DNA of 64,000 nt. It comes from Candidatus Cloacimonadales bacterium. GTDB taxonomy: Bacteria > Cloacimonadota > Cloacimonadia > Cloacimonadales > JAIOQZ01. Made by a program: the position numbers and the translations under genes. How positions within the stretch are numbered: position 1 is the first letter of the stretch; the number at the start of each line of letters is the position of its first letter. Shown here in pieces: positions 1 through 64,000 of this stretch. The DNA lies in contig OY771587.1 in NCBI GenBank assembly GCA_963674825.1, positions 3,808,001 to 3,872,000 of the forward strand, written 5' to 3'. Under the pieces are notes generated by a model, which was not told the origin of the DNA, made no database searches, and saw only the letters and a program-made list of their open reading frames with translations.

Positions 1-2
1 TC

Positions 3-2675
3 GATGGATCGAATCCAACTATAGTCAACTGCACCATCGCCAGCAATATGTGCGTCAGCGGCGGCGGTATTTACGCGAAGGAATGCTCGAATATCACCAT
101 CATCAACAGCATCATCTTCGGGAACGACCAGATGCAAATCTCGTTCGGCTCCAGCGGAAATATCAGCCATATCTCGATCGCATACAGCCTGCTCGACGAG
201 AACGATATCAATACCGGCTCGAACTACGGTTACATAACCTCGGATAATATGCTTGAGACCTACCCGCTCTTCCGGGCGGCGAAATACCCGAAGTTTGGCG
301 GTACACCTTTCACAGACGGAAGCTACCAGCTCCACAGCATCTCGGACTGCCGTAACGCCGGTGCGCCAAATTCACAGTACAACGATCCCGACCTCTCCCG
401 TAACGATATGGGCGTGTATTTCTATGATGAAAGAACACCTGATAACGAATTCCAGTCCACGCTGTTCGTGGCCGAGGATGGCAGCGATATCAGCGGAGAC
501 GGATCGATCGAGGATCCCTACGCAACGGTCCAGTACGCTGTCGATCAGCTCCAGACTACCGCGACTGACACCATCATCGTCCTGCCGGGAACATACGTTG
601 AAAACATCCAGATCCTGAACTCTGTGGTACTTGGCAGTCTCTACATGATCGATCCGTGGGAAGGTTTTATCGATTCGACGATCATCGACGGCGGCTCTCC
701 CTCGAACATGCAGCAGGCGAGTGCGTTCGGTATCTTGAATCCTGCCACCCGGACCTTCGATACGATCGACGTCTCGATCCTTGGACTCTCCATCATGAAT
801 GGTTTGGGGTGGACCATAAACCAGATCATTGTGCTGCCCGATATCGGAGAGCAGATTGTTGAACGAATCGTGGGCGGCGGTATCTACGTGAAAGACTGCA
901 CACCGCTCATCAACGCGAATAAATTCTTACACAACGGACTCTCCGGCACTCACGAAGGAGGAGCGGTCTATACGAATATCGATGACGACGCGGAAGATCG
1001 AAGAACACGGACGATCGATCTGGACTACCGGAACAACTGGTTTATCGAGAACTACGCGCAAGTAGGCAACAGCGTCTCGAACAGTGACTTCGACGGTTCG
1101 ATCGACCTCTCGGGGAGCGAATTCGATGTCGCGGCAACGCTCAACCGCGACGAGTGCGGCGTTTCGAGCTACTGGTGCGCGAAGGATTCGCTGATTTCAT
1201 ACTCGTTCGACAACTGCACCGGGCGCCAGGAGGCCTACGTGAACACGCTGTCGATCGACCCAGACACGCTCGGGATCGTTATCAGTAAGGTGTATGGAGA
1301 TCAGACCGGACCGGTGACGATCAATCTTTCGGCAGGTCAATACACGCCGGGACGCACATTGAGAAACGGATTCCCACTACAGATTCCCGATCACGTGTCA
1401 ATCGTCGGAAGCGGCACGGAAGATACTGAAATCAACCCCCTATCCACCGAAGCGGCGTTTATCCTCGACCACTCGGACAACGTCACAATCAGTTCGCTGT
1501 CCATTACCGGCGGTAGCTCTGAAATCGGTGGCGGACTATATGTCAACGATTCGGAGCTGATGTTGCAGGATGTGGATATCTCCGGCAACCAGGCAAATAT
1601 TGGCGGAGCGCTGTTCATGAAGGGTTCGGCAACTACACTGTCGGGCGTAACGCTGGATGGTAATCAAGCGCTCGAAGGTGCAGCCGGTGCGATCTATGTC
1701 GAAAATTCCATGCTCGATATCGCGGATGCAACCATTCGCAACAGTGTTACCAGCTACATCAGCCAAAACGAGGACGCTTTCGGATCGGGGATCTACGTTT
1801 ATAACTCCGATATCACGATCCAGAATCTGGTTTTGGAGAACAATATTCTTCCTGGCGAGAACTCAAAAGGCGCTGGGATCTACCTCTTCAATAGCGAAGG
1901 TGTCGAAACGGATGTTCTGATCGAAAATGTTGAAATTTGCAACAATTCCGCGAACTACGGCTGTGGAATCTACATGGTGAGGGTCAACCCCGTCATTCGT
2001 AATGTGCTGATTGCCGACAATAACGCATTTATGCAAGGGGGTGCGATCTATGCGAAAGACTGCTTCCCGCATATCGTCAATTGCACGATCGTCAACAACT
2101 CCTCCGGTGGAACCGGCGGACTTTATTTGACCGGTCAGGGAGACACCTTCCCCGGTATCGAGATCATAAACACGATTCTATGGGGTAATGAAGATGATCA
2201 GGTACGATTGTTCGGTGATCCGAAGCTGCTCACAATCTCGTATTGCGATGTTATGAACGGAGAAGACGGTATTAACAAGCGTCCGCAGGATACCCTGATC
2301 TACACGGACAACATCGAGCTCGATCCGCTCTTGAATATCGATTACACCCTGAGCGGCGGTTCGCCCTGCATCAGTGCGGGTAACCCAGACCCGCAATACA
2401 ACGATCCCGACGGGAGTCGTAACGATATCGGGGCTTTCTACTTCACCGGACTCGGTGTTCCGGCGAATCTTGTGATATCTGTTGCTGAATCGACCCTGAC
2501 GATTACCTGGCTACCGGTCGATAGTGCGAGTAGCTACAAAGTGTATTCATGCGGTACGCCGGACGGTAACTTCACAGTGGACACAAGCGGAACCATAAAT
2601 GGAACAAGCTGGACTGCCCCCATGCCCCGTGGTGACAGATATTACTACGTGAAAGCTGTTTTGGAAGGACGTTAA
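3..2675 (+). CDS. Large secreted right-handed beta-helix repeat protein (5' end lies outside the window)
   Basis: The frame is open from position 3. It has many GGG(I/L)Y and NxAxxGG parallel beta-helix repeats, two copies of AGxP..QYNDPD.SRND.G.F/YF, and a C-terminal FN3-like tail. Confidence 0.8.
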   Translation, partial: DGSNPTIVNCTIASNMCVSGGGIYAKECSNITIINSIIFGNDQMQISFGSSGNISHISIAYSLLDENDINTGSNYGYITSDNMLETYPLFRAAKYPKFGGTPFTDGSYQLHSISDCRNAGAPNSQYNDPDLSRNDMGVYFYDERTPDNEFQSTLFVAEDGSDISGDGSIEDPYATVQYAVDQLQTTATDTIIVLPGTYVENIQILNSVVLGSLYMIDPWEGFIDSTIIDGGSPSNMQQASAFGILNPATRTFDTIDVSILGLSIMNGLGWTINQIIVLPDIGEQIVERIVGGGIYVKDCTPLINANKFLHNGLSGTHEGGAVYTNIDDDAEDRRTRTIDLDYRNNWFIENYAQVGNSVSNSDFDGSIDLSGSEFDVAATLNRDECGVSSYWCAKDSLISYSFDNCTGRQEAYVNTLSIDPDTLGIVISKVYGDQTGPVTINLSAGQYTPGRTLRNGFPLQIPDHVSIVGSGTEDTEINPLSTEAAFILDHSDNVTISSLSITGGSSEIGGGLYVNDSELMLQDVDISGNQANIGGALFMKGSATTLSGVTLDGNQALEGAAGAIYVENSMLDIADATIRNSVTSYISQNEDAFGSGIYVYNSDITIQNLVLENNILPGENSKGAGIYLFNSEGVETDVLIENVEICNNSANYGCGIYMVRVNPVIRNVLIADNNAFMQGGAIYAKDCFPHIVNCTIVNNSSGGTGGLYLTGQGDTFPGIEIINTILWGNEDDQVRLFGDPKLLTISYCDVMNGEDGINKRPQDTLIYTDNIELDPLLNIDYTLSGGSPCISAGNPDPQYNDPDGSRNDIGAFYFTGLGVPANLVISVAESTLTITWLPVDSASSYKVYSCGTPDGNFTVDTSGTINGTSWTAPMPRGDRYYYVKAVLEGR

Positions 2676-2676
2676 G

Positions 2677-2930
2677 GAATGACGCATGAGGAATTCGTAT
2701 GCGTTGTTGATGTCCTTCTTGCCTTTTGCAGCGACCATGTCGTCGAAGCTTTCTCCTTCGGGAACCTGTATCGATGCGAACGGGTTGCTACCCTTGTATT
2801 TATCGGAAACGTTTTTGATGAAGAGTAGGACGAGAATGTTGTCCTTATATTGTGATGTGTCCATGCTGCCGCACAAGTCGTCGCAACTCTTCCACAAGGA
2901 TGAGCATAACTGTGTTTTCTTGATGGTCAT
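2677..2930 (-). pseudogene. hsdM: Decayed, internally deleted N-terminal fragment of type I R-M methyltransferase HsdM
   Basis: It translates MTIKKTQLCSSLWKSCDDLCGSMDTSQYKDNILVLLFIK.VSDKY...KGKKDI/NNAYEFLMRH. This resembles the HsdM N-terminus joined directly to the (GD)AYE(Y/F)LMRH motif, and the catalytic domain is absent. Confidence 0.75.
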
Positions 2931-3039
2931 CAAGGAGGCCACAGAGCTGCCCGAAGAGGGCGTCATCGGAGAGGTCGTCGCATACGGCGGGAAGCTGTAT
3001 GTCTGGAGTGGTGATAAGTAGAATCGAAGGAAATCAACA

Positions 3040-3069
3040 GGCCTGCTCGTTTCGGGGCAGGCTTTTTTT
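3040..3069 (+). terminator. Rho-independent terminator
   Basis: GCCTGCTC/GGGCAGGC stem followed by T7. Confidence 0.7.
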
Positions 3070-3091
3070 CTGCTCAAAAACACCGATATAG

Positions 3092-3192
3092 TGCCATTGG
3101 TTTGGCAGAATTTGCCAAACTGGTGGCACGCTTGCCAAACCTGTGGCAGCGATTTGCCACGTTTTTGTCACTTTTTGCCAAAACGCGTGTCA
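3092..3192. repeat. Array of five phased palindromes TGCCA-N6/7-TG(G/T)CA
   Basis: Units start at 3092, 3113, 3133, 3155 and 3176 (spacing 21, 20, 22, 21 bp). Confidence 0.85.
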
Positions 3193-3309
3193 CTTCACAC
3201 ACACCCTCAAATTTTCACGTGCAAAAATATTTCCTTTTCGTTTGTTTTTTTCTTGCACAAATATTATCTTCATAGAAAGTTTGACAGCGTGAAATATCTG
3301 GAGGAGATA

Positions 3310-3561
3310 ATGGATCAGAAACAACAGAAGAAAGTGATCGTTTTTTCGACACCTACGTGCAGTTGGTGCCATAAATTGAAATCATACCTTCGCTCTAGCG
3401 GAGTACGTTTTAAAGATATCGATGTTTCAAGGGATGCCTCTGCCGCGCGCGACATGGTTCGTAAAACCGGTCAGCAGGGGGTTCCGCAAACCTGGATTGA
3501 CGGCAAACCGGTAGTCGGCTTCGACAAAGCTGCGATCGACCGGATGCTCGGCCTACACTAA
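3310..3561 (+). CDS. Glutaredoxin-like protein (YruB/NrdH-like)
   Basis: GGAG RBS and ATG at 3310; CSWC active site and GVP motif. Confidence 0.9.
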   Translation: MDQKQQKKVIVFSTPTCSWCHKLKSYLRSSGVRFKDIDVSRDASAARDMVRKTGQQGVPQTWIDGKPVVGFDKAAIDRMLGLH

Positions 3562-3571
3562 GAGGAGAACG

Positions 3572-4033
3572 ATGAAGAAGAAAATCGCCAACTTTCTCAA
3601 AATCTCGCAGGAGCTTTATCTGCTGTTCAGCGAAAACGACTCGCTGCAGCGGCACTGTATCAAGATCGGACGCATGGAATGCAGCCTGATCCAGTTCTTG
3701 TACCGGGTCAAGAAACCTGTCTGTATGAACGATCTCGCAGAACAGCTCTGTGTATCGCACAGCCGTATTACTCGCATCGTTGACAATCTTGTGAAGAAGG
3801 GCCTCGTAAAGCGTTATCCTTCGATGGAAGACCGCCGGAAGTGGTTTACCGAAATCACGGATGCAGGCCGCAACACCGCGCAACATGCCGAAGAAGAGAA
3901 CAACAGCCTGCAAAAACAGATCATCGAAGCGATCCCGGAAGATGATTTCGACACCATCGTCGATAGCCTCGAGAAGTATATCAAGGCTTTCAGAACGACA
4001 ATCGCATTAAAAGAGGAGATGACCAATGGCTAA
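3572..4033 (+). CDS. MarR-family transcriptional regulator
   Basis: Winged HTH (LAEQL..SRITRIVDNL.KKGLV.R...DRR) with four Cys. Confidence 0.9.
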   Translation: MKKKIANFLKISQELYLLFSENDSLQRHCIKIGRMECSLIQFLYRVKKPVCMNDLAEQLCVSHSRITRIVDNLVKKGLVKRYPSMEDRRKWFTEITDAGRNTAQHAEEENNSLQKQIIEAIPEDDFDTIVDSLEKYIKAFRTTIALKEEMTNG

Positions 4034-4454
4034 TAAAACCATCGTTGAATATACAGACGGTCTGGCATTCCAGGTCGATATGGACGGACATAAGTTCATG
4101 GTCGATGCCGACAAGCAATTTGGCGGACGCGATCTCGGCCCAAAACCGAAACCGCTCCTTCTCGCTGGACTGGGCGGATGCTCTGGTATGGATACTGTTT
4201 CCATCCTGAAGAAGATGAAACTCGAGAACTTCAAGTTTAAAATGGAAGTCTGGGCAGACAGCTCCGACGGGCATCCATCTGTTTATACAACCGTTTACGT
4301 AGACTACATCTTCGAAGGTGAAAACATCCCCGAAGATAAGGTTCAAAAGGCGGTGGGGCTCTCTCAGGAAAGATATTGTGGCGTATGGGCAATGCTTTCA
4401 AATACCGCAGAGATGAAATCGAGAATTTTTATCAATGGAAAGGAGATATCATGA
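4026..4454 (+). CDS. OsmC/Ohr-family protein (YhfA-like)
   Basis: GPKPKPLLLAGLGGCSG and ERYCGV motifs (two conserved Cys). Confidence 0.9.
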   Translation: MANKTIVEYTDGLAFQVDMDGHKFMVDADKQFGGRDLGPKPKPLLLAGLGGCSGMDTVSILKKMKLENFKFKMEVWADSSDGHPSVYTTVYVDYIFEGENIPEDKVQKAVGLSQERYCGVWAMLSNTAEMKSRIFINGKEIS

Positions 4455-4912
4455 AAATAATCCAACTCGTTTCACTTATCATCATGCTGCTGTCGTTTGC
4501 TATGATAGCCGCAGAAGAATATACTGACGAATCGGGTCTCGTTTGGGAAACCAATCTCGATGACGCGATCACCATGGCCAATGAGAATGGAAAACCCATT
4601 CTTGTGAACTTCACCGGCTCCGACTGGTGTATCTGGTGCCAACGCCTTCGAGACGAGGTGTTTTCAAAAGAAGCTTTTCATGCGTACGCAAAAGACAATC
4701 TGAACCTCGTGTTCCTCGATTTCCCACGCGGAATCAAGCAGAGCAATGAAGTGAAAGCGATGAATCGCGGTTGGCTCGATAAATATGGAGTCCGCGTGTT
4801 CCCGACGCTCCTGATTCTGAACAAAGATGGCGAAGTCATCGCACAGACAGGCTATCAGCAGGGTGGTCCCGAGGCTTACGTCAAGCACCTGAAAGAACTC
4901 ATCGAGAAATAG
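4451..4912 (+). CDS. Secreted thioredoxin-family protein
   Basis: Signal peptide, FTGSDWCIWC and cis-Pro FPT; ATG follows an AGGAG RBS. Confidence 0.85.
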   Translation: MKIIQLVSLIIMLLSFAMIAAEEYTDESGLVWETNLDDAITMANENGKPILVNFTGSDWCIWCQRLRDEVFSKEAFHAYAKDNLNLVFLDFPRGIKQSNEVKAMNRGWLDKYGVRVFPTLLILNKDGEVIAQTGYQQGGPEAYVKHLKELIEK

Positions 4913-4921
4913 GAGCTATCC

Positions 4922-5446
4922 ATGCGGAACCTGATCCTCATATTGTTCGCCGCGACACTGATCCTTTCAGGATGCGGCCAGGAAAAGAAAGCGGAAACGG
5001 CAGCACTCGCTGAAGGCAGCTTTATCGCAGAGCACGACTTTACGTTGAAAGATATGCTGGGAAACGAGTTTGTCCTCTCCGAACAGAGTGGGCTTATCAT
5101 CTTGGATTTCTGGGCAACCTGGTGTCCACCATGTCGCGCCGAATTACCTGTGTTGCAGCAGCTTCACGAGCAATTCAAGGACAACGGTCTCACCATTGTC
5201 GGCATCAGTACCGAGCCATCCGAAACGATTCAGAAATTTATCGACGAAATGGCAACTAATGGCGTGAACTTGAACTACAAGATGGTACTCGACCCAGGCG
5301 GAAAGGTAACCCAAGCGTTTGGCATCAAAAACATTCCATCGACCTACATCATCGGAAAAGATGGCGAACTGCTCCGTCATGAAATCGGCTTCTCTCCGGA
5401 GTTGGTTGACGAATTCCACAAACTCATCAAAGAGCAACTGCAATAG
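4922..5446 (+). CDS. TlpA/ResA-family thiol-disulfide oxidoreductase lipoprotein
   Basis: LSGC lipobox, DFWATWCPPC and IPST. Confidence 0.9.
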   Translation: MRNLILILFAATLILSGCGQEKKAETAALAEGSFIAEHDFTLKDMLGNEFVLSEQSGLIILDFWATWCPPCRAELPVLQQLHEQFKDNGLTIVGISTEPSETIQKFIDEMATNGVNLNYKMVLDPGGKVTQAFGIKNIPSTYIIGKDGELLRHEIGFSPELVDEFHKLIKEQLQ

Positions 5447-5462
5447 TTTATCCATAAATATG

Positions 5463-5495
5463 AAAGACCAGGTTCATACAGAGCCTGGTCTTTTT
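5463..5495. terminator. Probable bidirectional terminator
   Basis: AAAGACCAGG...CCTGGTCTTT stem between convergent genes. Confidence 0.75.
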
Positions 5496-5511
5496 CATTG
5501 CAGCAATTAGA

Positions 5512-5982
5512 TCAATAATTCTCAAAGAATTTTCGAAGCGGTTCTGGAATCTCTTCCATGAACTTCGGTCCGGATCCGATCACAATCTTACCTTCCGCAT
5601 AGCGTTTTCTGCTTTCCATGGCTTCTTCTTCCGCCCAGCGCTCCACGCCGATCTTCTTCATACGCAGCAGATTATAAACCTTCTGATTTTGAGGGTAACT
5701 CTGTGCCTGCCAAGCGCATGGGTGCAGGATCTTACAGGGAAATTCGTCGCATTCGAAGCAGAATTCGATGCCTTTTGCCTTCACGCATTCCTGGCACTCG
5801 CATTTCTTCTCTCCGAAAAGCGCACAACCAGTTATTTTGCAGCCTCCACAGGCTACAGTCGCGGGATCGACACCTCGCCGTGAAGCGATCGCCTGCGCGA
5901 GCTCTGGTTTGATATTATCCTTATAAACCTGGCAATTGAAGCAATCGACACCACAGTGTGAAGTCAGTTTTCTGTAATCCAT
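5512..5982 (-). CDS. Cys-rich DUF3795-like protein
   Basis: CGVDCFNC, CGGC and FCFECDEFPC motifs; GGAGG RBS. Confidence 0.8.
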   Translation of the reverse strand: MDYRKLTSHCGVDCFNCQVYKDNIKPELAQAIASRRGVDPATVACGGCKITGCALFGEKKCECQECVKAKGIEFCFECDEFPCKILHPCAWQAQSYPQNQKVYNLLRMKKIGVERWAEEEAMESRKRYAEGKIVIGSGPKFMEEIPEPLRKFFENY

Positions 5983-6014
5983 GGTTCCTCCTTCGGATCG
6001 TTTCTATATGGTTT

Positions 6015-6040
6015 GAGTCAAAAAATCCAAAGAGGTTACA
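6015..6040 (-). promoter_or_regulatory. Possible ECF sigma promoter for the DUF3795 gene
   Basis: TGTAACC-N14-GACTC on the minus strand upstream of the gene, next to an ECF sigma gene. Confidence 0.35.
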
Positions 6041-6064
6041 AAGAATCGTAATTTTCTTTCTTAT

Positions 6065-6231
6065 TTGGAGCGCCAAGCCCCAGCTTGGCAGGAGATAAGC
6101 CTTCTTCTCTATTGGAGCGCCAAGCCCCAGCTTGGCAAGAGATGAGCCTTCTTCTCTATTGGATCGCCAAGCCCCAGCTTGGCAAGAGATGAGCCTTCTT
6201 CTCTATTGGATCGCCAAGCACCAGCTTGGTA
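6065..6231. repeat. Tandem array of 47-bp REP-like units (3.5 copies)
   Basis: TTGGA(G/T)CGCCAAGCCCCAGCTTGGCA(G/A)GAGAT(A/G)AGCCTTCTTCTCTA at 6065, 6112 and 6159, with a partial copy at 6206; each contains a GCCAAGC/GCTTGGC hairpin. Confidence 0.95.
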
Positions 6232-6273
6232 AAAGAAGGCGAATTTGATGAGCGTCGGATCAAGCTGGATTCA

Positions 6274-7062
6274 TCAGCTATCCAGCATCTTGATGTTGCC
6301 CTGTTTGCGTAGCTTCTTCACGCGTTGCTTGAATTGTTCAAGGGTCTGACCCTCAATCGTCGTGTGATAGAGCGGCTCAAAGTCCAGTATCTGTTCTAGC
6401 TCATCCTGAAAGCGCTTCTTGCTTTCGCGTTCTTCTTGTGGAACAGCCCGGATCGAAAGGAGCTTGTCCAGGTTATCATTCTTCTGGATATGACAGGCGA
6501 ACGTACTGCAATAGCACACACCATCCTTACGTACAAGCGAACAGCGACCATCGAAATGAGCCTTGATAAGATCGCGCGCACGGTGAAGGTCTGTCTTCAC
6601 CATCGCTTGGCTGCATTCCAGGATTTCAGCAGTGTCCGCTACCGAGAAATCGAGGATCACCCGCAGCGTAAACACCACGCGATAACGCGGCGGCATGCAA
6701 TTCATGAACATCTGCAAGCACGACTGTTTCACCCGTTCCACCAGATAATCGTCATCCGAATACCCGGCCTGGTTGATTACTTCATAGACATCCCGCTCGG
6801 TCAGCTCGTGCTCCTCGGCATAGGTCGTAACATGAAGACGCCTCTCCTTGTGGAATCGATTACGAGCAGTATTGAGTGCGATCTTGTACAGCCAGGTATA
6901 GTACGAGCTATCACCACGGAAATTCTGCCAGCCCTTGTAGGCGTTGAGGAATGCTTCCTGCATCACGTCTTCGGTGTCCTCGCGACATCCCGTCATGCGG
7001 AAAACCATCGTGTAAAGCCGTTTGTAGTGCTGATTGAATACGCTGTCGAAATCCTGTTGCAT
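6274..7062 (-). CDS. ECF RNA polymerase sigma factor with Cys-rich C-terminal extension
   Basis: Region 2 (DTEDVMQEAF, TWLYKIA) and region 4 (TAEILECS..VKTDLHRAR), followed by CSLVRKDGVCYC. Confidence 0.9.
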   Translation of the reverse strand: MQQDFDSVFNQHYKRLYTMVFRMTGCREDTEDVMQEAFLNAYKGWQNFRGDSSYYTWLYKIALNTARNRFHKERRLHVTTYAEEHELTERDVYEVINQAGYSDDDYLVERVKQSCLQMFMNCMPPRYRVVFTLRVILDFSVADTAEILECSQAMVKTDLHRARDLIKAHFDGRCSLVRKDGVCYCSTFACHIQKNDNLDKLLSIRAVPQEERESKKRFQDELEQILDFEPLYHTTIEGQTLEQFKQRVKKLRKQGNIKMLDS

Positions 7063-7197
7063 TGCTCTACTCCTTTCTTTCTTGACCAATCTCACCTCAT
7101 TATTTATCGTCAATAAAAAAATTACTGTCATAAGAGGATTGAAACAGCCCCTGTTCTATACCGTTAATATTGCGAAGGATTAAACAAAGGAGCCCAT

Positions 7198-8574
7198 ATG
7201 ACAATTTACATGAAGTCTCCAGGCATAAAGCTGGCGATGATCATCGCGCTCACGCTGCTACTCTTGATCCCCACAGCATTTATCATCAGCCTGATCAACG
7301 AACGTAGCGACCGGCTCGACAATGCCGCAACCGAAGTTTCGTCGAAATGGGGCCAGGCACAGGCGATCGCAGGCCCAGTACTGACGGTCAAAGGAATCGT
7401 AACGCAAAAAGTCGAAGATAAAACCGTGAAAACACCTGCCGTTGACACAGTGCTCTTGCCTTCCAAATACAATGTCAGCTGCGAAACTAAAAGCGAGACG
7501 CGTAAGCGCGGTATATACACCATCCCGGTTTATACCGCTAACATCGTCGTGGAAGGCAGCTTCCCCGCATACAAGATTGAGGACATCTGGAAAACGGATG
7601 ACACCGTCGATCTCACCAACGTCAACCTGTCATTTATCCTGAACGACAACCGGGGAATTATCGGAACGCCTAAAATCACGCTCAATGGAGAACATTATGA
7701 AGTAATCCCTGGCATCCCCAATAAAAAGCTGGTCGGTTCCGTTACGAGAACAACGTCAAGAGCATATGGGTTCAGCGGTTCCTCCGAATACAGCAAAGAA
7801 CACGATATAGACGAAGGTTTCCAGCTCGAGATCGATCGCGAGATGCTGAAAGAGCCCCTCCATTATAAGATCGAAATGACATTGCGTGGCACTAGCGAAC
7901 TTCACGTGGTTGCCATCGGTAAGGAATCGACCCTCCACATGACTTCCGATTGGCCGCACCCCAGCTTTACCGGGACATTCATCCCGACCTCGCACGAAAT
8001 CACCGATAACGGCTTCACCGCGGATTGGTCGGCCAGCGAGATGAACCGCAGCTTTCCGCAGGTTCTGGCGGGAACACAACGCATCACCAATGCGGACTTC
8101 GGCGTCAAGCTTATCCAGCCGGTTACGCACTACTCAAAAGTGGAACGCTCGGTCAAATACGCCATCCTGGTCATCGGGCTGACCTTCATCACCTTTTTCC
8201 TCGGCGAGATCCTGCTACGCAGCAAGGTCCACCCCATCCAGTATCTGCTCATCGGATTCTCGCTGCTGCTCTTCTATCTGCTCCTGCTCGCGCTCAGCGA
8301 ATACATGGCGTTCGCCGTCTCTTACATTATCGCCACCAGCGCTACCATTGTTCTAATTGGGCTCTATTCCTGGGGTGCACTGAAGAAGATGAAGCTATCC
8401 GTTTGGGTTTCTGCCATCCTCGTCATCATTTACACCCTGCTCTACGTGCTGATGAACCTGGAAGACTACACCTTGCTCGTGGGCAGCATCGCGCTCTTCA
8501 TTATCCTCTCGGCGATCATGTACCTTACCCGTAAGATTGACTGGTATAGCATGACCGGTCGAAACGGAGAGTAA
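7198..8574 (+). CDS. creD: Inner membrane protein CreD
   Basis: RKRGIY, SDWPHPSF.G, RSVKYAIL, HPIQYLLIG, LALSEY and MYLTRKIDWY motifs. Confidence 0.92.
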   Translation: MTIYMKSPGIKLAMIIALTLLLLIPTAFIISLINERSDRLDNAATEVSSKWGQAQAIAGPVLTVKGIVTQKVEDKTVKTPAVDTVLLPSKYNVSCETKSETRKRGIYTIPVYTANIVVEGSFPAYKIEDIWKTDDTVDLTNVNLSFILNDNRGIIGTPKITLNGEHYEVIPGIPNKKLVGSVTRTTSRAYGFSGSSEYSKEHDIDEGFQLEIDREMLKEPLHYKIEMTLRGTSELHVVAIGKESTLHMTSDWPHPSFTGTFIPTSHEITDNGFTADWSASEMNRSFPQVLAGTQRITNADFGVKLIQPVTHYSKVERSVKYAILVIGLTFITFFLGEILLRSKVHPIQYLLIGFSLLLFYLLLLALSEYMAFAVSYIIATSATIVLIGLYSWGALKKMKLSVWVSAILVIIYTLLYVLMNLEDYTLLVGSIALFIILSAIMYLTRKIDWYSMTGRNGE

Positions 8575-8626
8575 AGCCAATAGTGGCTGTAAGGGCACGT
8601 CACTGTGCCTGCTCGAATGAATAAAG

Positions 8627-8654
8627 AAAGCCCGGGGCATCAGCCTCGGGCTTT
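8627..8654. terminator. Hairpin terminator between convergent genes
   Basis: AAAGCCCGGGG...CCTCGGGCTTT stem. Confidence 0.65.
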
Positions 8655-8666
8655 CGTATAAATTAT

Positions 8667-8769
8667 CCGTGCAGCAGATTCGTTCGGTCGCAAGCGTAGC
8701 CGTGGTGTTACACGACGCAGTCGTGTTCATTCACGGCGCAGCGAAGCAGACGAACGTAGATGCGCACGG
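8667..8769. repeat. Long imperfect inverted repeat (~100 bp)
   Basis: Nested pairings CCGTGC/GCACGG, TTCGT/ACGAA, TCGC/GCGA, GCCGTG/CACGGC and ACACGAC/GTCGTGT around a 3-nt loop. Confidence 0.65.
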
Positions 8770-8781
8770 CAGACATAGTCG

Positions 8782-10242
8782 CTACAGGTTCTTCAGCAAG
8801 CCGGTACGATCGTTGAATTGCTCGATCATCTCATCCCATTCATCCACGCGAGCATACTGCGACTGCCAGTAATCGTCGTCAAACCACTGCGCGTTGATTT
8901 CCTCGACCGTTTTTCCCTGCTGCTCCACCCATGTGAAGTACTTAAGGTTATGCATCCGCTTGCGATCATAGTGACCAAGCTCCTGCATCCAGTCGATAGA
9001 CTGCCCGATCAGGCTACGTTCGAAATCGACATTCGCGTTGGTTTCGGTGTACTCGCCATGTTTCTGGTGCTCCTGTTTGAGGCGCGAGCCATACATTTCC
9101 ATGCTGTCCGTCGCGACGGTGAACATAGCGTCGTTCTCGTTCATCTCATAGTACTTCGCCATCTTGATCGCACCAAGAATGTTGGCGATCGATGAGATAC
9201 CGAAGACGTTCAGCATGTTGATCAACATCGGATCGATCCCCTTCTGCTTGAGCAGCGCATGGCCGTCCGGTTCGTTGAAGAGACGCATCAGGCGGATGGT
9301 ATCGTCGTCATCGATATCCACTACCATGTCGGTGTTTTTCAAGTTGTGGATCCACGGTACATGCTTATCGCCAATACCCTCGATGCGATGTCCGCCATAG
9401 CCGTTGTACAGCAATGTCGGGCACTGCATGGCCTCACCGGCACCCACCTTGATGGTCGGAAATACGGTCTTGAGATAATCCGCGCTGCCAAGCGTTCCAG
9501 CGGAACCCTGCGTGAGGAAGATTCCCGAGAATCTCGCCTTCGGGCCGCAATTCTGATGGAAAACCTCTTCCATCGCGCGTCCTGTCACATGGTAATGCCA
9601 CATGGAGTTACCGATTTCCTCAAACTGGTTCAGCACCACGATCTCGTCGCCGCGCTCAGCTTTGAGCTGCTTGGTCTTGTCGTAAATCTCCTTCACGTTG
9701 CTCTCGCAACCCGGAGTTTTGATAACTTCGGAGCCCACTTTATGCAGCCATTCGAAGCGTTCTTCCGACATCTCCTCCGGCAACACCGCGATAGAATGAC
9801 AGCCCAGAAGATAGGAATCGTACGCTCCACCGCGGCAATAGTTACCCGTTGAAGGCCAAAGCGCTTTCTGCGTGGTGGGATCGAAACGGCCGGTCACCAG
9901 TTTTTCCACCAGTGGACCAAACGTCGCGCCAACCTTGTGCGCACCCGTCGGGAAGAACTTACCCAGCAGGATGAAAATACGAGCTTTCACACCGGTCAAT
10001 TCGCTCGGAAGCTCCAGATAGTTCACGTTACCGAAGCCACCGCCGAATTTAATCGGCTCATTCTTCCAGGTGATGCGGAAAAGATTGGTGGGATCGAGGT
10101 CCCAGAGTCCGAGATTTTGGAGCTTGCCTTTGATCTTCTGCGGGATCAGGCCCGGATCGATCATCTGTTTGTAGGTTGGAATGATGATGCCTCTCTGGCG
10201 GCACCTCTCCACTGTATTTTTTAGAACTTGTTCGTTATTCAT
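8782..10242 (-). CDS. PLP-dependent fold-type II enzyme (cysteine synthase/tryptophan synthase beta superfamily)
   Basis: GAHKVGA Schiff-base Lys, STGNY, NQF, GSAGT and HRIEGIG motifs. Confidence 0.85.
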   Translation of the reverse strand: MNNEQVLKNTVERCRQRGIIIPTYKQMIDPGLIPQKIKGKLQNLGLWDLDPTNLFRITWKNEPIKFGGGFGNVNYLELPSELTGVKARIFILLGKFFPTGAHKVGATFGPLVEKLVTGRFDPTTQKALWPSTGNYCRGGAYDSYLLGCHSIAVLPEEMSEERFEWLHKVGSEVIKTPGCESNVKEIYDKTKQLKAERGDEIVVLNQFEEIGNSMWHYHVTGRAMEEVFHQNCGPKARFSGIFLTQGSAGTLGSADYLKTVFPTIKVGAGEAMQCPTLLYNGYGGHRIEGIGDKHVPWIHNLKNTDMVVDIDDDDTIRLMRLFNEPDGHALLKQKGIDPMLINMLNVFGISSIANILGAIKMAKYYEMNENDAMFTVATDSMEMYGSRLKQEHQKHGEYTETNANVDFERSLIGQSIDWMQELGHYDRKRMHNLKYFTWVEQQGKTVEEINAQWFDDDYWQSQYARVDEWDEMIEQFNDRTGLLKNL

Positions 10243-10301
10243 CGCGTTCTCCAGTTTCGTTTTTTGAGTAACAGGCAATATTCCGAAACCGTTCAACTTT
10301 G

Positions 10302-11795
10302 TCAATCTTCTTCGATTTCTTCAGCTTCCGTTTCTTCCAGCATCTTGTTATCGAGCTGCTTCGTTGTCTTGAGACCAAGTTTTTTCAGCCGCTCGGTTCT
10401 ACCTACGAGATTACCCTTGCCGGTCGAAAGCTTCTTCATCGCCTGTTGATATGCTTCGTCCGTCCGCTTGATATGCTTTTCTATATTCTGCAATTCATCC
10501 ACGAACAGTACGAACTTGTCGTAAAGGTCACCGCCTTGACGCGCGATCTCCATAGCGTTCTTGGTCTGGTTCTCCTGCCGCCACGTGTGTGCAACCGTAA
10601 GAAGCGTTGCCAGTAGCGTGCTCGGACTGACGATCACGATCTTTTTCTTCAGCCCTTCATCGAAAAGACTGCTGTCCGGCTGAAAGATATACGGCGAAAC
10701 ACCTTCGATCGGTATAAACATCAGCACGAACGCTGGCGTGTTGAGTCCCTTGAGCTGCTCGTAATGTTTATCATGAAGCTCGTTGATGTGCTTCCTCACC
10801 GAAAGCTGTAAGTCCTTCTGATGTTGATCGCGTTTGTCCGGATCATCCTCGGCTGTAAGCCGTTCGTACGCTACCAAACTAACCTTGGAATCGATAATCA
10901 GGTGCTTTTCTTCTGGAAGCTTCACGATGTAGTCTGGACGTTGCTGCGAACCTTCTTCGCTGTGCAGATCCATGGCTTTACCTTGCGCTACGTACTCGAT
11001 TCCCTCGCGAAGGCCGGAGCTTTCCAGGATACGCTTCAGGATCACCTCTCCCCAATTGCCCATCACCTTGACATCGCCCTTGAGCGCTTTTGTCAGATTA
11101 TGCGCCTCTTCGGACATCTTGTTGTTGAGCTCGCGCAGACTCTTGATCTGCTGAACCAGCGTCGCGTTGCGGTCGATGTGATCCTTATTGGTCTCCTCGA
11201 TGCGACTCTCGAACTTAGTGATGTTCTCGCGCAGCGGCTTGAGAATCTCTTCCAGTTTGTTTCGGTTCTGCTCGGTGAACTTGGTGCTCTTCTCCTCGAA
11301 GATTCGGTTCGCAAGATTCTCGAAAGTCTCCTTGAACTTCTCCTGCATCTGCCGAAGCTCTTCTTTCTGCGTCTCAAGCTTCTCCAACAGCGCTTTCTGC
11401 TCCGCTTCCAGCGTGTTGTAAGCGATCTGCTGACGCTGCAAGCTTCCTTTCTCTTCATCCAGCGCTTTCTCGAGAGACGAGCTTCTGACGCTGACACGCT
11501 CGATTTCGTTGAGCAGCATTTCGCGCTCCTTCTCTAGCGCTGCAAGCTTCTGAGCACGTTCGGAAACCTGCTCTCGAAGCACTTCTATCTGTCCCTGGAA
11601 CTGAATCTGTTCGGTTTTCAGCAGACTATTTTCGGCTTCCAGCTTGCTCTTCTGATCTTGCAGAATCGCATGCCTCTGGCGCATCTCATCGCTACCTCCT
11701 GTCTTCTTGAGGATTACAATAAACAGCGCTGCGATCCCACCAATGATTATAACATAAAACAATGGTCCCAACAGCCAGCCGAAACCAAACATCAA
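10302..11795 (-). CDS. rmuC: DNA recombination protein RmuC
   Basis: N-terminal TM and coiled coil; GNWGE, RPD, IIDSKVSL, VLMFIPIE and SPSTLL motifs. Confidence 0.93.
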   Translation of the reverse strand: MMFGFGWLLGPLFYVIIIGGIAALFIVILKKTGGSDEMRQRHAILQDQKSKLEAENSLLKTEQIQFQGQIEVLREQVSERAQKLAALEKEREMLLNEIERVSVRSSSLEKALDEEKGSLQRQQIAYNTLEAEQKALLEKLETQKEELRQMQEKFKETFENLANRIFEEKSTKFTEQNRNKLEEILKPLRENITKFESRIEETNKDHIDRNATLVQQIKSLRELNNKMSEEAHNLTKALKGDVKVMGNWGEVILKRILESSGLREGIEYVAQGKAMDLHSEEGSQQRPDYIVKLPEEKHLIIDSKVSLVAYERLTAEDDPDKRDQHQKDLQLSVRKHINELHDKHYEQLKGLNTPAFVLMFIPIEGVSPYIFQPDSSLFDEGLKKKIVIVSPSTLLATLLTVAHTWRQENQTKNAMEIARQGGDLYDKFVLFVDELQNIEKHIKRTDEAYQQAMKKLSTGKGNLVGRTERLKKLGLKTTKQLDNKMLEETEAEEIEED

Positions 11796-12781
11796 ATCCG
11801 TCCCCCCATCACCAGCGCCATCAGGGCTTTCTGCGCGTGCAGACGGTTCTCAGCTTCCTGGAAAACTACCGAGTGCGGTCCGTCGATCACGGAGTCAGTC
11901 ACTTCACGGCCACGGTCGGCAGGCAGCGGATGCATATAAATGGAGTGCTTCTTCGTCAGCGACATCGCGCGGTCATCGCACACCCAACTCGGATATTTCT
12001 CGATCAGCGCCAGTCCTTCTTTCTGATCCTCAGTGTGGATAAGCGGACCCCACGACTTCGGAATCACGATGTCCGCGTCCCTGAAGGCGTCGTCGAACTC
12101 ATGCGATATCTCGAATTTCACGCCGGCTTCCTCGGCATTCTTCTTCGCCTGTGCCTCGATCTCGGGCATAAGCTTGAATTCCGGCGGATAGGCAAGCGTC
12201 ACATCGATGCCAAAGCGCGGCATCATGAGGATGAGGCTCTGCGGAACGGAAAGCGGACGGATATAGTTTGGCGCGCTTGTCCAGGCCACGCCGAGCTTGA
12301 GTCCACGGGTATTGGTGCCGAAGCGTTCTCGAATGGTCATGTAGTCGGCCAGGATCTGGCATGGATGGTAGATGTCACACTGCATGTTCAGCACCGGAAC
12401 GCTGGCTTCCTTGGCCATCTCGGTGATATACTGGTTGCCGACCTTGTAGTCGCAGTGGCGGATGGCGATGCCTTCGCCATAGGATGAGAGCACCTTCGCG
12501 GTGTCGCGGATGCTTTCGCCGTGGGAGATTTGCGTCTTCTCAGGTGAGAGGAAAATCGAGTGGCCGCCCAACTGGGTCATGCCGGTCTCAAATGAGTTTC
12601 GGGTGCGGGTTGACGAGAAGAAAAACAGCATGTAGAGCGTTTTATACATAAGAAGCGGATGGGGCTTGCCCAGCGCGTGATCCTTCTTGAGATCCGCGGC
12701 CACTTCCAGCACGGTATTCAGTTCATCGACCGTCCAGTCCTGGGTCGTAATGAAGTCTCTTCCTTTCAGATTGGTAATCAT
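11792..12781 (-). CDS. Carbamoyltransferase (OTC/ATC superfamily, YgeW-like knotted type)
   Basis: STRT, HPCQ, HPLP and QEAENR motifs; the W..AP.Y..PLSVPQ loop resembles YgeW rather than the SMG loop of ArgF. Confidence 0.8.
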   Translation of the reverse strand: MITNLKGRDFITTQDWTVDELNTVLEVAADLKKDHALGKPHPLLMYKTLYMLFFFSSTRTRNSFETGMTQLGGHSIFLSPEKTQISHGESIRDTAKVLSSYGEGIAIRHCDYKVGNQYITEMAKEASVPVLNMQCDIYHPCQILADYMTIRERFGTNTRGLKLGVAWTSAPNYIRPLSVPQSLILMMPRFGIDVTLAYPPEFKLMPEIEAQAKKNAEEAGVKFEISHEFDDAFRDADIVIPKSWGPLIHTEDQKEGLALIEKYPSWVCDDRAMSLTKKHSIYMHPLPADRGREVTDSVIDGPHSVVFQEAENRLHAQKALMALVMGGRI

Positions 12782-12912
12782 AGGTACCTCCAATTGATTT
12801 CAATTTCAGCATAAACTTGCAGATATCCCCGCTGCGGTCAAGAAAATACTTGCAACGAACACCAATTATAGCGATACTGGAAATTAGCGATTCTCAACAC
12901 AAGGAGTATTGG

Positions 12913-13578
12913 ATGTACGCGGTTCTAACAGGCGATATCGTTGGATCGTCAAAAATGAGCGATGAGCTGCGCGAACAGACGTTCTCGCGCATTCGACAGC
13001 AACTGGAATTCATCCAGCAGGGAAAGACCGCCTTCCCACTCAGCATCTACCGCGGCGATAGCTGGCAGATCCTGCTCGATGACCCTAAAGACGCGCTGCG
13101 TCTTACCCTCCTGATCCGTACTGCGCTGCTGATGGGCAATTACGATGGCAAAGATCGCGCCGATACGCGCGTCTCGATCGGCATCGGGAGCGTCGATAAG
13201 ATCGACCCGGAAGATATCAGCCTCAGCTACGGTGAAGCCTTTACCCTATCGGGACATGGCCTCGAAGCGTTGAAAAAGAAACAGCGCATGGCCTTTGCTG
13301 CACCCTCGCTTGACCAGGGAGATTGCATCGCCGGCGCTGTAATACCACTGCTTGATGCCTTGATCGATAAAATTACCGCCAAGCAGGCTCGCGCGATGAA
13401 TGGGGAGCTACAGGGGAAATCACTTGAAGTAAATGCAGAGCATATTACATCATCGGGAAATCCGATCACAAAGCAAGGAGTTTGGCAGCACTTGCAGCGA
13501 ATCCATAGCAATACAATCATGGATGTTATCAGTAGTTTGTCCGACTATATTAATGGAATTAATACAAGCATACCGTAA
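12913..13578 (+). CDS. SatD-family protein (nucleotidyl-cyclase-like domain + C-terminal HTH)
   Basis: AGGAG RBS; YAVLTGDIVGS, YRGDSWQ, RVSIGIG and GEAF..SG motifs; C-terminal ITKQGVWQHL helix. Confidence 0.8.
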   Translation: MYAVLTGDIVGSSKMSDELREQTFSRIRQQLEFIQQGKTAFPLSIYRGDSWQILLDDPKDALRLTLLIRTALLMGNYDGKDRADTRVSIGIGSVDKIDPEDISLSYGEAFTLSGHGLEALKKKQRMAFAAPSLDQGDCIAGAVIPLLDALIDKITAKQARAMNGELQGKSLEVNAEHITSSGNPITKQGVWQHLQRIHSNTIMDVISSLSDYINGINTSIP

Positions 13579-13709
13579 ATCTCATGGGGTTGATTTCATC
13601 GATTTCAATCTTCCAGCATTGACGAAGTGTTTGCCGGAATGGGGCGCAATAACATAAAAACAACCATCGGAATTACAGAGCATTCCATAAGTGATCCTTA
13701 ATAATTATA

Positions 13710-13754
13710 ATGATGTACATACCCATATACATCGTATATGGGTATGTACATCAT
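13710..13754. repeat. Perfect 21-bp inverted repeat with 3-nt centre
   Basis: ATGATGTACATACCCATATAC-atc-GTATATGGGTATGTACATCAT. Confidence 0.97.
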
Positions 13755-13769
13755 AGAGGTAACAGCTAT

Positions 13770-14492
13770 ATGATCCAGTATTTCATCATGCTTATCTGCG
13801 CGCACATGCTGGCGGATTTTCCGCTCCAGACCAACTGGATCGCGCGGCAGAAGAAACGGGTTATCGTATCGATCACACACGCCGTTATCCACATCGCGAC
13901 CACGTTGGCTGTTATTTCGTTGACCGGTTGGAAGATCCCATCGCTGACGATAATCGCGATTGCAGTAGGCATCGGTATCCTGCATAGCATTATCGACCTC
14001 ATCAAGGTTTACTGTTTCGAGGATCACCTCAACTCCTTCCTGATCGACCAGATCGCCCATATCGGCGTGTTGTTACCGGTTGCCTTCCTGATGCAACGAC
14101 AATCTGCGATTTCCTACCACCCGGTTGTCGCTCACATCGTCATTTATATCACCGGTTTTTTTGTTATCTGGAATACGGCGAGCCATTTCATCGACCGATT
14201 CGTTGCTAAGTACTTACCATCTCAGGATAAACAACCGAAGCACACCATTTCCAGCCATAACCAGGCAAGCGACTGGATCGGCAAGTTCGAGCGCATCCTC
14301 GCTTTCGGCTTCATCCTGATGGGTTATCCGGAAGGCATTGGATTCATCATTGCAGGTAAATCGATCCTGCGTTTTCAGGATGCAAAAAAAGAAAAGATGT
14401 CCGAATATATTTTGATCGGTACATTGTTAAGCTTAACAATCGCTATCGGTGTCACGTATCTATGTAGATACACAACAACGCTGTTCAAGTAG
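13770..14492 (+). CDS. DUF3307-family integral membrane protein (SatE-like)
   Basis: HMLADFPLQ, H..IH, HSIID, DQIAH, WIGKFER, GKSILRF and EYILIGTLLS motifs; multiple TM helices; GAGG RBS. Confidence 0.85.
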   Translation: MIQYFIMLICAHMLADFPLQTNWIARQKKRVIVSITHAVIHIATTLAVISLTGWKIPSLTIIAIAVGIGILHSIIDLIKVYCFEDHLNSFLIDQIAHIGVLLPVAFLMQRQSAISYHPVVAHIVIYITGFFVIWNTASHFIDRFVAKYLPSQDKQPKHTISSHNQASDWIGKFERILAFGFILMGYPEGIGFIIAGKSILRFQDAKKEKMSEYILIGTLLSLTIAIGVTYLCRYTTTLFK

Positions 14493-14515
14493 AGCAATTC
14501 AAGAAAGGATCATAC

Positions 14516-15331
14516 ATGGAAACACCCGTTTTCGATATATTGGAACAGGCAGCGCAGAACCGCTTTAAAGGCGTTCCGTTCGTGATGGTAACGGTCGTGC
14601 AGGCGATCGAAAGCACGCCCGGAAGATCCGGCTTCAAGATGCTCGTCTACGCCGACGGCAGAAGCGAAGGGACCGTCGGAGGTGGCAGCATAGAGCGACG
14701 AGCGCACGAGAAAGCGCTTCAAATCCATCAGTCAGGAAGCAACGAACTTGTCGCCTACACCCTCACAGAGGAAGAGATGGGTATGATGTGCGGTGGCGAG
14801 GCGAAGCTCTTCTTCGAGTATTTCGCACCGCGGAAACGCGCGTTCATGTTCGGCGCGGGGCACCTCGGACGCAGCATCGCGCCGCTACTGAAATCACTCG
14901 ACTTCCATCTGGTTATTATTGATGACCGCAAAGAGGCAGCCACCCGTGAGAATGTCCCCGAGGGCGATGAATTCTACGGCATGCCCTACGAAGATTATTT
15001 GCCAGGCTTCCGTCCGGGAAAAGAAGACGCAGTGATCATCTTCACACATGGCCATGTGCACGATTATACCGTATTGGATGCAGTCTGCAAGTTGGGTGTC
15101 GAAGTGAAATACATCGGGATGATCGGATCCAGACGAAAATCGAAAGCGACGCTGGATCGTATCAGAGAAAGCAGATACAAAGGTAATCTTGTTGAAAAGG
15201 TATTTGCGCCGATCGGCCTCAATATTGGCAAAACGACAACGCAACAGATTTCGATCGCGATTGTTGCCGAAATCCTGATGGTTTACAATGGAGTGGAAAA
15301 GCTTGTATCGATGCGGGATTACTCGAAGTAG
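14516..15331 (+). CDS. xdhC: XdhC/CoxI-family molybdoenzyme maturation factor
   Basis: STP...G.KM, GTVGGG, MMCGG, GAGH, YIGMIGSRRK and APIGL motifs. Confidence 0.9.
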   Translation: METPVFDILEQAAQNRFKGVPFVMVTVVQAIESTPGRSGFKMLVYADGRSEGTVGGGSIERRAHEKALQIHQSGSNELVAYTLTEEEMGMMCGGEAKLFFEYFAPRKRAFMFGAGHLGRSIAPLLKSLDFHLVIIDDRKEAATRENVPEGDEFYGMPYEDYLPGFRPGKEDAVIIFTHGHVHDYTVLDAVCKLGVEVKYIGMIGSRRKSKATLDRIRESRYKGNLVEKVFAPIGLNIGKTTTQQISIAIVAEILMVYNGVEKLVSMRDYSK

Positions 15332-16590
15332 AAGATAGCCCGAACCGGATCGACGCGTGAAGCCTTGATAGCTGGATATAGCGCTGAGATCAACCCGATG
15401 AATATAGCAAAACCGAATCCGAGAAGGATACCTTCAATTGGAATCGGTACGCGCATCCTCATAACAACACTCAAGATACTCACGAGACCTGTCGCGATAA
15501 TAACTCCGAAAGCTGCGGCGAGTGTTGCCAAAGTAAGTGCTTCAATGATGAAGTAAGAGAAGATATCGAATTCTTTTGCTCCGACACTTTTACGAATACC
15601 TATCTCAAGCATTTTCTCATTAATCGATATCAAAAGCGTACTGAACAAACCAATTCCGCCAACGATGAGTGAGATTGACGCGATCGATGAGAGAACAATG
15701 TTCCAGGTTTTCATGAACTTCTCGATTTCTTCAGTAATCTTTCCAATAAAGCTACCGACGTCGTTAAAGGCAAAGTCATGCGCCATGGAATGGCTTGCGA
15801 GAAGTGTCTGATATACGCGCGTCTTCATAACGTCGTAGTCTTGATCCTTACGTGCCTGGATATAGATATTGTCGAGAGCATTGTTCTGCCGGAGTAGCTG
15901 CGCACCGGTAGAAAGCGGGATATACACAGCCCGTAGATCCCACTGGCGGTCCCAAGGATTCATTTGTGCCCGGCCGGATTTATTCAGGATGTCTTCGTCG
16001 AGCACACCAATGATCTGATAGCGATTGCCGCCAATGGTAATGGTCTTGTTTATCGGCTCGCCGTTTGCAAAGTGTCGCTGATAGAAATGATAGCCGAGGA
16101 TGCAGACCCTCGCTTTGTTCTTTGCTTCGAAAGAACTGAAATAACGGCCTTCTTTGAGCACATATGTCTTGTTCTCGAAGAAGTCGTTGTTGGTTGCGGA
16201 AACACGAACCCAGTTTCGGTTCTCGCCGTTTTGGAACTGTTGCCACTGGTCGATCTTACCGTAAATATTCTCGTGTTCGACCTCTTTCTTCAAGAGAAGA
16301 TAGTCGTCGTACGAAAGTGGCCGTGGTCGTCGCTGGATGTACATGAATCGTCCGCGTCGCCGATTGTTCTGGTTTGCGTTACCGTTAGCGGAAGGATAGA
16401 TCGCAATGGATCGATCCCAACCCATTGATTCCATACGGTTCATGATCATCAGCTTTATCCCGCTGACAGAAGAGAACATAGCCACAACCGCCGCGACACC
16501 AATCGTGATACCGATCAGGGTCAGCAGCGAGCGTCGCTTGTGATTCCAGATGCTCTGAAACGAGCTTCCGATACTATCACCCAGATGCAT
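15319..16590 (-). CDS. ABC transporter permease (MacB/FtsX family)
   Basis: RSLLTLIGITIGV, ISLIVGGIG, EIGIRKSVGA and YPAIKASRVDPV motifs. Confidence 0.9.
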   Translation of the reverse strand: MHLGDSIGSSFQSIWNHKRRSLLTLIGITIGVAAVVAMFSSVSGIKLMIMNRMESMGWDRSIAIYPSANGNANQNNRRRGRFMYIQRRPRPLSYDDYLLLKKEVEHENIYGKIDQWQQFQNGENRNWVRVSATNNDFFENKTYVLKEGRYFSSFEAKNKARVCILGYHFYQRHFANGEPINKTITIGGNRYQIIGVLDEDILNKSGRAQMNPWDRQWDLRAVYIPLSTGAQLLRQNNALDNIYIQARKDQDYDVMKTRVYQTLLASHSMAHDFAFNDVGSFIGKITEEIEKFMKTWNIVLSSIASISLIVGGIGLFSTLLISINEKMLEIGIRKSVGAKEFDIFSYFIIEALTLATLAAAFGVIIATGLVSILSVVMRMRVPIPIEGILLGFGFAIFIGLISALYPAIKASRVDPVRAIFYFE

Positions 16591-18805
16591 TTCCGGTCTT
16601 CGCCTTGCACTTCGGGCATTGCAGCCACTTCTCGCCATCACGTCCAAAGTGTTCTTCAAGATATTCGTTACCGCATTCGGAGCACTTCTTGTTCACCGGC
16701 TTGTAGCGGCTGATGTAATCACAATCCGGGTATTTCGAGCAACCGAAGAAAGACTTCCCGCGCTTATCCTTGCGCTCCACCACGTCGCCATCACCGCACT
16801 TAGGGCATTTGATGCCGAGTGAGAACGGTTTGGTGAATTTGCACTTGGGGTAGTTCGTGCAGGCGATGAACTTGCCGAAACGACCGTTCTTGATGGTGAG
16901 ATCGGATCCGCACTGCGGGCACTTCTCATCGATATGTTCAGGCTCTTCGACGTGGATTGTTCCGTCTTCATCGCGCTTGAAGTTCTTGATATTCTTGCAT
17001 TCCGGGTAATTCGAGCAACCCAGGAACTGGCCGCTCTTGGCCCAGCGAACGATCATGTTGTGTCCGCATTTCTCACACTTGATATCCGTCTCTTCTTGTG
17101 CCTCTTTCTTGGATTGCTTGTAATCGATGGTTTCAAGCTTGTCTGCAATACTCTTATAATAGTCGTCCAAAATCGAATTCCATGGCATTTCACCATATTC
17201 GACCTTGTCCAGGCTCTCTTCCATATCGGCTGTGAACTGGACATTGAAAAGCTCGTCGAAGTGCTTTACCAGGAAATCGTTAACCGTAACGCCGAGTGTG
17301 GTGGGAACGAACTTCTTGGTGTCGATCTTCACATACTTGCGTTCGAGAATCGTATTCGTAATAACGGCGTACGTAGAAGGCCGTCCGATACCCTTGGATT
17401 CCAGTTCCTTGATCAGCGACGCTTCCGAGAATCGTGACGGAGGTTTGGTGAAATGCTGGTTCTTCGTGAACTCGTCCATGCCGACAGCCGAGTTTTCCTG
17501 GTAGCCAGCGTCGATGTTTTCGCCGAGAATAACACGCGTATGCGGGAAAGCTTCCAGGAAACCTTTGTGACGGATTGTACCGCCGCTTGCGGAGAAGACA
17601 CCCTTATCAACGCCAATCTCCATATTGACCGCGTCGATCCTGATCGGTGTCATTTGTGTCGCGACAAAGCGCTGCCAGATAAGCGTATAGAGCTTGAGCT
17701 GATCTTTCTCGAGCGACTTGGAAAGCTGCTCGGGAGTACGGAACGGATCGGTAGGACGAATCGCTTCATGCGCGTCCTGTGCCTTATTCTTGTTCTCGAA
17801 CTTCCGCACAGACTTGTGTAGCGATTCCTTGCCATAGCGATCTTTGATCAGATCGCGGCAGGCATCGATCGCGATGTCGGCGATACGGAGCGAGTCAGTA
17901 CGCATGTAGGAGATCAAACCGACGGTGTCACCGCCGATATCGATACCTTCATAAAGCTGTTGAGCGACCATCATCGTTTTCTTACCGCTGAAGCCCAGAA
18001 TGCGCGAAGCATCCTGCTGTAACGTACTGGTAATGTACGCCGGCTGAGGGTTGATCTTCTTCTCGGTGCGGTCGATCTTCTGAATGGTCCCAGGCTTCTT
18101 GTCGAGCGCATCAAACATTTTCTGCGCGTCTTCGGCCTTGATCATCTTCTGTTTCTTGCCGTCCCAGTGTGTAAGCGTTGCCTTGAATGGCGTCAGATCG
18201 TCCTTTGAGAAGATCGCGTCGAGGGTCCAGTACTCTTCCGGTACAAACGCCTTGATCTCCGCTTCCCGCTCGCAGATGAGCCGCAACGCTACTGATTGAA
18301 CGCGGCCAGCACTGAGCTTGGTAGTGATCACGCGCCACAGCACAGGGCTGATCTTGTAACCGACAATGCGGTCAAGAATTCGCCGTGCCTGCTGTGCATC
18401 GACTTTGTCTTTATCGATCTCGCCGGGGTGCTCCATCGCCTCCCTGATCGCGGTCTTGGTAATCTCATTGAACACGATTCGATAAACCGGCTTGTCCGCC
18501 GCTTCGCCCTTCAGTACTTCGAGGATATGCCACGCAATGGCTTCCCCTTCGCGGTCATGGTCTGATGCCAGATAAATCGCATCAGCTTCTTCCGCCGATT
18601 TTTTGAGGTCGTCGATGATCTTTTTCTTGGTTCGATCGACCACGTATTTGGGTTTGAATTCATGCTCCAGATCGACGCCCATGGAGCGCTTGGGAAGATC
18701 GCGCACATGGCCCATGGATGCCTTGACGTCGTACTTGAAATCGAGGAATTTGCCGATAGTCTTCGCTTTCGCGGGTGACTCGACAATGATAAGTCCTTTG
18801 CTCAT
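16577..18805 (-). CDS. topA: DNA topoisomerase I
   Basis: IVESPAKAK TOPRIM, D.DREGE, SAGRVQ, ISYMRTD catalytic Tyr and C-terminal Zn ribbons. Confidence 0.97.
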   Translation of the reverse strand: MSKGLIIVESPAKAKTIGKFLDFKYDVKASMGHVRDLPKRSMGVDLEHEFKPKYVVDRTKKKIIDDLKKSAEEADAIYLASDHDREGEAIAWHILEVLKGEAADKPVYRIVFNEITKTAIREAMEHPGEIDKDKVDAQQARRILDRIVGYKISPVLWRVITTKLSAGRVQSVALRLICEREAEIKAFVPEEYWTLDAIFSKDDLTPFKATLTHWDGKKQKMIKAEDAQKMFDALDKKPGTIQKIDRTEKKINPQPAYITSTLQQDASRILGFSGKKTMMVAQQLYEGIDIGGDTVGLISYMRTDSLRIADIAIDACRDLIKDRYGKESLHKSVRKFENKNKAQDAHEAIRPTDPFRTPEQLSKSLEKDQLKLYTLIWQRFVATQMTPIRIDAVNMEIGVDKGVFSASGGTIRHKGFLEAFPHTRVILGENIDAGYQENSAVGMDEFTKNQHFTKPPSRFSEASLIKELESKGIGRPSTYAVITNTILERKYVKIDTKKFVPTTLGVTVNDFLVKHFDELFNVQFTADMEESLDKVEYGEMPWNSILDDYYKSIADKLETIDYKQSKKEAQEETDIKCEKCGHNMIVRWAKSGQFLGCSNYPECKNIKNFKRDEDGTIHVEEPEHIDEKCPQCGSDLTIKNGRFGKFIACTNYPKCKFTKPFSLGIKCPKCGDGDVVERKDKRGKSFFGCSKYPDCDYISRYKPVNKKCSECGNEYLEEHFGRDGEKWLQCPKCKAKTGNASG

Positions 18806-18829
18806 AGTCTATTCCAAAATCCTGTAGTG

Positions 18830-19255
18830 TTATTGAATGATGCTGGAACCGGATTCGACATCGTCACGAATGAACATCTCGACGATATCTTTCATTGAAA
18901 TCTCATCCAGGCCGGAGAAGAGAATCAGGTTCACAATCTGTTCGATCATCCCACGGCTTACACGCCGTGTAATGATGTTCGATAGCGTAACGCAGAGATT
19001 CATGATCTTTTCGAACGTAAAGCGATCCACCGTACCGAGGTATTGCAGATTGATAAGATACCCGAACGCCTCATTTGTGATATGATGCCGCTCTTCCGCG
19101 CTCATGGTGCGCAGATATACCCTGGTCTCGTCCCGATTGTCAATCAGGTAGTCGATCAGGTCGCGAATGGCTTCGTTGTCGCCCTTCGCCTTTTTTGCGC
19201 CATCCCTTATCGAAACAAGATGGTCGAAAAGATTCTTTATTGTATGATCACTCAT
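18830..19255 (-). CDS. Hypothetical protein, possibly Smg/DUF494-like
   Basis: Lies immediately upstream of topA; the R...EE...I..EAFGYL..L...G motif resembles Smg. Confidence 0.5.
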   Translation of the reverse strand: MSDHTIKNLFDHLVSIRDGAKKAKGDNEAIRDLIDYLIDNRDETRVYLRTMSAEERHHITNEAFGYLINLQYLGTVDRFTFEKIMNLCVTLSNIITRRVSRGMIEQIVNLILFSGLDEISMKDIVEMFIRDDVESGSSIIQ

Positions 19256-19278
19256 TAGTTACCTTCTCTTGTGACAGT

Positions 19279-22200
19279 TTACTCATCCGCCAGTTTCCCG
19301 CAACATTTTTTGTATTTCTTGCCGCTGCCACACGGACATAGATCGTTGCGGCCAACTTTTACTTCCACCCTGCGAGGCTGGATCTTCTGCTCCGGTGGTG
19401 GAGCCGGGTGAGAGCGTTCCGTTTGCGCCGATGTTCCATCGAAAGCGGAGACATCTCGATGCAGGGTATTCGAGCGAGCTAAAAGGTTCTCGATATCCTG
19501 CGGGTTCATATCTTTCGAGACGATGTAAGAGGTAAAGACTTTTTTCGCCACCATCTCATGAACTCGCTCGATAAGGCTCTGGAAAAGCTCGAAACTTTCC
19601 TTCTTGAATTCAATGAGCGGATCCTTGTTCGCATAGGCTCTAAGGCCCACACCTTCCTTCAGGAGATCCATCTCGTGTAGATGATCGCGCCAGAGTTCGT
19701 CAACGACCATAAGGAGTGTCCTGCGTTCCAGTTCGCGCATAGAATCCGAACCGAGGATTTCCTCTTTCTTCGCGTAAGCTTTGAGCGATAGGTTGATCAG
19801 GTTTTCCGTAACATCCTTCATGTCACGCGCGCCATTGATAATCTCGTCTTCGTTGATCTCCAGGCCAAAATTGCTGCGGAACCAGCTTACGATGCGGTCG
19901 TAGGTCCAGTCTTCTTCAAACTCTACGCCGCCGAGTTGATCTTCCACCAGATTTCGCACCACCTCACGGATCATTTCCTTGATCTCTTCGTGGAGGTCGT
20001 AGCCCTTGAGCACATTGCGACGGAAGCTGTAGATCACCTCGCGTTGCTGATTCATTACCTCGTCGTATTTGATCAGGTTCTTACGCGTGTTGAAGTTGTG
20101 CTCCTCGACGCGTTTCTGAGCCTTTTCCACCGCGCCAGTCATCCACGGATGGGTGATCGCCTCGCCTTCGTTGATGCCGAGTTTCTTCATCATACCTGCG
20201 ATTCTGTCGGAACCGAAAAGGCGCATCAGATCGTCTTCCAACGAGAGATAAAACCTTGATGTTCCCGGGTCGCCCTGGCGTCCGGCACGTCCGCGCAACT
20301 GTCGGTCAATACGACGGCTTTCATGCCGCTCGGTACCGATGACGTGCAGACCGTCCAGCGGTCGTCCCAGAGGATGCTCTTCGGTCATTTTCTTCGGGAT
20401 CGACTGATAATATTCCTTCTCGTTGGTGATAACACCGTTTCCGAGTTTGATGTCCGTTCCGCGACCCGCCATGTTGGTCGCAATAGTTACCGATCCGGGC
20501 TCTCCGGCAAACTTGACGATCTCCGCTTCGCGTTCGTGCTGCTTTGCGTTGAGGACATCGTGGTTGATGCCATCACGACGCAGAAGCCTGCTGAGTGTCT
20601 CGGAGACTTCCACCGACACCGTACCGACCAGCACCGGCTTTTTCATCTTGTGCCAGTACTTGATCTCCTCGATGATCGCCTTATACTTCTCCAGCTTGGT
20701 GAGGTAGATCATGTCGTCGTAATCGATACGCGTGATCGGGACATTGGTCGGGATGACCTTGACCGGGAGCTTGTAGATCTCCACAAACTCCGATTCTTCC
20801 GTCACGGCAGTACCGGTCATACCGGCGAGTTTATCGTACATACGGAAATAGTTCTGTAATGTGATGGTGGCCAGCGTCTGGGTCGCACCTTCAATGGTGA
20901 CGCCTTCTTTTGCTTCCAGCGCCTGGTGCAGTCCGTCCGAGAAGCGTCTTCCCGGCATGAGGCGACCGGTGAATTCATCGACGATCATTACCTTGTTTTC
21001 CTGCACCACGTAATCGACATCCTTTTCGAACAGCGCGTAGCTTTTGAGCAACTGCGAAATGTTATGAAGCTGTTCGCTCTGATCCATGAAAGCCTGGGTG
21101 ACTTTTTCGCGCTTCTTCTCGCGTTCGGCGTAATCGAGGCCTTCTTCCTGATCTACACGGTTAAGAAGGTCATCGAGCGTTTCCATGATGAAAAGGTCGT
21201 TGTCGTACTTGGACATCATGTCACGGCCTTTCTCGCAGAGGTCGGCGCTATGCGCATGTTCATCGATCACATAAAAAAGCTCTTCGTCGATGATGGGCAT
21301 CTTTTTATCGCGCAAGAAATAGCCTTCGTAATCGTTCACAATCTTCTTGATATCGCCGTCTTTCGTCAGCTTGATGAACTGCTTGTTCTTCGGCCCACCG
21401 CGCTTAACCATCAACAGTTTGCGCCCAACTTCGTCGATGTTATAGTCGTCTGTCTCAAGCGCTTTACGAATCTCGCTGACCACGCGGTTGAGCATAGTTT
21501 CCTGCGCATGAACAACGCGAACCAGATGAGGCTTGATTTCTTTGTAAAAATTCTTCGATTCCGCTACGGGACCGCTGATGATGAGCGGCGTTCTGGCTTC
21601 ATCGATAAGCACGCTATCCACTTCGTCCACAATGGCGAAGAAATGTTCGCGTTGGACGAGCTGTGCTGCTGAGACCGCCATATTGTCACGCAGGTAGTCG
21701 AAACCGAATTCGCTGTTGATACCGTAGGTAACGTCGTTCGCATAAGCTTCCTGACGTTGGCGGAAATTCATCTCGTTGATGATACAGCCGACGGTGAGCC
21801 CGTGGTATTCAAAGATAGGTGACATCCATTCGGAGTCGCGCTGGGCAAGGTAGTCGTTGACCGTGATCAAATGGCAGCCGCGCCCGGTAAGCGCGTTCAG
21901 GAACAGTGGCATCGTCGCCACGAGGGTCTTACCTTCACCGGTAGCCATCTCAGCGATGTTGCCCTGATGCAGCGCGATACCACCGATAAGTTGCACGTCG
22001 AATGGCACCATGAACCAGGTTTCCTTGTTGCCGCGCACCTCGTATTCGTAGCCGATCAGCCTGCGGCAGGTCTCTCGCACAATCGCGAAGACTTCCGGCA
22101 GATGTTCATCCAAGACTTGTTGCGTGTATTCTTTGAGTTGGTCACGTTGAGCATCGATGCGGTTACCGATCTTATCCTTGTCGTTCTCGTCGGCAGCTTC

Positions 22201-22419
22201 GTGATACTGTTTGTTGAGATCTTCCAGTTCCTCTTCCATGGGGTCGAGTTTGCCGCGGATATCGGCTTTGATCTCCTGCACGCGTGCCTTGAGTTCGTCT
22301 TCCGTGTATTTAGCGGCTTGCGGTTCGTGACTTTTTATAGCTTCCAGCAACGGATTCACCTTCTTCATGTCGCGTGAATGCCGATCACCGAAAAGTTTTT
22401 CGAGTAATTTCAGTGCCAT
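19279..22419 (-). CDS. secA: Preprotein translocase subunit SecA
   Basis: MATGEGKT, DEVDSVLIDEARTP, TNMAGRGTDI, QLRGRAGRQGDPG and C-terminal GRNDLCPCGSGKKYKKCC. Confidence 0.99.
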   Translation of the reverse strand: MALKLLEKLFGDRHSRDMKKVNPLLEAIKSHEPQAAKYTEDELKARVQEIKADIRGKLDPMEEELEDLNKQYHEAADENDKDKIGNRIDAQRDQLKEYTQQVLDEHLPEVFAIVRETCRRLIGYEYEVRGNKETWFMVPFDVQLIGGIALHQGNIAEMATGEGKTLVATMPLFLNALTGRGCHLITVNDYLAQRDSEWMSPIFEYHGLTVGCIINEMNFRQRQEAYANDVTYGINSEFGFDYLRDNMAVSAAQLVQREHFFAIVDEVDSVLIDEARTPLIISGPVAESKNFYKEIKPHLVRVVHAQETMLNRVVSEIRKALETDDYNIDEVGRKLLMVKRGGPKNKQFIKLTKDGDIKKIVNDYEGYFLRDKKMPIIDEELFYVIDEHAHSADLCEKGRDMMSKYDNDLFIMETLDDLLNRVDQEEGLDYAEREKKREKVTQAFMDQSEQLHNISQLLKSYALFEKDVDYVVQENKVMIVDEFTGRLMPGRRFSDGLHQALEAKEGVTIEGATQTLATITLQNYFRMYDKLAGMTGTAVTEESEFVEIYKLPVKVIPTNVPITRIDYDDMIYLTKLEKYKAIIEEIKYWHKMKKPVLVGTVSVEVSETLSRLLRRDGINHDVLNAKQHEREAEIVKFAGEPGSVTIATNMAGRGTDIKLGNGVITNEKEYYQSIPKKMTEEHPLGRPLDGLHVIGTERHESRRIDRQLRGRAGRQGDPGTSRFYLSLEDDLMRLFGSDRIAGMMKKLGINEGEAITHPWMTGAVEKAQKRVEEHNFNTRKNLIKYDEVMNQQREVIYSFRRNVLKGYDLHEEIKEMIREVVRNLVEDQLGGVEFEEDWTYDRIVSWFRSNFGLEINEDEIINGARDMKDVTENLINLSLKAYAKKEEILGSDSMRELERRTLLMVVDELWRDHLHEMDLLKEGVGLRAYANKDPLIEFKKESFELFQSLIERVHEMVAKKVFTSYIVSKDMNPQDIENLLARSNTLHRDVSAFDGTSAQTERSHPAPPPEQKIQPRRVEVKVGRNDLCPCGSGKKYKKCCGKLADE

Positions 22420-22564
22420 AATATAGCTTCCTGTATTATTTTTGCGTCATTGTCGAATCGAGGGTGGTGGTGTCAAGGAAAGAGATATTTACATCATTTT
22501 CATTTGAATTCTCCTTGACAATCCCTTTATCCTGTTCAACGATTAGCAAAAACTGAAGGAGTGC

Positions 22565-25500
22565 ATGATGAAGCGAACCATATATCTCATTTCAATCATG
22601 ATGATCGCTATGATCGGGCAGCTTTCCGCCACGATCGGCTGGTGCGGAAACATCTGGCCCAATTCGGGAACCAGCCATCCCAACGGACAGGGCATCACTG
22701 TCTATTTCCAGATATGGAAAGATGGTGTGACCAACGGAGAAGGCCAGGGCGAAGACCTCTCGGCAACCATCTATTACCGCCTTCAGGGCTCGAGCGATTA
22801 CACATCGCTGGAAATGCCCTACTTTGGCGAAGTCGGCAATAACGACGAATATTCTGTCGCCATTCCGAACGAAGCCTTCTCCGCCGGTGATGTGGTCGAA
22901 TTCGTCTGCGAAGCGCATGACGCCACGGACGACACCTATGCTTACGGAACTGACCAGAACAACGCAGGGCCTTTCACATTCGCAAGCCCGGGCAACTACA
23001 TCATTATCAACGAGACTATCCAGGATGTAGCCGTCACGTTCCAGGTTAACATGGAACTGCTGGAGCCGGTAGAAGCCGCATACGTGGCAGGTACCTTCAA
23101 TAGCTGGAACGCAACGGGAAATCCGCTTTCCGATGATGACGAAGATATGATCTGGACTGCGACCGTCACGATCCCCTCTGGCTCTAATCCGGTTCAGGAA
23201 TACAAGTTTATCAACGGTTCCGACTGGGAAGGCGTGGACAATCGCAGCTTCACCATCGACGACACGAATCCGACCCAAATCCTTCCGGCTGTGTGGTTCA
23301 ACGACCAGGAACCTGCAGAAAATATCGCGACCGTGAGCTTCACGCTCGACGCTTCCAATGTTTCAGCTTACACCAGTTTCTACCTCAAAGGAAGCTGGAA
23401 CGAAGCCGGCTTTTACGATGAAACATGGAACAATGGGAACATCCACACTGCATTCTACGATGATGGAACCCATGGCGACATCATCCCCAACGACGACCTC
23501 TGGACCATACAGGTCGAACTTGTCCCCGATGCAGGCGACAACACCTGGCACTGGGGCTTCACCGATCAGGATTACTACTGGATCAACGGCAACTTCGAGT
23601 TCACCGTCCCGGATACAACCTCGCAGACGCTCTTTTACCAGCTCGTCCCAACCAGCAGCGTCGTGGGAAATGTTTACGATAACACGACCTCAACAGGAAT
23701 CGAAGGCGCGGTTGTCACAGTTGGAGAGTTCACCGCTACAACCAATGCCGAAGGCGGATTCGCACTGCAGATCGTCCCACCCGGAACCTACAACGTGAAT
23801 GTTTCTGCCACAGGATATTACGATTTTGTTCTCGATAATCTTCCTTTCAACGAAGGACACTCCAATCTCATGATCGGCATGATTCCAGAAGGCGCGCTGC
23901 AACCTCCGCAGAACCTTTCCGCAATCGGAAGCGATATGCAGGTCGAACTCAATTGGGATGCACCTGCCGACCGCGTTTTACTCGGATACAATATCTATCG
24001 CGACGACGTGCAGCTCAACGCTGATGTCGTTGAAGAAACATTCTTTACGGATACAAATGTCGAGAACTTTGTCACCTATACTTACTATGTTACTGCGGTT
24101 TATACCGAAGGCGAATCATCACCCTCGAGTAGCGTAGAAGCAACACCGCATCCCGAAACGATCGTCTTTCCTTCCATCGTTGGCGATTTCAACGATTGGG
24201 ATCCCGCAGACCCAGATTATCAGCTTACCTTGAATGACAACGGCGTCTGGACCCTCGCGGTTGAACTCGCAGCCGGTACCTGGGAATACAAGGCAACCGA
24301 GACAAACGACTGGTCTGCCGACTTCCCCACTGCCAATCAGTCTATCACGCTGGAAAACGCGGCAACCGTAACCTTCCGCGCCAACCTGGGTGCGACCGTC
24401 GGCGTACGCGAGAATGATGAATTTATCACTCACACCAATCCGGTGGTAGTCGGTAACTTCCTATCCGAGCTTGGCGGTGTGGACTGGGATCCAACCGACT
24501 TGACCGGTGAAATGATTGACAGCGATGGCGATGACGTGTTTGAATTCAACGCCGTCATCCCCGAAGGAACCTGGGAATTCAAGGTCACGCTGAACCACAA
24601 CTGGGATCAGTCTACAACAAGCAACAACATCGGCTTTGTCTCGGACGGTATTTCCGAAACACAAATCACATACGCGATGGCTACCAACGAAATCGAAACC
24701 AACGCAATTACTCCTCCGGCAGCGCAGATCACCTTCATGGTCGATGATCATCATATCGAACAGTTCGAAAGCTTCTACCTGCTTGGAACTTGGGATACAG
24801 AATCCGGCATGTACGACTCCAACTGGGGCGGTGGTGCAGAACATACGCAGTTCTACGATGATGGAACCCATGGCGATGAAGTGATCGGCGACCATATCTG
24901 GAGCGTGACGGTAAGCCTCATCACCGACGGCGGTAGCAATACATGGGAATGGGGCATCAACGATCAGGATCACAACTGGCTCTTTGGTAATTTCGAATTC
25001 ACCGTTGCAGATACAACAACCCAGTCCTTCAGCTTCACCATCCCCTACACCAGCACGCTGAACGGTACCGTAACTAACTCCGTTACCGGCGAAGCGCTCT
25101 CGGGAGCTTCCGTGCAGACAACATCCGGCGCATCAACGACAACCGACACGGAAGGCCATTACTCTATGACGGTCAATGCCGGAACGACGACGATCATCTG
25201 CTCCAAGTCCGGCTACATCACACAGACGATCAATAACTACGAAATCCCATACAATGACACGGTTACCCTGGATATCGGGCTTGATCGCGAGCTGTACGCT
25301 CCCATCAATCTCACCGCCGAAGAGGGCGATCAGCAGGTTGGACTGAACTGGGATATGCCGGAAGAACCCCGTACTCGTTCCGCTCAGCGCAATACCCGTG
25401 AGCTTACAGGATTCAATATCTACCGCAACAACGAGTTGGTTGGTTCTGTCGATTCCCCGGAAACAATGGAATTCCTCGATACGGGCCTGACAAACAATAT

Positions 25501-25891
25501 AACCTATTCGTACTACGTCACAGCGGTGTATGAAGAAGGCGAGTCACAAGCATCGAACTCAGTCAACGCCATGCCGCACGTTATGGATAACCCCGGCAAT
25601 ACGGTAGTACCTCTGGAAACGGTGCTGATATCCAACTCGCCCAATCCGTTCAATCCCGAGACATCGATCCAGTTCGCACTGGCGAAAGACAGCCCGGTAC
25701 GCATCGATATCGTGAATATTCGCGGCCAGATCGTAACGACGCTGATCGATTCACCGATGCAGGCCGGTTATCACAACGTTGTTTGGGATGGTCACGACCA
25801 TACCGGAAAGCAAACTGCCTCCGGCGTGTACATGGTTCGTATGATCGCGGATCGAAAAACTCAGATCAAGAAGATCACGATGATGAAATAA
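22565..25891 (+). CDS. Secreted multi-domain putative carbohydrate-binding protein with FN3 and FlgD-Ig C-terminal domain
   Basis: Signal peptide; starch-binding-like modules (YVAGTFNSW..EYKF); two YDDGTHGD modules; two FN3 domains; PNPFNPET...SGVY CTD; no recognisable catalytic domain. Confidence 0.75.
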   Translation: MMKRTIYLISIMMIAMIGQLSATIGWCGNIWPNSGTSHPNGQGITVYFQIWKDGVTNGEGQGEDLSATIYYRLQGSSDYTSLEMPYFGEVGNNDEYSVAIPNEAFSAGDVVEFVCEAHDATDDTYAYGTDQNNAGPFTFASPGNYIIINETIQDVAVTFQVNMELLEPVEAAYVAGTFNSWNATGNPLSDDDEDMIWTATVTIPSGSNPVQEYKFINGSDWEGVDNRSFTIDDTNPTQILPAVWFNDQEPAENIATVSFTLDASNVSAYTSFYLKGSWNEAGFYDETWNNGNIHTAFYDDGTHGDIIPNDDLWTIQVELVPDAGDNTWHWGFTDQDYYWINGNFEFTVPDTTSQTLFYQLVPTSSVVGNVYDNTTSTGIEGAVVTVGEFTATTNAEGGFALQIVPPGTYNVNVSATGYYDFVLDNLPFNEGHSNLMIGMIPEGALQPPQNLSAIGSDMQVELNWDAPADRVLLGYNIYRDDVQLNADVVEETFFTDTNVENFVTYTYYVTAVYTEGESSPSSSVEATPHPETIVFPSIVGDFNDWDPADPDYQLTLNDNGVWTLAVELAAGTWEYKATETNDWSADFPTANQSITLENAATVTFRANLGATVGVRENDEFITHTNPVVVGNFLSELGGVDWDPTDLTGEMIDSDGDDVFEFNAVIPEGTWEFKVTLNHNWDQSTTSNNIGFVSDGISETQITYAMATNEIETNAITPPAAQITFMVDDHHIEQFESFYLLGTWDTESGMYDSNWGGGAEHTQFYDDGTHGDEVIGDHIWSVTVSLITDGGSNTWEWGINDQDHNWLFGNFEFTVADTTTQSFSFTIPYTSTLNGTVTNSVTGEALSGASVQTTSGASTTTDTEGHYSMTVNAGTTTIICSKSGYITQTINNYEIPYNDTVTLDIGLDRELYAPINLTAEEGDQQVGLNWDMPEEPRTRSAQRNTRELTGFNIYRNNELVGSVDSPETMEFLDTGLTNNITYSYYVTAVYEEGESQASNSVNAMPHVMDNPGNTVVPLETVLISNSPNPFNPETSIQFALAKDSPVRIDIVNIRGQIVTTLIDSPMQAGYHNVVWDGHDHTGKQTASGVYMVRMIADRKTQIKKITMMK

Positions 25892-25904
25892 TCGATTTAT
25901 AATT

Positions 25905-25936
25905 AAAGCCCCTTCCACCAGGGAGGGGCTTTTTTT
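25905..25936 (+). terminator. Rho-independent terminator
   Basis: AAGCCCCTTCC/GGGAGGGGCTT stem followed by a T tract. Confidence 0.85.
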
Positions 25937-26184
25937 CTTTCAACATAGGCAACATTGGTAATTAACACATCCGATGTAAGGGTTTTCTGATTGAAATATA
26001 TCCTTATTTCTTCAAAGATATGTCCATGACAAACACCATACCGAATGGCATTCATTTCAGCGAAAAGCGAATGATTAATCCTCCGTTATCCAGGAAGTCG
26101 TTCGTCGAGCGCATAAACATAACTTTTTCTATTGACACCCTCTGAATTGCCTATACATTTTTGCAATTAGATTGGAGAGATAGA

Positions 26185-27252
26185 ATGTACCGATTCCGCC
26201 CAGACTTGAAAGAACGTAAGTTGCCCATTATTACCGTACCCAGACGCGATGTCATGATGTGCCTCAACGAAAGCGCCATGGACCCGTTCCAAGCCGTTCG
26301 CGAACCCTTCCTGAAGCGCATGGAAGATATCCACTTGAACCGCTACTTCTCGGATGTCACAGATGAGCTCAAGAAAGCGTTGGCGAACTATGTTGGTCAC
26401 GGGACATCACCCGATTGTTTTGAATTCGGTAACGGTGCTGACGAGATGCTCTACTACCTTTTCACATCGGTACGGGAATCGAAGGACACGTTCGCTGCGG
26501 CTATCGCACCGACTTACGGCGATTATATAACCTACACACGTGCTGTCGGCATGGGTGTAAGGTTTACCCAGATGGACAATAACTTCGATTTCGACGCGGA
26601 TGAATTCCTGAAGCTTCTGGAGCACCCCGATTGCCGTCTGGGTATCCTCTGCACGCCGAACAACCCCACGGGGAATCTGCTCGACGACGATAAAGTACAT
26701 AAAATCCTCTCATCTACCGATAAGCTCATTCTGATCGACGAAGCCTACCACGAATTTTCGGGCCGCACGTACGCCCAGTACCTGCAGAAATACCCCAACC
26801 TGATCATCATCCGCACATTCTCCAAAGGATTCGGAACCTCCGGCCTGCGCTTCGGCTATATGTTCTCAACGCCTGAAAACATCCACGAGATCAAGAAGGT
26901 GATGACCTTCTTCCACATGAGCATCATGATTCAGGCATTTGCGCTGACCATCCTGGAAAACCGCGAACCATTCCTTGCCTACAACCGGATGATTATGGAG
27001 CAGCGAGACCTCCTTATCGAGAAATTGAACGCTCACGACAAGCTGCACGCCTTTCCATCCTGGACCAACTTCGTCCTTTTCTCGGCAGGACATAACGCAA
27101 AGCCACTCTTCGAGTACCTCAAGGATAATCAGGTTGCAATCAGAATGTACGGCTCTCCGGCCATGCTGGGCGATAAGCTCCGCGTGACGATAAGTACAGA
27201 GCGGGATAACGAGATGTTCTTCAATCTCGTTCAATCATTTCCATACGCTTGA
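26185..27252 (+). CDS. hisC: Histidinol-phosphate aminotransferase-like (class I/II)
   Basis: LNE, GNGADE, PNNPTG, IDEAY.EF and RTFSK.FG..GLRFGY motifs. Confidence 0.75.
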   Translation: MYRFRPDLKERKLPIITVPRRDVMMCLNESAMDPFQAVREPFLKRMEDIHLNRYFSDVTDELKKALANYVGHGTSPDCFEFGNGADEMLYYLFTSVRESKDTFAAAIAPTYGDYITYTRAVGMGVRFTQMDNNFDFDADEFLKLLEHPDCRLGILCTPNNPTGNLLDDDKVHKILSSTDKLILIDEAYHEFSGRTYAQYLQKYPNLIIIRTFSKGFGTSGLRFGYMFSTPENIHEIKKVMTFFHMSIMIQAFALTILENREPFLAYNRMIMEQRDLLIEKLNAHDKLHAFPSWTNFVLFSAGHNAKPLFEYLKDNQVAIRMYGSPAMLGDKLRVTISTERDNEMFFNLVQSFPYA

Positions 27253-27349
27253 TCTTTTTCCATAGTTAACAAGCCCGGATATCGGGTTGATAAATTAATG
27301 AATCCACAATCGAGGCGGTTTCTGCTCTTCGTGGAGACGCAAAGGAACA

Positions 27350-30300
27350 TTGATGAATTTCTCAAACCTGTTGCAGCCTTTCAACATTAAAGAAATCATT
27401 CTCAATACGCACTCTGTGATCCAGATCGCACTGGGTATTTTCATTCTGCTTACCTTCACGTTTCTTACGTTCATGCTCATAATAAGGCGCAGATTGAATA
27501 ATGAAATCGACCAGAAAGAGTCGCAGAACCAGCTTCTTACACGGAACCTCGCGCGCGAAAAACGCAACCATGCCGAAGTTATCAGCAGTAACCAGACTTA
27601 TAAAGCTGATAACGAGGAGCTCCAGGAAAAGCTTCGCCAGATCGATTTCCGCAATGATATGATCCTATCGGAGATTGAGACGCAGATATGGTTCTTCAAT
27701 ACTGAGGGGAAGATCCAGCATTGCAACAGAATTCGCATTCACGATCAGGAGATTTTCTCCAGCCGTGCGACCGGAAAGACGCTAATCCAGCTCTTAGGTA
27801 ATTCTGGCGCCGTGCTCCAGGCGAAAGTGGAAGAAGTGATCGAACGGCGTAATCCAATGCTGTTCATCGAAGACCAATTCGAGACAGATAGCCGCGTATG
27901 GCATCACTCGATCGACATTCACCCCATTTTCGATCAGAGCAATAAAATCGACGGAGCAGTAGCGCTGGTTCACGATGTTACCGCTGAGAAAGAACAGCTT
28001 GCATTGACTATGCAGATGGTTAATCGTTATGATAGCGGGGTGATTATAGCGCAGGATGGCATGATCGAATCGGTCAATCCGAGACTGTGTGTCTGGACAG
28101 GCTATAAAGCAGAGACGCTCAAAGGCAAGCCACTGCCTTCAGTGCTATCTGAACGTTCGCGCATCGAGGTGCAGGAAAACCACAAATCTCTGCTCTGGAA
28201 TCCGCTTGAACTGCCGGTGTACGAAACATTCCTTATCGACTCGAAGGAAAATAAGAAGCCGGTTATCTTCACGATCGATGAAATGCAATATAAGAATCGC
28301 AAGACGCAGATTATTATCATCCGCAGTATCGAAGATGCCGACCTGTGCGGACGGGAGTTACAGAAATCATCCGAGATCCTGCAAGCAGCAATCGACACAG
28401 TAGATCATGGCATCTTGCTTTCCAACGGCGAAGATGTGCTCTATTATAATCAGAACTTCGTGAAACTGTGGCAGCTCGACAAATCAATTATGAGCAAGCC
28501 TCGTTGCAATACGATCCTCGATGCCATTACCGGCAAAATCACCAATCGAGACGATTTCACAGAATGGACTCGTTTGACCATTGAAGAACACGTGGAATCC
28601 ACCGATAACGAGATCATCCTCGAGGACGGCAGAATCTTTGAATTCACAACCCGTTGTATGGATAATGACAATAACAATGCAGGATTCATCTGCACTTTCC
28701 TGGATATCACAGAGTCTAAACGTCACGAAAAAGAAATTCTCCTGGCAAAAGAGAACGCGGAATCGGCAAACCTCTCAAAAACAGAGTTCCTGGCGAACAT
28801 GAGTCACGAGATCAGAACACCGATGAACGGTATCATTGGTGTGGTAACTCTTCTGGAAAAAACCAACATCGATCAGCGCCAGCAGCGTTACATGGACGTC
28901 ATCAAAGCGTCAGCCGATTCGCTGCTCAGCTTGATCAACGATATTCTGGACATCTCCAAAATCGAAGCAGGCTATCTCAAACTCGAGAAGATAGATTTCG
29001 ACCTACAGGAGATTTTCAGCGCTACGACCGATATGCTTTCACTCAAAGCACAGCAGAAAGAGTTGGATTTCTACGCATATATCAAGCCGGATGTTCCAAG
29101 CCACTTTTACGGCGATCCAAACCGACTGAAACAAATTCTGATCAACCTAGGCAACAACGCGGTGAAATTCACCGAATCGGGGCATATCACCATCTCGTGT
29201 CGCGCCGACAATGTTAAGGGGAATGTCTTCACGCTTCACTTCGCTGTGGAAGACACCGGCATCGGCATCAAACGCGAACGTATCGATAAAGTTTTCGAGA
29301 GCTACGAACAGGCTGAAGAATCCACGACACGAAAGTATGGCGGAACCGGACTCGGCCTGGCCATCTCGCAGAAACTGACCAAGATGATGGGCGGGGATAT
29401 ATGGGTCGAAAGCGAATACGGATCGGGTACAACATTTCACTTCACGGTCGAGTTGAGAGCGTTGGAAGATGAGAACGTGGAATCGGAAATCGAAACCTTT
29501 GAGAAGATGAATCTCCGTGCGCTGATAGCCATGCGCAACGACGTTAACCAGAAATACATCACCGAAACTTTGTCGTTCTATGGGATTCAATGCACTGTGC
29601 TCAACACGCCAGACATTATTGTGGAGGGTCTCAGCGTTTATAGCGGCACCGATGAAGCGTATGATATGCTCATCCTTGAGCACTTCGACGGACGTTGCAC
29701 TGAGCTCGTGGAGAAGATCCGTGACCGGGTCGAACTTACCGACCTCAAGGTTTTCCTCGTCCTCTCATTCAAGCAGAGCGCGATGATGGACAGAGCGCAG
29801 TTCGGCAATGTGAACGAAATGCTAAGCCTTCCGCTCAAACGCTCTGAGCTTCTCAACACCATGAAGCGAGTTTACGGCTTGATGAACGATACGAAGCCAT
29901 CGAAGTCTTTCACCAAAGCCCTGTCGGATTCACCGGATTCCACTACCCCGATGCCAGGTATTCAGTGCAAGGTGCTTCTGGCTGAAGACAACCCGATCAA
30001 CTTGGATATCATCATCGAAATCCTGGAGACCGAAGGACATCAGGTTTCCGCTGCAAAGAACGGTCTGGAAGTTGTCGAACTTGCCCGTACAGAAACCTTC
30101 GATGTGATACTCATGGATATCCACATGCCGGAGATGGACGGCTTTGAAGCAACCAGGGCTATCCGTGAAATGGAAAGCAATTCGGAACGCCACACGCCGA
30201 TCATCGCCATGACCGCGGATGTGATCAAAGACGAACGCCAGATGTGCAAAGATTCCGGAATGGACGATGTGATCCTGAAGCCCATCAAGATTTCCGAGCT

Positions 30301-30733
30301 CCAGCAGCTCTTCTTCAGGCTGCTTTCCGACGAACCGCAATATAAAGAAGTAAAGTCGATAGATGAACCGAGCAATGACAGGCAAGACCTAACCATCTCT
30401 CTGGACTACATCAAAGAAAGCCTTGGAGACAACCTCAAGGTAATCGAGAAGACATTCAGCCTCATCGCCAAGAAATTCCCGCTTGCGATGCGTGACATCC
30501 GCAAGGCGATGTCAGATAACGACGATAAAGCGCTGCACCGCGCAGCTCATGGAATGAAAGGCTTCATGAACTACTTCGATTTCCCCGAGATCAAGCAAAA
30601 CGTCCTCGCGTTGGAGAAGGCCGGGAAGAAAGCCGATTTCAACTCTGCCAAGATGATCCTTATCGATCTCGAGCCGCAGATGGACGCGTTTATCAAAGCA
30701 ATCAAGAAGAAGATCGAGGAATTCGAGAATTGA
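27350..30733 (+). CDS. Hybrid sensor histidine kinase (TM-PAS-HisKA-HATPase-REC-HPt)
   Basis: [44 protein letters not shown] and AAHGMKG. Confidence 0.95.
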
Positions 30734-30836
30734 TCAAATAGCGCAAATAATCTCCCCCCGAATGATATACTATTTGACAATATTTATCCAAGCTCCATTA
30801 TATGATACAATTCTAACGTAAGGAGATCCTGTAACT

Positions 30837-31154
30837 ATGTGGTTGTTAATCAAACTGGTCATGCCCATCATCGTGCTCGGAGTTGTTCTCAGATTTGTGG
30901 TTGGTAAAGCATCCCTCCCAAGCTTCGGCGAACTCGCATTGAAGGTTCTGATAACTTCAGTGATCGCGCTACTCGCAGGTGGTTTCGCAGGGGCTATCAA
31001 TATCATCCTGGGCATCATCGTCAGCTTCATCATCTATACTGCGATACTTGCGTTCTGGCTGGGCCTCGATTTCAAGCAGACAGCGTTGTGCGTGGCCATT
31101 CAGCAGGTCGTGCTACTGGCAATCCGCTTCACCTTCGGCGGAATGTACGCGTGA
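30837..31154 (+). CDS. Small hypothetical membrane protein
   Basis: AGGAG RBS; hydrophobic helices; its 3' end is duplicated at 32965. Confidence 0.7.
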   Translation: MWLLIKLVMPIIVLGVVLRFVVGKASLPSFGELALKVLITSVIALLAGGFAGAINIILGIIVSFIIYTAILAFWLGLDFKQTALCVAIQQVVLLAIRFTFGGMYA

Positions 31155-31156
31155 AT
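31099..31156 (+). repeat. Left 58-bp direct repeat flanking the R-M module
   Basis: 56 of 58 bases identical to 32965-33022. Confidence 0.95.
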
Positions 31157-31286
31157 TACAGCCTCACAATCTTACCTATCTTCTTGTTCGCATCGAATCG
31201 CACCGGTACGGTGATCCAGATATCTGAAAATTATCATTGACAAGCAGGCAAAGCCGTTTCTGGGTGAATAAAAAGAGAAGGAAACC

Positions 31287-32195
31287 ATGACAGCCATTAC
31301 TGATTTCAATTATCTCCATGCAGATACTAAATATGAACATGAAGTTATAGCAAATGTTCTTCAAGGCGATTGCAAACAAGTTTTACAAGGACTTTCTGAT
31401 GATTCAATCGATTTAATTGTTACCTCCCCGCCTTATGCAGATCAAAGAAAGAACACATACGGAGGAATCCATCCAGATCATTACGTAGATTGGTTTCTTC
31501 CAATTTCAGAACAATTACTGAGAGTCTTGAAGCCGTCAGGTACGTTTGTGTTAAATATAAAAGAAAAAGTCGTCAATGGTGAGCGTAGCACATATGTCAT
31601 GGAATTGATTATTGAAATGAGAAAACAAGGTTGGCTTTGGACAGAAGAATTTATTTGGCACAAAAAAAACTGTTATCCCGGGAAATGGCCCAATCGGTTC
31701 AGAGACGCATGGGAAAGGCTTCTTCAATTCAATAAGAATCGGAAATTTAACATGTATCAAGATGAAGTCATGGTACCTATGGGTGACTGGGCAAACTCAC
31801 GCTTGAAAAACCTATCTGACACCGATAAAACCCGCGATGATTCAAAGGTGGGAAGTGGTTTTGGGAAAAATATATCCAATTGGTTAAAGAGAGACAAAGC
31901 ATATCCGACAAATGTCTTACATCTCGCGACCGAATGTAGCAATAAAAACCACAGTGCAGCATTTCCTGAAGGGCTTCCTGAATGGTTCATCAAGCTGTTT
32001 ACAAAAGAGTATGACAATGTACTAGATCCGTTTATGGGATCAGGTACTACTTTGACAGTCGCCAACAGAATGGGGCGGAATTCAATTGGTATTGATATCG
32101 TGCCAGAGTATTGTGAGATGGTTCGTAAACGACTTATTCCTATGCAATTACGCCTTTTCGAAAAAGGAGCAGAATATGAATCAACTGAATCTTGA
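31287..32195 (+). CDS. Type II DNA methyltransferase, beta class (N4-C/N6-A)
   Basis: The TSPPYA motif IV precedes the DPFMGSGT motif I; AT-rich. Confidence 0.93.
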   Translation: MTAITDFNYLHADTKYEHEVIANVLQGDCKQVLQGLSDDSIDLIVTSPPYADQRKNTYGGIHPDHYVDWFLPISEQLLRVLKPSGTFVLNIKEKVVNGERSTYVMELIIEMRKQGWLWTEEFIWHKKNCYPGKWPNRFRDAWERLLQFNKNRKFNMYQDEVMVPMGDWANSRLKNLSDTDKTRDDSKVGSGFGKNISNWLKRDKAYPTNVLHLATECSNKNHSAAFPEGLPEWFIKLFTKEYDNVLDPFMGSGTTLTVANRMGRNSIGIDIVPEYCEMVRKRLIPMQLRLFEKGAEYESTES

Positions 32196-32913
32196 TGACA
32201 TACGAAAATATGTTGAAGACAACATCTATGACTTTCATGAAAGACGATTAAAAAGCCTCAATGAGCTTAAGCTTAAGAAAATACTGAAACGTAAGAATCC
32301 CTATCTTTTTAAAGCTAAAAACATGATGACAGCTGAGCAGATCATCAAGAGCTTCGTAGATGCGCACCTATCATCGAATGAAGAAACAATATTTGGAGAT
32401 TGGCTCGAAAAGCTAGCAGTCTTTATCAACGGTAAAGTATATAATGGGCGTAAGTCAAGCACAACAGGCATGGATCTTGAATTTGAGAGAGATGGAATCC
32501 GATACATTGTCAACATTAAATCAGGACCGAATTGGTGCAACTCCTCACAGAAAAACAAGATGATAGACGAGTTCAAGAAAGCCGCCCGAACTCTACGAAC
32601 TAGTCAATCGAACATCCATGTTGTCGCCGTGAATGGATGCTGTTACGGCATAGACAATAAGCCAGATAAAGGTGATTATTATAAATTTTGTGGACAACGC
32701 TTCTGGGAATTCATCTCTGGTAATCGTGAGCTGTACACGGATATTATCGAACCGCTTGGGCACCAGGCTAAAGAAAAAAACGACGAGTTCTTCAAGAAGT
32801 ATAATCAGAAAATAAACCAATTCACACAGGATTTTCTACAAGACTTCTGTATCGATGGTGAGATTAACTGGGAAGCCTTAGTTCGTTTCAATTCATCGAA
32901 TGATATAGTTTAA
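32176..32913 (+). CDS. Type II restriction endonuclease (PmeII-like family)
   Basis: Overlaps the MTase gene; KRKNPYL, EETIFG, GMDLEF...IKSGPNW.NSSQ PD-(D/E)xK-like core, GQRFW. Confidence 0.8.
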   Translation: MNQLNLDDIRKYVEDNIYDFHERRLKSLNELKLKKILKRKNPYLFKAKNMMTAEQIIKSFVDAHLSSNEETIFGDWLEKLAVFINGKVYNGRKSSTTGMDLEFERDGIRYIVNIKSGPNWCNSSQKNKMIDEFKKAARTLRTSQSNIHVVAVNGCCYGIDNKPDKGDYYKFCGQRFWEFISGNRELYTDIIEPLGHQAKEKNDEFFKKYNQKINQFTQDFLQDFCIDGEINWEALVRFNSSNDIV

Positions 32914-32964
32914 AATTAGCGATACGGCATTTGCTGGCTCCTTTTCATACATATCGACACGTTT

Positions 32965-33022
32965 TTCAGCAGGTCGTGCTACTGGCAATCCGCTTCACCT
33001 TTGGTGGAATGTACGCGTGAAT
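32965..33022 (+). repeat. Right 58-bp direct repeat flanking the R-M module
   Basis: Copy of 31099-31156 with two C>T changes. Confidence 0.95.
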
Positions 33023-33549
33023 CAATCGACGATGCCGGGATTATGTTTCCAAAGCACTTCGTTCTTTTTCATCTCCACCAGTTCCTTGCGCCTTTCCTCA
33101 ATCAATTCTCGCAGTTCTCTTTTACTGAACTTGGTAGAGTTTTCTGATCCCAATGAACGGTCGTCTCCAGAACTCGTATCGGGATTAAACGTAAATGGAA
33201 GCGTCACCCATATCGTTACGGGTTTTTCATCCAGGAATGCAGGAATGAACTGCCATTCCTTTGCCGCCTCTACCGCAGCCTCATCGCATCCACCCGGCCC
33301 TTGCTGTAACGATTTCAATATGGACACTTCTCCAACTAATCCGTTCTCGAGGACTTCCACACGAAGCACCACATCCCCCGTTATACCCTCTTCTCGTGCT
33401 GATTCAGGATATCCCATGCCAATTTGATATACTGGATAGGGAGGTTCGTCCCAACTTCTCGTATTTGACTCATGCAACTCTTCATGCACTGGTAAAGCAA
33501 TATTCCCCAAGGGAATCTACATGAGCATAGCAATGACAATCAACCTCAT
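33022..33549 (-). pseudogene. TonB C-terminal-domain protein with in-frame TAG in its signal peptide
   Basis: RBS + ATG at 33549 gives MRLIVIAMLM*IPLGN..., continuing in frame into the YPESAREEGITG.V...W.F.PA TonB_C domain. Confidence 0.7.
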
Positions 33550-33617
33550 CGTTTCCTCTATATTCTCCGTTCTATCGTACGTTTTTCGCTTGGGCAAAAC
33601 CTAGCGCGATACTATTT

Positions 33618-34661
33618 TCAGATCCCGCCGTAGCTATGGGACCGCTCGACGACCTTCGGCAGGTACTGGCGCGTCTCACGTGCCGGAAGATGCTGGATCA
33701 GATAGGAAAGGAAATCGCCCGGCTGCATGGCGTTGACCTTCGCCACAAATCCCGCGCTCTTGCCACGGCTTCCATCCACAGCCTTGAAGACGTTACCCGC
33801 TCCTCCGTTATATCCCGCAATCATGCAGTAATAGCGACTATGTATGGTGCTCACTTCGCTGAAATAGCATTCCTCAAGATGTTTGAAATAGCCCACGCCC
33901 ATCTCGATATTGCGCCGGGAATCGAAGAGTTCCTCCGCAGTGGGTTTGCGATCGTGGCCGTAGAGCTGCTTGTTCATGGCGAGTCCGGCATAACGCGGAA
34001 CGATCTGCATCAGGCCGCACGCTCCGCTGGTACGATTGAATGCGCGCGGATTGAACGTCGATTCGGTCTGGATCACGGCAAGGATCACAGCAGGTGCGAT
34101 ACCGTTCTTTTCGCAGATCTCGCGAACCATGGGCAGATATCGATTTATACGTATCTTGAGATGATCGGGGGTCATGTCCAGTGTGACAGTGTATTTAAGC
34201 TTCTTCGAGCCATCCGGTAATGTTAGTTCTTCAGCTTTCGGCGCATTACCGACCATTGCGCCTTCCTCGAGTTGCCCCTCCATGATCGGCTCGCCGTCTG
34301 CGTCTTTCTGCTCTACGATGTGCTGAAGCTGATCATCGAGCTGCTTCTTCGCTTCGTCTTCCGGATTCTTATCTCCCGGATCAACCAGCGTGGAAATGGT
34401 GATCTTGCCATCCTCGAAATCAACCGAGCTACGGGTGCGATCGTTATCACCGTATTCGACCCACGTCGTGGGCGTAGATTCTTTGAATTCGTTCCAGAGC
34501 TTTTCGATGCGATTGCGGTAGGCGTTGAATTGATCGTCTGTCTGCTTCTGATGGGCTTCGAAGGCTGCTTTCTGCTGTGCGTCCCATTGCTCAAAATCCT
34601 GAGCAAAAAGAGAAAGCGCCGCCACACAAAGTATGACGGCGCTGAAAATTCTATTGAACAT
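33618..34661 (-). CDS. Lytic transglycosylase (MltC-like)
   Basis: Signal peptide, RSSVDFE.G domain, ES.FNP, GLMQI, YNGG.G and ETRQY. Confidence 0.88.
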   Translation of the reverse strand: MFNRIFSAVILCVAALSLFAQDFEQWDAQQKAAFEAHQKQTDDQFNAYRNRIEKLWNEFKESTPTTWVEYGDNDRTRSSVDFEDGKITISTLVDPGDKNPEDEAKKQLDDQLQHIVEQKDADGEPIMEGQLEEGAMVGNAPKAEELTLPDGSKKLKYTVTLDMTPDHLKIRINRYLPMVREICEKNGIAPAVILAVIQTESTFNPRAFNRTSGACGLMQIVPRYAGLAMNKQLYGHDRKPTAEELFDSRRNIEMGVGYFKHLEECYFSEVSTIHSRYYCMIAGYNGGAGNVFKAVDGSRGKSAGFVAKVNAMQPGDFLSYLIQHLPARETRQYLPKVVERSHSYGGI

Positions 34662-34668
34662 GAAACCC

Positions 34669-35970
34669 TTACTCGTCTTCCTGGTTCTGGATCAGCATTT
34701 TGACCGGCTCGAGTCCATACGCCGAGCCTTCTTCGATCGCCTTGAGAATGGTTCCGCCACCGGTGAAGAAGTAGTAGTTGTCATCATGCACTGTTTTCGA
34801 GAAGATATTCGGCACCAGATTCTTGAATTCCTGGATGGTGTCGCCCCCACCGAACAGCTTGAGCGCGTCTTTGTTCTGATCGATCAACGAATACATCGCG
34901 TGCGATCCTTCCCAGAAATTTGGGGTGAATCCCATCACGGCGTTGGTGAAGATCGTCTTGGCTCCGAGGATCGCGTCGCGAAGCTTGCCTTCTTCGAATG
35001 AAGCAGGATCCGCGTCCAGCACGAATTTCAGTTTCATGCCAGGTTTCAGCTCGTCGATGCGAATGCTGCGGTACTTGCCCTCGGTTTTCGATTCCAGTTC
35101 GTCCGATTCCACAATAACAGCAGGCTCGATCAGCTTGCCTGGATTCAGGTCTGCGATATGAATAAACTGCTTGGCGGCTTCGATATCGTCATCACCGATT
35201 CCCTCGATGCTGATACCGTACCGGGCACAGAGATACGCATTGTATAAAACGCCACCGATCACCAAGTGATCTGCCTTTTCCAATAGTGCGCGAAGCGGTC
35301 CGATCTTGGTATCGAACTTCGATCCGGCCACGACACCCAGGAACGGCCGATTGGGCGAGAAGATGTTATAGAGCTTATCGATCTCTTTCTGCATAAGCAT
35401 TCCAGCGAATGATGGCAGATATTTTGCCGGACCGACTGTCGTTACATGCGGCTGCCAGGAACCGAACGCGTCATTGACGAACACGTCCGCGATGCCTGCA
35501 AGCTGCCGTGCGAGATCTTCAGCGACAACACCCTTGGCTTCTTCGCCGGCAAACCAGCGCGTGTTGGGCAGGTAAATGCCATCGATTTCATGATTTCTGA
35601 GCTTGTTCAGCATAATGTTGAATGATGTATCGATTCCCTGAAGGCCCTTGTTACCGTCCTGAATGAGTTCCGGTACCTCAAATTCGAGTCCGAGCTTCCG
35701 TTTCAGGTAATCGACGATGGGCTGAACGGAGTCGTTGACCGAGATGTTGATCTCACCGGTCTTCTTATCGCGCGGACGCCCGATGTGGGTCATGAGAATC
35801 AGATGGCCGCCTGCTCGCAAGATGCGGCAAATGGTCGGGAAAGTCTCGTCGATACGGGTGGTATCCTTGATCTTGCCCTTTTTCACAACGTTGTGGTCAA
35901 CGCGCATGAGCACGATCTTGCCGTTGAGATCGGCATCTTGTATTTTCGGTAGATTGTGGATCAATTTCAT
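34669..35970 (-). CDS. pgk: Phosphoglycerate kinase (divergent)
   Basis: RVDHNV, HIGRP, FVNDAFG and GGGDT motifs; several canonical motifs are altered. Confidence 0.8.
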   Translation of the reverse strand: MKLIHNLPKIQDADLNGKIVLMRVDHNVVKKGKIKDTTRIDETFPTICRILRAGGHLILMTHIGRPRDKKTGEINISVNDSVQPIVDYLKRKLGLEFEVPELIQDGNKGLQGIDTSFNIMLNKLRNHEIDGIYLPNTRWFAGEEAKGVVAEDLARQLAGIADVFVNDAFGSWQPHVTTVGPAKYLPSFAGMLMQKEIDKLYNIFSPNRPFLGVVAGSKFDTKIGPLRALLEKADHLVIGGVLYNAYLCARYGISIEGIGDDDIEAAKQFIHIADLNPGKLIEPAVIVESDELESKTEGKYRSIRIDELKPGMKLKFVLDADPASFEEGKLRDAILGAKTIFTNAVMGFTPNFWEGSHAMYSLIDQNKDALKLFGGGDTIQEFKNLVPNIFSKTVHDDNYYFFTGGGTILKAIEEGSAYGLEPVKMLIQNQEDE

Positions 35971-36081
35971 TATCACCTCCGTGATCTTAGTGTCTTTGTT
36001 AAATTACAGCAGGCTAACCAGTTTGTAAAGGAAAATTGTGGATGAATTCAGACCGTGGCCTTGAATGCAGCTGAAGACAAT

Positions 36082-36112
36082 AAAAAAAGATGCCGGATAT
36101 TACGCCGGCATC
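36082..36112 (-). terminator. Rho-independent terminator
   Basis: AGATGCCGG/CCGGCATCT stem with an A7 tract on the + strand. Confidence 0.7.
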
Positions 36113-36141
36113 TCGTTGATTATTCTCACACAAATCGGTTA

Positions 36142-36963
36142 TTAAAAGAAACCGCCTTCGAAGTTTAGCATGATCGAAAATCCAGAGAGATCCTCATCCT
36201 TCACATCGACCAGTTTCGTATCGAATTCTACTCCGTTGATGTAACGATAGGATGCTCCGATGCCGCATTTGAAGTATTTAGCCACGTTAACCATGACGTT
36301 CACGCCCGGCTCCAATACAAAGAAGGCATCGCTATCGATGTGGCGGTCTTCATCTTCGTCATCATCGTCGTCCCAGTCATCGTTCGGATCTTTGTACATA
36401 AGGCTTGCTCCACCAGCGCCGATCAATGTCGTCACGGAGAAGTTGATCAGATCCTTTGGATTGAAGCGATACTCGAGGTCGAGGCCACCATAGCCCATAT
36501 AGAGTTGAATGGTCGAATCCGGAATCGCGTGTTCACGGACGACATGGTTTGTTACCATACCATAGCCTGCGAGGCCGATTACGAACTTGTGATCGATGAT
36601 GTATCCCATGCGACCACCGACCAGCAATTCATATTCTTCATCCATGTAGGTACCTTTAACTACCGGTCCACCGAATCCACCATGGGCGATCTTGCCGGAA
36701 AGCAGGGTTTCCTGATTCAATACGTAGCGCGATGGAGCGCTTTTCTTACGTTTCTGCTCGAGACGTTCCCGAACATTCTCTCTCTCTTCATCGTCGCTGA
36801 CTTCGATATCTTCAACCGTCGCTTCGTCGAGTTCGGCTTCAGCCTCATCCGCAAAGCGCACATAGTCTGTCTTTTCCACCTGGTCTGTGCTTTCTGCAGT
36901 ATCCTGTGCGAAAAACGGCATTGCGATCATCATTATTGCGAGTAACGTGATGATTCTTTTCAT
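36142..36963 (-). CDS. Outer-membrane beta-barrel-like protein
   Basis: Signal peptide, amphipathic strands, GGFGGP and YGGL motifs, C-terminal Phe. Confidence 0.7.
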   Translation of the reverse strand: MKRIITLLAIMMIAMPFFAQDTAESTDQVEKTDYVRFADEAEAELDEATVEDIEVSDDEERENVRERLEQKRKKSAPSRYVLNQETLLSGKIAHGGFGGPVVKGTYMDEEYELLVGGRMGYIIDHKFVIGLAGYGMVTNHVVREHAIPDSTIQLYMGYGGLDLEYRFNPKDLINFSVTTLIGAGGASLMYKDPNDDWDDDDDEDEDRHIDSDAFFVLEPGVNVMVNVAKYFKCGIGASYRYINGVEFDTKLVDVKDEDLSGFSIMLNFEGGFF

Positions 36964-37068
36964 ATTTCCTCCATAGCAAGGTATAGCATTTGTTTCTTCA
37001 GCGAACCATTCATGAATTTATTATTCGCTTTTGGGTTAATCAGATACGTTTTTCCGTTATTCATAACA

Positions 37069-37683
37069 TTATCCGATATATTCGTTCAATCCAAAGTGAT
37101 GATATTGTATGTAGCCTTCGAGAAGCAACCGCGCATCTTCCGCGTCACGGTAGTTCTTGGCGATCGAGACAAGCGCGTTAATGAAGTTGTCGTAGATCAC
37201 CCGAATCAGAAATTTCTTTTGTGGTGTAAGTTGAGTGTCCTGTTTGCTATCGAGTGAATCGATGTATTGATAGGTGAGGTTTTCCAGAAGTGACACGATT
37301 TCGTCCTTGACGCCCTCGTAGATCGTCCCTTCCGCTTTGCTCATGATTACCAGGAAATGAAGCCGGTAATCAACAAGAAACTGATTATATTCCTTCGCCA
37401 TCGTATTGAATGAATCCGCGGTTCGTGATTCAATGAAATCCATACCGCGCAGCGCTTCTTTTCTCTTTGTGAGGAAAGATTTTAGCCTCGTTACCAGTGC
37501 CGGCGTGATAATCGAGTAAAACAGGTCCTCTTTATTCATATAATAGCGGTAGATATTCCCCACCGATATCCCGGCGGCTTTTGCTATATGCGCCATTGTG
37601 GTGCCCTTGAAACCATTCTCGGCAAACTGTTTGAGTGCCGTCTCGCATATTTGCGTTCTTATCTCTTCCTTTTTGGTCTGCAT
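37069..37683 (-). CDS. TetR/AcrR-family regulator
   Basis: GF..TTM..IA..AGIS.GNIYRYY.NKEDL HTH. Confidence 0.93.
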   Translation of the reverse strand: MQTKKEEIRTQICETALKQFAENGFKGTTMAHIAKAAGISVGNIYRYYMNKEDLFYSIITPALVTRLKSFLTKRKEALRGMDFIESRTADSFNTMAKEYNQFLVDYRLHFLVIMSKAEGTIYEGVKDEIVSLLENLTYQYIDSLDSKQDTQLTPQKKFLIRVIYDNFINALVSIAKNYRDAEDARLLLEGYIQYHHFGLNEYIG

Positions 37684-37711
37684 GAGCGATCCTTCCTTTT
37701 TCGTTCGCTTT

Positions 37712-37732
37712 TAATGAATCACAAGTTCATTA
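37712..37732. promoter_or_regulatory. Probable TetR operator
   Basis: TAATGAA-N7-TTCATTA palindrome upstream of tetR; a similar ATGAA-N7-TTCGC lies at 37012-37028 upstream of the barrel gene. Confidence 0.5.
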
Positions 37733-37805
37733 TTGTGGTGCTCGCAAATCTTGTCAAACTTTTTTATTCTTTGCGGTGATATTTTTCTGTATGAGGATGG
37801 AAGAG

Positions 37806-38795
37806 TTACATGCGGGGATCGTTCAAGCTGAGGATGAACCGATCGACAAGCCCGAAAACAAATGAGCCCTTGTCATTTTCCTCTCGCAGAATTTTGAGCG
37901 CTTCACAGGGAGGCATTGCCCGGCGGTATGGCCGTTCATTGTTTGTCAGAGCTTCGTAGATATCCATAATACTCACTAGCTGAGCAACCAGTGAGACGTC
38001 CTTGATCCGTTTCGGATATCCATTACCGTTAACCTTCTCATGGTGCTCGGCTGCGGCGCAAAGAACCTTGTCATCACGGATGCCATTATGGATGAGGATT
38101 TCAGCGCCGAAAGTCGGGTGACTTTTCATGATACGAAATTCTTCGGCACTCAATTTATTTGGCGATGTCAGGATTTCAACAGGAATATGCGTCTTCCCCA
38201 CGTCATGAAGCAAAGCGGCCATGGAGAACTGGATGGTTTTCTGCCAGTTGAAGCCAACAAATTTGCAAAATCCCAGCATAAGCGCCATCACGTTCACCGA
38301 GTGGACTGCTGTCGTGTAATCCGTTGACGTAATTGATGCCATCTGGCTGAGGATATCGTCTTTCCTGGAAAACGACTTCAGCACGATGGCAATTGATCTC
38401 GACGCTTCTTTGTAGGTTCCGCTGCGCGGTTCCTGTAAGAGTTCGTCCGTAACACTGACCATACTATCGCGGATCAGCTTCAGATCACCTTTTTCCAGAT
38501 CTTCCCGCAGGCGCTCATTCAGCTTCTTTTGCGTCTCGATCGCTGCATCCTGACGGTCTCGAGCCAATACGTACAATCTTGGCAATCGATCTTCCTCGAC
38601 GCGCATATCGCTGATCGTCATATCGGCAGGCTTGTAGATTTCCCATTCCGTATCGCTGGTTTTATAATATAGTGGTACTTTTTGGAGGATACGGGCCTTT
38701 TGGGGTGATACTTTTACAAACGCCTTCCTCTTCTGTTCTACAATAAAATCTTGCAATTCTTTGGAATAATCAGGACTCGAATTATAATCAGGCAT
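37806..38795 (-). CDS. HD-GYP domain phosphodiesterase
   Basis: HSVNV, LLHDVGK, HHEKVNGNGYP and D.YEALT..RPYR. Confidence 0.9.
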   Translation of the reverse strand: MPDYNSSPDYSKELQDFIVEQKRKAFVKVSPQKARILQKVPLYYKTSDTEWEIYKPADMTISDMRVEEDRLPRLYVLARDRQDAAIETQKKLNERLREDLEKGDLKLIRDSMVSVTDELLQEPRSGTYKEASRSIAIVLKSFSRKDDILSQMASITSTDYTTAVHSVNVMALMLGFCKFVGFNWQKTIQFSMAALLHDVGKTHIPVEILTSPNKLSAEEFRIMKSHPTFGAEILIHNGIRDDKVLCAAAEHHEKVNGNGYPKRIKDVSLVAQLVSIMDIYEALTNNERPYRRAMPPCEALKILREENDKGSFVFGLVDRFILSLNDPRM

Positions 38796-38952
38796 TAACC
38801 ATCTCCAAACAAACAATAATAATAATGTAATCTTTGCCCCGCTCGTGGCAACATAGAAATGTGTAAAACATCAATTTACTTCAAAATTCCCGTCAGACGA
38901 AATGTTCTTTACACGGAATCCCCCAGTTGTCAATATTCGATTCGGAGGATTG

Positions 38953-39570
38953 ATGAGCAATCGAGAAGAATTCTGTTGGGAAACCATCGGTGTCCGTGGC
39001 GATCGTAGTTGCCATAAGCTGGAAGAAGTTATCCATTGCAGGTTCTGCGACACGTTTCGCCGTAACAGCACCGCGCAGCTCAGCAGCGAGTCACTGGAGG
39101 ATTACCTCATCTCGATGTACGAGCGGATGAGCGAAGAAAGCAGCAGTGACGGAAAGGGCACCGCATTAGTTGTCGTCATGCTTGAAAAGAAACTCTTCGG
39201 GATCATGGTTGACAACATTGACCGCATCATCAAGAACCAGCGCATCTATCGCGTACCTGGAAGATCGAACAACAGATTTCTCGGGTTGGTCAACATCGCG
39301 GGATCGCTCCAACCATGCTTTTCACTCCATGCGATCCTGGACATCTGCTCCGAGAATGACACGCCGGTATTCATCAATCTTATTCACAATGAGCAAACCT
39401 GGATCTATCCTGTCAACGAGGTCGTGGGAATCTATCGTTTCGAGGATGACAGCTTTGTGCCGGATGCAGATCGGAAGCTCTTTTATGGAGCGACAACGCA
39501 TAATCAGCAGCCATTGGTACGGCTCGATATCGCCGAATTGGTTCGTGCTTCGGAGGAGAGTCTCCTATGA
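38953..39570 (+). CDS. CheW-like adaptor (WspD-like)
   Basis: N-terminal CW..IGV.GD.SC..L...HC..C as in WspD; GLVNI.G. Confidence 0.85.
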   Translation: MSNREEFCWETIGVRGDRSCHKLEEVIHCRFCDTFRRNSTAQLSSESLEDYLISMYERMSEESSSDGKGTALVVVMLEKKLFGIMVDNIDRIIKNQRIYRVPGRSNNRFLGLVNIAGSLQPCFSLHAILDICSENDTPVFINLIHNEQTWIYPVNEVVGIYRFEDDSFVPDADRKLFYGATTHNQQPLVRLDIAELVRASEESLL

Positions 39571-42002
39571 GTAACCCGATGATCGAGCTGTTCCAGACGG
39601 AACTCACCGGTTACCTGCAACAACTTGGCGATAGTCGGGACACTGAAGCCCTCCATCAACTTTCCGAATCGGTGCAAGGCGCAGCGATGCTCGTCGGCCT
39701 GGAAGCGCTTGTCGAGCTTTCAGGGGCGATGGTCAATGTGAACGATCCCGATGCAATTGAGAACTGGATATCGCTATTGCGTGAAATGACCGCTAACGAT
39801 CCCGAAACGATCATGGTCTCTGCCAACGATATGCTTGAGCATCTGACTTCGGATCAGAAGGTTCAGGGCTTTAAGCAAGAAATGCATCTGACTACGGATC
39901 AGAAGGTTCCGGAAAATGACTCCGAACCGGTAGAGGATCACGATATCCTCACGCTTTTCCGAATCGAGCTGGAGACGCACACAAAAGCGCTCAGCGACGG
40001 CATCCTGCAACTGGAGCACCAGCCTGATATGCCGTGTGAATCGCTCATGCGTGCCGCGCATTCGATCAAAGGTGCAGCTCGTATCGCCGGAAAAGACGAT
40101 CTGGTGCATCTTGCTCACGCTATCGAGGACTTTTTCACGCTGGTCATCGAAAAGAAACACGCGTTCAATCCGGACGAAACCGATATCCTTCTGCAAGCCA
40201 TCGACGCCTTCCAGAAACCGGATGAGATGGCCGCCTATACCGAGGCGATCCGCCAGATGGCGACCGTCAATGCTTCGCATGTACCAAGTCAAACACCTGC
40301 GAAGTCAACCGCGCAAGTCATGGAGAAAGAAGACACCGAAGTTCGCGTCACGACAGAGAAATTGAACCGGCTTCTCAACGCTGCCGGTCAGGCCGTCGTC
40401 GAAGCACGTCAGGGCGAAGGAATTGGCAACATGATCCTGACCTTGAAGAGTCACTTCACCCGGCTCGGTAGCATGATCGGCGAACTGGAACGCAAGCACC
40501 TTTTATCCAGCGAGCTACGCAAGCGCTGCCACGACTCTATGCACACGACCGGTCGCGATATCAACCGGCTTCTCGCCGCGTTCGATCAGCACTACAACGA
40601 GATCAGCGTTCATACCGAGACCATTTACGACGAACTGGTGGGCATTCGTATGCGTCCTTTTGAAGACGGACTCGCGGGTTTCCCACGCATGGTGCGGCAA
40701 GTCGCACGATCGCTGAACAAGAAAGTGCGGTTTTACATCGAAGGCCGGCGCACCGAGGTCGATCGCGACATCCTGCAACTTCTTGAAGCGCCTCTCACCC
40801 ACCTCGTGCGCAACGCAATCGATCACGGCCTGGAAACACCTGAGCAGCGAACCAAGTCCGGCAAGGATAAGGTAGGAATCATCACCGTTGCCGCGAGCCA
40901 TCAATCGGGAAAGCTCCGCATTGAAATCCGGGACGACGGGCGCGGAATCGATATCGAGAGTATCAAAGAGAAAGCGATCGCAAAAAGCTTGATATCTCAA
41001 GAGCTCATGGACGGACTTTCCGAGCGCGAAATCTACGACTTTATGTTCCTTCCTGGATTCTCCACGCGCGAGGAAGTTACCGAAACCTCCGGGCGTGGCG
41101 TGGGCATGGATGTGGTACAGACCATGATCCAGAAGGTCGGTGGCGATATTGCAGTCTCGTCTCAACCTGGAGCCGGAACTACTTTCACGATGCTGCTGCC
41201 GCTGACGCTCTCAATTGTGCGCGTTCTACTGGCAAAAATCAACGACACCATCTTCGCCTTCCCGCTGAGTCGAATTGTGCAGATCGCCCACCCGGATGAA
41301 GCCACAGGCGAATTTTCGATGAGAACCATTTCCGCAGCCGAAGTGCTGCTGCGAGAGGAGCCGTCCACCGATAATCCCGGACCAGCTATTGTGCTCCAAC
41401 TCACTGAAGAGCAGGTCGGACTCACAGTGGACGAGCTGATTATCGAGCGGGATGTCGTCGTGACACCGCTGGACAAACGTCTGGGGAAAGTGCAGAATAT
41501 CGATTCCACCACGACAACCCGGTTTGGCGAGGCTGCCTTTGTGGTTGACATGGACGACCTGGTGCAGACCATCACCGGGCTGAAGATTCGCGCTCATCGC
41601 AAGGCACAGCACGGTGAAAAGACCGAACAGAAGCGGATCCTGGTAGTAGAAGATTCGATCACTGTTCGTGAGATGGAAAAACGCGTCCTGGAAAAAGCTG
41701 GTTTTATCGTCGAGACCGCAGTTGACGGCATGGATGGCTGGAACACGCTTCGTTCGGGCACGTTCGACCTGGTCGTGTCCGACATCGACATGCCCAGGAT
41801 GAATGGTTTCGAGCTGGTGGAGCTTATCCGCCGAGATCCGATCCGAAGCTGGCTGCCGGTGGTAATCCTTTCCTACAAAGACCGCGACGAGGACCGCCAG
41901 CATGCGCTGCAATCAGGAGCTGACCGTTTTCTGAACAAAGGCGCATTCGAAGACGACGCGTTCATCGAAATGATCAAAAAACTTTTATATGGAGTGAAAT
42001 AA
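39567..42002 (+). CDS. cheA: Hybrid CheA-REC kinase (WspE-like)
   Basis: HPt AHSIKG, HLVRNAIDHG, DDGRG, SGRGVGMD and C-terminal REC (SDIDMP). Confidence 0.93.
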   Translation: MSNPMIELFQTELTGYLQQLGDSRDTEALHQLSESVQGAAMLVGLEALVELSGAMVNVNDPDAIENWISLLREMTANDPETIMVSANDMLEHLTSDQKVQGFKQEMHLTTDQKVPENDSEPVEDHDILTLFRIELETHTKALSDGILQLEHQPDMPCESLMRAAHSIKGAARIAGKDDLVHLAHAIEDFFTLVIEKKHAFNPDETDILLQAIDAFQKPDEMAAYTEAIRQMATVNASHVPSQTPAKSTAQVMEKEDTEVRVTTEKLNRLLNAAGQAVVEARQGEGIGNMILTLKSHFTRLGSMIGELERKHLLSSELRKRCHDSMHTTGRDINRLLAAFDQHYNEISVHTETIYDELVGIRMRPFEDGLAGFPRMVRQVARSLNKKVRFYIEGRRTEVDRDILQLLEAPLTHLVRNAIDHGLETPEQRTKSGKDKVGIITVAASHQSGKLRIEIRDDGRGIDIESIKEKAIAKSLISQELMDGLSEREIYDFMFLPGFSTREEVTETSGRGVGMDVVQTMIQKVGGDIAVSSQPGAGTTFTMLLPLTLSIVRVLLAKINDTIFAFPLSRIVQIAHPDEATGEFSMRTISAAEVLLREEPSTDNPGPAIVLQLTEEQVGLTVDELIIERDVVVTPLDKRLGKVQNIDSTTTTRFGEAAFVVDMDDLVQTITGLKIRAHRKAQHGEKTEQKRILVVEDSITVREMEKRVLEKAGFIVETAVDGMDGWNTLRSGTFDLVVSDIDMPRMNGFELVELIRRDPIRSWLPVVILSYKDRDEDRQHALQSGADRFLNKGAFEDDAFIEMIKKLLYGVK

Positions 42003-43159
42003 TGGACGATACCCTGCTGAAAAAGCACGAAATCCGCGTACTGCTGGTTGACGACCAACAGATTGTCGGTGAGACCGTTCGACGTATGCTGGAAGACCAG
42101 AGAGACATGGAGTTCCTCTTCTGTAGCGACCCGACCCAGACCATCAAACAGGCGACAGCATTCAAGCCCAACATTATCCTGCAAGACCTCGTCATGCCCA
42201 AGATCGACGGTCTCACGCTGGTCAAATTCCTGCGTGCCAATCCAGAAACAGCCAAAGTTCCACTGATCGTCCTTTCCTCCAAGGAAGAGCCCGTTATCAA
42301 AGCGAAGGCGTTCGAACTGGGTGCGAACGACTATATGGTCAAGCTACCGGACAAGCTCGAGATCCTCGCCCGTATCCGCTATCACGCAATGGGCTACATC
42401 CATCTGTTGGAGCGTGACGAAGCCTATAATGCGCTTCTGGAGAGCAGGCAAGCCCTGGCATCTGAACTGAACGAAGCTGCGGAGTACGTAATCTCGCTAC
42501 TCCCACCCGAGATCAATACACCCATCGATACCCGCTGGATCTTCATCCCCTCCAGTTCGCTGGGAGGCGACACGTTCGGCTATCACCCGCTTGACAACGA
42601 CCATTACGCGATCTACCTGCTCGACGTCTGCGGACACGGCGTGGGCGCTGCGCTGCTATCGGTGTCGGTGATGAACGTACTGCGATCCTGCTCGCTTCCG
42701 GGCACCGATTTCCTCGATCCGGGCAGCGTGCTGAGCGCGCTCAACGAGGCCTTCCCCATGGAGAAGCAGGGCGACAAGTTTTTCACCATCTGGTATGGTG
42801 TTTACCACTTTCCCACCGGTACGCTCAAGTACTCCAGCGGTGGACATCCGGCCGCAATCCTGATCAACAACGATAAACTCGACCTGCTCACCACCAAAGG
42901 CATGGTCATCGGCGGAATGCCGGGCATCCCATTTGCCACCGGCACCATACACGCACCCAAGGAAAGCACCCTGTATGTATTCAGCGACGGCGTATACGAG
43001 ATCGTCGATTGCGCCACCAACGAGATGGTCGAATACGACGATTTCGTGAGAATCGTGCATGATAAGCGCAACCTCGTAGCCATCCAGGAGAAAATGATCG
43101 AGCTCAACGGCTCCCATGACTTCGACGACGACTTCTCGCTGGTCCGGGTGAGGCTCTAA
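42002..43159 (+). CDS. Response regulator with PP2C/SpoIIE phosphatase output (WspR-like REC)
   Basis: VLLVDDQ and ILQDLVMP REC; GGD, DVCGHG, SDG and DD PP2C motifs. Confidence 0.9.
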   Translation: MDDTLLKKHEIRVLLVDDQQIVGETVRRMLEDQRDMEFLFCSDPTQTIKQATAFKPNIILQDLVMPKIDGLTLVKFLRANPETAKVPLIVLSSKEEPVIKAKAFELGANDYMVKLPDKLEILARIRYHAMGYIHLLERDEAYNALLESRQALASELNEAAEYVISLLPPEINTPIDTRWIFIPSSSLGGDTFGYHPLDNDHYAIYLLDVCGHGVGAALLSVSVMNVLRSCSLPGTDFLDPGSVLSALNEAFPMEKQGDKFFTIWYGVYHFPTGTLKYSSGGHPAAILINNDKLDLLTTKGMVIGGMPGIPFATGTIHAPKESTLYVFSDGVYEIVDCATNEMVEYDDFVRIVHDKRNLVAIQEKMIELNGSHDFDDDFSLVRVRL

Positions 43160-43260
43160 AATACTCTTCGAAGTTTATATTGTGCTATTTTTCTATCCTT
43201 CTTGACAATGAATTCATCATTTGTCATGTTGCTTCATTCCGTAATTTAAAGGAGTATAGC

Positions 43261-43926
43261 ATGAAACCCATCGTCATAACTACTGTCGTAATTGCAGTTC
43301 TACTTCTCATCTTCGGCTGCGCTCCACAGAAGACGCAGGAACAGATCAGACTGGAAGCTGAAGCGGATACGATGCTCGAATCCGGAGAACAGCTCTATCT
43401 GGCGCACAACCTCTGGTATGAAAAAGAAGACAAGATCGAAGCCATTAATTTCAAGAACTTGCCGATGCGGATCCCTGTCGGTACAGCGGTCGATGGTGTT
43501 CTCATTACTTTTGATCAGGGTTACAAGGCATATTGTATCAAATTTAAAGTCGCTGGGCAACGCCGCGTCTTCGAGCTCATGATGAATGGGCGATATCAGA
43601 GTAACGAGCAGTCGCGTCTGAGCATAAAAGAACTATATGGCAGGACGTTTACCAACATGACTCTCGATGAACTGACACAAGGCTTGAAACCCGAAGAGAT
43701 AGACAACATCAAGCGAGGCACGATCCAGCAGGGGATGTCGAAGAAGGCTGTCCTGATGTCCTGGGGATACCCTCCGCTTCATGGTACTCTGAACATTGAT
43801 GAAGATCAGTGGGCATATTGGAAAAAACGCTCCCAGCGCGAGTTCGTGGACTTCGATGAATATGGCAAAGTATTCTACTCAACATGGTACGGTAAGGGCG
43901 GCAATTTCGTCGATGTGATCGAGTAA
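43261..43926 (+). CDS. Lipoprotein paralog 1 (SmpA/OmlA-like C-terminal motif)
   Basis: IFGC lipobox; GMSKKAVLMSWGYPP. Confidence 0.8.
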   Translation: MKPIVITTVVIAVLLLIFGCAPQKTQEQIRLEAEADTMLESGEQLYLAHNLWYEKEDKIEAINFKNLPMRIPVGTAVDGVLITFDQGYKAYCIKFKVAGQRRVFELMMNGRYQSNEQSRLSIKELYGRTFTNMTLDELTQGLKPEEIDNIKRGTIQQGMSKKAVLMSWGYPPLHGTLNIDEDQWAYWKKRSQREFVDFDEYGKVFYSTWYGKGGNFVDVIE

Positions 43927-43958
43927 TAACCAAACTGACAGCATACTGGAGATTTTAA

Positions 43959-44624
43959 GTGCACCCTAAGTCGCGATGGTTTAATCGTTTATCGATCGCT
44001 CTTGCTCTTCTCCCCTTGGCTCTGAGCCTTACTAGCTGCGTCCAGTACCGATTGGTTCAACTTTCTACGCAATACCTTGCCTATAATATTTGGTTCCTGG
44101 ATCCTGATATCATTCAAGGTGGAGGCCTGAAGCACCAACCCTACGTTCTGCCCATCGGCACACCGGTAAATAACATCAAAGTTCATGAGCTAGATGAAGG
44201 ACCGTATACGGAGAGCAGTGAGCGGATTCAGTTCAGCCTGGCATACAATCCAGAAAAAGTATTCACGATGTGGCTGGAGCCGAAGTATTACCGCAACATC
44301 GATGGCACCGAAAGTCTGGAATCCGTCATCGAGAGAACATTCACAGACGAGCCTCTTGAAGCCCAACTCAAAGGTTTCACTGATGAAGAACGGGAGTTTA
44401 TCAGGAAAGGTTTGGTCACACCGGGAATGAGCAAGAAAGCGATTCTCAAATCATGGGGCTACCCACCTAAAAAAGCAACCCGTGAACTTGATGATCCAAG
44501 GTGGTATTACTGGCTTACAAGACTCAAAACAGCTCAACTGGATTTCGACAAGAATGACATCCTGACCATCACCACCGATTACGGTAAGGAAATTGGGAAA
44601 TCGTCAACTGTTATCGATTGGTAA
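43959..44624 (+). CDS. Lipoprotein paralog 2
   Basis: LTSC lipobox; YLAYNIW, LPIGT and GMSKKAILKSWGYPP. Confidence 0.8.
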   Translation: MHPKSRWFNRLSIALALLPLALSLTSCVQYRLVQLSTQYLAYNIWFLDPDIIQGGGLKHQPYVLPIGTPVNNIKVHELDEGPYTESSERIQFSLAYNPEKVFTMWLEPKYYRNIDGTESLESVIERTFTDEPLEAQLKGFTDEEREFIRKGLVTPGMSKKAILKSWGYPPKKATRELDDPRWYYWLTRLKTAQLDFDKNDILTITTDYGKEIGKSSTVIDW

Positions 44625-44657
44625 CACATGACATAGGATTTTTACGGAGATACAATA

Positions 44658-45287
44658 ATGAAAACATTAATCGCCGCAGTATGTTTCCTCATCTTGAGTA
44701 GCATTCTGTTTCTTGGCTGCGCAGGCCCCAAAGTGGAAGAACCCAAAGAGACATTCTACCTCGCTTATAATCTCTGGTTCCAGTACCCCAACAAAATCGA
44801 GGCAATCAACTTCAAAGGTTTGAGCAACATGCTGCCAATCGGCACACCCATTCAGGATATTCACACACAATACAATAAGGACATTGGAGAATATATGATA
44901 TACTTCAATGCCATTGAGCAGGACCATAAATACAGGTTGTTCTTCAATAAAAAATATCAGACCACCCCGGAGAGAGTCCTCACCAATATAGAGCTTATCG
45001 AAAGAACATTCACGACGAAGACCCTGGAAGAGTTGACAGAAGGATTGAAGCCTGAGGAAATCGAGAACATTCGCAACGGAACCATTCAGAGAGGGATGTC
45101 CAGAAGAGCCGTTCTTCTATCATGGGGCTATCCACCGATTCACAAGAATCCCGACATCAATGCCGCACGGCTCATCTACTGGAAGATGCGATTGCAGAAG
45201 CTGTATGTAGACTTCGATGAGAATGATCGCGTAAGGATGGCAACCTGGTATGGCCTCGGCGGAAACGAACACGACGTCATTCAATAA
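44658..45287 (+). CDS. Lipoprotein paralog 3
   Basis: FLGC lipobox; IEAINFK and GMSRRAVLLSWGYPP. Confidence 0.8.
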   Translation: MKTLIAAVCFLILSSILFLGCAGPKVEEPKETFYLAYNLWFQYPNKIEAINFKGLSNMLPIGTPIQDIHTQYNKDIGEYMIYFNAIEQDHKYRLFFNKKYQTTPERVLTNIELIERTFTTKTLEELTEGLKPEEIENIRNGTIQRGMSRRAVLLSWGYPPIHKNPDINAARLIYWKMRLQKLYVDFDENDRVRMATWYGLGGNEHDVIQ

Positions 45288-45320
45288 ATAATTTTTGCCA
45301 ACATATCAACGGAGAACCTC

Positions 45321-45986
45321 ATGAAATACGGTCTCATCCTGATCATTATCGTGGGTAGCCTGATAGGCTGTGCACATCAGAAATCACAAGAGCAGATTCA
45401 CCTGGAAGCGGAAGTCGACAAACTCCTAACCTCCGGTCAATCCATCTATATAGCTCATACCCTGTGGTTCGAAAATCCCGATCGAGTCGAGGCGATCAAT
45501 TTCAAGGGCCTGCCAATGAAACTGGACGCCGGCACAGAAATTGACCATATTGACCTGTTCCTGACCAATCCTCAGGAGAACATTTTTTATTCGCACATCG
45601 ATATCACGCTGCTCAGTCGGCCTGAACCGATCCAGCTTATCATCAACCAACGGTATCAGAGAAACGGAAGCAAGAAGCTCGATATCCTGGCGCTGCTTAC
45701 TCGAACGTTCACGACACAATCATTCGACGAACTCACGAAAGGCCTGAAACCTGAAGAGATCAAGAACATCAAACGAGGCACGATCCAGCAGGGGATGTCG
45801 AAGAAGGCTGTCCTGATGTCCTGGGGATACCCTCCGCTTCATGGTACTCTGAACATTGATGAAGATCAGTGGGCATATTGGAAAAAACGCTCCCAGCGCG
45901 AGTTCGTGGACTTCGATGAATATGGCAAAGTATTCTACTCAACATGGTATGGTAAGGGCGGGAATTTCGTCGATATAATCGAGTAA
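45321..45986 (+). CDS. Lipoprotein paralog 4
   Basis: LIGC lipobox; 45774-45949 is identical to 43714-43889. Confidence 0.8.
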   Translation: MKYGLILIIIVGSLIGCAHQKSQEQIHLEAEVDKLLTSGQSIYIAHTLWFENPDRVEAINFKGLPMKLDAGTEIDHIDLFLTNPQENIFYSHIDITLLSRPEPIQLIINQRYQRNGSKKLDILALLTRTFTTQSFDELTKGLKPEEIKNIKRGTIQQGMSKKAVLMSWGYPPLHGTLNIDEDQWAYWKKRSQREFVDFDEYGKVFYSTWYGKGGNFVDIIE

Positions 45987-46118
45987 CCATTCCCGCATTC
46001 AAGACTTTGCACGGGCAATCCATTGTTATTGCCCTTTTCGTTATACATGCACCATGGCATCATCTACCGATTCTGACGAACAGAGCGAGACGATGATATC
46101 GAGGATTTTCGTGCCGTG

Positions 46119-46326
46119 CTTCGATACACTCCCACGTCGTATCGGGGGGATCCGAGTTTGTGCTTCGCAAAACTCACAACTCAGCATGACACGGTTATTC
46201 GTGCTGTTCCCTCTTTGTCATCCCGAGTAGCGCATATTCCAGTTTTGTTCTAATGCGTACGCAGGAAGAGAAAAGAAGATGCAGGCAAAGGTGCCTGCGT
46301 ACCATGGAGACGTCTGCGTTCCCAGG
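46119..46326. repeat. Cluster of degenerate palindromic (REP/MITE-like) elements
   Basis: CTTCGATACAC...ACTCAGCATGACA/TGTCATCCCGAGT stem plus a GCAGGC-AAAGGT-GCCTGC hairpin; related to 61917-62030. Confidence 0.5.
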
Positions 46327-46334
46327 CTTAGCAC

Positions 46335-46368
46335 AAAAAAAAACGCCAACAGCATTGCTGTCGGCGTT
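46335..46368 (-). terminator. Terminator downstream of secG-tRNA-Leu
   Basis: AACGCCGACAGC/GCTGTTGGCGTT stem followed by a T tract on the minus strand. Confidence 0.8.
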
Positions 46369-46376
46369 AGTATAGT

Positions 46377-46464
46377 TGGTGCAGAAGGCGGGACTCGAAC
46401 CCGCACACCCGTTACAGGCACAAGATCCTTAGTCTTGCGTGTCTGCCAATTCCACCACTTCTGC
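46377..46464 (-). tRNA. tRNA-Leu, anticodon AAG
   Basis: GCAGAAG/CTTCTGC acceptor stem + ACCA; anticodon arm CAAGA-CTAAGGA-TCTTG; long variable arm; GGTTCGAGTCC T arm. Confidence 0.95.
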
Positions 46465-46487
46465 GCTTATATTTTTGCTATAAAGAT

Positions 46488-46877
46488 CTATTCTGTTTTC
46501 GCTTCTTCAGCTTTCGGTTTCACGTCAACTTGCATCGGCTCGGTAACGGGAACTTCAACTGTACCAGCATCACCAGCGGGAGCAACCTGTTCTTCAGTCT
46601 GGATAAGATCCAGCGCTGGAGTATCGACACTTGACTTGGCTACTTTGCCTTGGCTGTTAACCAGAACGGCCATCAGGATCGAAGTCAGCATGAATGCTCC
46701 GGCAAAAATACGGGTCAGCTTCTTCATGAAAGAAGTAGCTCCCTGGCTACCAAACATATTCATTGCGGTTCCGCCGACGATACCATCAATAGCGCCACCC
46801 TTACTCGACTGGCTGAGAATGATCAGAATCAACGCGAAACTGACCAATACGTGAAAACCTAACAGAACATAGTACAT
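46488..46877 (-). CDS. secG: Preprotein translocase subunit SecG
   Basis: TM-IL.Q..KGG-Gly loop-KLT-TM pattern; followed by tRNA-Leu. Confidence 0.92.
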   Translation of the reverse strand: MYYVLLGFHVLVSFALILIILSQSSKGGAIDGIVGGTAMNMFGSQGATSFMKKLTRIFAGAFMLTSILMAVLVNSQGKVAKSSVDTPALDLIQTEEQVAPAGDAGTVEVPVTEPMQVDVKPKAEEAKTE

Positions 46878-47071
46878 CTTTCAAACTCCATTGTTCGCTA
46901 CTGCGTCATGAACGAAAGCCACATTCATCAACCGGGTTTTGACTGTCAATGTAAATTTTCAAAAAAAACAATTTCCTTTTGCAGAACAATCCGCCCCTTG
47001 TTTCTCCTGCTACTCTGTAGATCCACGGTCGTGATCGCTATGTTACGCTATTGCAAAATATCCAGATATTC

Positions 47072-47120
47072 CTTGACATGATATAGCGCATTCTCACTAT
47101 ACCTCTGTAATGATATAGCA
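47072..47120 (+). promoter_or_regulatory. Sigma70 promoter with repeated TGATATAGC boxes (possible PadR operator)
   Basis: TTGACA followed by TGATATAGC, which recurs just before the RBS. Confidence 0.4.
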
Positions 47121-47133
47121 GGAAGGAGTTGTT

Positions 47134-47532
47134 ATGGCACTCAAAAAGAACGTCCAAAAGACAATGACGGTCTGGCAGAGAGAATATAAAAGAGGACTCA
47201 CTGCTTACATTATCCTGTTGCTACTCAAAGACGACAGCCTATATGGATATCAACTTACCGCTCACATGACCGAGTTAATGGATAATCGGATCGTATTCAA
47301 AGAAAACGCGATATACAATATTTTGAAGCAACTATATAAGAAGGAATTCGTCTCATATGAATGGAAGAAATCAACGAAAGGCCCCAAACGCAAGTATTAT
47401 CGGATTACTGAGGCGGGAAACGAGCTTATTGAAGCGTTTACCACTGACTACGTAACACCGATGTTGAAAGGCCTTGGCTCTCTGATCGAATTAAAGATTG
47501 GCGTAATTGGAGGAAACAAAAATGATACCTGA
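47134..47532 (+). CDS. PadR-family regulator
   Basis: LYGYQL, IY.IL..L and GPKRKYY.ITE.G. Confidence 0.92.
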   Translation: MALKKNVQKTMTVWQREYKRGLTAYIILLLLKDDSLYGYQLTAHMTELMDNRIVFKENAIYNILKQLYKKEFVSYEWKKSTKGPKRKYYRITEAGNELIEAFTTDYVTPMLKGLGSLIELKIGVIGGNKNDT

Positions 47533-48643
47533 TATAAATATTGGCAATCTGCACGCAGATAAAGCCATTATCCAGGGAGGCATGGGCGTAGGTATATCGC
47601 TTTCCGGCCTGGCCTCAGCAGTTGCAGAAGAAGGAGGGATCGGCGTGATCTCTTCGGTAGGGCTTGGTTTGCTCCACCCTGACATGGGCAAGACATTCCA
47701 TGAAGCGAATCTAAATTCACTGCGCAATGAAATCCGTACGGCTCGCAAAAATACAAATGGTGTGCTGGGCGTGAACGTGATGGTTGCAGTTACAGACTAT
47801 GAACAGCTTGTAAAAGTCGCGCTGGATGAGAAGATCGACATCATTTTCCTCGGAGCAGGATTGCCGTTAAAATCTCCCGGAGCTCTCACACCAAGAGAAT
47901 TAGGTCACATTGAAACCAAGCTAGCAGTCATTGTATCTTCAGCAAGAGCTGCGAAAGTAGTGCTCTCCACCTGGGACAAACGATTTTCTCGACTCCCAGA
48001 TGCATTCGTGGTAGAAGGCCCCAAAGCAGGCGGCCATCTGGGATTCAAACTCGATCAGATAAATGACCCTGAATTTGCTTTGGAGAACATCCTTCCGGGG
48101 ATCTTGACAGTCATTCACGAATATGAAGCAAAATACAAGAAGTCGATACCGGTTATCGCAGCCGGAGGAATCTTCAACGGTAGTGATGTTTATAACATCA
48201 TGCAACAGGGTGTTCAGGGGGTCCAGATGGGTACGCGATTTGTTGCGACTGACGAATGCGACGCCTCGCAAAACTTCAAGGATCAGTTCTTGAAATGCAA
48301 ATCGGATGATATCGTTATCATCGAGAGCCCTGTAGGGCTACCCGGTCGCGCTATTAGTAACAATTTCCTAAGAGATGTGAGCAGTGGTTTGCGGAAACCA
48401 TTTTCATGCCCTTGGCACTGCCTGAAAACTTGCGACTTCACGAATGCACCCTACTGTATTGCGCAAGCGCTTAAGAACGCCAGAAATGGGTTGTTTGACA
48501 ATGGATTCGCCTTTTCAGGTGCAAAGGCCTTCCTGTTGGAACGAATGGTATCGGTCAAAGAGGTTTTTCAGAATCTAGCCAACGAATATAGTAACGCCGT
48601 TTCAACGTCGATTCTCAATCCGCAATCTGTTGCGATAAGATAA
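47522..48643 (+). CDS. Nitronate monooxygenase/FabK-like flavoprotein
   Basis: IIQGGMGVG, EGPKAGGH, AAGGI and VQMGTRF. Confidence 0.88.
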   Translation: MIPDINIGNLHADKAIIQGGMGVGISLSGLASAVAEEGGIGVISSVGLGLLHPDMGKTFHEANLNSLRNEIRTARKNTNGVLGVNVMVAVTDYEQLVKVALDEKIDIIFLGAGLPLKSPGALTPRELGHIETKLAVIVSSARAAKVVLSTWDKRFSRLPDAFVVEGPKAGGHLGFKLDQINDPEFALENILPGILTVIHEYEAKYKKSIPVIAAGGIFNGSDVYNIMQQGVQGVQMGTRFVATDECDASQNFKDQFLKCKSDDIVIIESPVGLPGRAISNNFLRDVSSGLRKPFSCPWHCLKTCDFTNAPYCIAQALKNARNGLFDNGFAFSGAKAFLLERMVSVKEVFQNLANEYSNAVSTSILNPQSVAIR

Positions 48644-48657
48644 GCTTCGCTTCGGCC

Positions 48658-49740
48658 TTATCCTTGGATAAGGCCGACAGCTTTTTCTAGAGCTTCAAAA
48701 GGTAATCCATAGGTTATTCGCACCCATCCGTAGCCCATTTCACCAAACGCGCTACCCGGCACCGTGACCACTCCGCGAGCCATCAAATCACGCACGAAAT
48801 CCACGTCCGATCCACCAACATGCGCGAATAAATACGGCGCTGCATGGTTCGGCAGAATCGTCATCTCTTTCAAGCGTTCCATTACAAGCACGCGATTTCT
48901 GTTCAGCGCTTCCCGCAACTCGCGATTGACCTGCCATCCTGCATCGGAGAAAACTTCGATTGCTACATCTTGTGATATTTTCGGTGCACAGGTTGCGGCA
49001 TACTGATGTATCCGTGTCGCAGCCCGGACGACATCCAGTTCCGCATGCAGCCAGCCGAGTCTCCAACCGGTCATAGCATGAGACTTAGATAATGCAGATA
49101 CAACAATACATCGCGGGTCAGCTCCGGCAAAGCTCGCCTGACGCGCTTCCACGTATAGTTCGCGATAGACCTCATCCACAACCAGCCATACATCGTTCTC
49201 ACGGCAGAAGTCGAGAATAACGGCTCGTTCATCGTCAGATATCGCTGTTCCCAGCGGATTGGATGGATTACATAAAATCATCGCGCGTGCGTCCCGGTGA
49301 TTGTTCAGCGCGGCGACATCGAGTCTGAAATCATTCTTGGGATCGAAAATGCAAGATGCCGGTTTTCCACCGTAGTACCGCACAAGGTTGGGATACGCCA
49401 CATAGCCGGGATCAGGAACCAGCACCTTGTCGCCGGGTTCGATGATCGCACCGAGCGCGACAAAGATGGCTTCCTCCGCCCCACATGTCACACATATATT
49501 CTCCGATTCACTTCCGTAATATTCTGCGATCTTGGCGCGTAATGGCGGATATCCCGCGTTGGGCGTGTAGGTTATATCGGCACGCTGCACGGCCTTCACT
49601 CCAGCATCGAGGATAAAGGGATGCAACGATAACTTGAGTTCGCCCAGCCCGAGATTTATTGCATCCTTGGGCGCTTGGTCGAATAGCTCACGAATAGCGG
49701 ACGGCTTGAGTGCGCTGCTTCTGGAGGAGAGTCGCGTCAT
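48658..49740 (-). CDS. Class I/II PLP aminotransferase (possibly diaminopimelate pathway)
   Basis: NPSNPLG, DEVY and [14 protein letters not shown]; translationally coupled to dapD. Confidence 0.85.
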
Positions 49741-50549
49741 CGGAGCAAGTCCTCCAGTGTGACGGACACATCACTCTTTTCGTCGCGATACTTGATAATG
49801 ATGGGACAATAGACGGAGAAACCCTCATGGCCCTTTAAAGGACGACTACCAGGCACGATCACCGCGCCGGCGGGTATCTTCTTGGCCTCGCGATTCAGAA
49901 ACTCACCCTTCACCGCATCAAAAACAGGCGTGCTGCCGGTGAGGATCACACCTGCTGCAATAATAGCCCTGGTCTCGACGATGATTCCGTCGAATATGCC
50001 TGAGTTCCCCCCAATAAAGACATCATCCTCGATGATCACGGGTTGTGCGCCAATCGGCTCCAAAACACCCCCCAATATCGCGCCAGCGCTGAGATGAACA
50101 CGTTTCCCGACCTGTGCACAACTACCAACCAGCGCATGGGAGTCGATCATCGATCCTTCGTCCACATAGCCTCCGACATTTACGTACGACGGTGGCATCA
50201 TCACCACCGATTTCGCCAGGTAAGATCCGGTACGAACCGACGATCCCCCAGGGACGATGCGAACACCGTCTTCGATCTCGAAGGTACGTTCGGGATAGGT
50301 GTCTTTATCGATGAAATATTTCATCTTGCTGAGCGGGATCTGACTGAGGGTACCCATGCGAAATCCCAGTAGAATACCTTTCTTGATCCATCCGTTGACC
50401 TGCCAGGTATCGCCATGCTTCTCGGCTGCTCGGATCTCCCCTCGATTCAGCGCAGAAATGAACGTGTTGAACAGCTCACGGTCAGCTGCGGTAAAGCTGC
50501 CTTTCTTGCTTTCGTAGCAGGTCTCAATTCTTTCTTGTAGATGATCCAT
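49737..50549 (-). CDS. dapD: Tetrahydrodipicolinate N-succinyltransferase
   Basis: [28 protein letters not shown] and GGVLEP. Confidence 0.93.
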
Positions 50550-51546
50550 TTTTACTCCTGAATTCATTGATTCTGGCGAAGAAATTGATTTCCATCGCGA
50601 TCTGATCCGGATTCAACACCTTCATTGCTGCGCCGAGATCCTTTGCCACCTTGGGCATTCCATAAACAACGCAAGTCTCTTCGTTCTGTGCTACAGTGTA
50701 CCACCCGGCTCGGCGCAGATTTAAAAGGCCCCGAGCCCCATCTTCGCCCATTCCGGTAAGAAGCACTGCCAGGCCCGAAGGTTCGCGTCTCACGATGCTA
50801 TTGAAAAAGATATCCACCGATGGATGGTAAAAAGTCTTCATCTCGGCTTTCCGATAGCGGAAGCACTCGTTCGAATCCAATATGAGATGATCGTCAGTCG
50901 CCGCCAGATAAATATTGTTCTCACTCGGTCGTTCACCTTCTTGAGCGATCTGCACCGGGATCTTGGTGTATGTTTGCATCCAGACAACCATGTTTTCTGT
51001 AAAACTCTTCGCAACATGCAAGATGATAATGATCGCCACCGGAATCGGCTGGAACAACTGCTGCATAATGGTTGTCAATATTCCCGGGCCACCTGTTGAA
51101 GCACCGATTGCGACCAGTGTCGGCTTCCTGTATGGCCTTTGTTCGCCGGATCGTTTATCTGGAGCAGTAAGCGGTTTGTGCGTACGCAGATAACCGAGAA
51201 ATTTCTTCCGCTCCGCCTCGGTTGGCTCGAACGGCAGTGTGATCGAACCCGACACACCCCAGTTCATGATATCGAAGATATAATGAACATCGCGCTTGGA
51301 GTCTCTCGTAACCACAAACACCAGGCATTTTGAGACCGACATGATATCACGTACGGTTCGTTTTGCGACGGATAAAGGAACATCCGTCGATATCAGGAAA
51401 ATATCCGCCGGATTGCTTTTCTGCTTTTCGATGACTTCCAGCGCACCCGTAACATTCCACACGAGCCAGAATTCCGATTCGTCTTTAAAAATGGATGTTA
51501 CCTGTGTCGAAAGGTGACTGGACAGAGTTAAGAGTCCGATTTTCAA
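50524..51546 (-). CDS. cheB: CheB-type methylesterase (WspF-like) with degenerate receiver
   Basis: GASTGGP, H, PSVD and LTGMG.DGA motifs; the REC phospho-site is not recognisable (DIFLISTD). Confidence 0.9.
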
Positions 51547-51549
51547 ACG

Positions 51550-53346
51550 CTATTCACTCTCTGTGGAATCGATACCGTGGAAGTATTTCAATTCCTGCTG
51601 CAAGTTTGCGGCTGCCTGCTTGAGCTGCCGGGTTGTCTTCTCGAAATCTGCGATGGAATCAGAGGTCTTGAAGGCTGTATTGTTGAGATCAGCCATTGCC
51701 GTACTGATCTGTCCCGCACCTTCGGATTGCATGCGAATCTGCGACTCGACTTCCTCGAATCGCGGCGTAAGCTGCTGTACCTTCTCGATGATCAATTCCA
51801 TTTTGTTGATGATTCCCTGCACGTCGGAAGCTCCATTTCGAACCTGACTCATGAACTTTTCCATCTCCATCACACCGGACGAGACCGAATTGTACATCTC
51901 CTTGATCATCGCACCAATATCCATAGTGGCTACCGCTGTCTGATCTGCGAGCCTGCGAATCTCACGTGCCACAACAGAAAAGCCTTTACCGTATTCACCG
52001 GCCTTTTCCGCTTCGATTGCAGCATTGAGCGAAAGAAGGTTTGTCTTTTCCGCCACTTTCTGGATGGTAGACGTGATCAGGTTGATATTTTCGGTACGCT
52101 CATTGATGATCACCAGTTTGTCAGAAATCGAAATCGATGCGTCAAGTAGCTCTTTCATGGTGCTGTCCATACGCATCAGGTCATCGCGTCCCGTTCCCGC
52201 GAGATCGGCTGTAGCACCGGCAGAATCGGCAACCTGGCCCATGGTGTAAACCAGTTCTTTGGATGTCGATGAAATCTGCTGCGATGCCGCCACGACCTGA
52301 TTGGTCGAGGCACCGAGGCCGTTGACGTTGTCTTGCTGCTGCAAAGCGGTTGCGGAGATTTCGGTCGCCGTTGAGATTAAGCTGATTACCGAGCGCTTTA
52401 CTTCCAACAGTAATGACTGGAAGTGGCTCTTCATTTCATTGAATGCCGCGGCCAGCTGCCGTTGTTCTGTCGAGCCCCGCGGAACGAAACCGGCAGAGAA
52501 ATCCCCACTGGCCATTGAATCGACCCGATCGCGAAGCTGCAAGACTGGCTTTGAAATATTATGCGAGAACCATATACCGAATCCCAGCGCTACCAGCAGA
52601 ATCACCAGATTGACCATCGCACCGGTTAAAAGCACATGCTGCTTGAGCCGCGCGGAGGCTTCGTCGAAACCTTTGTCGATCTGTGCCGTATGAGCAGTTG
52701 CTTCCTTCTCGATCTGGTTGTGAACCGGCATGAAATAGGCATCGATATTCACTGCAGCTGCTACAATCAGATTCGTATTGGCAATATGCTTTAAAACCAT
52801 GAACTTCCGGCGTTCGATGTTATCTTTATCCAGGAATGTGTAGTATCCCTGGACATTATCTTCGTCAAACGAGCGTTCCACAAGCTTCCACATGACGGGA
52901 TATTGCTTCTGCCACTCGCTGAAATTGCGTCCTTCGACGTCTGTATTGGGATGGAGCACGGAAACGCCTTTGTTGTCCAGCACATCCACATAGCCGGCTT
53001 TTCGGAAATCAATGTAGATATCCTGCGTGCCGATCGTGCGTAGTTTCTCGTCCATACGAAGACGATCGTAGTTATAATAGTCCCGGCCCTTGAGGTTCCA
53101 GGAAAGCTCCATGGCAACGAGTTGCGCCTGCATATCGACGAGTTTTTCCCCGTAGTGACTGAGCTCCGTTTCGGCCAGGTTGCGGTTGACCTCGACGATG
53201 GAATTAACCTGCTCGTGTGAGAAGGTGCGCATCTCGCTCATGATGGTCGAAAGGATGATGCTGGTCAGTATTCCGGCACTGATCATCACCACCAAAATGA
53301 TGACCAGATAGGAGAGCATCAGGCTTGTTCGGATTTTCAAAGACAT
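51550..53346 (-). CDS. Methyl-accepting chemotaxis protein (WspA-like)
   Basis: Two TM helices, Cache-like periplasmic domain, HAMP and TNLLSLNAAIEAEKAGEYGKGFSVVA. Confidence 0.93.
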   Translation of the reverse strand: MSLKIRTSLMLSYLVIILVVMISAGILTSIILSTIMSEMRTFSHEQVNSIVEVNRNLAETELSHYGEKLVDMQAQLVAMELSWNLKGRDYYNYDRLRMDEKLRTIGTQDIYIDFRKAGYVDVLDNKGVSVLHPNTDVEGRNFSEWQKQYPVMWKLVERSFDEDNVQGYYTFLDKDNIERRKFMVLKHIANTNLIVAAAVNIDAYFMPVHNQIEKEATAHTAQIDKGFDEASARLKQHVLLTGAMVNLVILLVALGFGIWFSHNISKPVLQLRDRVDSMASGDFSAGFVPRGSTEQRQLAAAFNEMKSHFQSLLLEVKRSVISLISTATEISATALQQQDNVNGLGASTNQVVAASQQISSTSKELVYTMGQVADSAGATADLAGTGRDDLMRMDSTMKELLDASISISDKLVIINERTENINLITSTIQKVAEKTNLLSLNAAIEAEKAGEYGKGFSVVAREIRRLADQTAVATMDIGAMIKEMYNSVSSGVMEMEKFMSQVRNGASDVQGIINKMELIIEKVQQLTPRFEEVESQIRMQSEGAGQISTAMADLNNTAFKTSDSIADFEKTTRQLKQAAANLQQELKYFHGIDSTESE

Positions 53347-53455
53347 CGTGACTCCCGGTTGGTTTCCTTGCAGTAAAATATGACAGCAGGCTGTTTTGGC
53401 GTCAATCTTTTCTGCGTTCCTTCTGCTGATGCGATGTTCTTGATGCATCGTATAT

Positions 53456-53487
53456 AAAAAAGCCACCGTCGATGATGACGATGGCTT
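53456..53487 (-). terminator. Rho-independent terminator
   Basis: AAGCCA.CGTC/GACG.TGGCTT stem with an A tract on the + strand. Confidence 0.65.
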
Positions 53488-53515
53488 CTATTGTAACATT
53501 CTGATCGAATTAGTA

Positions 53516-55597
53516 CTATTTGAACATTATCAGCTTTTTGATCTTGGTCTGTCCGGTGGTGTTCATCTTGAGGAAATACACACCGGAAGCGACGGTGCGG
53601 CCACTCTCGTCCTTACCATCCCACTGAACAGTGTGGTAACCCTGATCAAGCCTGCCATCCTGCAGCATGCGAACGCGCTGTCCACGGATGTTGTAAACCG
53701 AGATTTCTACCTTCTGCTGATCGGCAAGATAGAACTTCACATTCGTTTCACGGCCAATCGAGCGATCGAAGGGATTCGGGAAACTACCCAGAAGCAGGTT
53801 GCCCTGGAGGACTTCTCCCTCATCGTCGATGGACGACGGTTCATCGATGGTGAAACTATAGTAGCCGGATGCAGGAACGACAGTCTCGTTGCCAGCGAAA
53901 TCAATCGCAGCGATTTTGTAGTGAATCAGGTCGTTCTGTTCAATGCCATCCGGGTTGAATATGCCATTCCAGACCGATTCGAACGAATCGGATTCGGTAA
54001 ACGCGATGGGAGTTTGCTCGACTGCGTTGATCATAAAGCGCATCTCAACCGTCGCAACACCTGCGTTGTCAGTGACAATCGCGCTGATTGTCAGCGGTAG
54101 TTCGTTGATCGGAGTATCTGCGATTTCGTCAAACTCGATCGCGGGAGCTTCTGTGTCTTCCGATGTCGTGTAAACATGCGGATCCCAGCTTCCAATATAC
54201 GGATGGTTCGCACGTTTACCTGCCTCATCCAGCGCGTGGATGTAGTAATCGACTTCTGTGTTCGGCGCAATACCAGGGATCGAAGCGGTATATTCGTCGC
54301 CACCGGTACCCGTCATAATGACAGATTGCCATTCGGCATCGCCAGCTTTATAGAACACGCGTACTGAATCGGCGACCAGCGCTTCGTTGCTATAAGGATG
54401 AATCACCGCTGTAATCTCGACATCCTGCAGGGCCGTCTGAACACCGTCTACCGGCATGTGATGGACGTAAAGCATATGCTCGTCCGGAATTTCGTGAACA
54501 CGGCAGTGCAGCGCGTCGGTATCGTACCATGCGCTCGACTGAACACCGACAATCTGATAGCCTGGCATCGCTTCTTCGTATGTTGCAAGCGCTTCATCGT
54601 CCCATTGATTACCCGATTGCGGCACATAGACCTTATTGTTGAGAATCAGCGAGTTCGTATAAGGGGTGGGATAATTGTTTCCGCCGGGAGAATAGACACG
54701 ATATACCTGATACGGCGTGCCCCATGAGCTTGTCGATGTCGCGAAATAATCCGCCAGAAACTCGTAGTCATCGTAGCGCGGATCGCTTTCGGATACCTGA
54801 CCGAGGAGAATTTTATCTACATCGAGGAACTTTCCCCAGCAGTCAACGTGCTTGATGTAATCGGCAAGCGGATCCAGCGTGACATGGTAATTGGTGATGC
54901 CACAATACTCTTCGATCAGCTCGTGGATTGTCTCATCTGGAGCAGAGTTTTCATCGTAAACCAGATCGGTTGAGACAGCCTGTCCGAGCCCGTCGCACAT
55001 ATAGTTACCACCGGTATGCGTGATGTTCATGCCGTATAGCGGCAGTGAATAGGCATCAGCAAATTCGATGGGAATGTCGTTGTCATTGGGACGCGGACGG
55101 TTGTACGGGAAATTGATGACGGCGAGTTCGTCGTTGCCGTCGAAGATGAACCAGGGACCATAATCACGAGTCCAGTGCGAGTCGGTTGCCGCAATCAGGA
55201 ACTCGATGTTGTCCATGTTGACACCGTTGCTCTGGAAAGAGCTTGTCGCACTGTTTGCCTGAGACTGACTGGAGGCGATCACCACCACCTTTGCTTCCTG
55301 CGACATCTCCACGACCAGTGCCATCGGGATACCCAACGGGTAGCGGATCAGCCCACCGTACATCGGCTCGAATTCCGCGACCTGGCGGATCGGGCCAACT
55401 GGGGGATCAGTAACATAAAAATCTCTACCGATTGTCTCGGAACGTGCCTGTTCTTCGGCTGTCATCCAGTGCGGTAGTGAGTTGGGATATTTCTCATACC
55501 ATTGTTTTGTGCGTTCTTCCAGCGTCGTATCCGCGAACAGAATCGAACCCAGCATAAGCAGAACCAGCGCTGAAACCAGAACCTGACGTATCTTCAC
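53516..55597 (-). CDS. Secreted peptidylarginine/agmatine deiminase-family enzyme with FlgD-Ig CTD
   Basis: GTG after a GAGGAGG RBS; signal peptide; AEFE, WTRD, GGN, HVD, YTN and LHC catalytic motifs; Ig-like domains; PNPF...SGVY CTD. Confidence 0.88.
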   Translation of the reverse strand: MKIRQVLVSALVLLMLGSILFADTTLEERTKQWYEKYPNSLPHWMTAEEQARSETIGRDFYVTDPPVGPIRQVAEFEPMYGGLIRYPLGIPMALVVEMSQEAKVVVIASSQSQANSATSSFQSNGVNMDNIEFLIAATDSHWTRDYGPWFIFDGNDELAVINFPYNRPRPNDNDIPIEFADAYSLPLYGMNITHTGGNYMCDGLGQAVSTDLVYDENSAPDETIHELIEEYCGITNYHVTLDPLADYIKHVDCWGKFLDVDKILLGQVSESDPRYDDYEFLADYFATSTSSWGTPYQVYRVYSPGGNNYPTPYTNSLILNNKVYVPQSGNQWDDEALATYEEAMPGYQIVGVQSSAWYDTDALHCRVHEIPDEHMLYVHHMPVDGVQTALQDVEITAVIHPYSNEALVADSVRVFYKAGDAEWQSVIMTGTGGDEYTASIPGIAPNTEVDYYIHALDEAGKRANHPYIGSWDPHVYTTSEDTEAPAIEFDEIADTPINELPLTISAIVTDNAGVATVEMRFMINAVEQTPIAFTESDSFESVWNGIFNPDGIEQNDLIHYKIAAIDFAGNETVVPASGYYSFTIDEPSSIDDEGEVLQGNLLLGSFPNPFDRSIGRETNVKFYLADQQKVEISVYNIRGQRVRMLQDGRLDQGYHTVQWDGKDESGRTVASGVYFLKMNTTGQTKIKKLIMFK

Positions 55598-55819
55598 ATT
55601 TCCTCCTCGATTTTCATCTATCGTTTTGCATACCAATTCATTCTATTTTGCACGAAGCATTCCAATACGAAGCTTTTCAGCGTAATCGATCTGTCAACCG
55701 AAAAGCTCGGCGCCCCCCCTCTGACCATCGTTCAGAAAATCATGTATAAATGCACGCTTGCATTTGCGTACTATGAATTTCTTGTTATTATATCCTAAAA
55801 TGATTTGTACGGAGCTGAG

Positions 55820-56041
55820 ATGAAACCGCAGAAGACACCTCTTATCATACAGTTGCTGACGCTGTTCGTAGGATTTATCTTCCTTTGTGTCATTTATCTA
55901 GCGTTGAGCGATATATCGCATGGTCAGAAGCCTGACCTGACAGGCGAATGGGATCTGGTGCAGATCGGCATTAAAATCGTCGGCGGCGCGATACTCATCT
56001 CCATTATTATCAGCGCGCTAAACCTGTTTCGTAAGAAGTAA
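55820..56041 (+). CDS. Small 2-TM hypothetical protein
   Basis: GGAG RBS; two hydrophobic helices flanking LSDI.HG..PD...EW. Confidence 0.6.
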   Translation: MKPQKTPLIIQLLTLFVGFIFLCVIYLALSDISHGQKPDLTGEWDLVQIGIKIVGGAILISIIISALNLFRKK

Positions 56042-56221
56042 ACAACCAACTACTACTGCAACTCCAACCTATTCTCTTGTGATACAGTATCAATTATAGC
56101 ATTCTTTTGTCAGGATACTGCCTGACGCTCCTATCATGGCCGTGTAAGATTGAGGCACAGAACTAAAAATCTTGACAATGGCTGACTTTGTTTAGAGAAA
56201 GAGAAGAAACAGGAGGATTTT

Positions 56222-56803
56222 ATGAAGAAAATCGCAATTGCATTCCTACTATTAATTTCCATGTCATGCAGCTTTCTTGCTGCTCAAGCCAAAGTCCAGC
56301 TAAATCTCGGTTTCGACTTCCCCGGTAAACACAAATTTTCATATCATGGCGATACTGCTGAATATGACACAGATTTTGGTATTTCACCAGCGCTTGAAGT
56401 GGTATTCCCTGTCGCACAGCAGATTATGTTGGGATTAGGCGCTGAGTATCAGGTTGAACGCGGTATTGACGAAGATTTTTACGGTGACTTCTCACCGAAA
56501 TACGGCTTTATTCCCTTTTATGGGACGGCAAAAGTACAACTGGTCCCTGAGGGTCCGATTATTCCAGAACTTTGCGGACATGTAGGTTATTCATTCATGT
56601 ACGCAAATGATGATTACAAAGGCAATGACACCGTAGAAGGCGGTTTTTATTTCGCTATCGGTGGCGGCATCGCTATAAACAATAAGTTTGTCATCAACAT
56701 GCTTTATCGATATCAATCGGGATCGATTTCGAGCAGTTTTTACGACGAAACAACTGAGATTACACAGACACAGTTCACGATGCAAATCAGCGCTCGTATA
56801 TAA
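56222..56803 (+). CDS. Outer-membrane beta-barrel protein, paralog 1
   Basis: Signal peptide; GxDFPG, EYQ.ER, F.P.Y and GG.Y.A.GGG shared with the next two genes. Confidence 0.8.
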   Translation: MKKIAIAFLLLISMSCSFLAAQAKVQLNLGFDFPGKHKFSYHGDTAEYDTDFGISPALEVVFPVAQQIMLGLGAEYQVERGIDEDFYGDFSPKYGFIPFYGTAKVQLVPEGPIIPELCGHVGYSFMYANDDYKGNDTVEGGFYFAIGGGIAINNKFVINMLYRYQSGSISSSFYDETTEITQTQFTMQISARI

Positions 56804-56826
56804 AAACTCTCATCTATGGTATCAGA

Positions 56827-57405
56827 GTGAGAATAGCAGGAATACTCTTCGCGATCATTTTTATTCCGATCGCATCGCTGCATGCTCAGGTCCAGGTTAA
56901 TCTGGGCCTGGACTTCCCCGGCGAGCACAAGTGTTCCTGCAACGGTAACAGCGATATTTACAGCAGCACAACCGGTGTATCTTCATCGTTGGAAGCCTTC
57001 TTTTCCATTGGACGTTACGTCAAGCTGGGGCCCGGCCTGGAATACCAATTCGAACGTGAAGTCAAAGACGATTCTTATGGTGACTTCGAGCCCAAGTTTC
57101 GATTTGTCCCGCTCTATCTTACTACCAAGATCGGGCTTCTCACTGAAGGATCTTTCATCCCCGAGCTCAACCTGCATATCGGCTATAACTTCATCCATAG
57201 CAATTTCGATTACGCCGGCTTTTCTGATGTAGAAGGCGGATTGTATTTCGCGGCTGGTGGTGGTATCGTGATCTACGATCACTTCGTTCTCGATCTGCTG
57301 TATCGATATCAGCAGGCTTATATTGAAAGTGGATACGAAAATTGCAACTATACAAAAGACGTGACGCAGACCCAGTTCACGCTACAGATCGGCGCACGCC
57401 TGTAA
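56827..57405 (+). CDS. Outer-membrane beta-barrel protein, paralog 2
   Basis: Same motifs as its neighbours. Confidence 0.8.
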   Translation: MRIAGILFAIIFIPIASLHAQVQVNLGLDFPGEHKCSCNGNSDIYSSTTGVSSSLEAFFSIGRYVKLGPGLEYQFEREVKDDSYGDFEPKFRFVPLYLTTKIGLLTEGSFIPELNLHIGYNFIHSNFDYAGFSDVEGGLYFAAGGGIVIYDHFVLDLLYRYQQAYIESGYENCNYTKDVTQTQFTLQIGARL

Positions 57406-57417
57406 CAAGGAGAATTC

Positions 57418-57993
57418 ATGAAGAAACTGGCACTGTATATGGCACTATTTCTCTCGATGACTTTCATGCTCGCGCAGGAGAAAACAATCGTGCAGGTTAA
57501 TGTGGGAATCGACTTTCCTGGACAGCAAAGTGGTACCCTGGACGGACACACGGAGAATGCCGATACACTACCCGGTATTTCACCCTCTATCGAATTCATG
57601 TATAAAGTCGAAGAAGTCTTCCTCATGGGAGTCGGCTGGGAATACCAATTGGAACGCGGCATTGAAGATTCAGGCGGAGCAAAATATCGTTTTATGCCTC
57701 TTTACGTGACCGGGAAATACCCTTTAATGAAAGAAGGCTCGGCCATTCCGGAAATCAATTTCCATATTGGATACAACTTCTTAATAGCTAACAGAGATTA
57801 CAAAGGCAGTGGTGATACACGTGGCGGATTCTACGTCGCCGGTGGAGGTGGAATCGCTATAGAGAATACATTCATCATCAATCTGCTTTATCGTTATCAA
57901 TCCGGCGCGATCAATTACAAATACTACGATAACAGCATCAAAATCGATATCGTACAGCAGCAGCTGACCGCACAGATAGGTTTCCGATTCTAA
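57418..57993 (+). CDS. Outer-membrane beta-barrel protein, paralog 3
   Basis: Same motifs; ends in GFRF. Confidence 0.8.
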   Translation: MKKLALYMALFLSMTFMLAQEKTIVQVNVGIDFPGQQSGTLDGHTENADTLPGISPSIEFMYKVEEVFLMGVGWEYQLERGIEDSGGAKYRFMPLYVTGKYPLMKEGSAIPEINFHIGYNFLIANRDYKGSGDTRGGFYVAGGGGIAIENTFIINLLYRYQSGAINYKYYDNSIKIDIVQQQLTAQIGFRF

Positions 57994-58107
57994 GCGGCTC
58001 AGGCAATTTTTACAGGTGATAGACTTCGTGTTTGTCATCTGTTTTCATTTCATTTCATTGACAATTTCTGCGGCTGTCATTTTCTTGAATGTTACAAAAA
58101 ATGGGAG

Positions 58108-59637
58108 ATGAATATGCAACGAATTACTCTGATAGCGATCCTGCTACTCTCTACTGTCATGCTCAGCGCTGCCGTAGTAAAAATTATGTCTTACAACTCT
58201 TTGAACTTTAACGATGACGATACAGATAGACTGGACGACTTCGAAACCGTGTTCGATCAAATTTCACCCACTATCCTGGTTATGCAGGAAATGGTTAGTG
58301 AAGACGGTGCAGACCTCATGATTGAAGCGCTCAACGACGATTACGATGACTATGAGAGATCGCCGTTCATCAACGGTAACGACTCCGATCACATCCTTTT
58401 CTATAAATCCTCATGCGTTGAATTCATTGACATGGATTATATCGAGACCGACCTGCGCGAGATCGCGGAGTACGAGGTTGAAATCTTCGGCGTGCCACTC
58501 AATATCTATTCCTGTCACCTCAAAGCGAGCCAGGGCGGCGACAACGAGCAACAACGGCTTTACGAAGTCACGATCCTGCGCAACCACCTGAATGCGCTTC
58601 CCAGCGGTACAGAGTTTATCATTGTTGGCGATATGAACATCTACACCAGCAGCGAATCGGCCTATCAGAAATTCATCGCCAGCGAATCGGACAACGATGG
58701 AAGAGCTCGAGACACCATCGATGAAATCGGAAACTGGCACGACAACGCGCAATTTGCCGACGTACACACCCAGTCAACCCGTACCGATCAGGTTGGTGGC
58801 GGAGCTACCGGAGGACTCGACGACCGCTTCGATTACATGTTCATCAACTACAACATGAACGACGGCGACGGAATCGATTTCATCGAAGACAGCCTTGTAC
58901 CGTACGGTAACGACGGAAACCACCTGAACGAATCGATCAACGAAGGCAACAACAGCGCAGTCCCGTCCTACGTAGCAGACGCGCTGCATGACGCATCCGA
59001 TCACCTCCCGGTTTACGGGCTGTTCGAGACCTGCGACATGCCGGTCGTTACGCTCGATTATCTGCGCGTGAATATCGACGCCACCATCGAATGGCAGACC
59101 TTCGATGAAGATGACATCCTGGGCTATAACCTATACCGTTCATCAACCAACAACCTCGACGACGCTGTGCAGATCAACCAGGAAATGATCGAGGCAACCG
59201 GCGATTCAGAGCAGGAATACACATTTGTCGACGAATCCGTCCCTACCGGGTACTGGTACTTCTGGCTCGAAATGCTCGGGCTCGATGGCCAGAGCGAAAT
59301 GTCTTACCCAATCTACCACGGTGTCGTGGCAAACGACGACCCGACCGTTCCGGAATATACCGGACTCTCCGTTCAGCCTAACTACCCCAATCCGTTCAAT
59401 CCCGAGACGACCATTCGTTTCTCAATTGCAGATGCTTCACAGACAAACGTCGCCATTTATAATATCCGTGGTGAAAAAGTCAGCACGCTTCTGAATGAAC
59501 ATGTTGAAGCGGGTGCTCATGCCGTAACATGGCACGGAACGAATGCTCAGGGCGAGACACTCGGATCCGGTATCTATTTCTGTCGAGTCAAGACGGAGAC
59601 CCAAACAAGCGTTATCCGCATGCTCATGATGAAATAA
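58108..59637 (+). CDS. Secreted endonuclease/exonuclease/phosphatase-family protein with FlgD-Ig CTD
   Basis: SYN, QE, HLKA, GDMN, RFD and SDHLPV EEP motifs; YPNPFNPET CTD. Confidence 0.9.
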   Translation: MNMQRITLIAILLLSTVMLSAAVVKIMSYNSLNFNDDDTDRLDDFETVFDQISPTILVMQEMVSEDGADLMIEALNDDYDDYERSPFINGNDSDHILFYKSSCVEFIDMDYIETDLREIAEYEVEIFGVPLNIYSCHLKASQGGDNEQQRLYEVTILRNHLNALPSGTEFIIVGDMNIYTSSESAYQKFIASESDNDGRARDTIDEIGNWHDNAQFADVHTQSTRTDQVGGGATGGLDDRFDYMFINYNMNDGDGIDFIEDSLVPYGNDGNHLNESINEGNNSAVPSYVADALHDASDHLPVYGLFETCDMPVVTLDYLRVNIDATIEWQTFDEDDILGYNLYRSSTNNLDDAVQINQEMIEATGDSEQEYTFVDESVPTGYWYFWLEMLGLDGQSEMSYPIYHGVVANDDPTVPEYTGLSVQPNYPNPFNPETTIRFSIADASQTNVAIYNIRGEKVSTLLNEHVEAGAHAVTWHGTNAQGETLGSGIYFCRVKTETQTSVIRMLMMK

Positions 59638-59657
59638 AAGGTTCTGAAAATATATTG

Positions 59658-59685
59658 AAGGCAGGTTTGACAACCTGCCTTTTTT
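59658..59685 (+). terminator. Rho-independent terminator
   Basis: AAGGCAGGTT/AACCTGCCTT stem followed by a T tract. Confidence 0.8.
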
Positions 59686-59745
59686 ATTTGGACCGATAAT
59701 CACCTACTTGGCAAAAAAAAACGGCAGGTGCGGATAAAAACGTAC

Positions 59746-60192
59746 CTACCGTTCCAAGTCGATGTGCGATCCGGAAGTATTTTCAACCGGATCTTTAAGC
59801 TTTTGAATGGACCGATCCTTTCCCTGGATTTCGTAACCGAACAAACTTCTGCTGTGAACCCTTTCGCGCTCTTCAAGTGATGAAAAGGACGAAGGGGAAG
59901 ACTTTTGTGCTAGGCTGTGGGAGTCTTCCCCTTCCGCTTCGCGTAAGTTAACAGACTCTGCGGAGTTCGGATCTGGAGACGAACCGGAGTTTGGCATTTC
60001 CGCTGTAAGCCCATCTCCTTTCCCGGTCTCCTGCAAAGCCGTCTTCACTTTCTGTGTAGTTTGCCAATCGTTCCTGACTTCCCTGTCCCGAGTCTCCTGC
60101 GATGTCCCATCAAGGTTCTTCCTTTTGGCTCTCTGGCCGTTGGAAAGCGAAGCATGATTTCGCAAAAAACTCAACTCTCGAGGGATTGTCAT
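59746..60192 (-). CDS. Hypothetical low-complexity protein
   Basis: GGAGG RBS; polar and probably disordered; ends GSHIDLER. Confidence 0.55.
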   Translation of the reverse strand: MTIPRELSFLRNHASLSNGQRAKRKNLDGTSQETRDREVRNDWQTTQKVKTALQETGKGDGLTAEMPNSGSSPDPNSAESVNLREAEGEDSHSLAQKSSPSSFSSLEERERVHSRSLFGYEIQGKDRSIQKLKDPVENTSGSHIDLER

Positions 60193-60346
60193 AAAATCCT
60201 CCAATGTTGAAGTCAGAATCGGCGTCTTTTCAAGGTTCTACATCTTCTTATCGGTTGCCTAATCCGCACTCTTTAGGTAATTTTTCATAAAAAGCGTGTT
60301 TTTTCTTTGACGTTGCGCCTGCCGTGGAAATATACAGAGATTATTA

Positions 60347-61876
60347 ATGAGAAATCGAATCGTACTCATCTTCCTGCTTATTGCATCTGTCTGGCAGCTG
60401 TTCGCCAGCTTGACGCTGTGCCAGCCGCCAGTAGAGAATCGCGCCATTCTGGCCTACTATGGGCTATTGATCGAGGTCGCTGAATCGGAAGGTCGGTTCG
60501 ATGAAGCTCGTACTTACACTGAAATCGCCCTCGAACATGCTCCCGATTCCACCGATTTACGCATGAAATTGGCCGAATATTACTACTGGAATGCTGAGTA
60601 CGAGCGCGCTTATCAACTATTCAAGCAAGTCTATTTTGAGACCGGAAAGCTCGATGCCTTGCTTCGGATGGGCGATTGTAAAGAGCTCAACGGCAACATC
60701 GATAGCGCTGAGCACATCTATCGAAAGGCCTACCTCGAATACGATGATGCAGCCAGCTTCCAGTCATACTACCATCTTGTGAGAGGCTATCGTTCGACCT
60801 ACCGCGCAATCGACCTGCTGGAATCGCACCTCTCCACCCACGCCGATTCGACAGGATTATGGAGCGAACTCGGGAACCTCTACATCGACGCGAACAAACC
60901 CTACGCCGCGATCGGAGCATATGAGAAATCGCTTGATTACGATGTTCTGTCGCTACTGACGATTTACAACCTGAAGAATTATTTGCGCAGCAACATCTAT
61001 ACTGCCGTCAACTACACTGAAGACCGCACGCCACGCTGGTTTTATCACTACAAACGCGTCTTCCTCTTCATGGATCGACGCCTTACCGATAACTTATACG
61101 TGCAAATGAACTACCTCTATGATGATGTCGAGCGCAAAAGCAGGCTTGATTACTTGGGCGACGATTCCCGCTACTGGAAGCATTTCCTCGAAGCCGAGCT
61201 TTCCATTATTCCTCGCTACGATCTCATCTTGAGCGGTAGCATACAGATGGATCTGCGGCGTGAGAAATCCTCGGGATGGCACCTTGAGCTGGACTATTCA
61301 CCCAAACCGCTGGAAATCGAACTGTCCTACGATGACGCTGTGATCGAATATTGGGAGAATCGTCGGCGTGAACATATGGGACTGGCGGTCACATGGGACG
61401 ATGGCTTGTGGGTGTTCGGGAATTCATTCGATGGTTATCGCATGAAGGATGACGAGGTATTCGTGGAAGCCGATCCGATGGACGTTCCTTACGGTCTCGA
61501 AATCCAAAAGCAGGACAATTACGGCTTTTCCGATCGTCTTTCATTCCGTAACCGCGTCTATTTCGAGCCTGACATCTCGGTGGGCGGGTTCTTTACTGCG
61601 AAGAGCTATCGCTACGACTCCCGTTACTACTACAGTCCCGACGAGATCTATTTCTTTGGTGGAATTGCCGCCTTTCACCACGAGGTGGGCAAATACGAGC
61701 TGGATATTGACTGGGAGATTGGGCTTGATACCGAGCAAGGTCGCTATTCTGCGTTCGATAGCGCGCTGAAGATGAACTTCGAATTCGGCAGCTTCAAGCT
61801 CAAATTCGAGTACCTGCGCGACACGGACAATCGGCAGCTCGGGTTTCATCTTGTGTTCTCGGATTTTAAGCTCTAA
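60347..61876 (+). CDS. TPR-repeat protein with C-terminal beta-barrel-like region
   Basis: Signal peptide, TPR-like helices, aromatic amphipathic strands and YYSP motif. Confidence 0.7.
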   Translation: MRNRIVLIFLLIASVWQLFASLTLCQPPVENRAILAYYGLLIEVAESEGRFDEARTYTEIALEHAPDSTDLRMKLAEYYYWNAEYERAYQLFKQVYFETGKLDALLRMGDCKELNGNIDSAEHIYRKAYLEYDDAASFQSYYHLVRGYRSTYRAIDLLESHLSTHADSTGLWSELGNLYIDANKPYAAIGAYEKSLDYDVLSLLTIYNLKNYLRSNIYTAVNYTEDRTPRWFYHYKRVFLFMDRRLTDNLYVQMNYLYDDVERKSRLDYLGDDSRYWKHFLEAELSIIPRYDLILSGSIQMDLRREKSSGWHLELDYSPKPLEIELSYDDAVIEYWENRRREHMGLAVTWDDGLWVFGNSFDGYRMKDDEVFVEADPMDVPYGLEIQKQDNYGFSDRLSFRNRVYFEPDISVGGFFTAKSYRYDSRYYYSPDEIYFFGGIAAFHHEVGKYELDIDWEIGLDTEQGRYSAFDSALKMNFEFGSFKLKFEYLRDTDNRQLGFHLVFSDFKL

Positions 61877-61916
61877 ACGCAAACTGCACGACCAAGCATT
61901 GCGTAGTCATTTGACC

Positions 61917-62030
61917 CTTCGATACACCGCCAGGATTATCTGATCGTTGCCGGCAAGTACGGTGCGTTGGTGCTACTCTGGGGGATATATGATATTATTC
62001 AGCCTTCCCCTAAGGGCATTCTGAGTAGCG
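61917..62030. repeat. Degenerate dispersed palindromic element (relative of 46119-46232)
   Basis: CTTCGATACAC and GAGTAGCG start 106 bp apart in both copies; GCTACTC/GAGTAGC stem. Confidence 0.5.
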
Positions 62031-62153
62031 AGGAACATAAAAACAATGGATAACCTCAAGCAACGAATCACCAATATCCATTGTTTCTATTGACAAAAAA
62101 GATCGCTCTGCCAGACTACATAAGAACCTATAACGAACCAAAGAAAGGAAATC

Positions 62154-63518
62154 ATGGCACAACATACAGTCCTGGTAGTGGATGACGAACTCGAATCGCT
62201 CGATATTTGCGCACGCGTGCTGAAAGCAAACTACGATGTCATCACAACCGATTCAACCAAAGAAGCGTTTGAACATCTCGAAAACAATCAGATCGACTGC
62301 ATTGTTAGCGACCTCGTCATGCCGAAAGTAAACGGCCTTGAATTTGTGGAACGTCTCCGCGATGCACATCCCGAGATCCCCATCCTGGTTATGAGCGGCA
62401 AGGCCACGCTCAAGATGGCAGTGCAAGCGATGAAATCCGGCGCTATCGAGTTCATCGAGAAACCTATCCTTGATTTGGAAATCCTTCAGGTACAAGTTGA
62501 TAAAGCAATCAGTTCGCATGACATCATCGAGGAGAACAAACGGCTTCGGATGAAGCTTTCGGCGAACTTGCTGCGTAGCGATTTCGTGGGTAACAGCCGT
62601 GAGATCCAGAAAATGCTCGAGGTGGTTCACAAGGTCTCAGCGCTCAATTCGACCATCATGCTCGAGGGTGAGACTGGCACCGGTAAGGAAATGATAGCCC
62701 GTATGATCCACGAAAACAGCAACCGCAGCGAGAAGCCTTTTGTGGCAGTAAACTGCGGCGCTGTCCCAGAAACGCTTCTGGAAAGCCTTCTGTTCGGGCA
62801 TACCAAGGGTGCATTCACCGATGCGCACAAGGAATCCAAAGGCTATTTCGAAGAGGCGAACCGCGGAACACTCTTCCTGGATGAAATCGGCGAAACCGAG
62901 CCGACGTTTCAGGTCAAGCTGCTCCGCGTACTTCAGGAAAAGACAATCCGTAGAGTGGGCAGCGACCAGGAAATCGCGGTGGACGTGCGTATTATCGCGG
63001 CAACAAACCGCACGCTTGAAGACGAAGTCAACCGTGGAAGCTTCCGAAAAGATTTGTATTACCGGCTTAACGTGATCAAGATCAAGGTACCGCCGCTACG
63101 CGAACGGGAAGAGGATATCCCGCTTCTGGCCCGGCATTTCCTGCGACTATTCATGAAAGAAAATGGGTTGAGCGGTTATCAACTTACACGTGAGACACTC
63201 GAGCTGCTTAAAAAAGCGCCGTGGGAAGGCAATATCCGCGAATTGCAGAACGTCATCGAGCATTCGGCTGCCCTTTGCGGCAATCAATCCATCACACCCG
63301 AGGATTTACCTGAATACCTCACTGCTGGCAGAAAGCCTCAGACATCACAGGAGTTCTCGGATAATTACGAAGAGGCCAAGACCGAGTTCGAATTCATCTA
63401 CTTCCAGAAACTGCTTGCGATGGCCAATAGCAGCGTAACTGAAGCTGCGCGTATCTCCGGCCTGAGTAGGCAACACATCTACCTTAAGATGAAACAACTG
63501 GGACTGGAGAATAGTTAG
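62154..63518 (+). CDS. Sigma54-dependent response regulator (NtrC/AtoC family)
   Basis: REC (SDLVMP), GETGTGKE, GAFTDA, LFLDEIG, WEGNIREL and HTH. Confidence 0.95.
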   Translation: MAQHTVLVVDDELESLDICARVLKANYDVITTDSTKEAFEHLENNQIDCIVSDLVMPKVNGLEFVERLRDAHPEIPILVMSGKATLKMAVQAMKSGAIEFIEKPILDLEILQVQVDKAISSHDIIEENKRLRMKLSANLLRSDFVGNSREIQKMLEVVHKVSALNSTIMLEGETGTGKEMIARMIHENSNRSEKPFVAVNCGAVPETLLESLLFGHTKGAFTDAHKESKGYFEEANRGTLFLDEIGETEPTFQVKLLRVLQEKTIRRVGSDQEIAVDVRIIAATNRTLEDEVNRGSFRKDLYYRLNVIKIKVPPLREREEDIPLLARHFLRLFMKENGLSGYQLTRETLELLKKAPWEGNIRELQNVIEHSAALCGNQSITPEDLPEYLTAGRKPQTSQEFSDNYEEAKTEFEFIYFQKLLAMANSSVTEAARISGLSRQHIYLKMKQLGLENS

Positions 63519-63519
63519 G

Positions 63520-64000
63520 CTACCCAGCCTTCACCCGGATATGCAGCATCTTGCTGGGATCCATGCCATGCTTTTCAATTGTCCGGCAGTCCAGCTCGTA
63601 TAGCGATACAAAAATATCCTGCCAGTCTTGCGGCCAGTTCGCTTTGATTTTCTCGATGATTCCCTGGTTTCGTTCTATGTTTTTTAAAGCAGTTCTTGTA
63701 TAATCGTCGTCGGTGATTTCCAGCCTGAATTCTTCCTGCAGCACCACTTCACCTGAAATAACTGCTGCAAGATCCACAGCTTCTTCAAGCGTGAAGTGAT
63801 GGCGATGATAATTGCCGCGTAGCGCACTCGTCGCTTCACTGATAAGAGACGATAACGACCGTGAATATCCTCGCCACGAATCTCGATCGAAGCAGTGATC
63901 GTACAAGTCGAGATAACCACCAGGGGTAATCATACTACCGATCGTGCGAAGCTCATTTACGGGGTACTGGAAATGATGCAAGGCATGTGTCGATATCACG
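63520..64000 (-). CDS. Probable SAM-dependent methyltransferase C-terminal part (starts outside the window)
   Basis: ALHHF..P......I..PGG.L pattern. Confidence 0.55.
   Translation of the reverse strand, partial: VISTHALHHFQYPVNELRTIGSMITPGGYLDLYDHCFDRDSWRGYSRSLSSLISEATSALRGNYHRHHFTLEEAVDLAAVISGEVVLQEEFRLEITDDDYTRTALKNIERNQGIIEKIKANWPQDWQDIFVSLYELDCRTIEKHGMDPSKMLHIRVKAG

Follow-up and report, generated by a model that had tools for sequence, protein, structure and literature searches.

The DNA that we analyzed (the window) is a 64,000-nucleotide stretch of contig OY771587.1 (positions 3,808,001 to 3,872,000) from the assembly of a Candidatus Cloacimonadales bacterium (GCA_963674825.1). Within it, two adjacent genes, satD and satE, encode a small protein that combines a nucleotidyl-cyclase-like domain with a helix-turn-helix (HTH) and a polytopic membrane protein containing Pfam domain DUF3307. 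The features of this cassette (window coordinates) are as follows.

12850 to 12878, plus strand: candidate satD promoter, sigma-70-type (-35 at 12850 to 12855, 17-bp spacer, -10 at 12873 to 12878)
12913 to 13578, plus strand: satD (221 aa; cyclase-fold domain and HTH; likely repressor/antitoxin)
12913 to 13371, plus strand: class III nucleotidyl-cyclase-like palm domain of SatD, residues 1 to 153 (D8 at 12934, S12, D49 at 13057, Q52, R86)
13378 to 13500, plus strand: HTH of SatD, residues 156 to 196 (recognition-helix residues K187, Q188, G189, Q192)
13575 to 13594, unstranded: operator-like palindrome O1, overlapping the satD stop codon
13604 to 13623, unstranded: operator-like palindrome O2, exactly 29 bp after O1
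13710 to 13754, unstranded: perfect 21-bp inverted repeat with a 3-nt loop, directly 5' of the satE ribosome-binding site (RBS)
13770 to 14492, plus strand: satE (DUF3307-containing; 240 aa, eight predicted membrane helices; likely toxic partner)
13770 to 14117, plus strand: N-terminal half of SatE, Pfam DUF3307 proper (H12, D16, H41, H72, D76, D93, H97; likely metal site)
14121 to 14480, plus strand: C-terminal half of SatE, no Pfam family (G171, E174, R175, K197, R201, E212, Y213, G217, S221)

Both open reading frames (ORFs) and all motifs quoted in the earlier note, which was made from the sequence alone, were found where it had placed them. For SatE, the upstream RBS and the starts of the relatives favor 13770 over 13710 as the likely start. 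The cassette is flanked by a carbamoyltransferase gene on the other strand and by xdhC. The latter assignment held; the upstream neighbor, previously called YgeW-like, scores only 212 bits against YgeW (cut-off, 453) and has an ornithine carbamoyltransferase-like family as its best NCBIfam match (280 bits, below the cut-off of 306). The closest named relative is a Cloacimonadales MAG (72%). The impression that the pair looks inserted is correct only at depth: 18 A1 matches in 61 relatives comprised 15 intact satD genes, 1 fragment, and 2 unrelated sequences, whereas within the genus the position of the cassette is shared by all four genomes. The candidate satD promoter was read by eye and matches the consensus at 8 of 12 positions, which is under the promoter-scan threshold, so this assignment is weak; the stretch is kept in the three genus relatives and contains no operator pair.

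The name SatD, given to the first gene in the earlier note, is justified through its relatives rather than directly. The window protein has no Pfam match at E ≤ 1 and does not reach the cut-off of PF16264 (SatD; 29 bits), but it is homologous over its full length to proteins that do (e.g., P0038, 38% identity, 38.7 bits; P0090, 56.4 bits). Genome searches with PF16264 overlook several true SatD relatives, and the window protein belongs to a divergent clade missed by Pfam; this sets it apart from SatD of the streptococcal sat operon, in which the same two families (PF16264 and SatE/DUF3307, PF11750) occur in the same order. A profile built from 115 SatD rows matched class III cyclases in the PDB (3mr7 and Ma1120; E values of 1e-5 to 1e-4), with D8 and D49 aligned to the metal-binding Asp pair. 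The AlphaFold model (pLDDT, 95.7) yielded 10 Foldseek matches at E ≤ 0.001, all of them cyclases, including 2w01 (E = 2.2e-4) and PycC (7r65; E = 6e-4, Z = 10.6). In VIA, the best scores were obtained with bPAC (Z = 13.0; rmsd, 2.7; 133 aligned residues), GTP cyclohydrolase III (12.7), Rv1900c (12.4), and a GGDEF domain (11.8). The mCpol-type protein OptS (9mnr) is also a structural neighbor (Z = 9.9; rank 35; rmsd, 2.5; 102 aligned), but it stands behind the class III cyclases. D8, D49, Q52, and R86 are present in every one of 115 SatD homologs, and both Asp residues are kept in 67 of 67 SatD proteins from a second (metagenome) sample. Profile, structure comparison, and conservation thus agree with the original observation of cyclase motifs bearing two metal-binding Asp residues, and SatD is likely to bind a metal-nucleotide, because it combines the class III fold with these four invariant residues.

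The reaction, if any, is not readable from the fold, because GTP cyclohydrolase III and GGDEF domains score as high as cyclases. Class III cyclases use a transition-state Asn-x3-Arg pair. By our own position mapping, made without superposition, the corresponding residues in the window protein are T111 and H115; position 115 is Arg in 42 of 115 SatD proteins, Asn is not among the common residues at 111, and in 10 of 12 divergent rows an Arg directly precedes this site. The transition-state Asn thus appears to be missing and the Arg variable, so that the class III pair does not seem to be kept. SatD shares the fold and the two metal-binding Asp residues with Cya2, Ma1120, Rv1900c, bPAC, and PycC, and it differs from them in this pair, in the invariant Gln52, and in the fused HTH. 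No longer fusion forms of SatD were found, which is weak evidence.

The C-terminal HTH, noted earlier as an HTH-like helix, is supported by the model (helices at residues 156 to 166, 171 to 180, and 187 to 196), by matches of the SatD profile to HTH proteins at residues 160 to 210, and by HTH Pfam matches in relatives. It had been taken as incidental, and the operator-like pair at 13575 to 13623 had been overlooked. O1 and O2 are 20-bp palindromes whose half-sites agree at 21 of 24 positions in a motif-free tandem test. The pair occurs once in the 3.89-Mb genome when searched with a pattern derived from these very sites. It scores below the threshold of the family position weight matrix (PWM), because the window pair is a sequence variant of the family operator, which consists of tandem 20-bp palindromes between satD and satE with the consensus WACAAS-N8-STTGTW.

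When the window was excluded, the 29-bp spacing separated adjacent sites in 41 of 53 cases, and a PWM trained on downstream sites only located 55 sites immediately 5' of satD, where about 0.9 would be expected. The motif-free test was applied to 93 loci, with the duplicates L081 and L085 and the non-SatD or fragment rows L096 to L098 left out. A period of 29 was found in 44 downstream and 31 upstream regions, a period of 28 in 6 and 4, respectively, and none of the other periods between 22 and 37 in more than 2. In all, 77 of the 93 loci have a phased pair beside satD (43 downstream only, 28 upstream only, and 6 both), and the remaining 16 have no detectable pair. Among 67 independent metagenome loci, there were 47 upstream and 11 downstream matches with a 28- to 29-bp period. 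The operators precede either satE or the satD-satE operon and never lie 3' of it. Because they occur only between the genes in 43 of 93 loci, satD is not autoregulated there. A search for a wider SatD regulon gave nothing in its own genome and nothing in five others except one GC-rich, chance-like match. Two other readings of the palindromes were rejected: a promoter inside the downstream operators (the -10 match is 1.9 of 6, compared with a partial 3.2 of 6 in upstream pairs) and an RNA hairpin or CRISPR-like repeat, because the outer arms are conserved, the centers vary, and the bases track the HTH.

This tracking was quantified in 76 loci, which gave 50 unique helix/operator combinations. 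Co-variation was strongest with residue 187 for operator base 2, with residue 188 for base 3, with residues 186 and 189 for base 5, and with residue 192 for base 6, all within the recognition helix (z scores of 9.4, 15.7, 5.5, and 11.7 for bases 2, 3, 5, and 6); the top columns for bases 4 and 7 lie outside it. Gln188 occurs with C in 34 of 35 cases and Pro, Ala, or Ser188 with T in 14 of 15; Lys or Arg192 occurs with C in 24 of 25, and Gln, Asp, or Glu192 with G in 15 of 19. A FastTree phylogeny was built from the cyclase domain with the HTH left out; on it, independent pairs in the predicted direction numbered 3.2, 3.0, 2.0, 3.8, 2.4, and 2.8, against 0, 0, 0, 1.0 (residue 189), 0, and 0 in the opposite direction; no single residue-base pair reached p < 0.05 on the tree. 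Held-out predictions from the code were right and wrong in 25 and 11, 27 and 4, 24 and 16, and 20 and 8 cases, which are raw counts that include off-register picks and have no permutation null. Within the genus, BLASTN similarity breaks over the HTH and the intergenic DNA (13409 to 13744). Three of the genus genomes (G000, G001, and G003) each have their own recognition helix with a matching operator variant, and the fourth (G002) has no operator pair and a SatE that lacks the first His motif. Helix and operator have thus changed together within the genus. The co-variation of the operator pairs with the recognition helix makes it likely that SatD is a sequence-specific repressor that binds paired palindromes.

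SatE matches Pfam DUF3307 (PF11750) over residues 5 to 116 (66 bits; cut-off, 23). Its model (pLDDT, 90.7) has nine helices, eight of them of membrane-spanning length, and no strands, with basic loops (residues 17 to 30, 146 to 164, and 197 to 211) predicted on one side. Foldseek gave no match at E ≤ 0.001, the best VIA scores (Z = 8.6) were to generic helical bundles, and searches of the ESM Atlas with SatE and with its C-terminal half returned only DUF3307 or unnamed clusters. A link between the N-terminal half and YdjM-type hydrolases was not retained, being weak (hhalign probability, 20%). The His/Asp motifs that had suggested a metal site are present and do make one likely, but they sit in the dispensable N-terminal half and not in the invariant core. 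This half is absent in five satD-paired loci (L027, L079, L126, L128, and L129) and degenerate in six (L003, L018, L061, L084, L094, and L095; L004 is uncertain), and it also occurs alone in 113-aa proteins without satD, which identifies the C-terminal half as the unit coupled to SatD. The near-invariant residues of the C-terminal half are predicted to lie on the cytoplasmic side. Where aligned among 103 SatE-like ORFs, G171, R175, and K197 are kept in 95 of 95, E174 in 94 of 95, R201 in 93 of 94, Y213 in 91 of 92, and G217 and S221 in 92 of 92.

The recurrence of the SatD/DUF3307 pairing, mentioned in the earlier note, proved stronger than stated. A satE gene lies directly 3' of satD in 76 of 80 GTDB loci; three of the exceptions stop at most 310 bp short of the edge of their contig, and the fourth (L067) has no satE. 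Among 80 metagenome satE genes, 6 lie at contig edges, and the 74 with at least 300 bp of upstream sequence all have satD there, in a set drawn with patterns from intact satE. All 15 intact satD genes of the 61 relatives are paired, with two further satE genes at contig edges, and in one genome (G036) both genes are broken. A single full-length orphan satE was found, in a genome where no satD was detected (G219), and of the 94 rows aligned at R201 it alone has a different residue there. Orphans could not be counted from Pfam-based co-occurrence in 201 genomes, an approach that proved too lossy. Judged from these gene orders, the pairing is obligate.

No conserved third gene and no recurrent metabolic neighbor were found among 760 flanking ORFs. 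After de-duplication, 234 neighbors remained, of which the first 141 were searched with PADLOC and the other 93 with Pfam. PADLOC matches were obtained for 9 of the 141, mostly via generic domains and without a background control, and neither SatD nor SatE matched a PADLOC family at E ≤ 5. The 93 Pfam-scanned neighbors are mainly housekeeping genes. One cassette lies within a restriction-modification cluster, three are carried on conjugative elements, one has a PIN gene next to it, and, among the loci covered, one (L054) adjoins ffh; the gene after a single satD without satE is a broken Pycsar-like TIR gene. The satD-satE pair does not typically reside in defence islands. The pair is the sole cargo of the small ColE1-type E. 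coli plasmid pEC34A (3,770 bp) and of similar plasmids in Klebsiella; the matches have E values of 1e-30 and 1e-34 and 33% GC, with both Asp residues kept. It is also found among toxin-antitoxin (TA) genes on the 10-kb pPFL and on haloarchaeal plasmids. A phased pair above threshold was absent from four of five plasmid loci, including pEC34A, and no copy of the pEC34A cassette turned up among 5,426 complete E. coli genomes. In viruses, a single divergent SatD query had no match among 50,697 phage records, and SatD was found on three IMG/VR contigs; in phages, only the solo N-terminal half of DUF3307 was found.

Transposon-insertion data exist for orthologs in four streptococci, as given in the tables and passages available from these studies. 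In Streptococcus pyogenes, only one accessory gene is listed as essential, namely satD (present in 178 of 249 genomes; score of 2/2/2), and its operon partner scores 0/0/0 (PMC11323703); a second study likewise lists satD as essential and satE as not (PMC4440532). In the S. agalactiae table, satD has logFC values of -12.1, -9.7, and -9.8, a defect stronger than that of ffh, and SAK_1075 is non-essential (PMC4881062); SAK_1075 is given as the ortholog of S. pyogenes satE in PMC5452409. The S. mutans values are 0.41, 0.21, and 0.21 for satD versus 1.46, 1.31, and 1.66 for satE (PMC5806208), so that satD is depleted there and not essential. In S. equi, satD is listed as non-essential, its 648 bp having received 36 insertions (PMC5452409); the library consisted of whole-plasmid ISS1 insertions, which could be polar on satE. 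According to these tables, then, satD is essential and satE dispensable in two of the four species, satD is depleted in one and non-essential in one, and satE insertions carry no in vitro cost in S. pyogenes, S. mutans, and S. agalactiae. The assignment of streptococcal SatE to DUF3307 is by name, size (238 aa), position, and membrane-protein annotation, not by alignment. The available passages of four further papers (PMC10326533, PMC13492114, PMC10210942, and PMC12005413) mention satD or satE only in passing. We found no mechanism, operator, or toxicity described for SatD/DUF3307 in the literature searched; subscription papers or the bioRxiv supplements of large defence screens may list the pair.

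We interpret the cassette as an autoregulated, TA-like guard in which SatD binds paired palindromes before satE and keeps a toxic SatE in check, a reading that we consider somewhat better supported than its negation. What is seen in the sequence is that phased palindromes lie directly 5' of satE or of the satD-satE operon and that the operator bases co-vary with four recognition-helix residues of SatD. Two SatD dimers, joined via their cyclase domains, would bind the pair and reduce satE transcription, by occluding the promoter where the operators are upstream and by acting as a roadblock where they lie between the genes, as in the window. SatE would halt growth once SatD is lost, as the streptococcal orthologs suggest, and SatE is likely to be harmful without SatD. 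On weaker grounds, SatD may restrain SatE through a nucleotide as well: the Asp residues might bind Mg-NTP and a nucleotide product might be made, which would fill the invariant Glu/Arg/Lys/Arg/Glu/Tyr cluster in the C-terminal half of SatE and hold it inactive. Loss of SatD or of its product could then unleash SatE on the membrane. The module would thereby cause plasmid or locus addiction and possibly provide abortive phage defence.

AbiE (type IV) and MntA-HepT (type VII) are autoregulated TA systems with enzymatic antitoxins. By analogy, satD-satE would resemble them as a two-gene unit with a DNA-binding antitoxin that represses at inverted repeats and has a catalytic domain, as an accessory unit whose antitoxin is nonetheless essential, and in its carriage on small plasmids. 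The folds are unrelated, the toxin of satD-satE would be a polytopic membrane protein, and the operators control only the partner gene in the 43 loci with operators solely between the genes. As in TA systems, the unit consists of two genes, intact satE was not found without satD (76/80 and 74/74, the one orphan having an altered motif), and at the sequence level the antitoxin has a DNA-binding domain with cognate inverted repeats. In Panoptes, OptE is toxic by itself, and active OptS relieves this toxicity (PMC12657218). OptSE is likewise a two-gene operon with a small palm-fold protein bearing two Asp residues (D6 and D57 in OptS; D8 and D49 in SatD) and a membrane partner that is toxic without the synthase. 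The satD/satE insertion tables suggest the same genetic sign, with satD essential in two species, depleted in one, and non-essential in one. SatD, however, is nearer to class III cyclases than to mCpol and has an HTH and operators, and SatE is all-helical with eight membrane helices, in contrast to the 2TM-beta-barrel of OptE, and was not recognized as an S-2TM-beta effector. Neither protein matches a Pycsar or CBASS system model in PADLOC. On these comparisons, satD-satE does not count as a Panoptes, Pycsar, or CBASS system. A more specific proposal, which we consider clearly less likely than not, is that it is a third inhibitory-signal guard beside Panoptes, in which a dimer-of-dimers cyclase-fold enzyme would sit on its own 29-bp-phased operators and a constantly made nucleotide would shut a new-fold membrane effector, in addition to repression.

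The first steps of the preferred TA-like reading are shared by an account that we regard as possible, in which SatD is a one-component regulator. Its cyclase-fold domain would sense a nucleotide (NTP, pyrophosphate, or an alarmone), release the operators, and induce SatE as a useful membrane enzyme or transporter, and the lethality of satD loss would reflect overproduction of a membrane protein; the essentiality of satD in S. pyogenes and S. agalactiae fits such plain derepression equally well. The consistent placement of the operators 5' of satE or the operon, the loci in which they lie only between the genes, a regulon limited to the cassette, the unconserved Asn/Arg pair, the housekeeping neighborhoods, and the stable position in the genus all suit this account. 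It is harder to reconcile with the lack of a recurrent metabolic neighbor among the flanking ORFs, the patchy spread (15 of 61 relatives), the carriage as sole cargo of a small ColE1-type plasmid, the retention of both Asp residues in loci without detectable operators, and an S. agalactiae satD defect that exceeds that of ffh in the published table. The two accounts differ only in the need for the Asp residues once the operators are removed.

The layout that the earlier note had likened to Pycsar and CBASS would instead have phage infection or stress activate SatD as a cyclase and its product turn SatE on, with the HTH only tuning expression. The class III fold with its similarity to PycC, the arrangement of a synthase with a membrane protein, and the few loci near restriction-modification or other defence genes, including the satD followed by the broken TIR gene, point in that direction. 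A synthase of this kind should be dispensable, yet the tables for two streptococci list satD as essential and satE as not; together with the absence of a PADLOC match, the sparse and mostly generic matches among the neighbors, and the housekeeping settings, this opposite sign makes the activating layout improbable. More improbable still is the idea, prompted by the operon name sat in S. mutans, that both proteins have a housekeeping role in acid tolerance or secretion: the pair is linked to ffh in S. mutans, in S. agalactiae, and once in our loci (L054), but ffh is adjacent in only that one of the loci covered by the Pfam-scanned neighbors, the pair is accessory in S. pyogenes (178/249 genomes in the published table), and satE insertions are listed as cost-free in vitro.

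SatD and DUF3307 are already catalogued families; our analysis adds the operator, a four-residue recognition code with natural variants, and candidate catalytic residues, as well as a candidate ligand pocket in a SatE membrane domain that has no fold match and an E. coli-native copy on a 3.8-kb plasmid. It also offers an explanation for the puzzling essentiality of satD in S. pyogenes and S. agalactiae. If the proposal of a third inhibitory-signal guard is true, it would account for the single "essential accessory gene" of S. pyogenes, and the guard would be among the most widespread of its kind, present in many bacterial phyla, on haloarchaeal plasmids, and in streptococcal pathogens; the membrane would be disrupted once the signal disappeared because of phage sponges, depleted nucleotides, damage to host DNA, or loss of the plasmid. 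Should the nucleotide step be real, satD-satE would represent a new inhibitory-signaling defence or addiction family, and SatD would be, to our knowledge, the first known cyclase-fold transcription factor. If that step is false, SatD would still represent a new repressor family with orthogonal operator variants.

The perfect inverted repeat at 13710 to 13754 is specific to this genome; a search allowing up to 4 mismatches gave no further copies except two loose, chance-level matches, and its predicted RNA fold has an energy of -32 kcal/mol. The satD-satE stretch of the window was recovered with 0 differences in contigs from public runs, of which X1 and X2 come from one sample, possibly the window's own, and X3 spans positions 13546 to 13772.

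Directly 5' of the satE ribosome-binding site, the window carries a perfect inverted repeat, at which a promoter-like element is also found:

13706-13711, consensus -10 hexamer
13710-13754, perfect 21-bp inverted repeat

At the matching position in G003, a relative of the same genus, there is only a short hairpin. The repeat may be a recent inverted duplication acting on the satE mRNA.

Decay states of the satD-satE cassette were identified in relatives. The L084 locus (G002, same genus) no longer has operators, and its SatE has lost the first His motif; in L096 and L113 (G036), the operators are kept, satD is reduced to its HTH part, and satE is frameshifted. The DUF3307 proteins of Erwinia phages Cronus and IT22 and Bacillus phage PK1 consist of a solo N-terminal DUF3307 half and lack the SatD-coupled C-terminal half of SatE.

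The pair is also encoded on plasmid pEC34A, whose only other genes are those for Rop and MobA:

NC_019077.1 (L223), 1792-3481, satD-satE

Its SatE (332 aa) has a long cytoplasmic insertion. This pair represents a ready-made E. coli test system.

Upstream of the cassette, the window contains another gene set that is conserved across the genus:

8782-12793, operon-like run of genes for a carbamoyltransferase, RmuC, and a 507-aa PLP enzyme

Both the carbamoyltransferase and the PLP enzyme score below every NCBIfam cutoff, and the run may represent an unassigned pathway.

Some collected satD loci lie near defense-type genes. In L049 (region 4133-10728), the cassette, whose satE is frameshifted, is flanked by genes for a DNA methylase and a PD-(D/E)XK protein on one side and a ResIII helicase on the other. 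Directly upstream of satD-satE in L130 (2323-3516) is a candidate PIWI/short Argonaute-like gene, as judged by eye. In a single case (L067, 841-2172), a satD with altered motifs and without satE is followed by a cNMP-binding and TIR gene (Pycsar effector-like), which is broken by a stop codon near 1507-1509.
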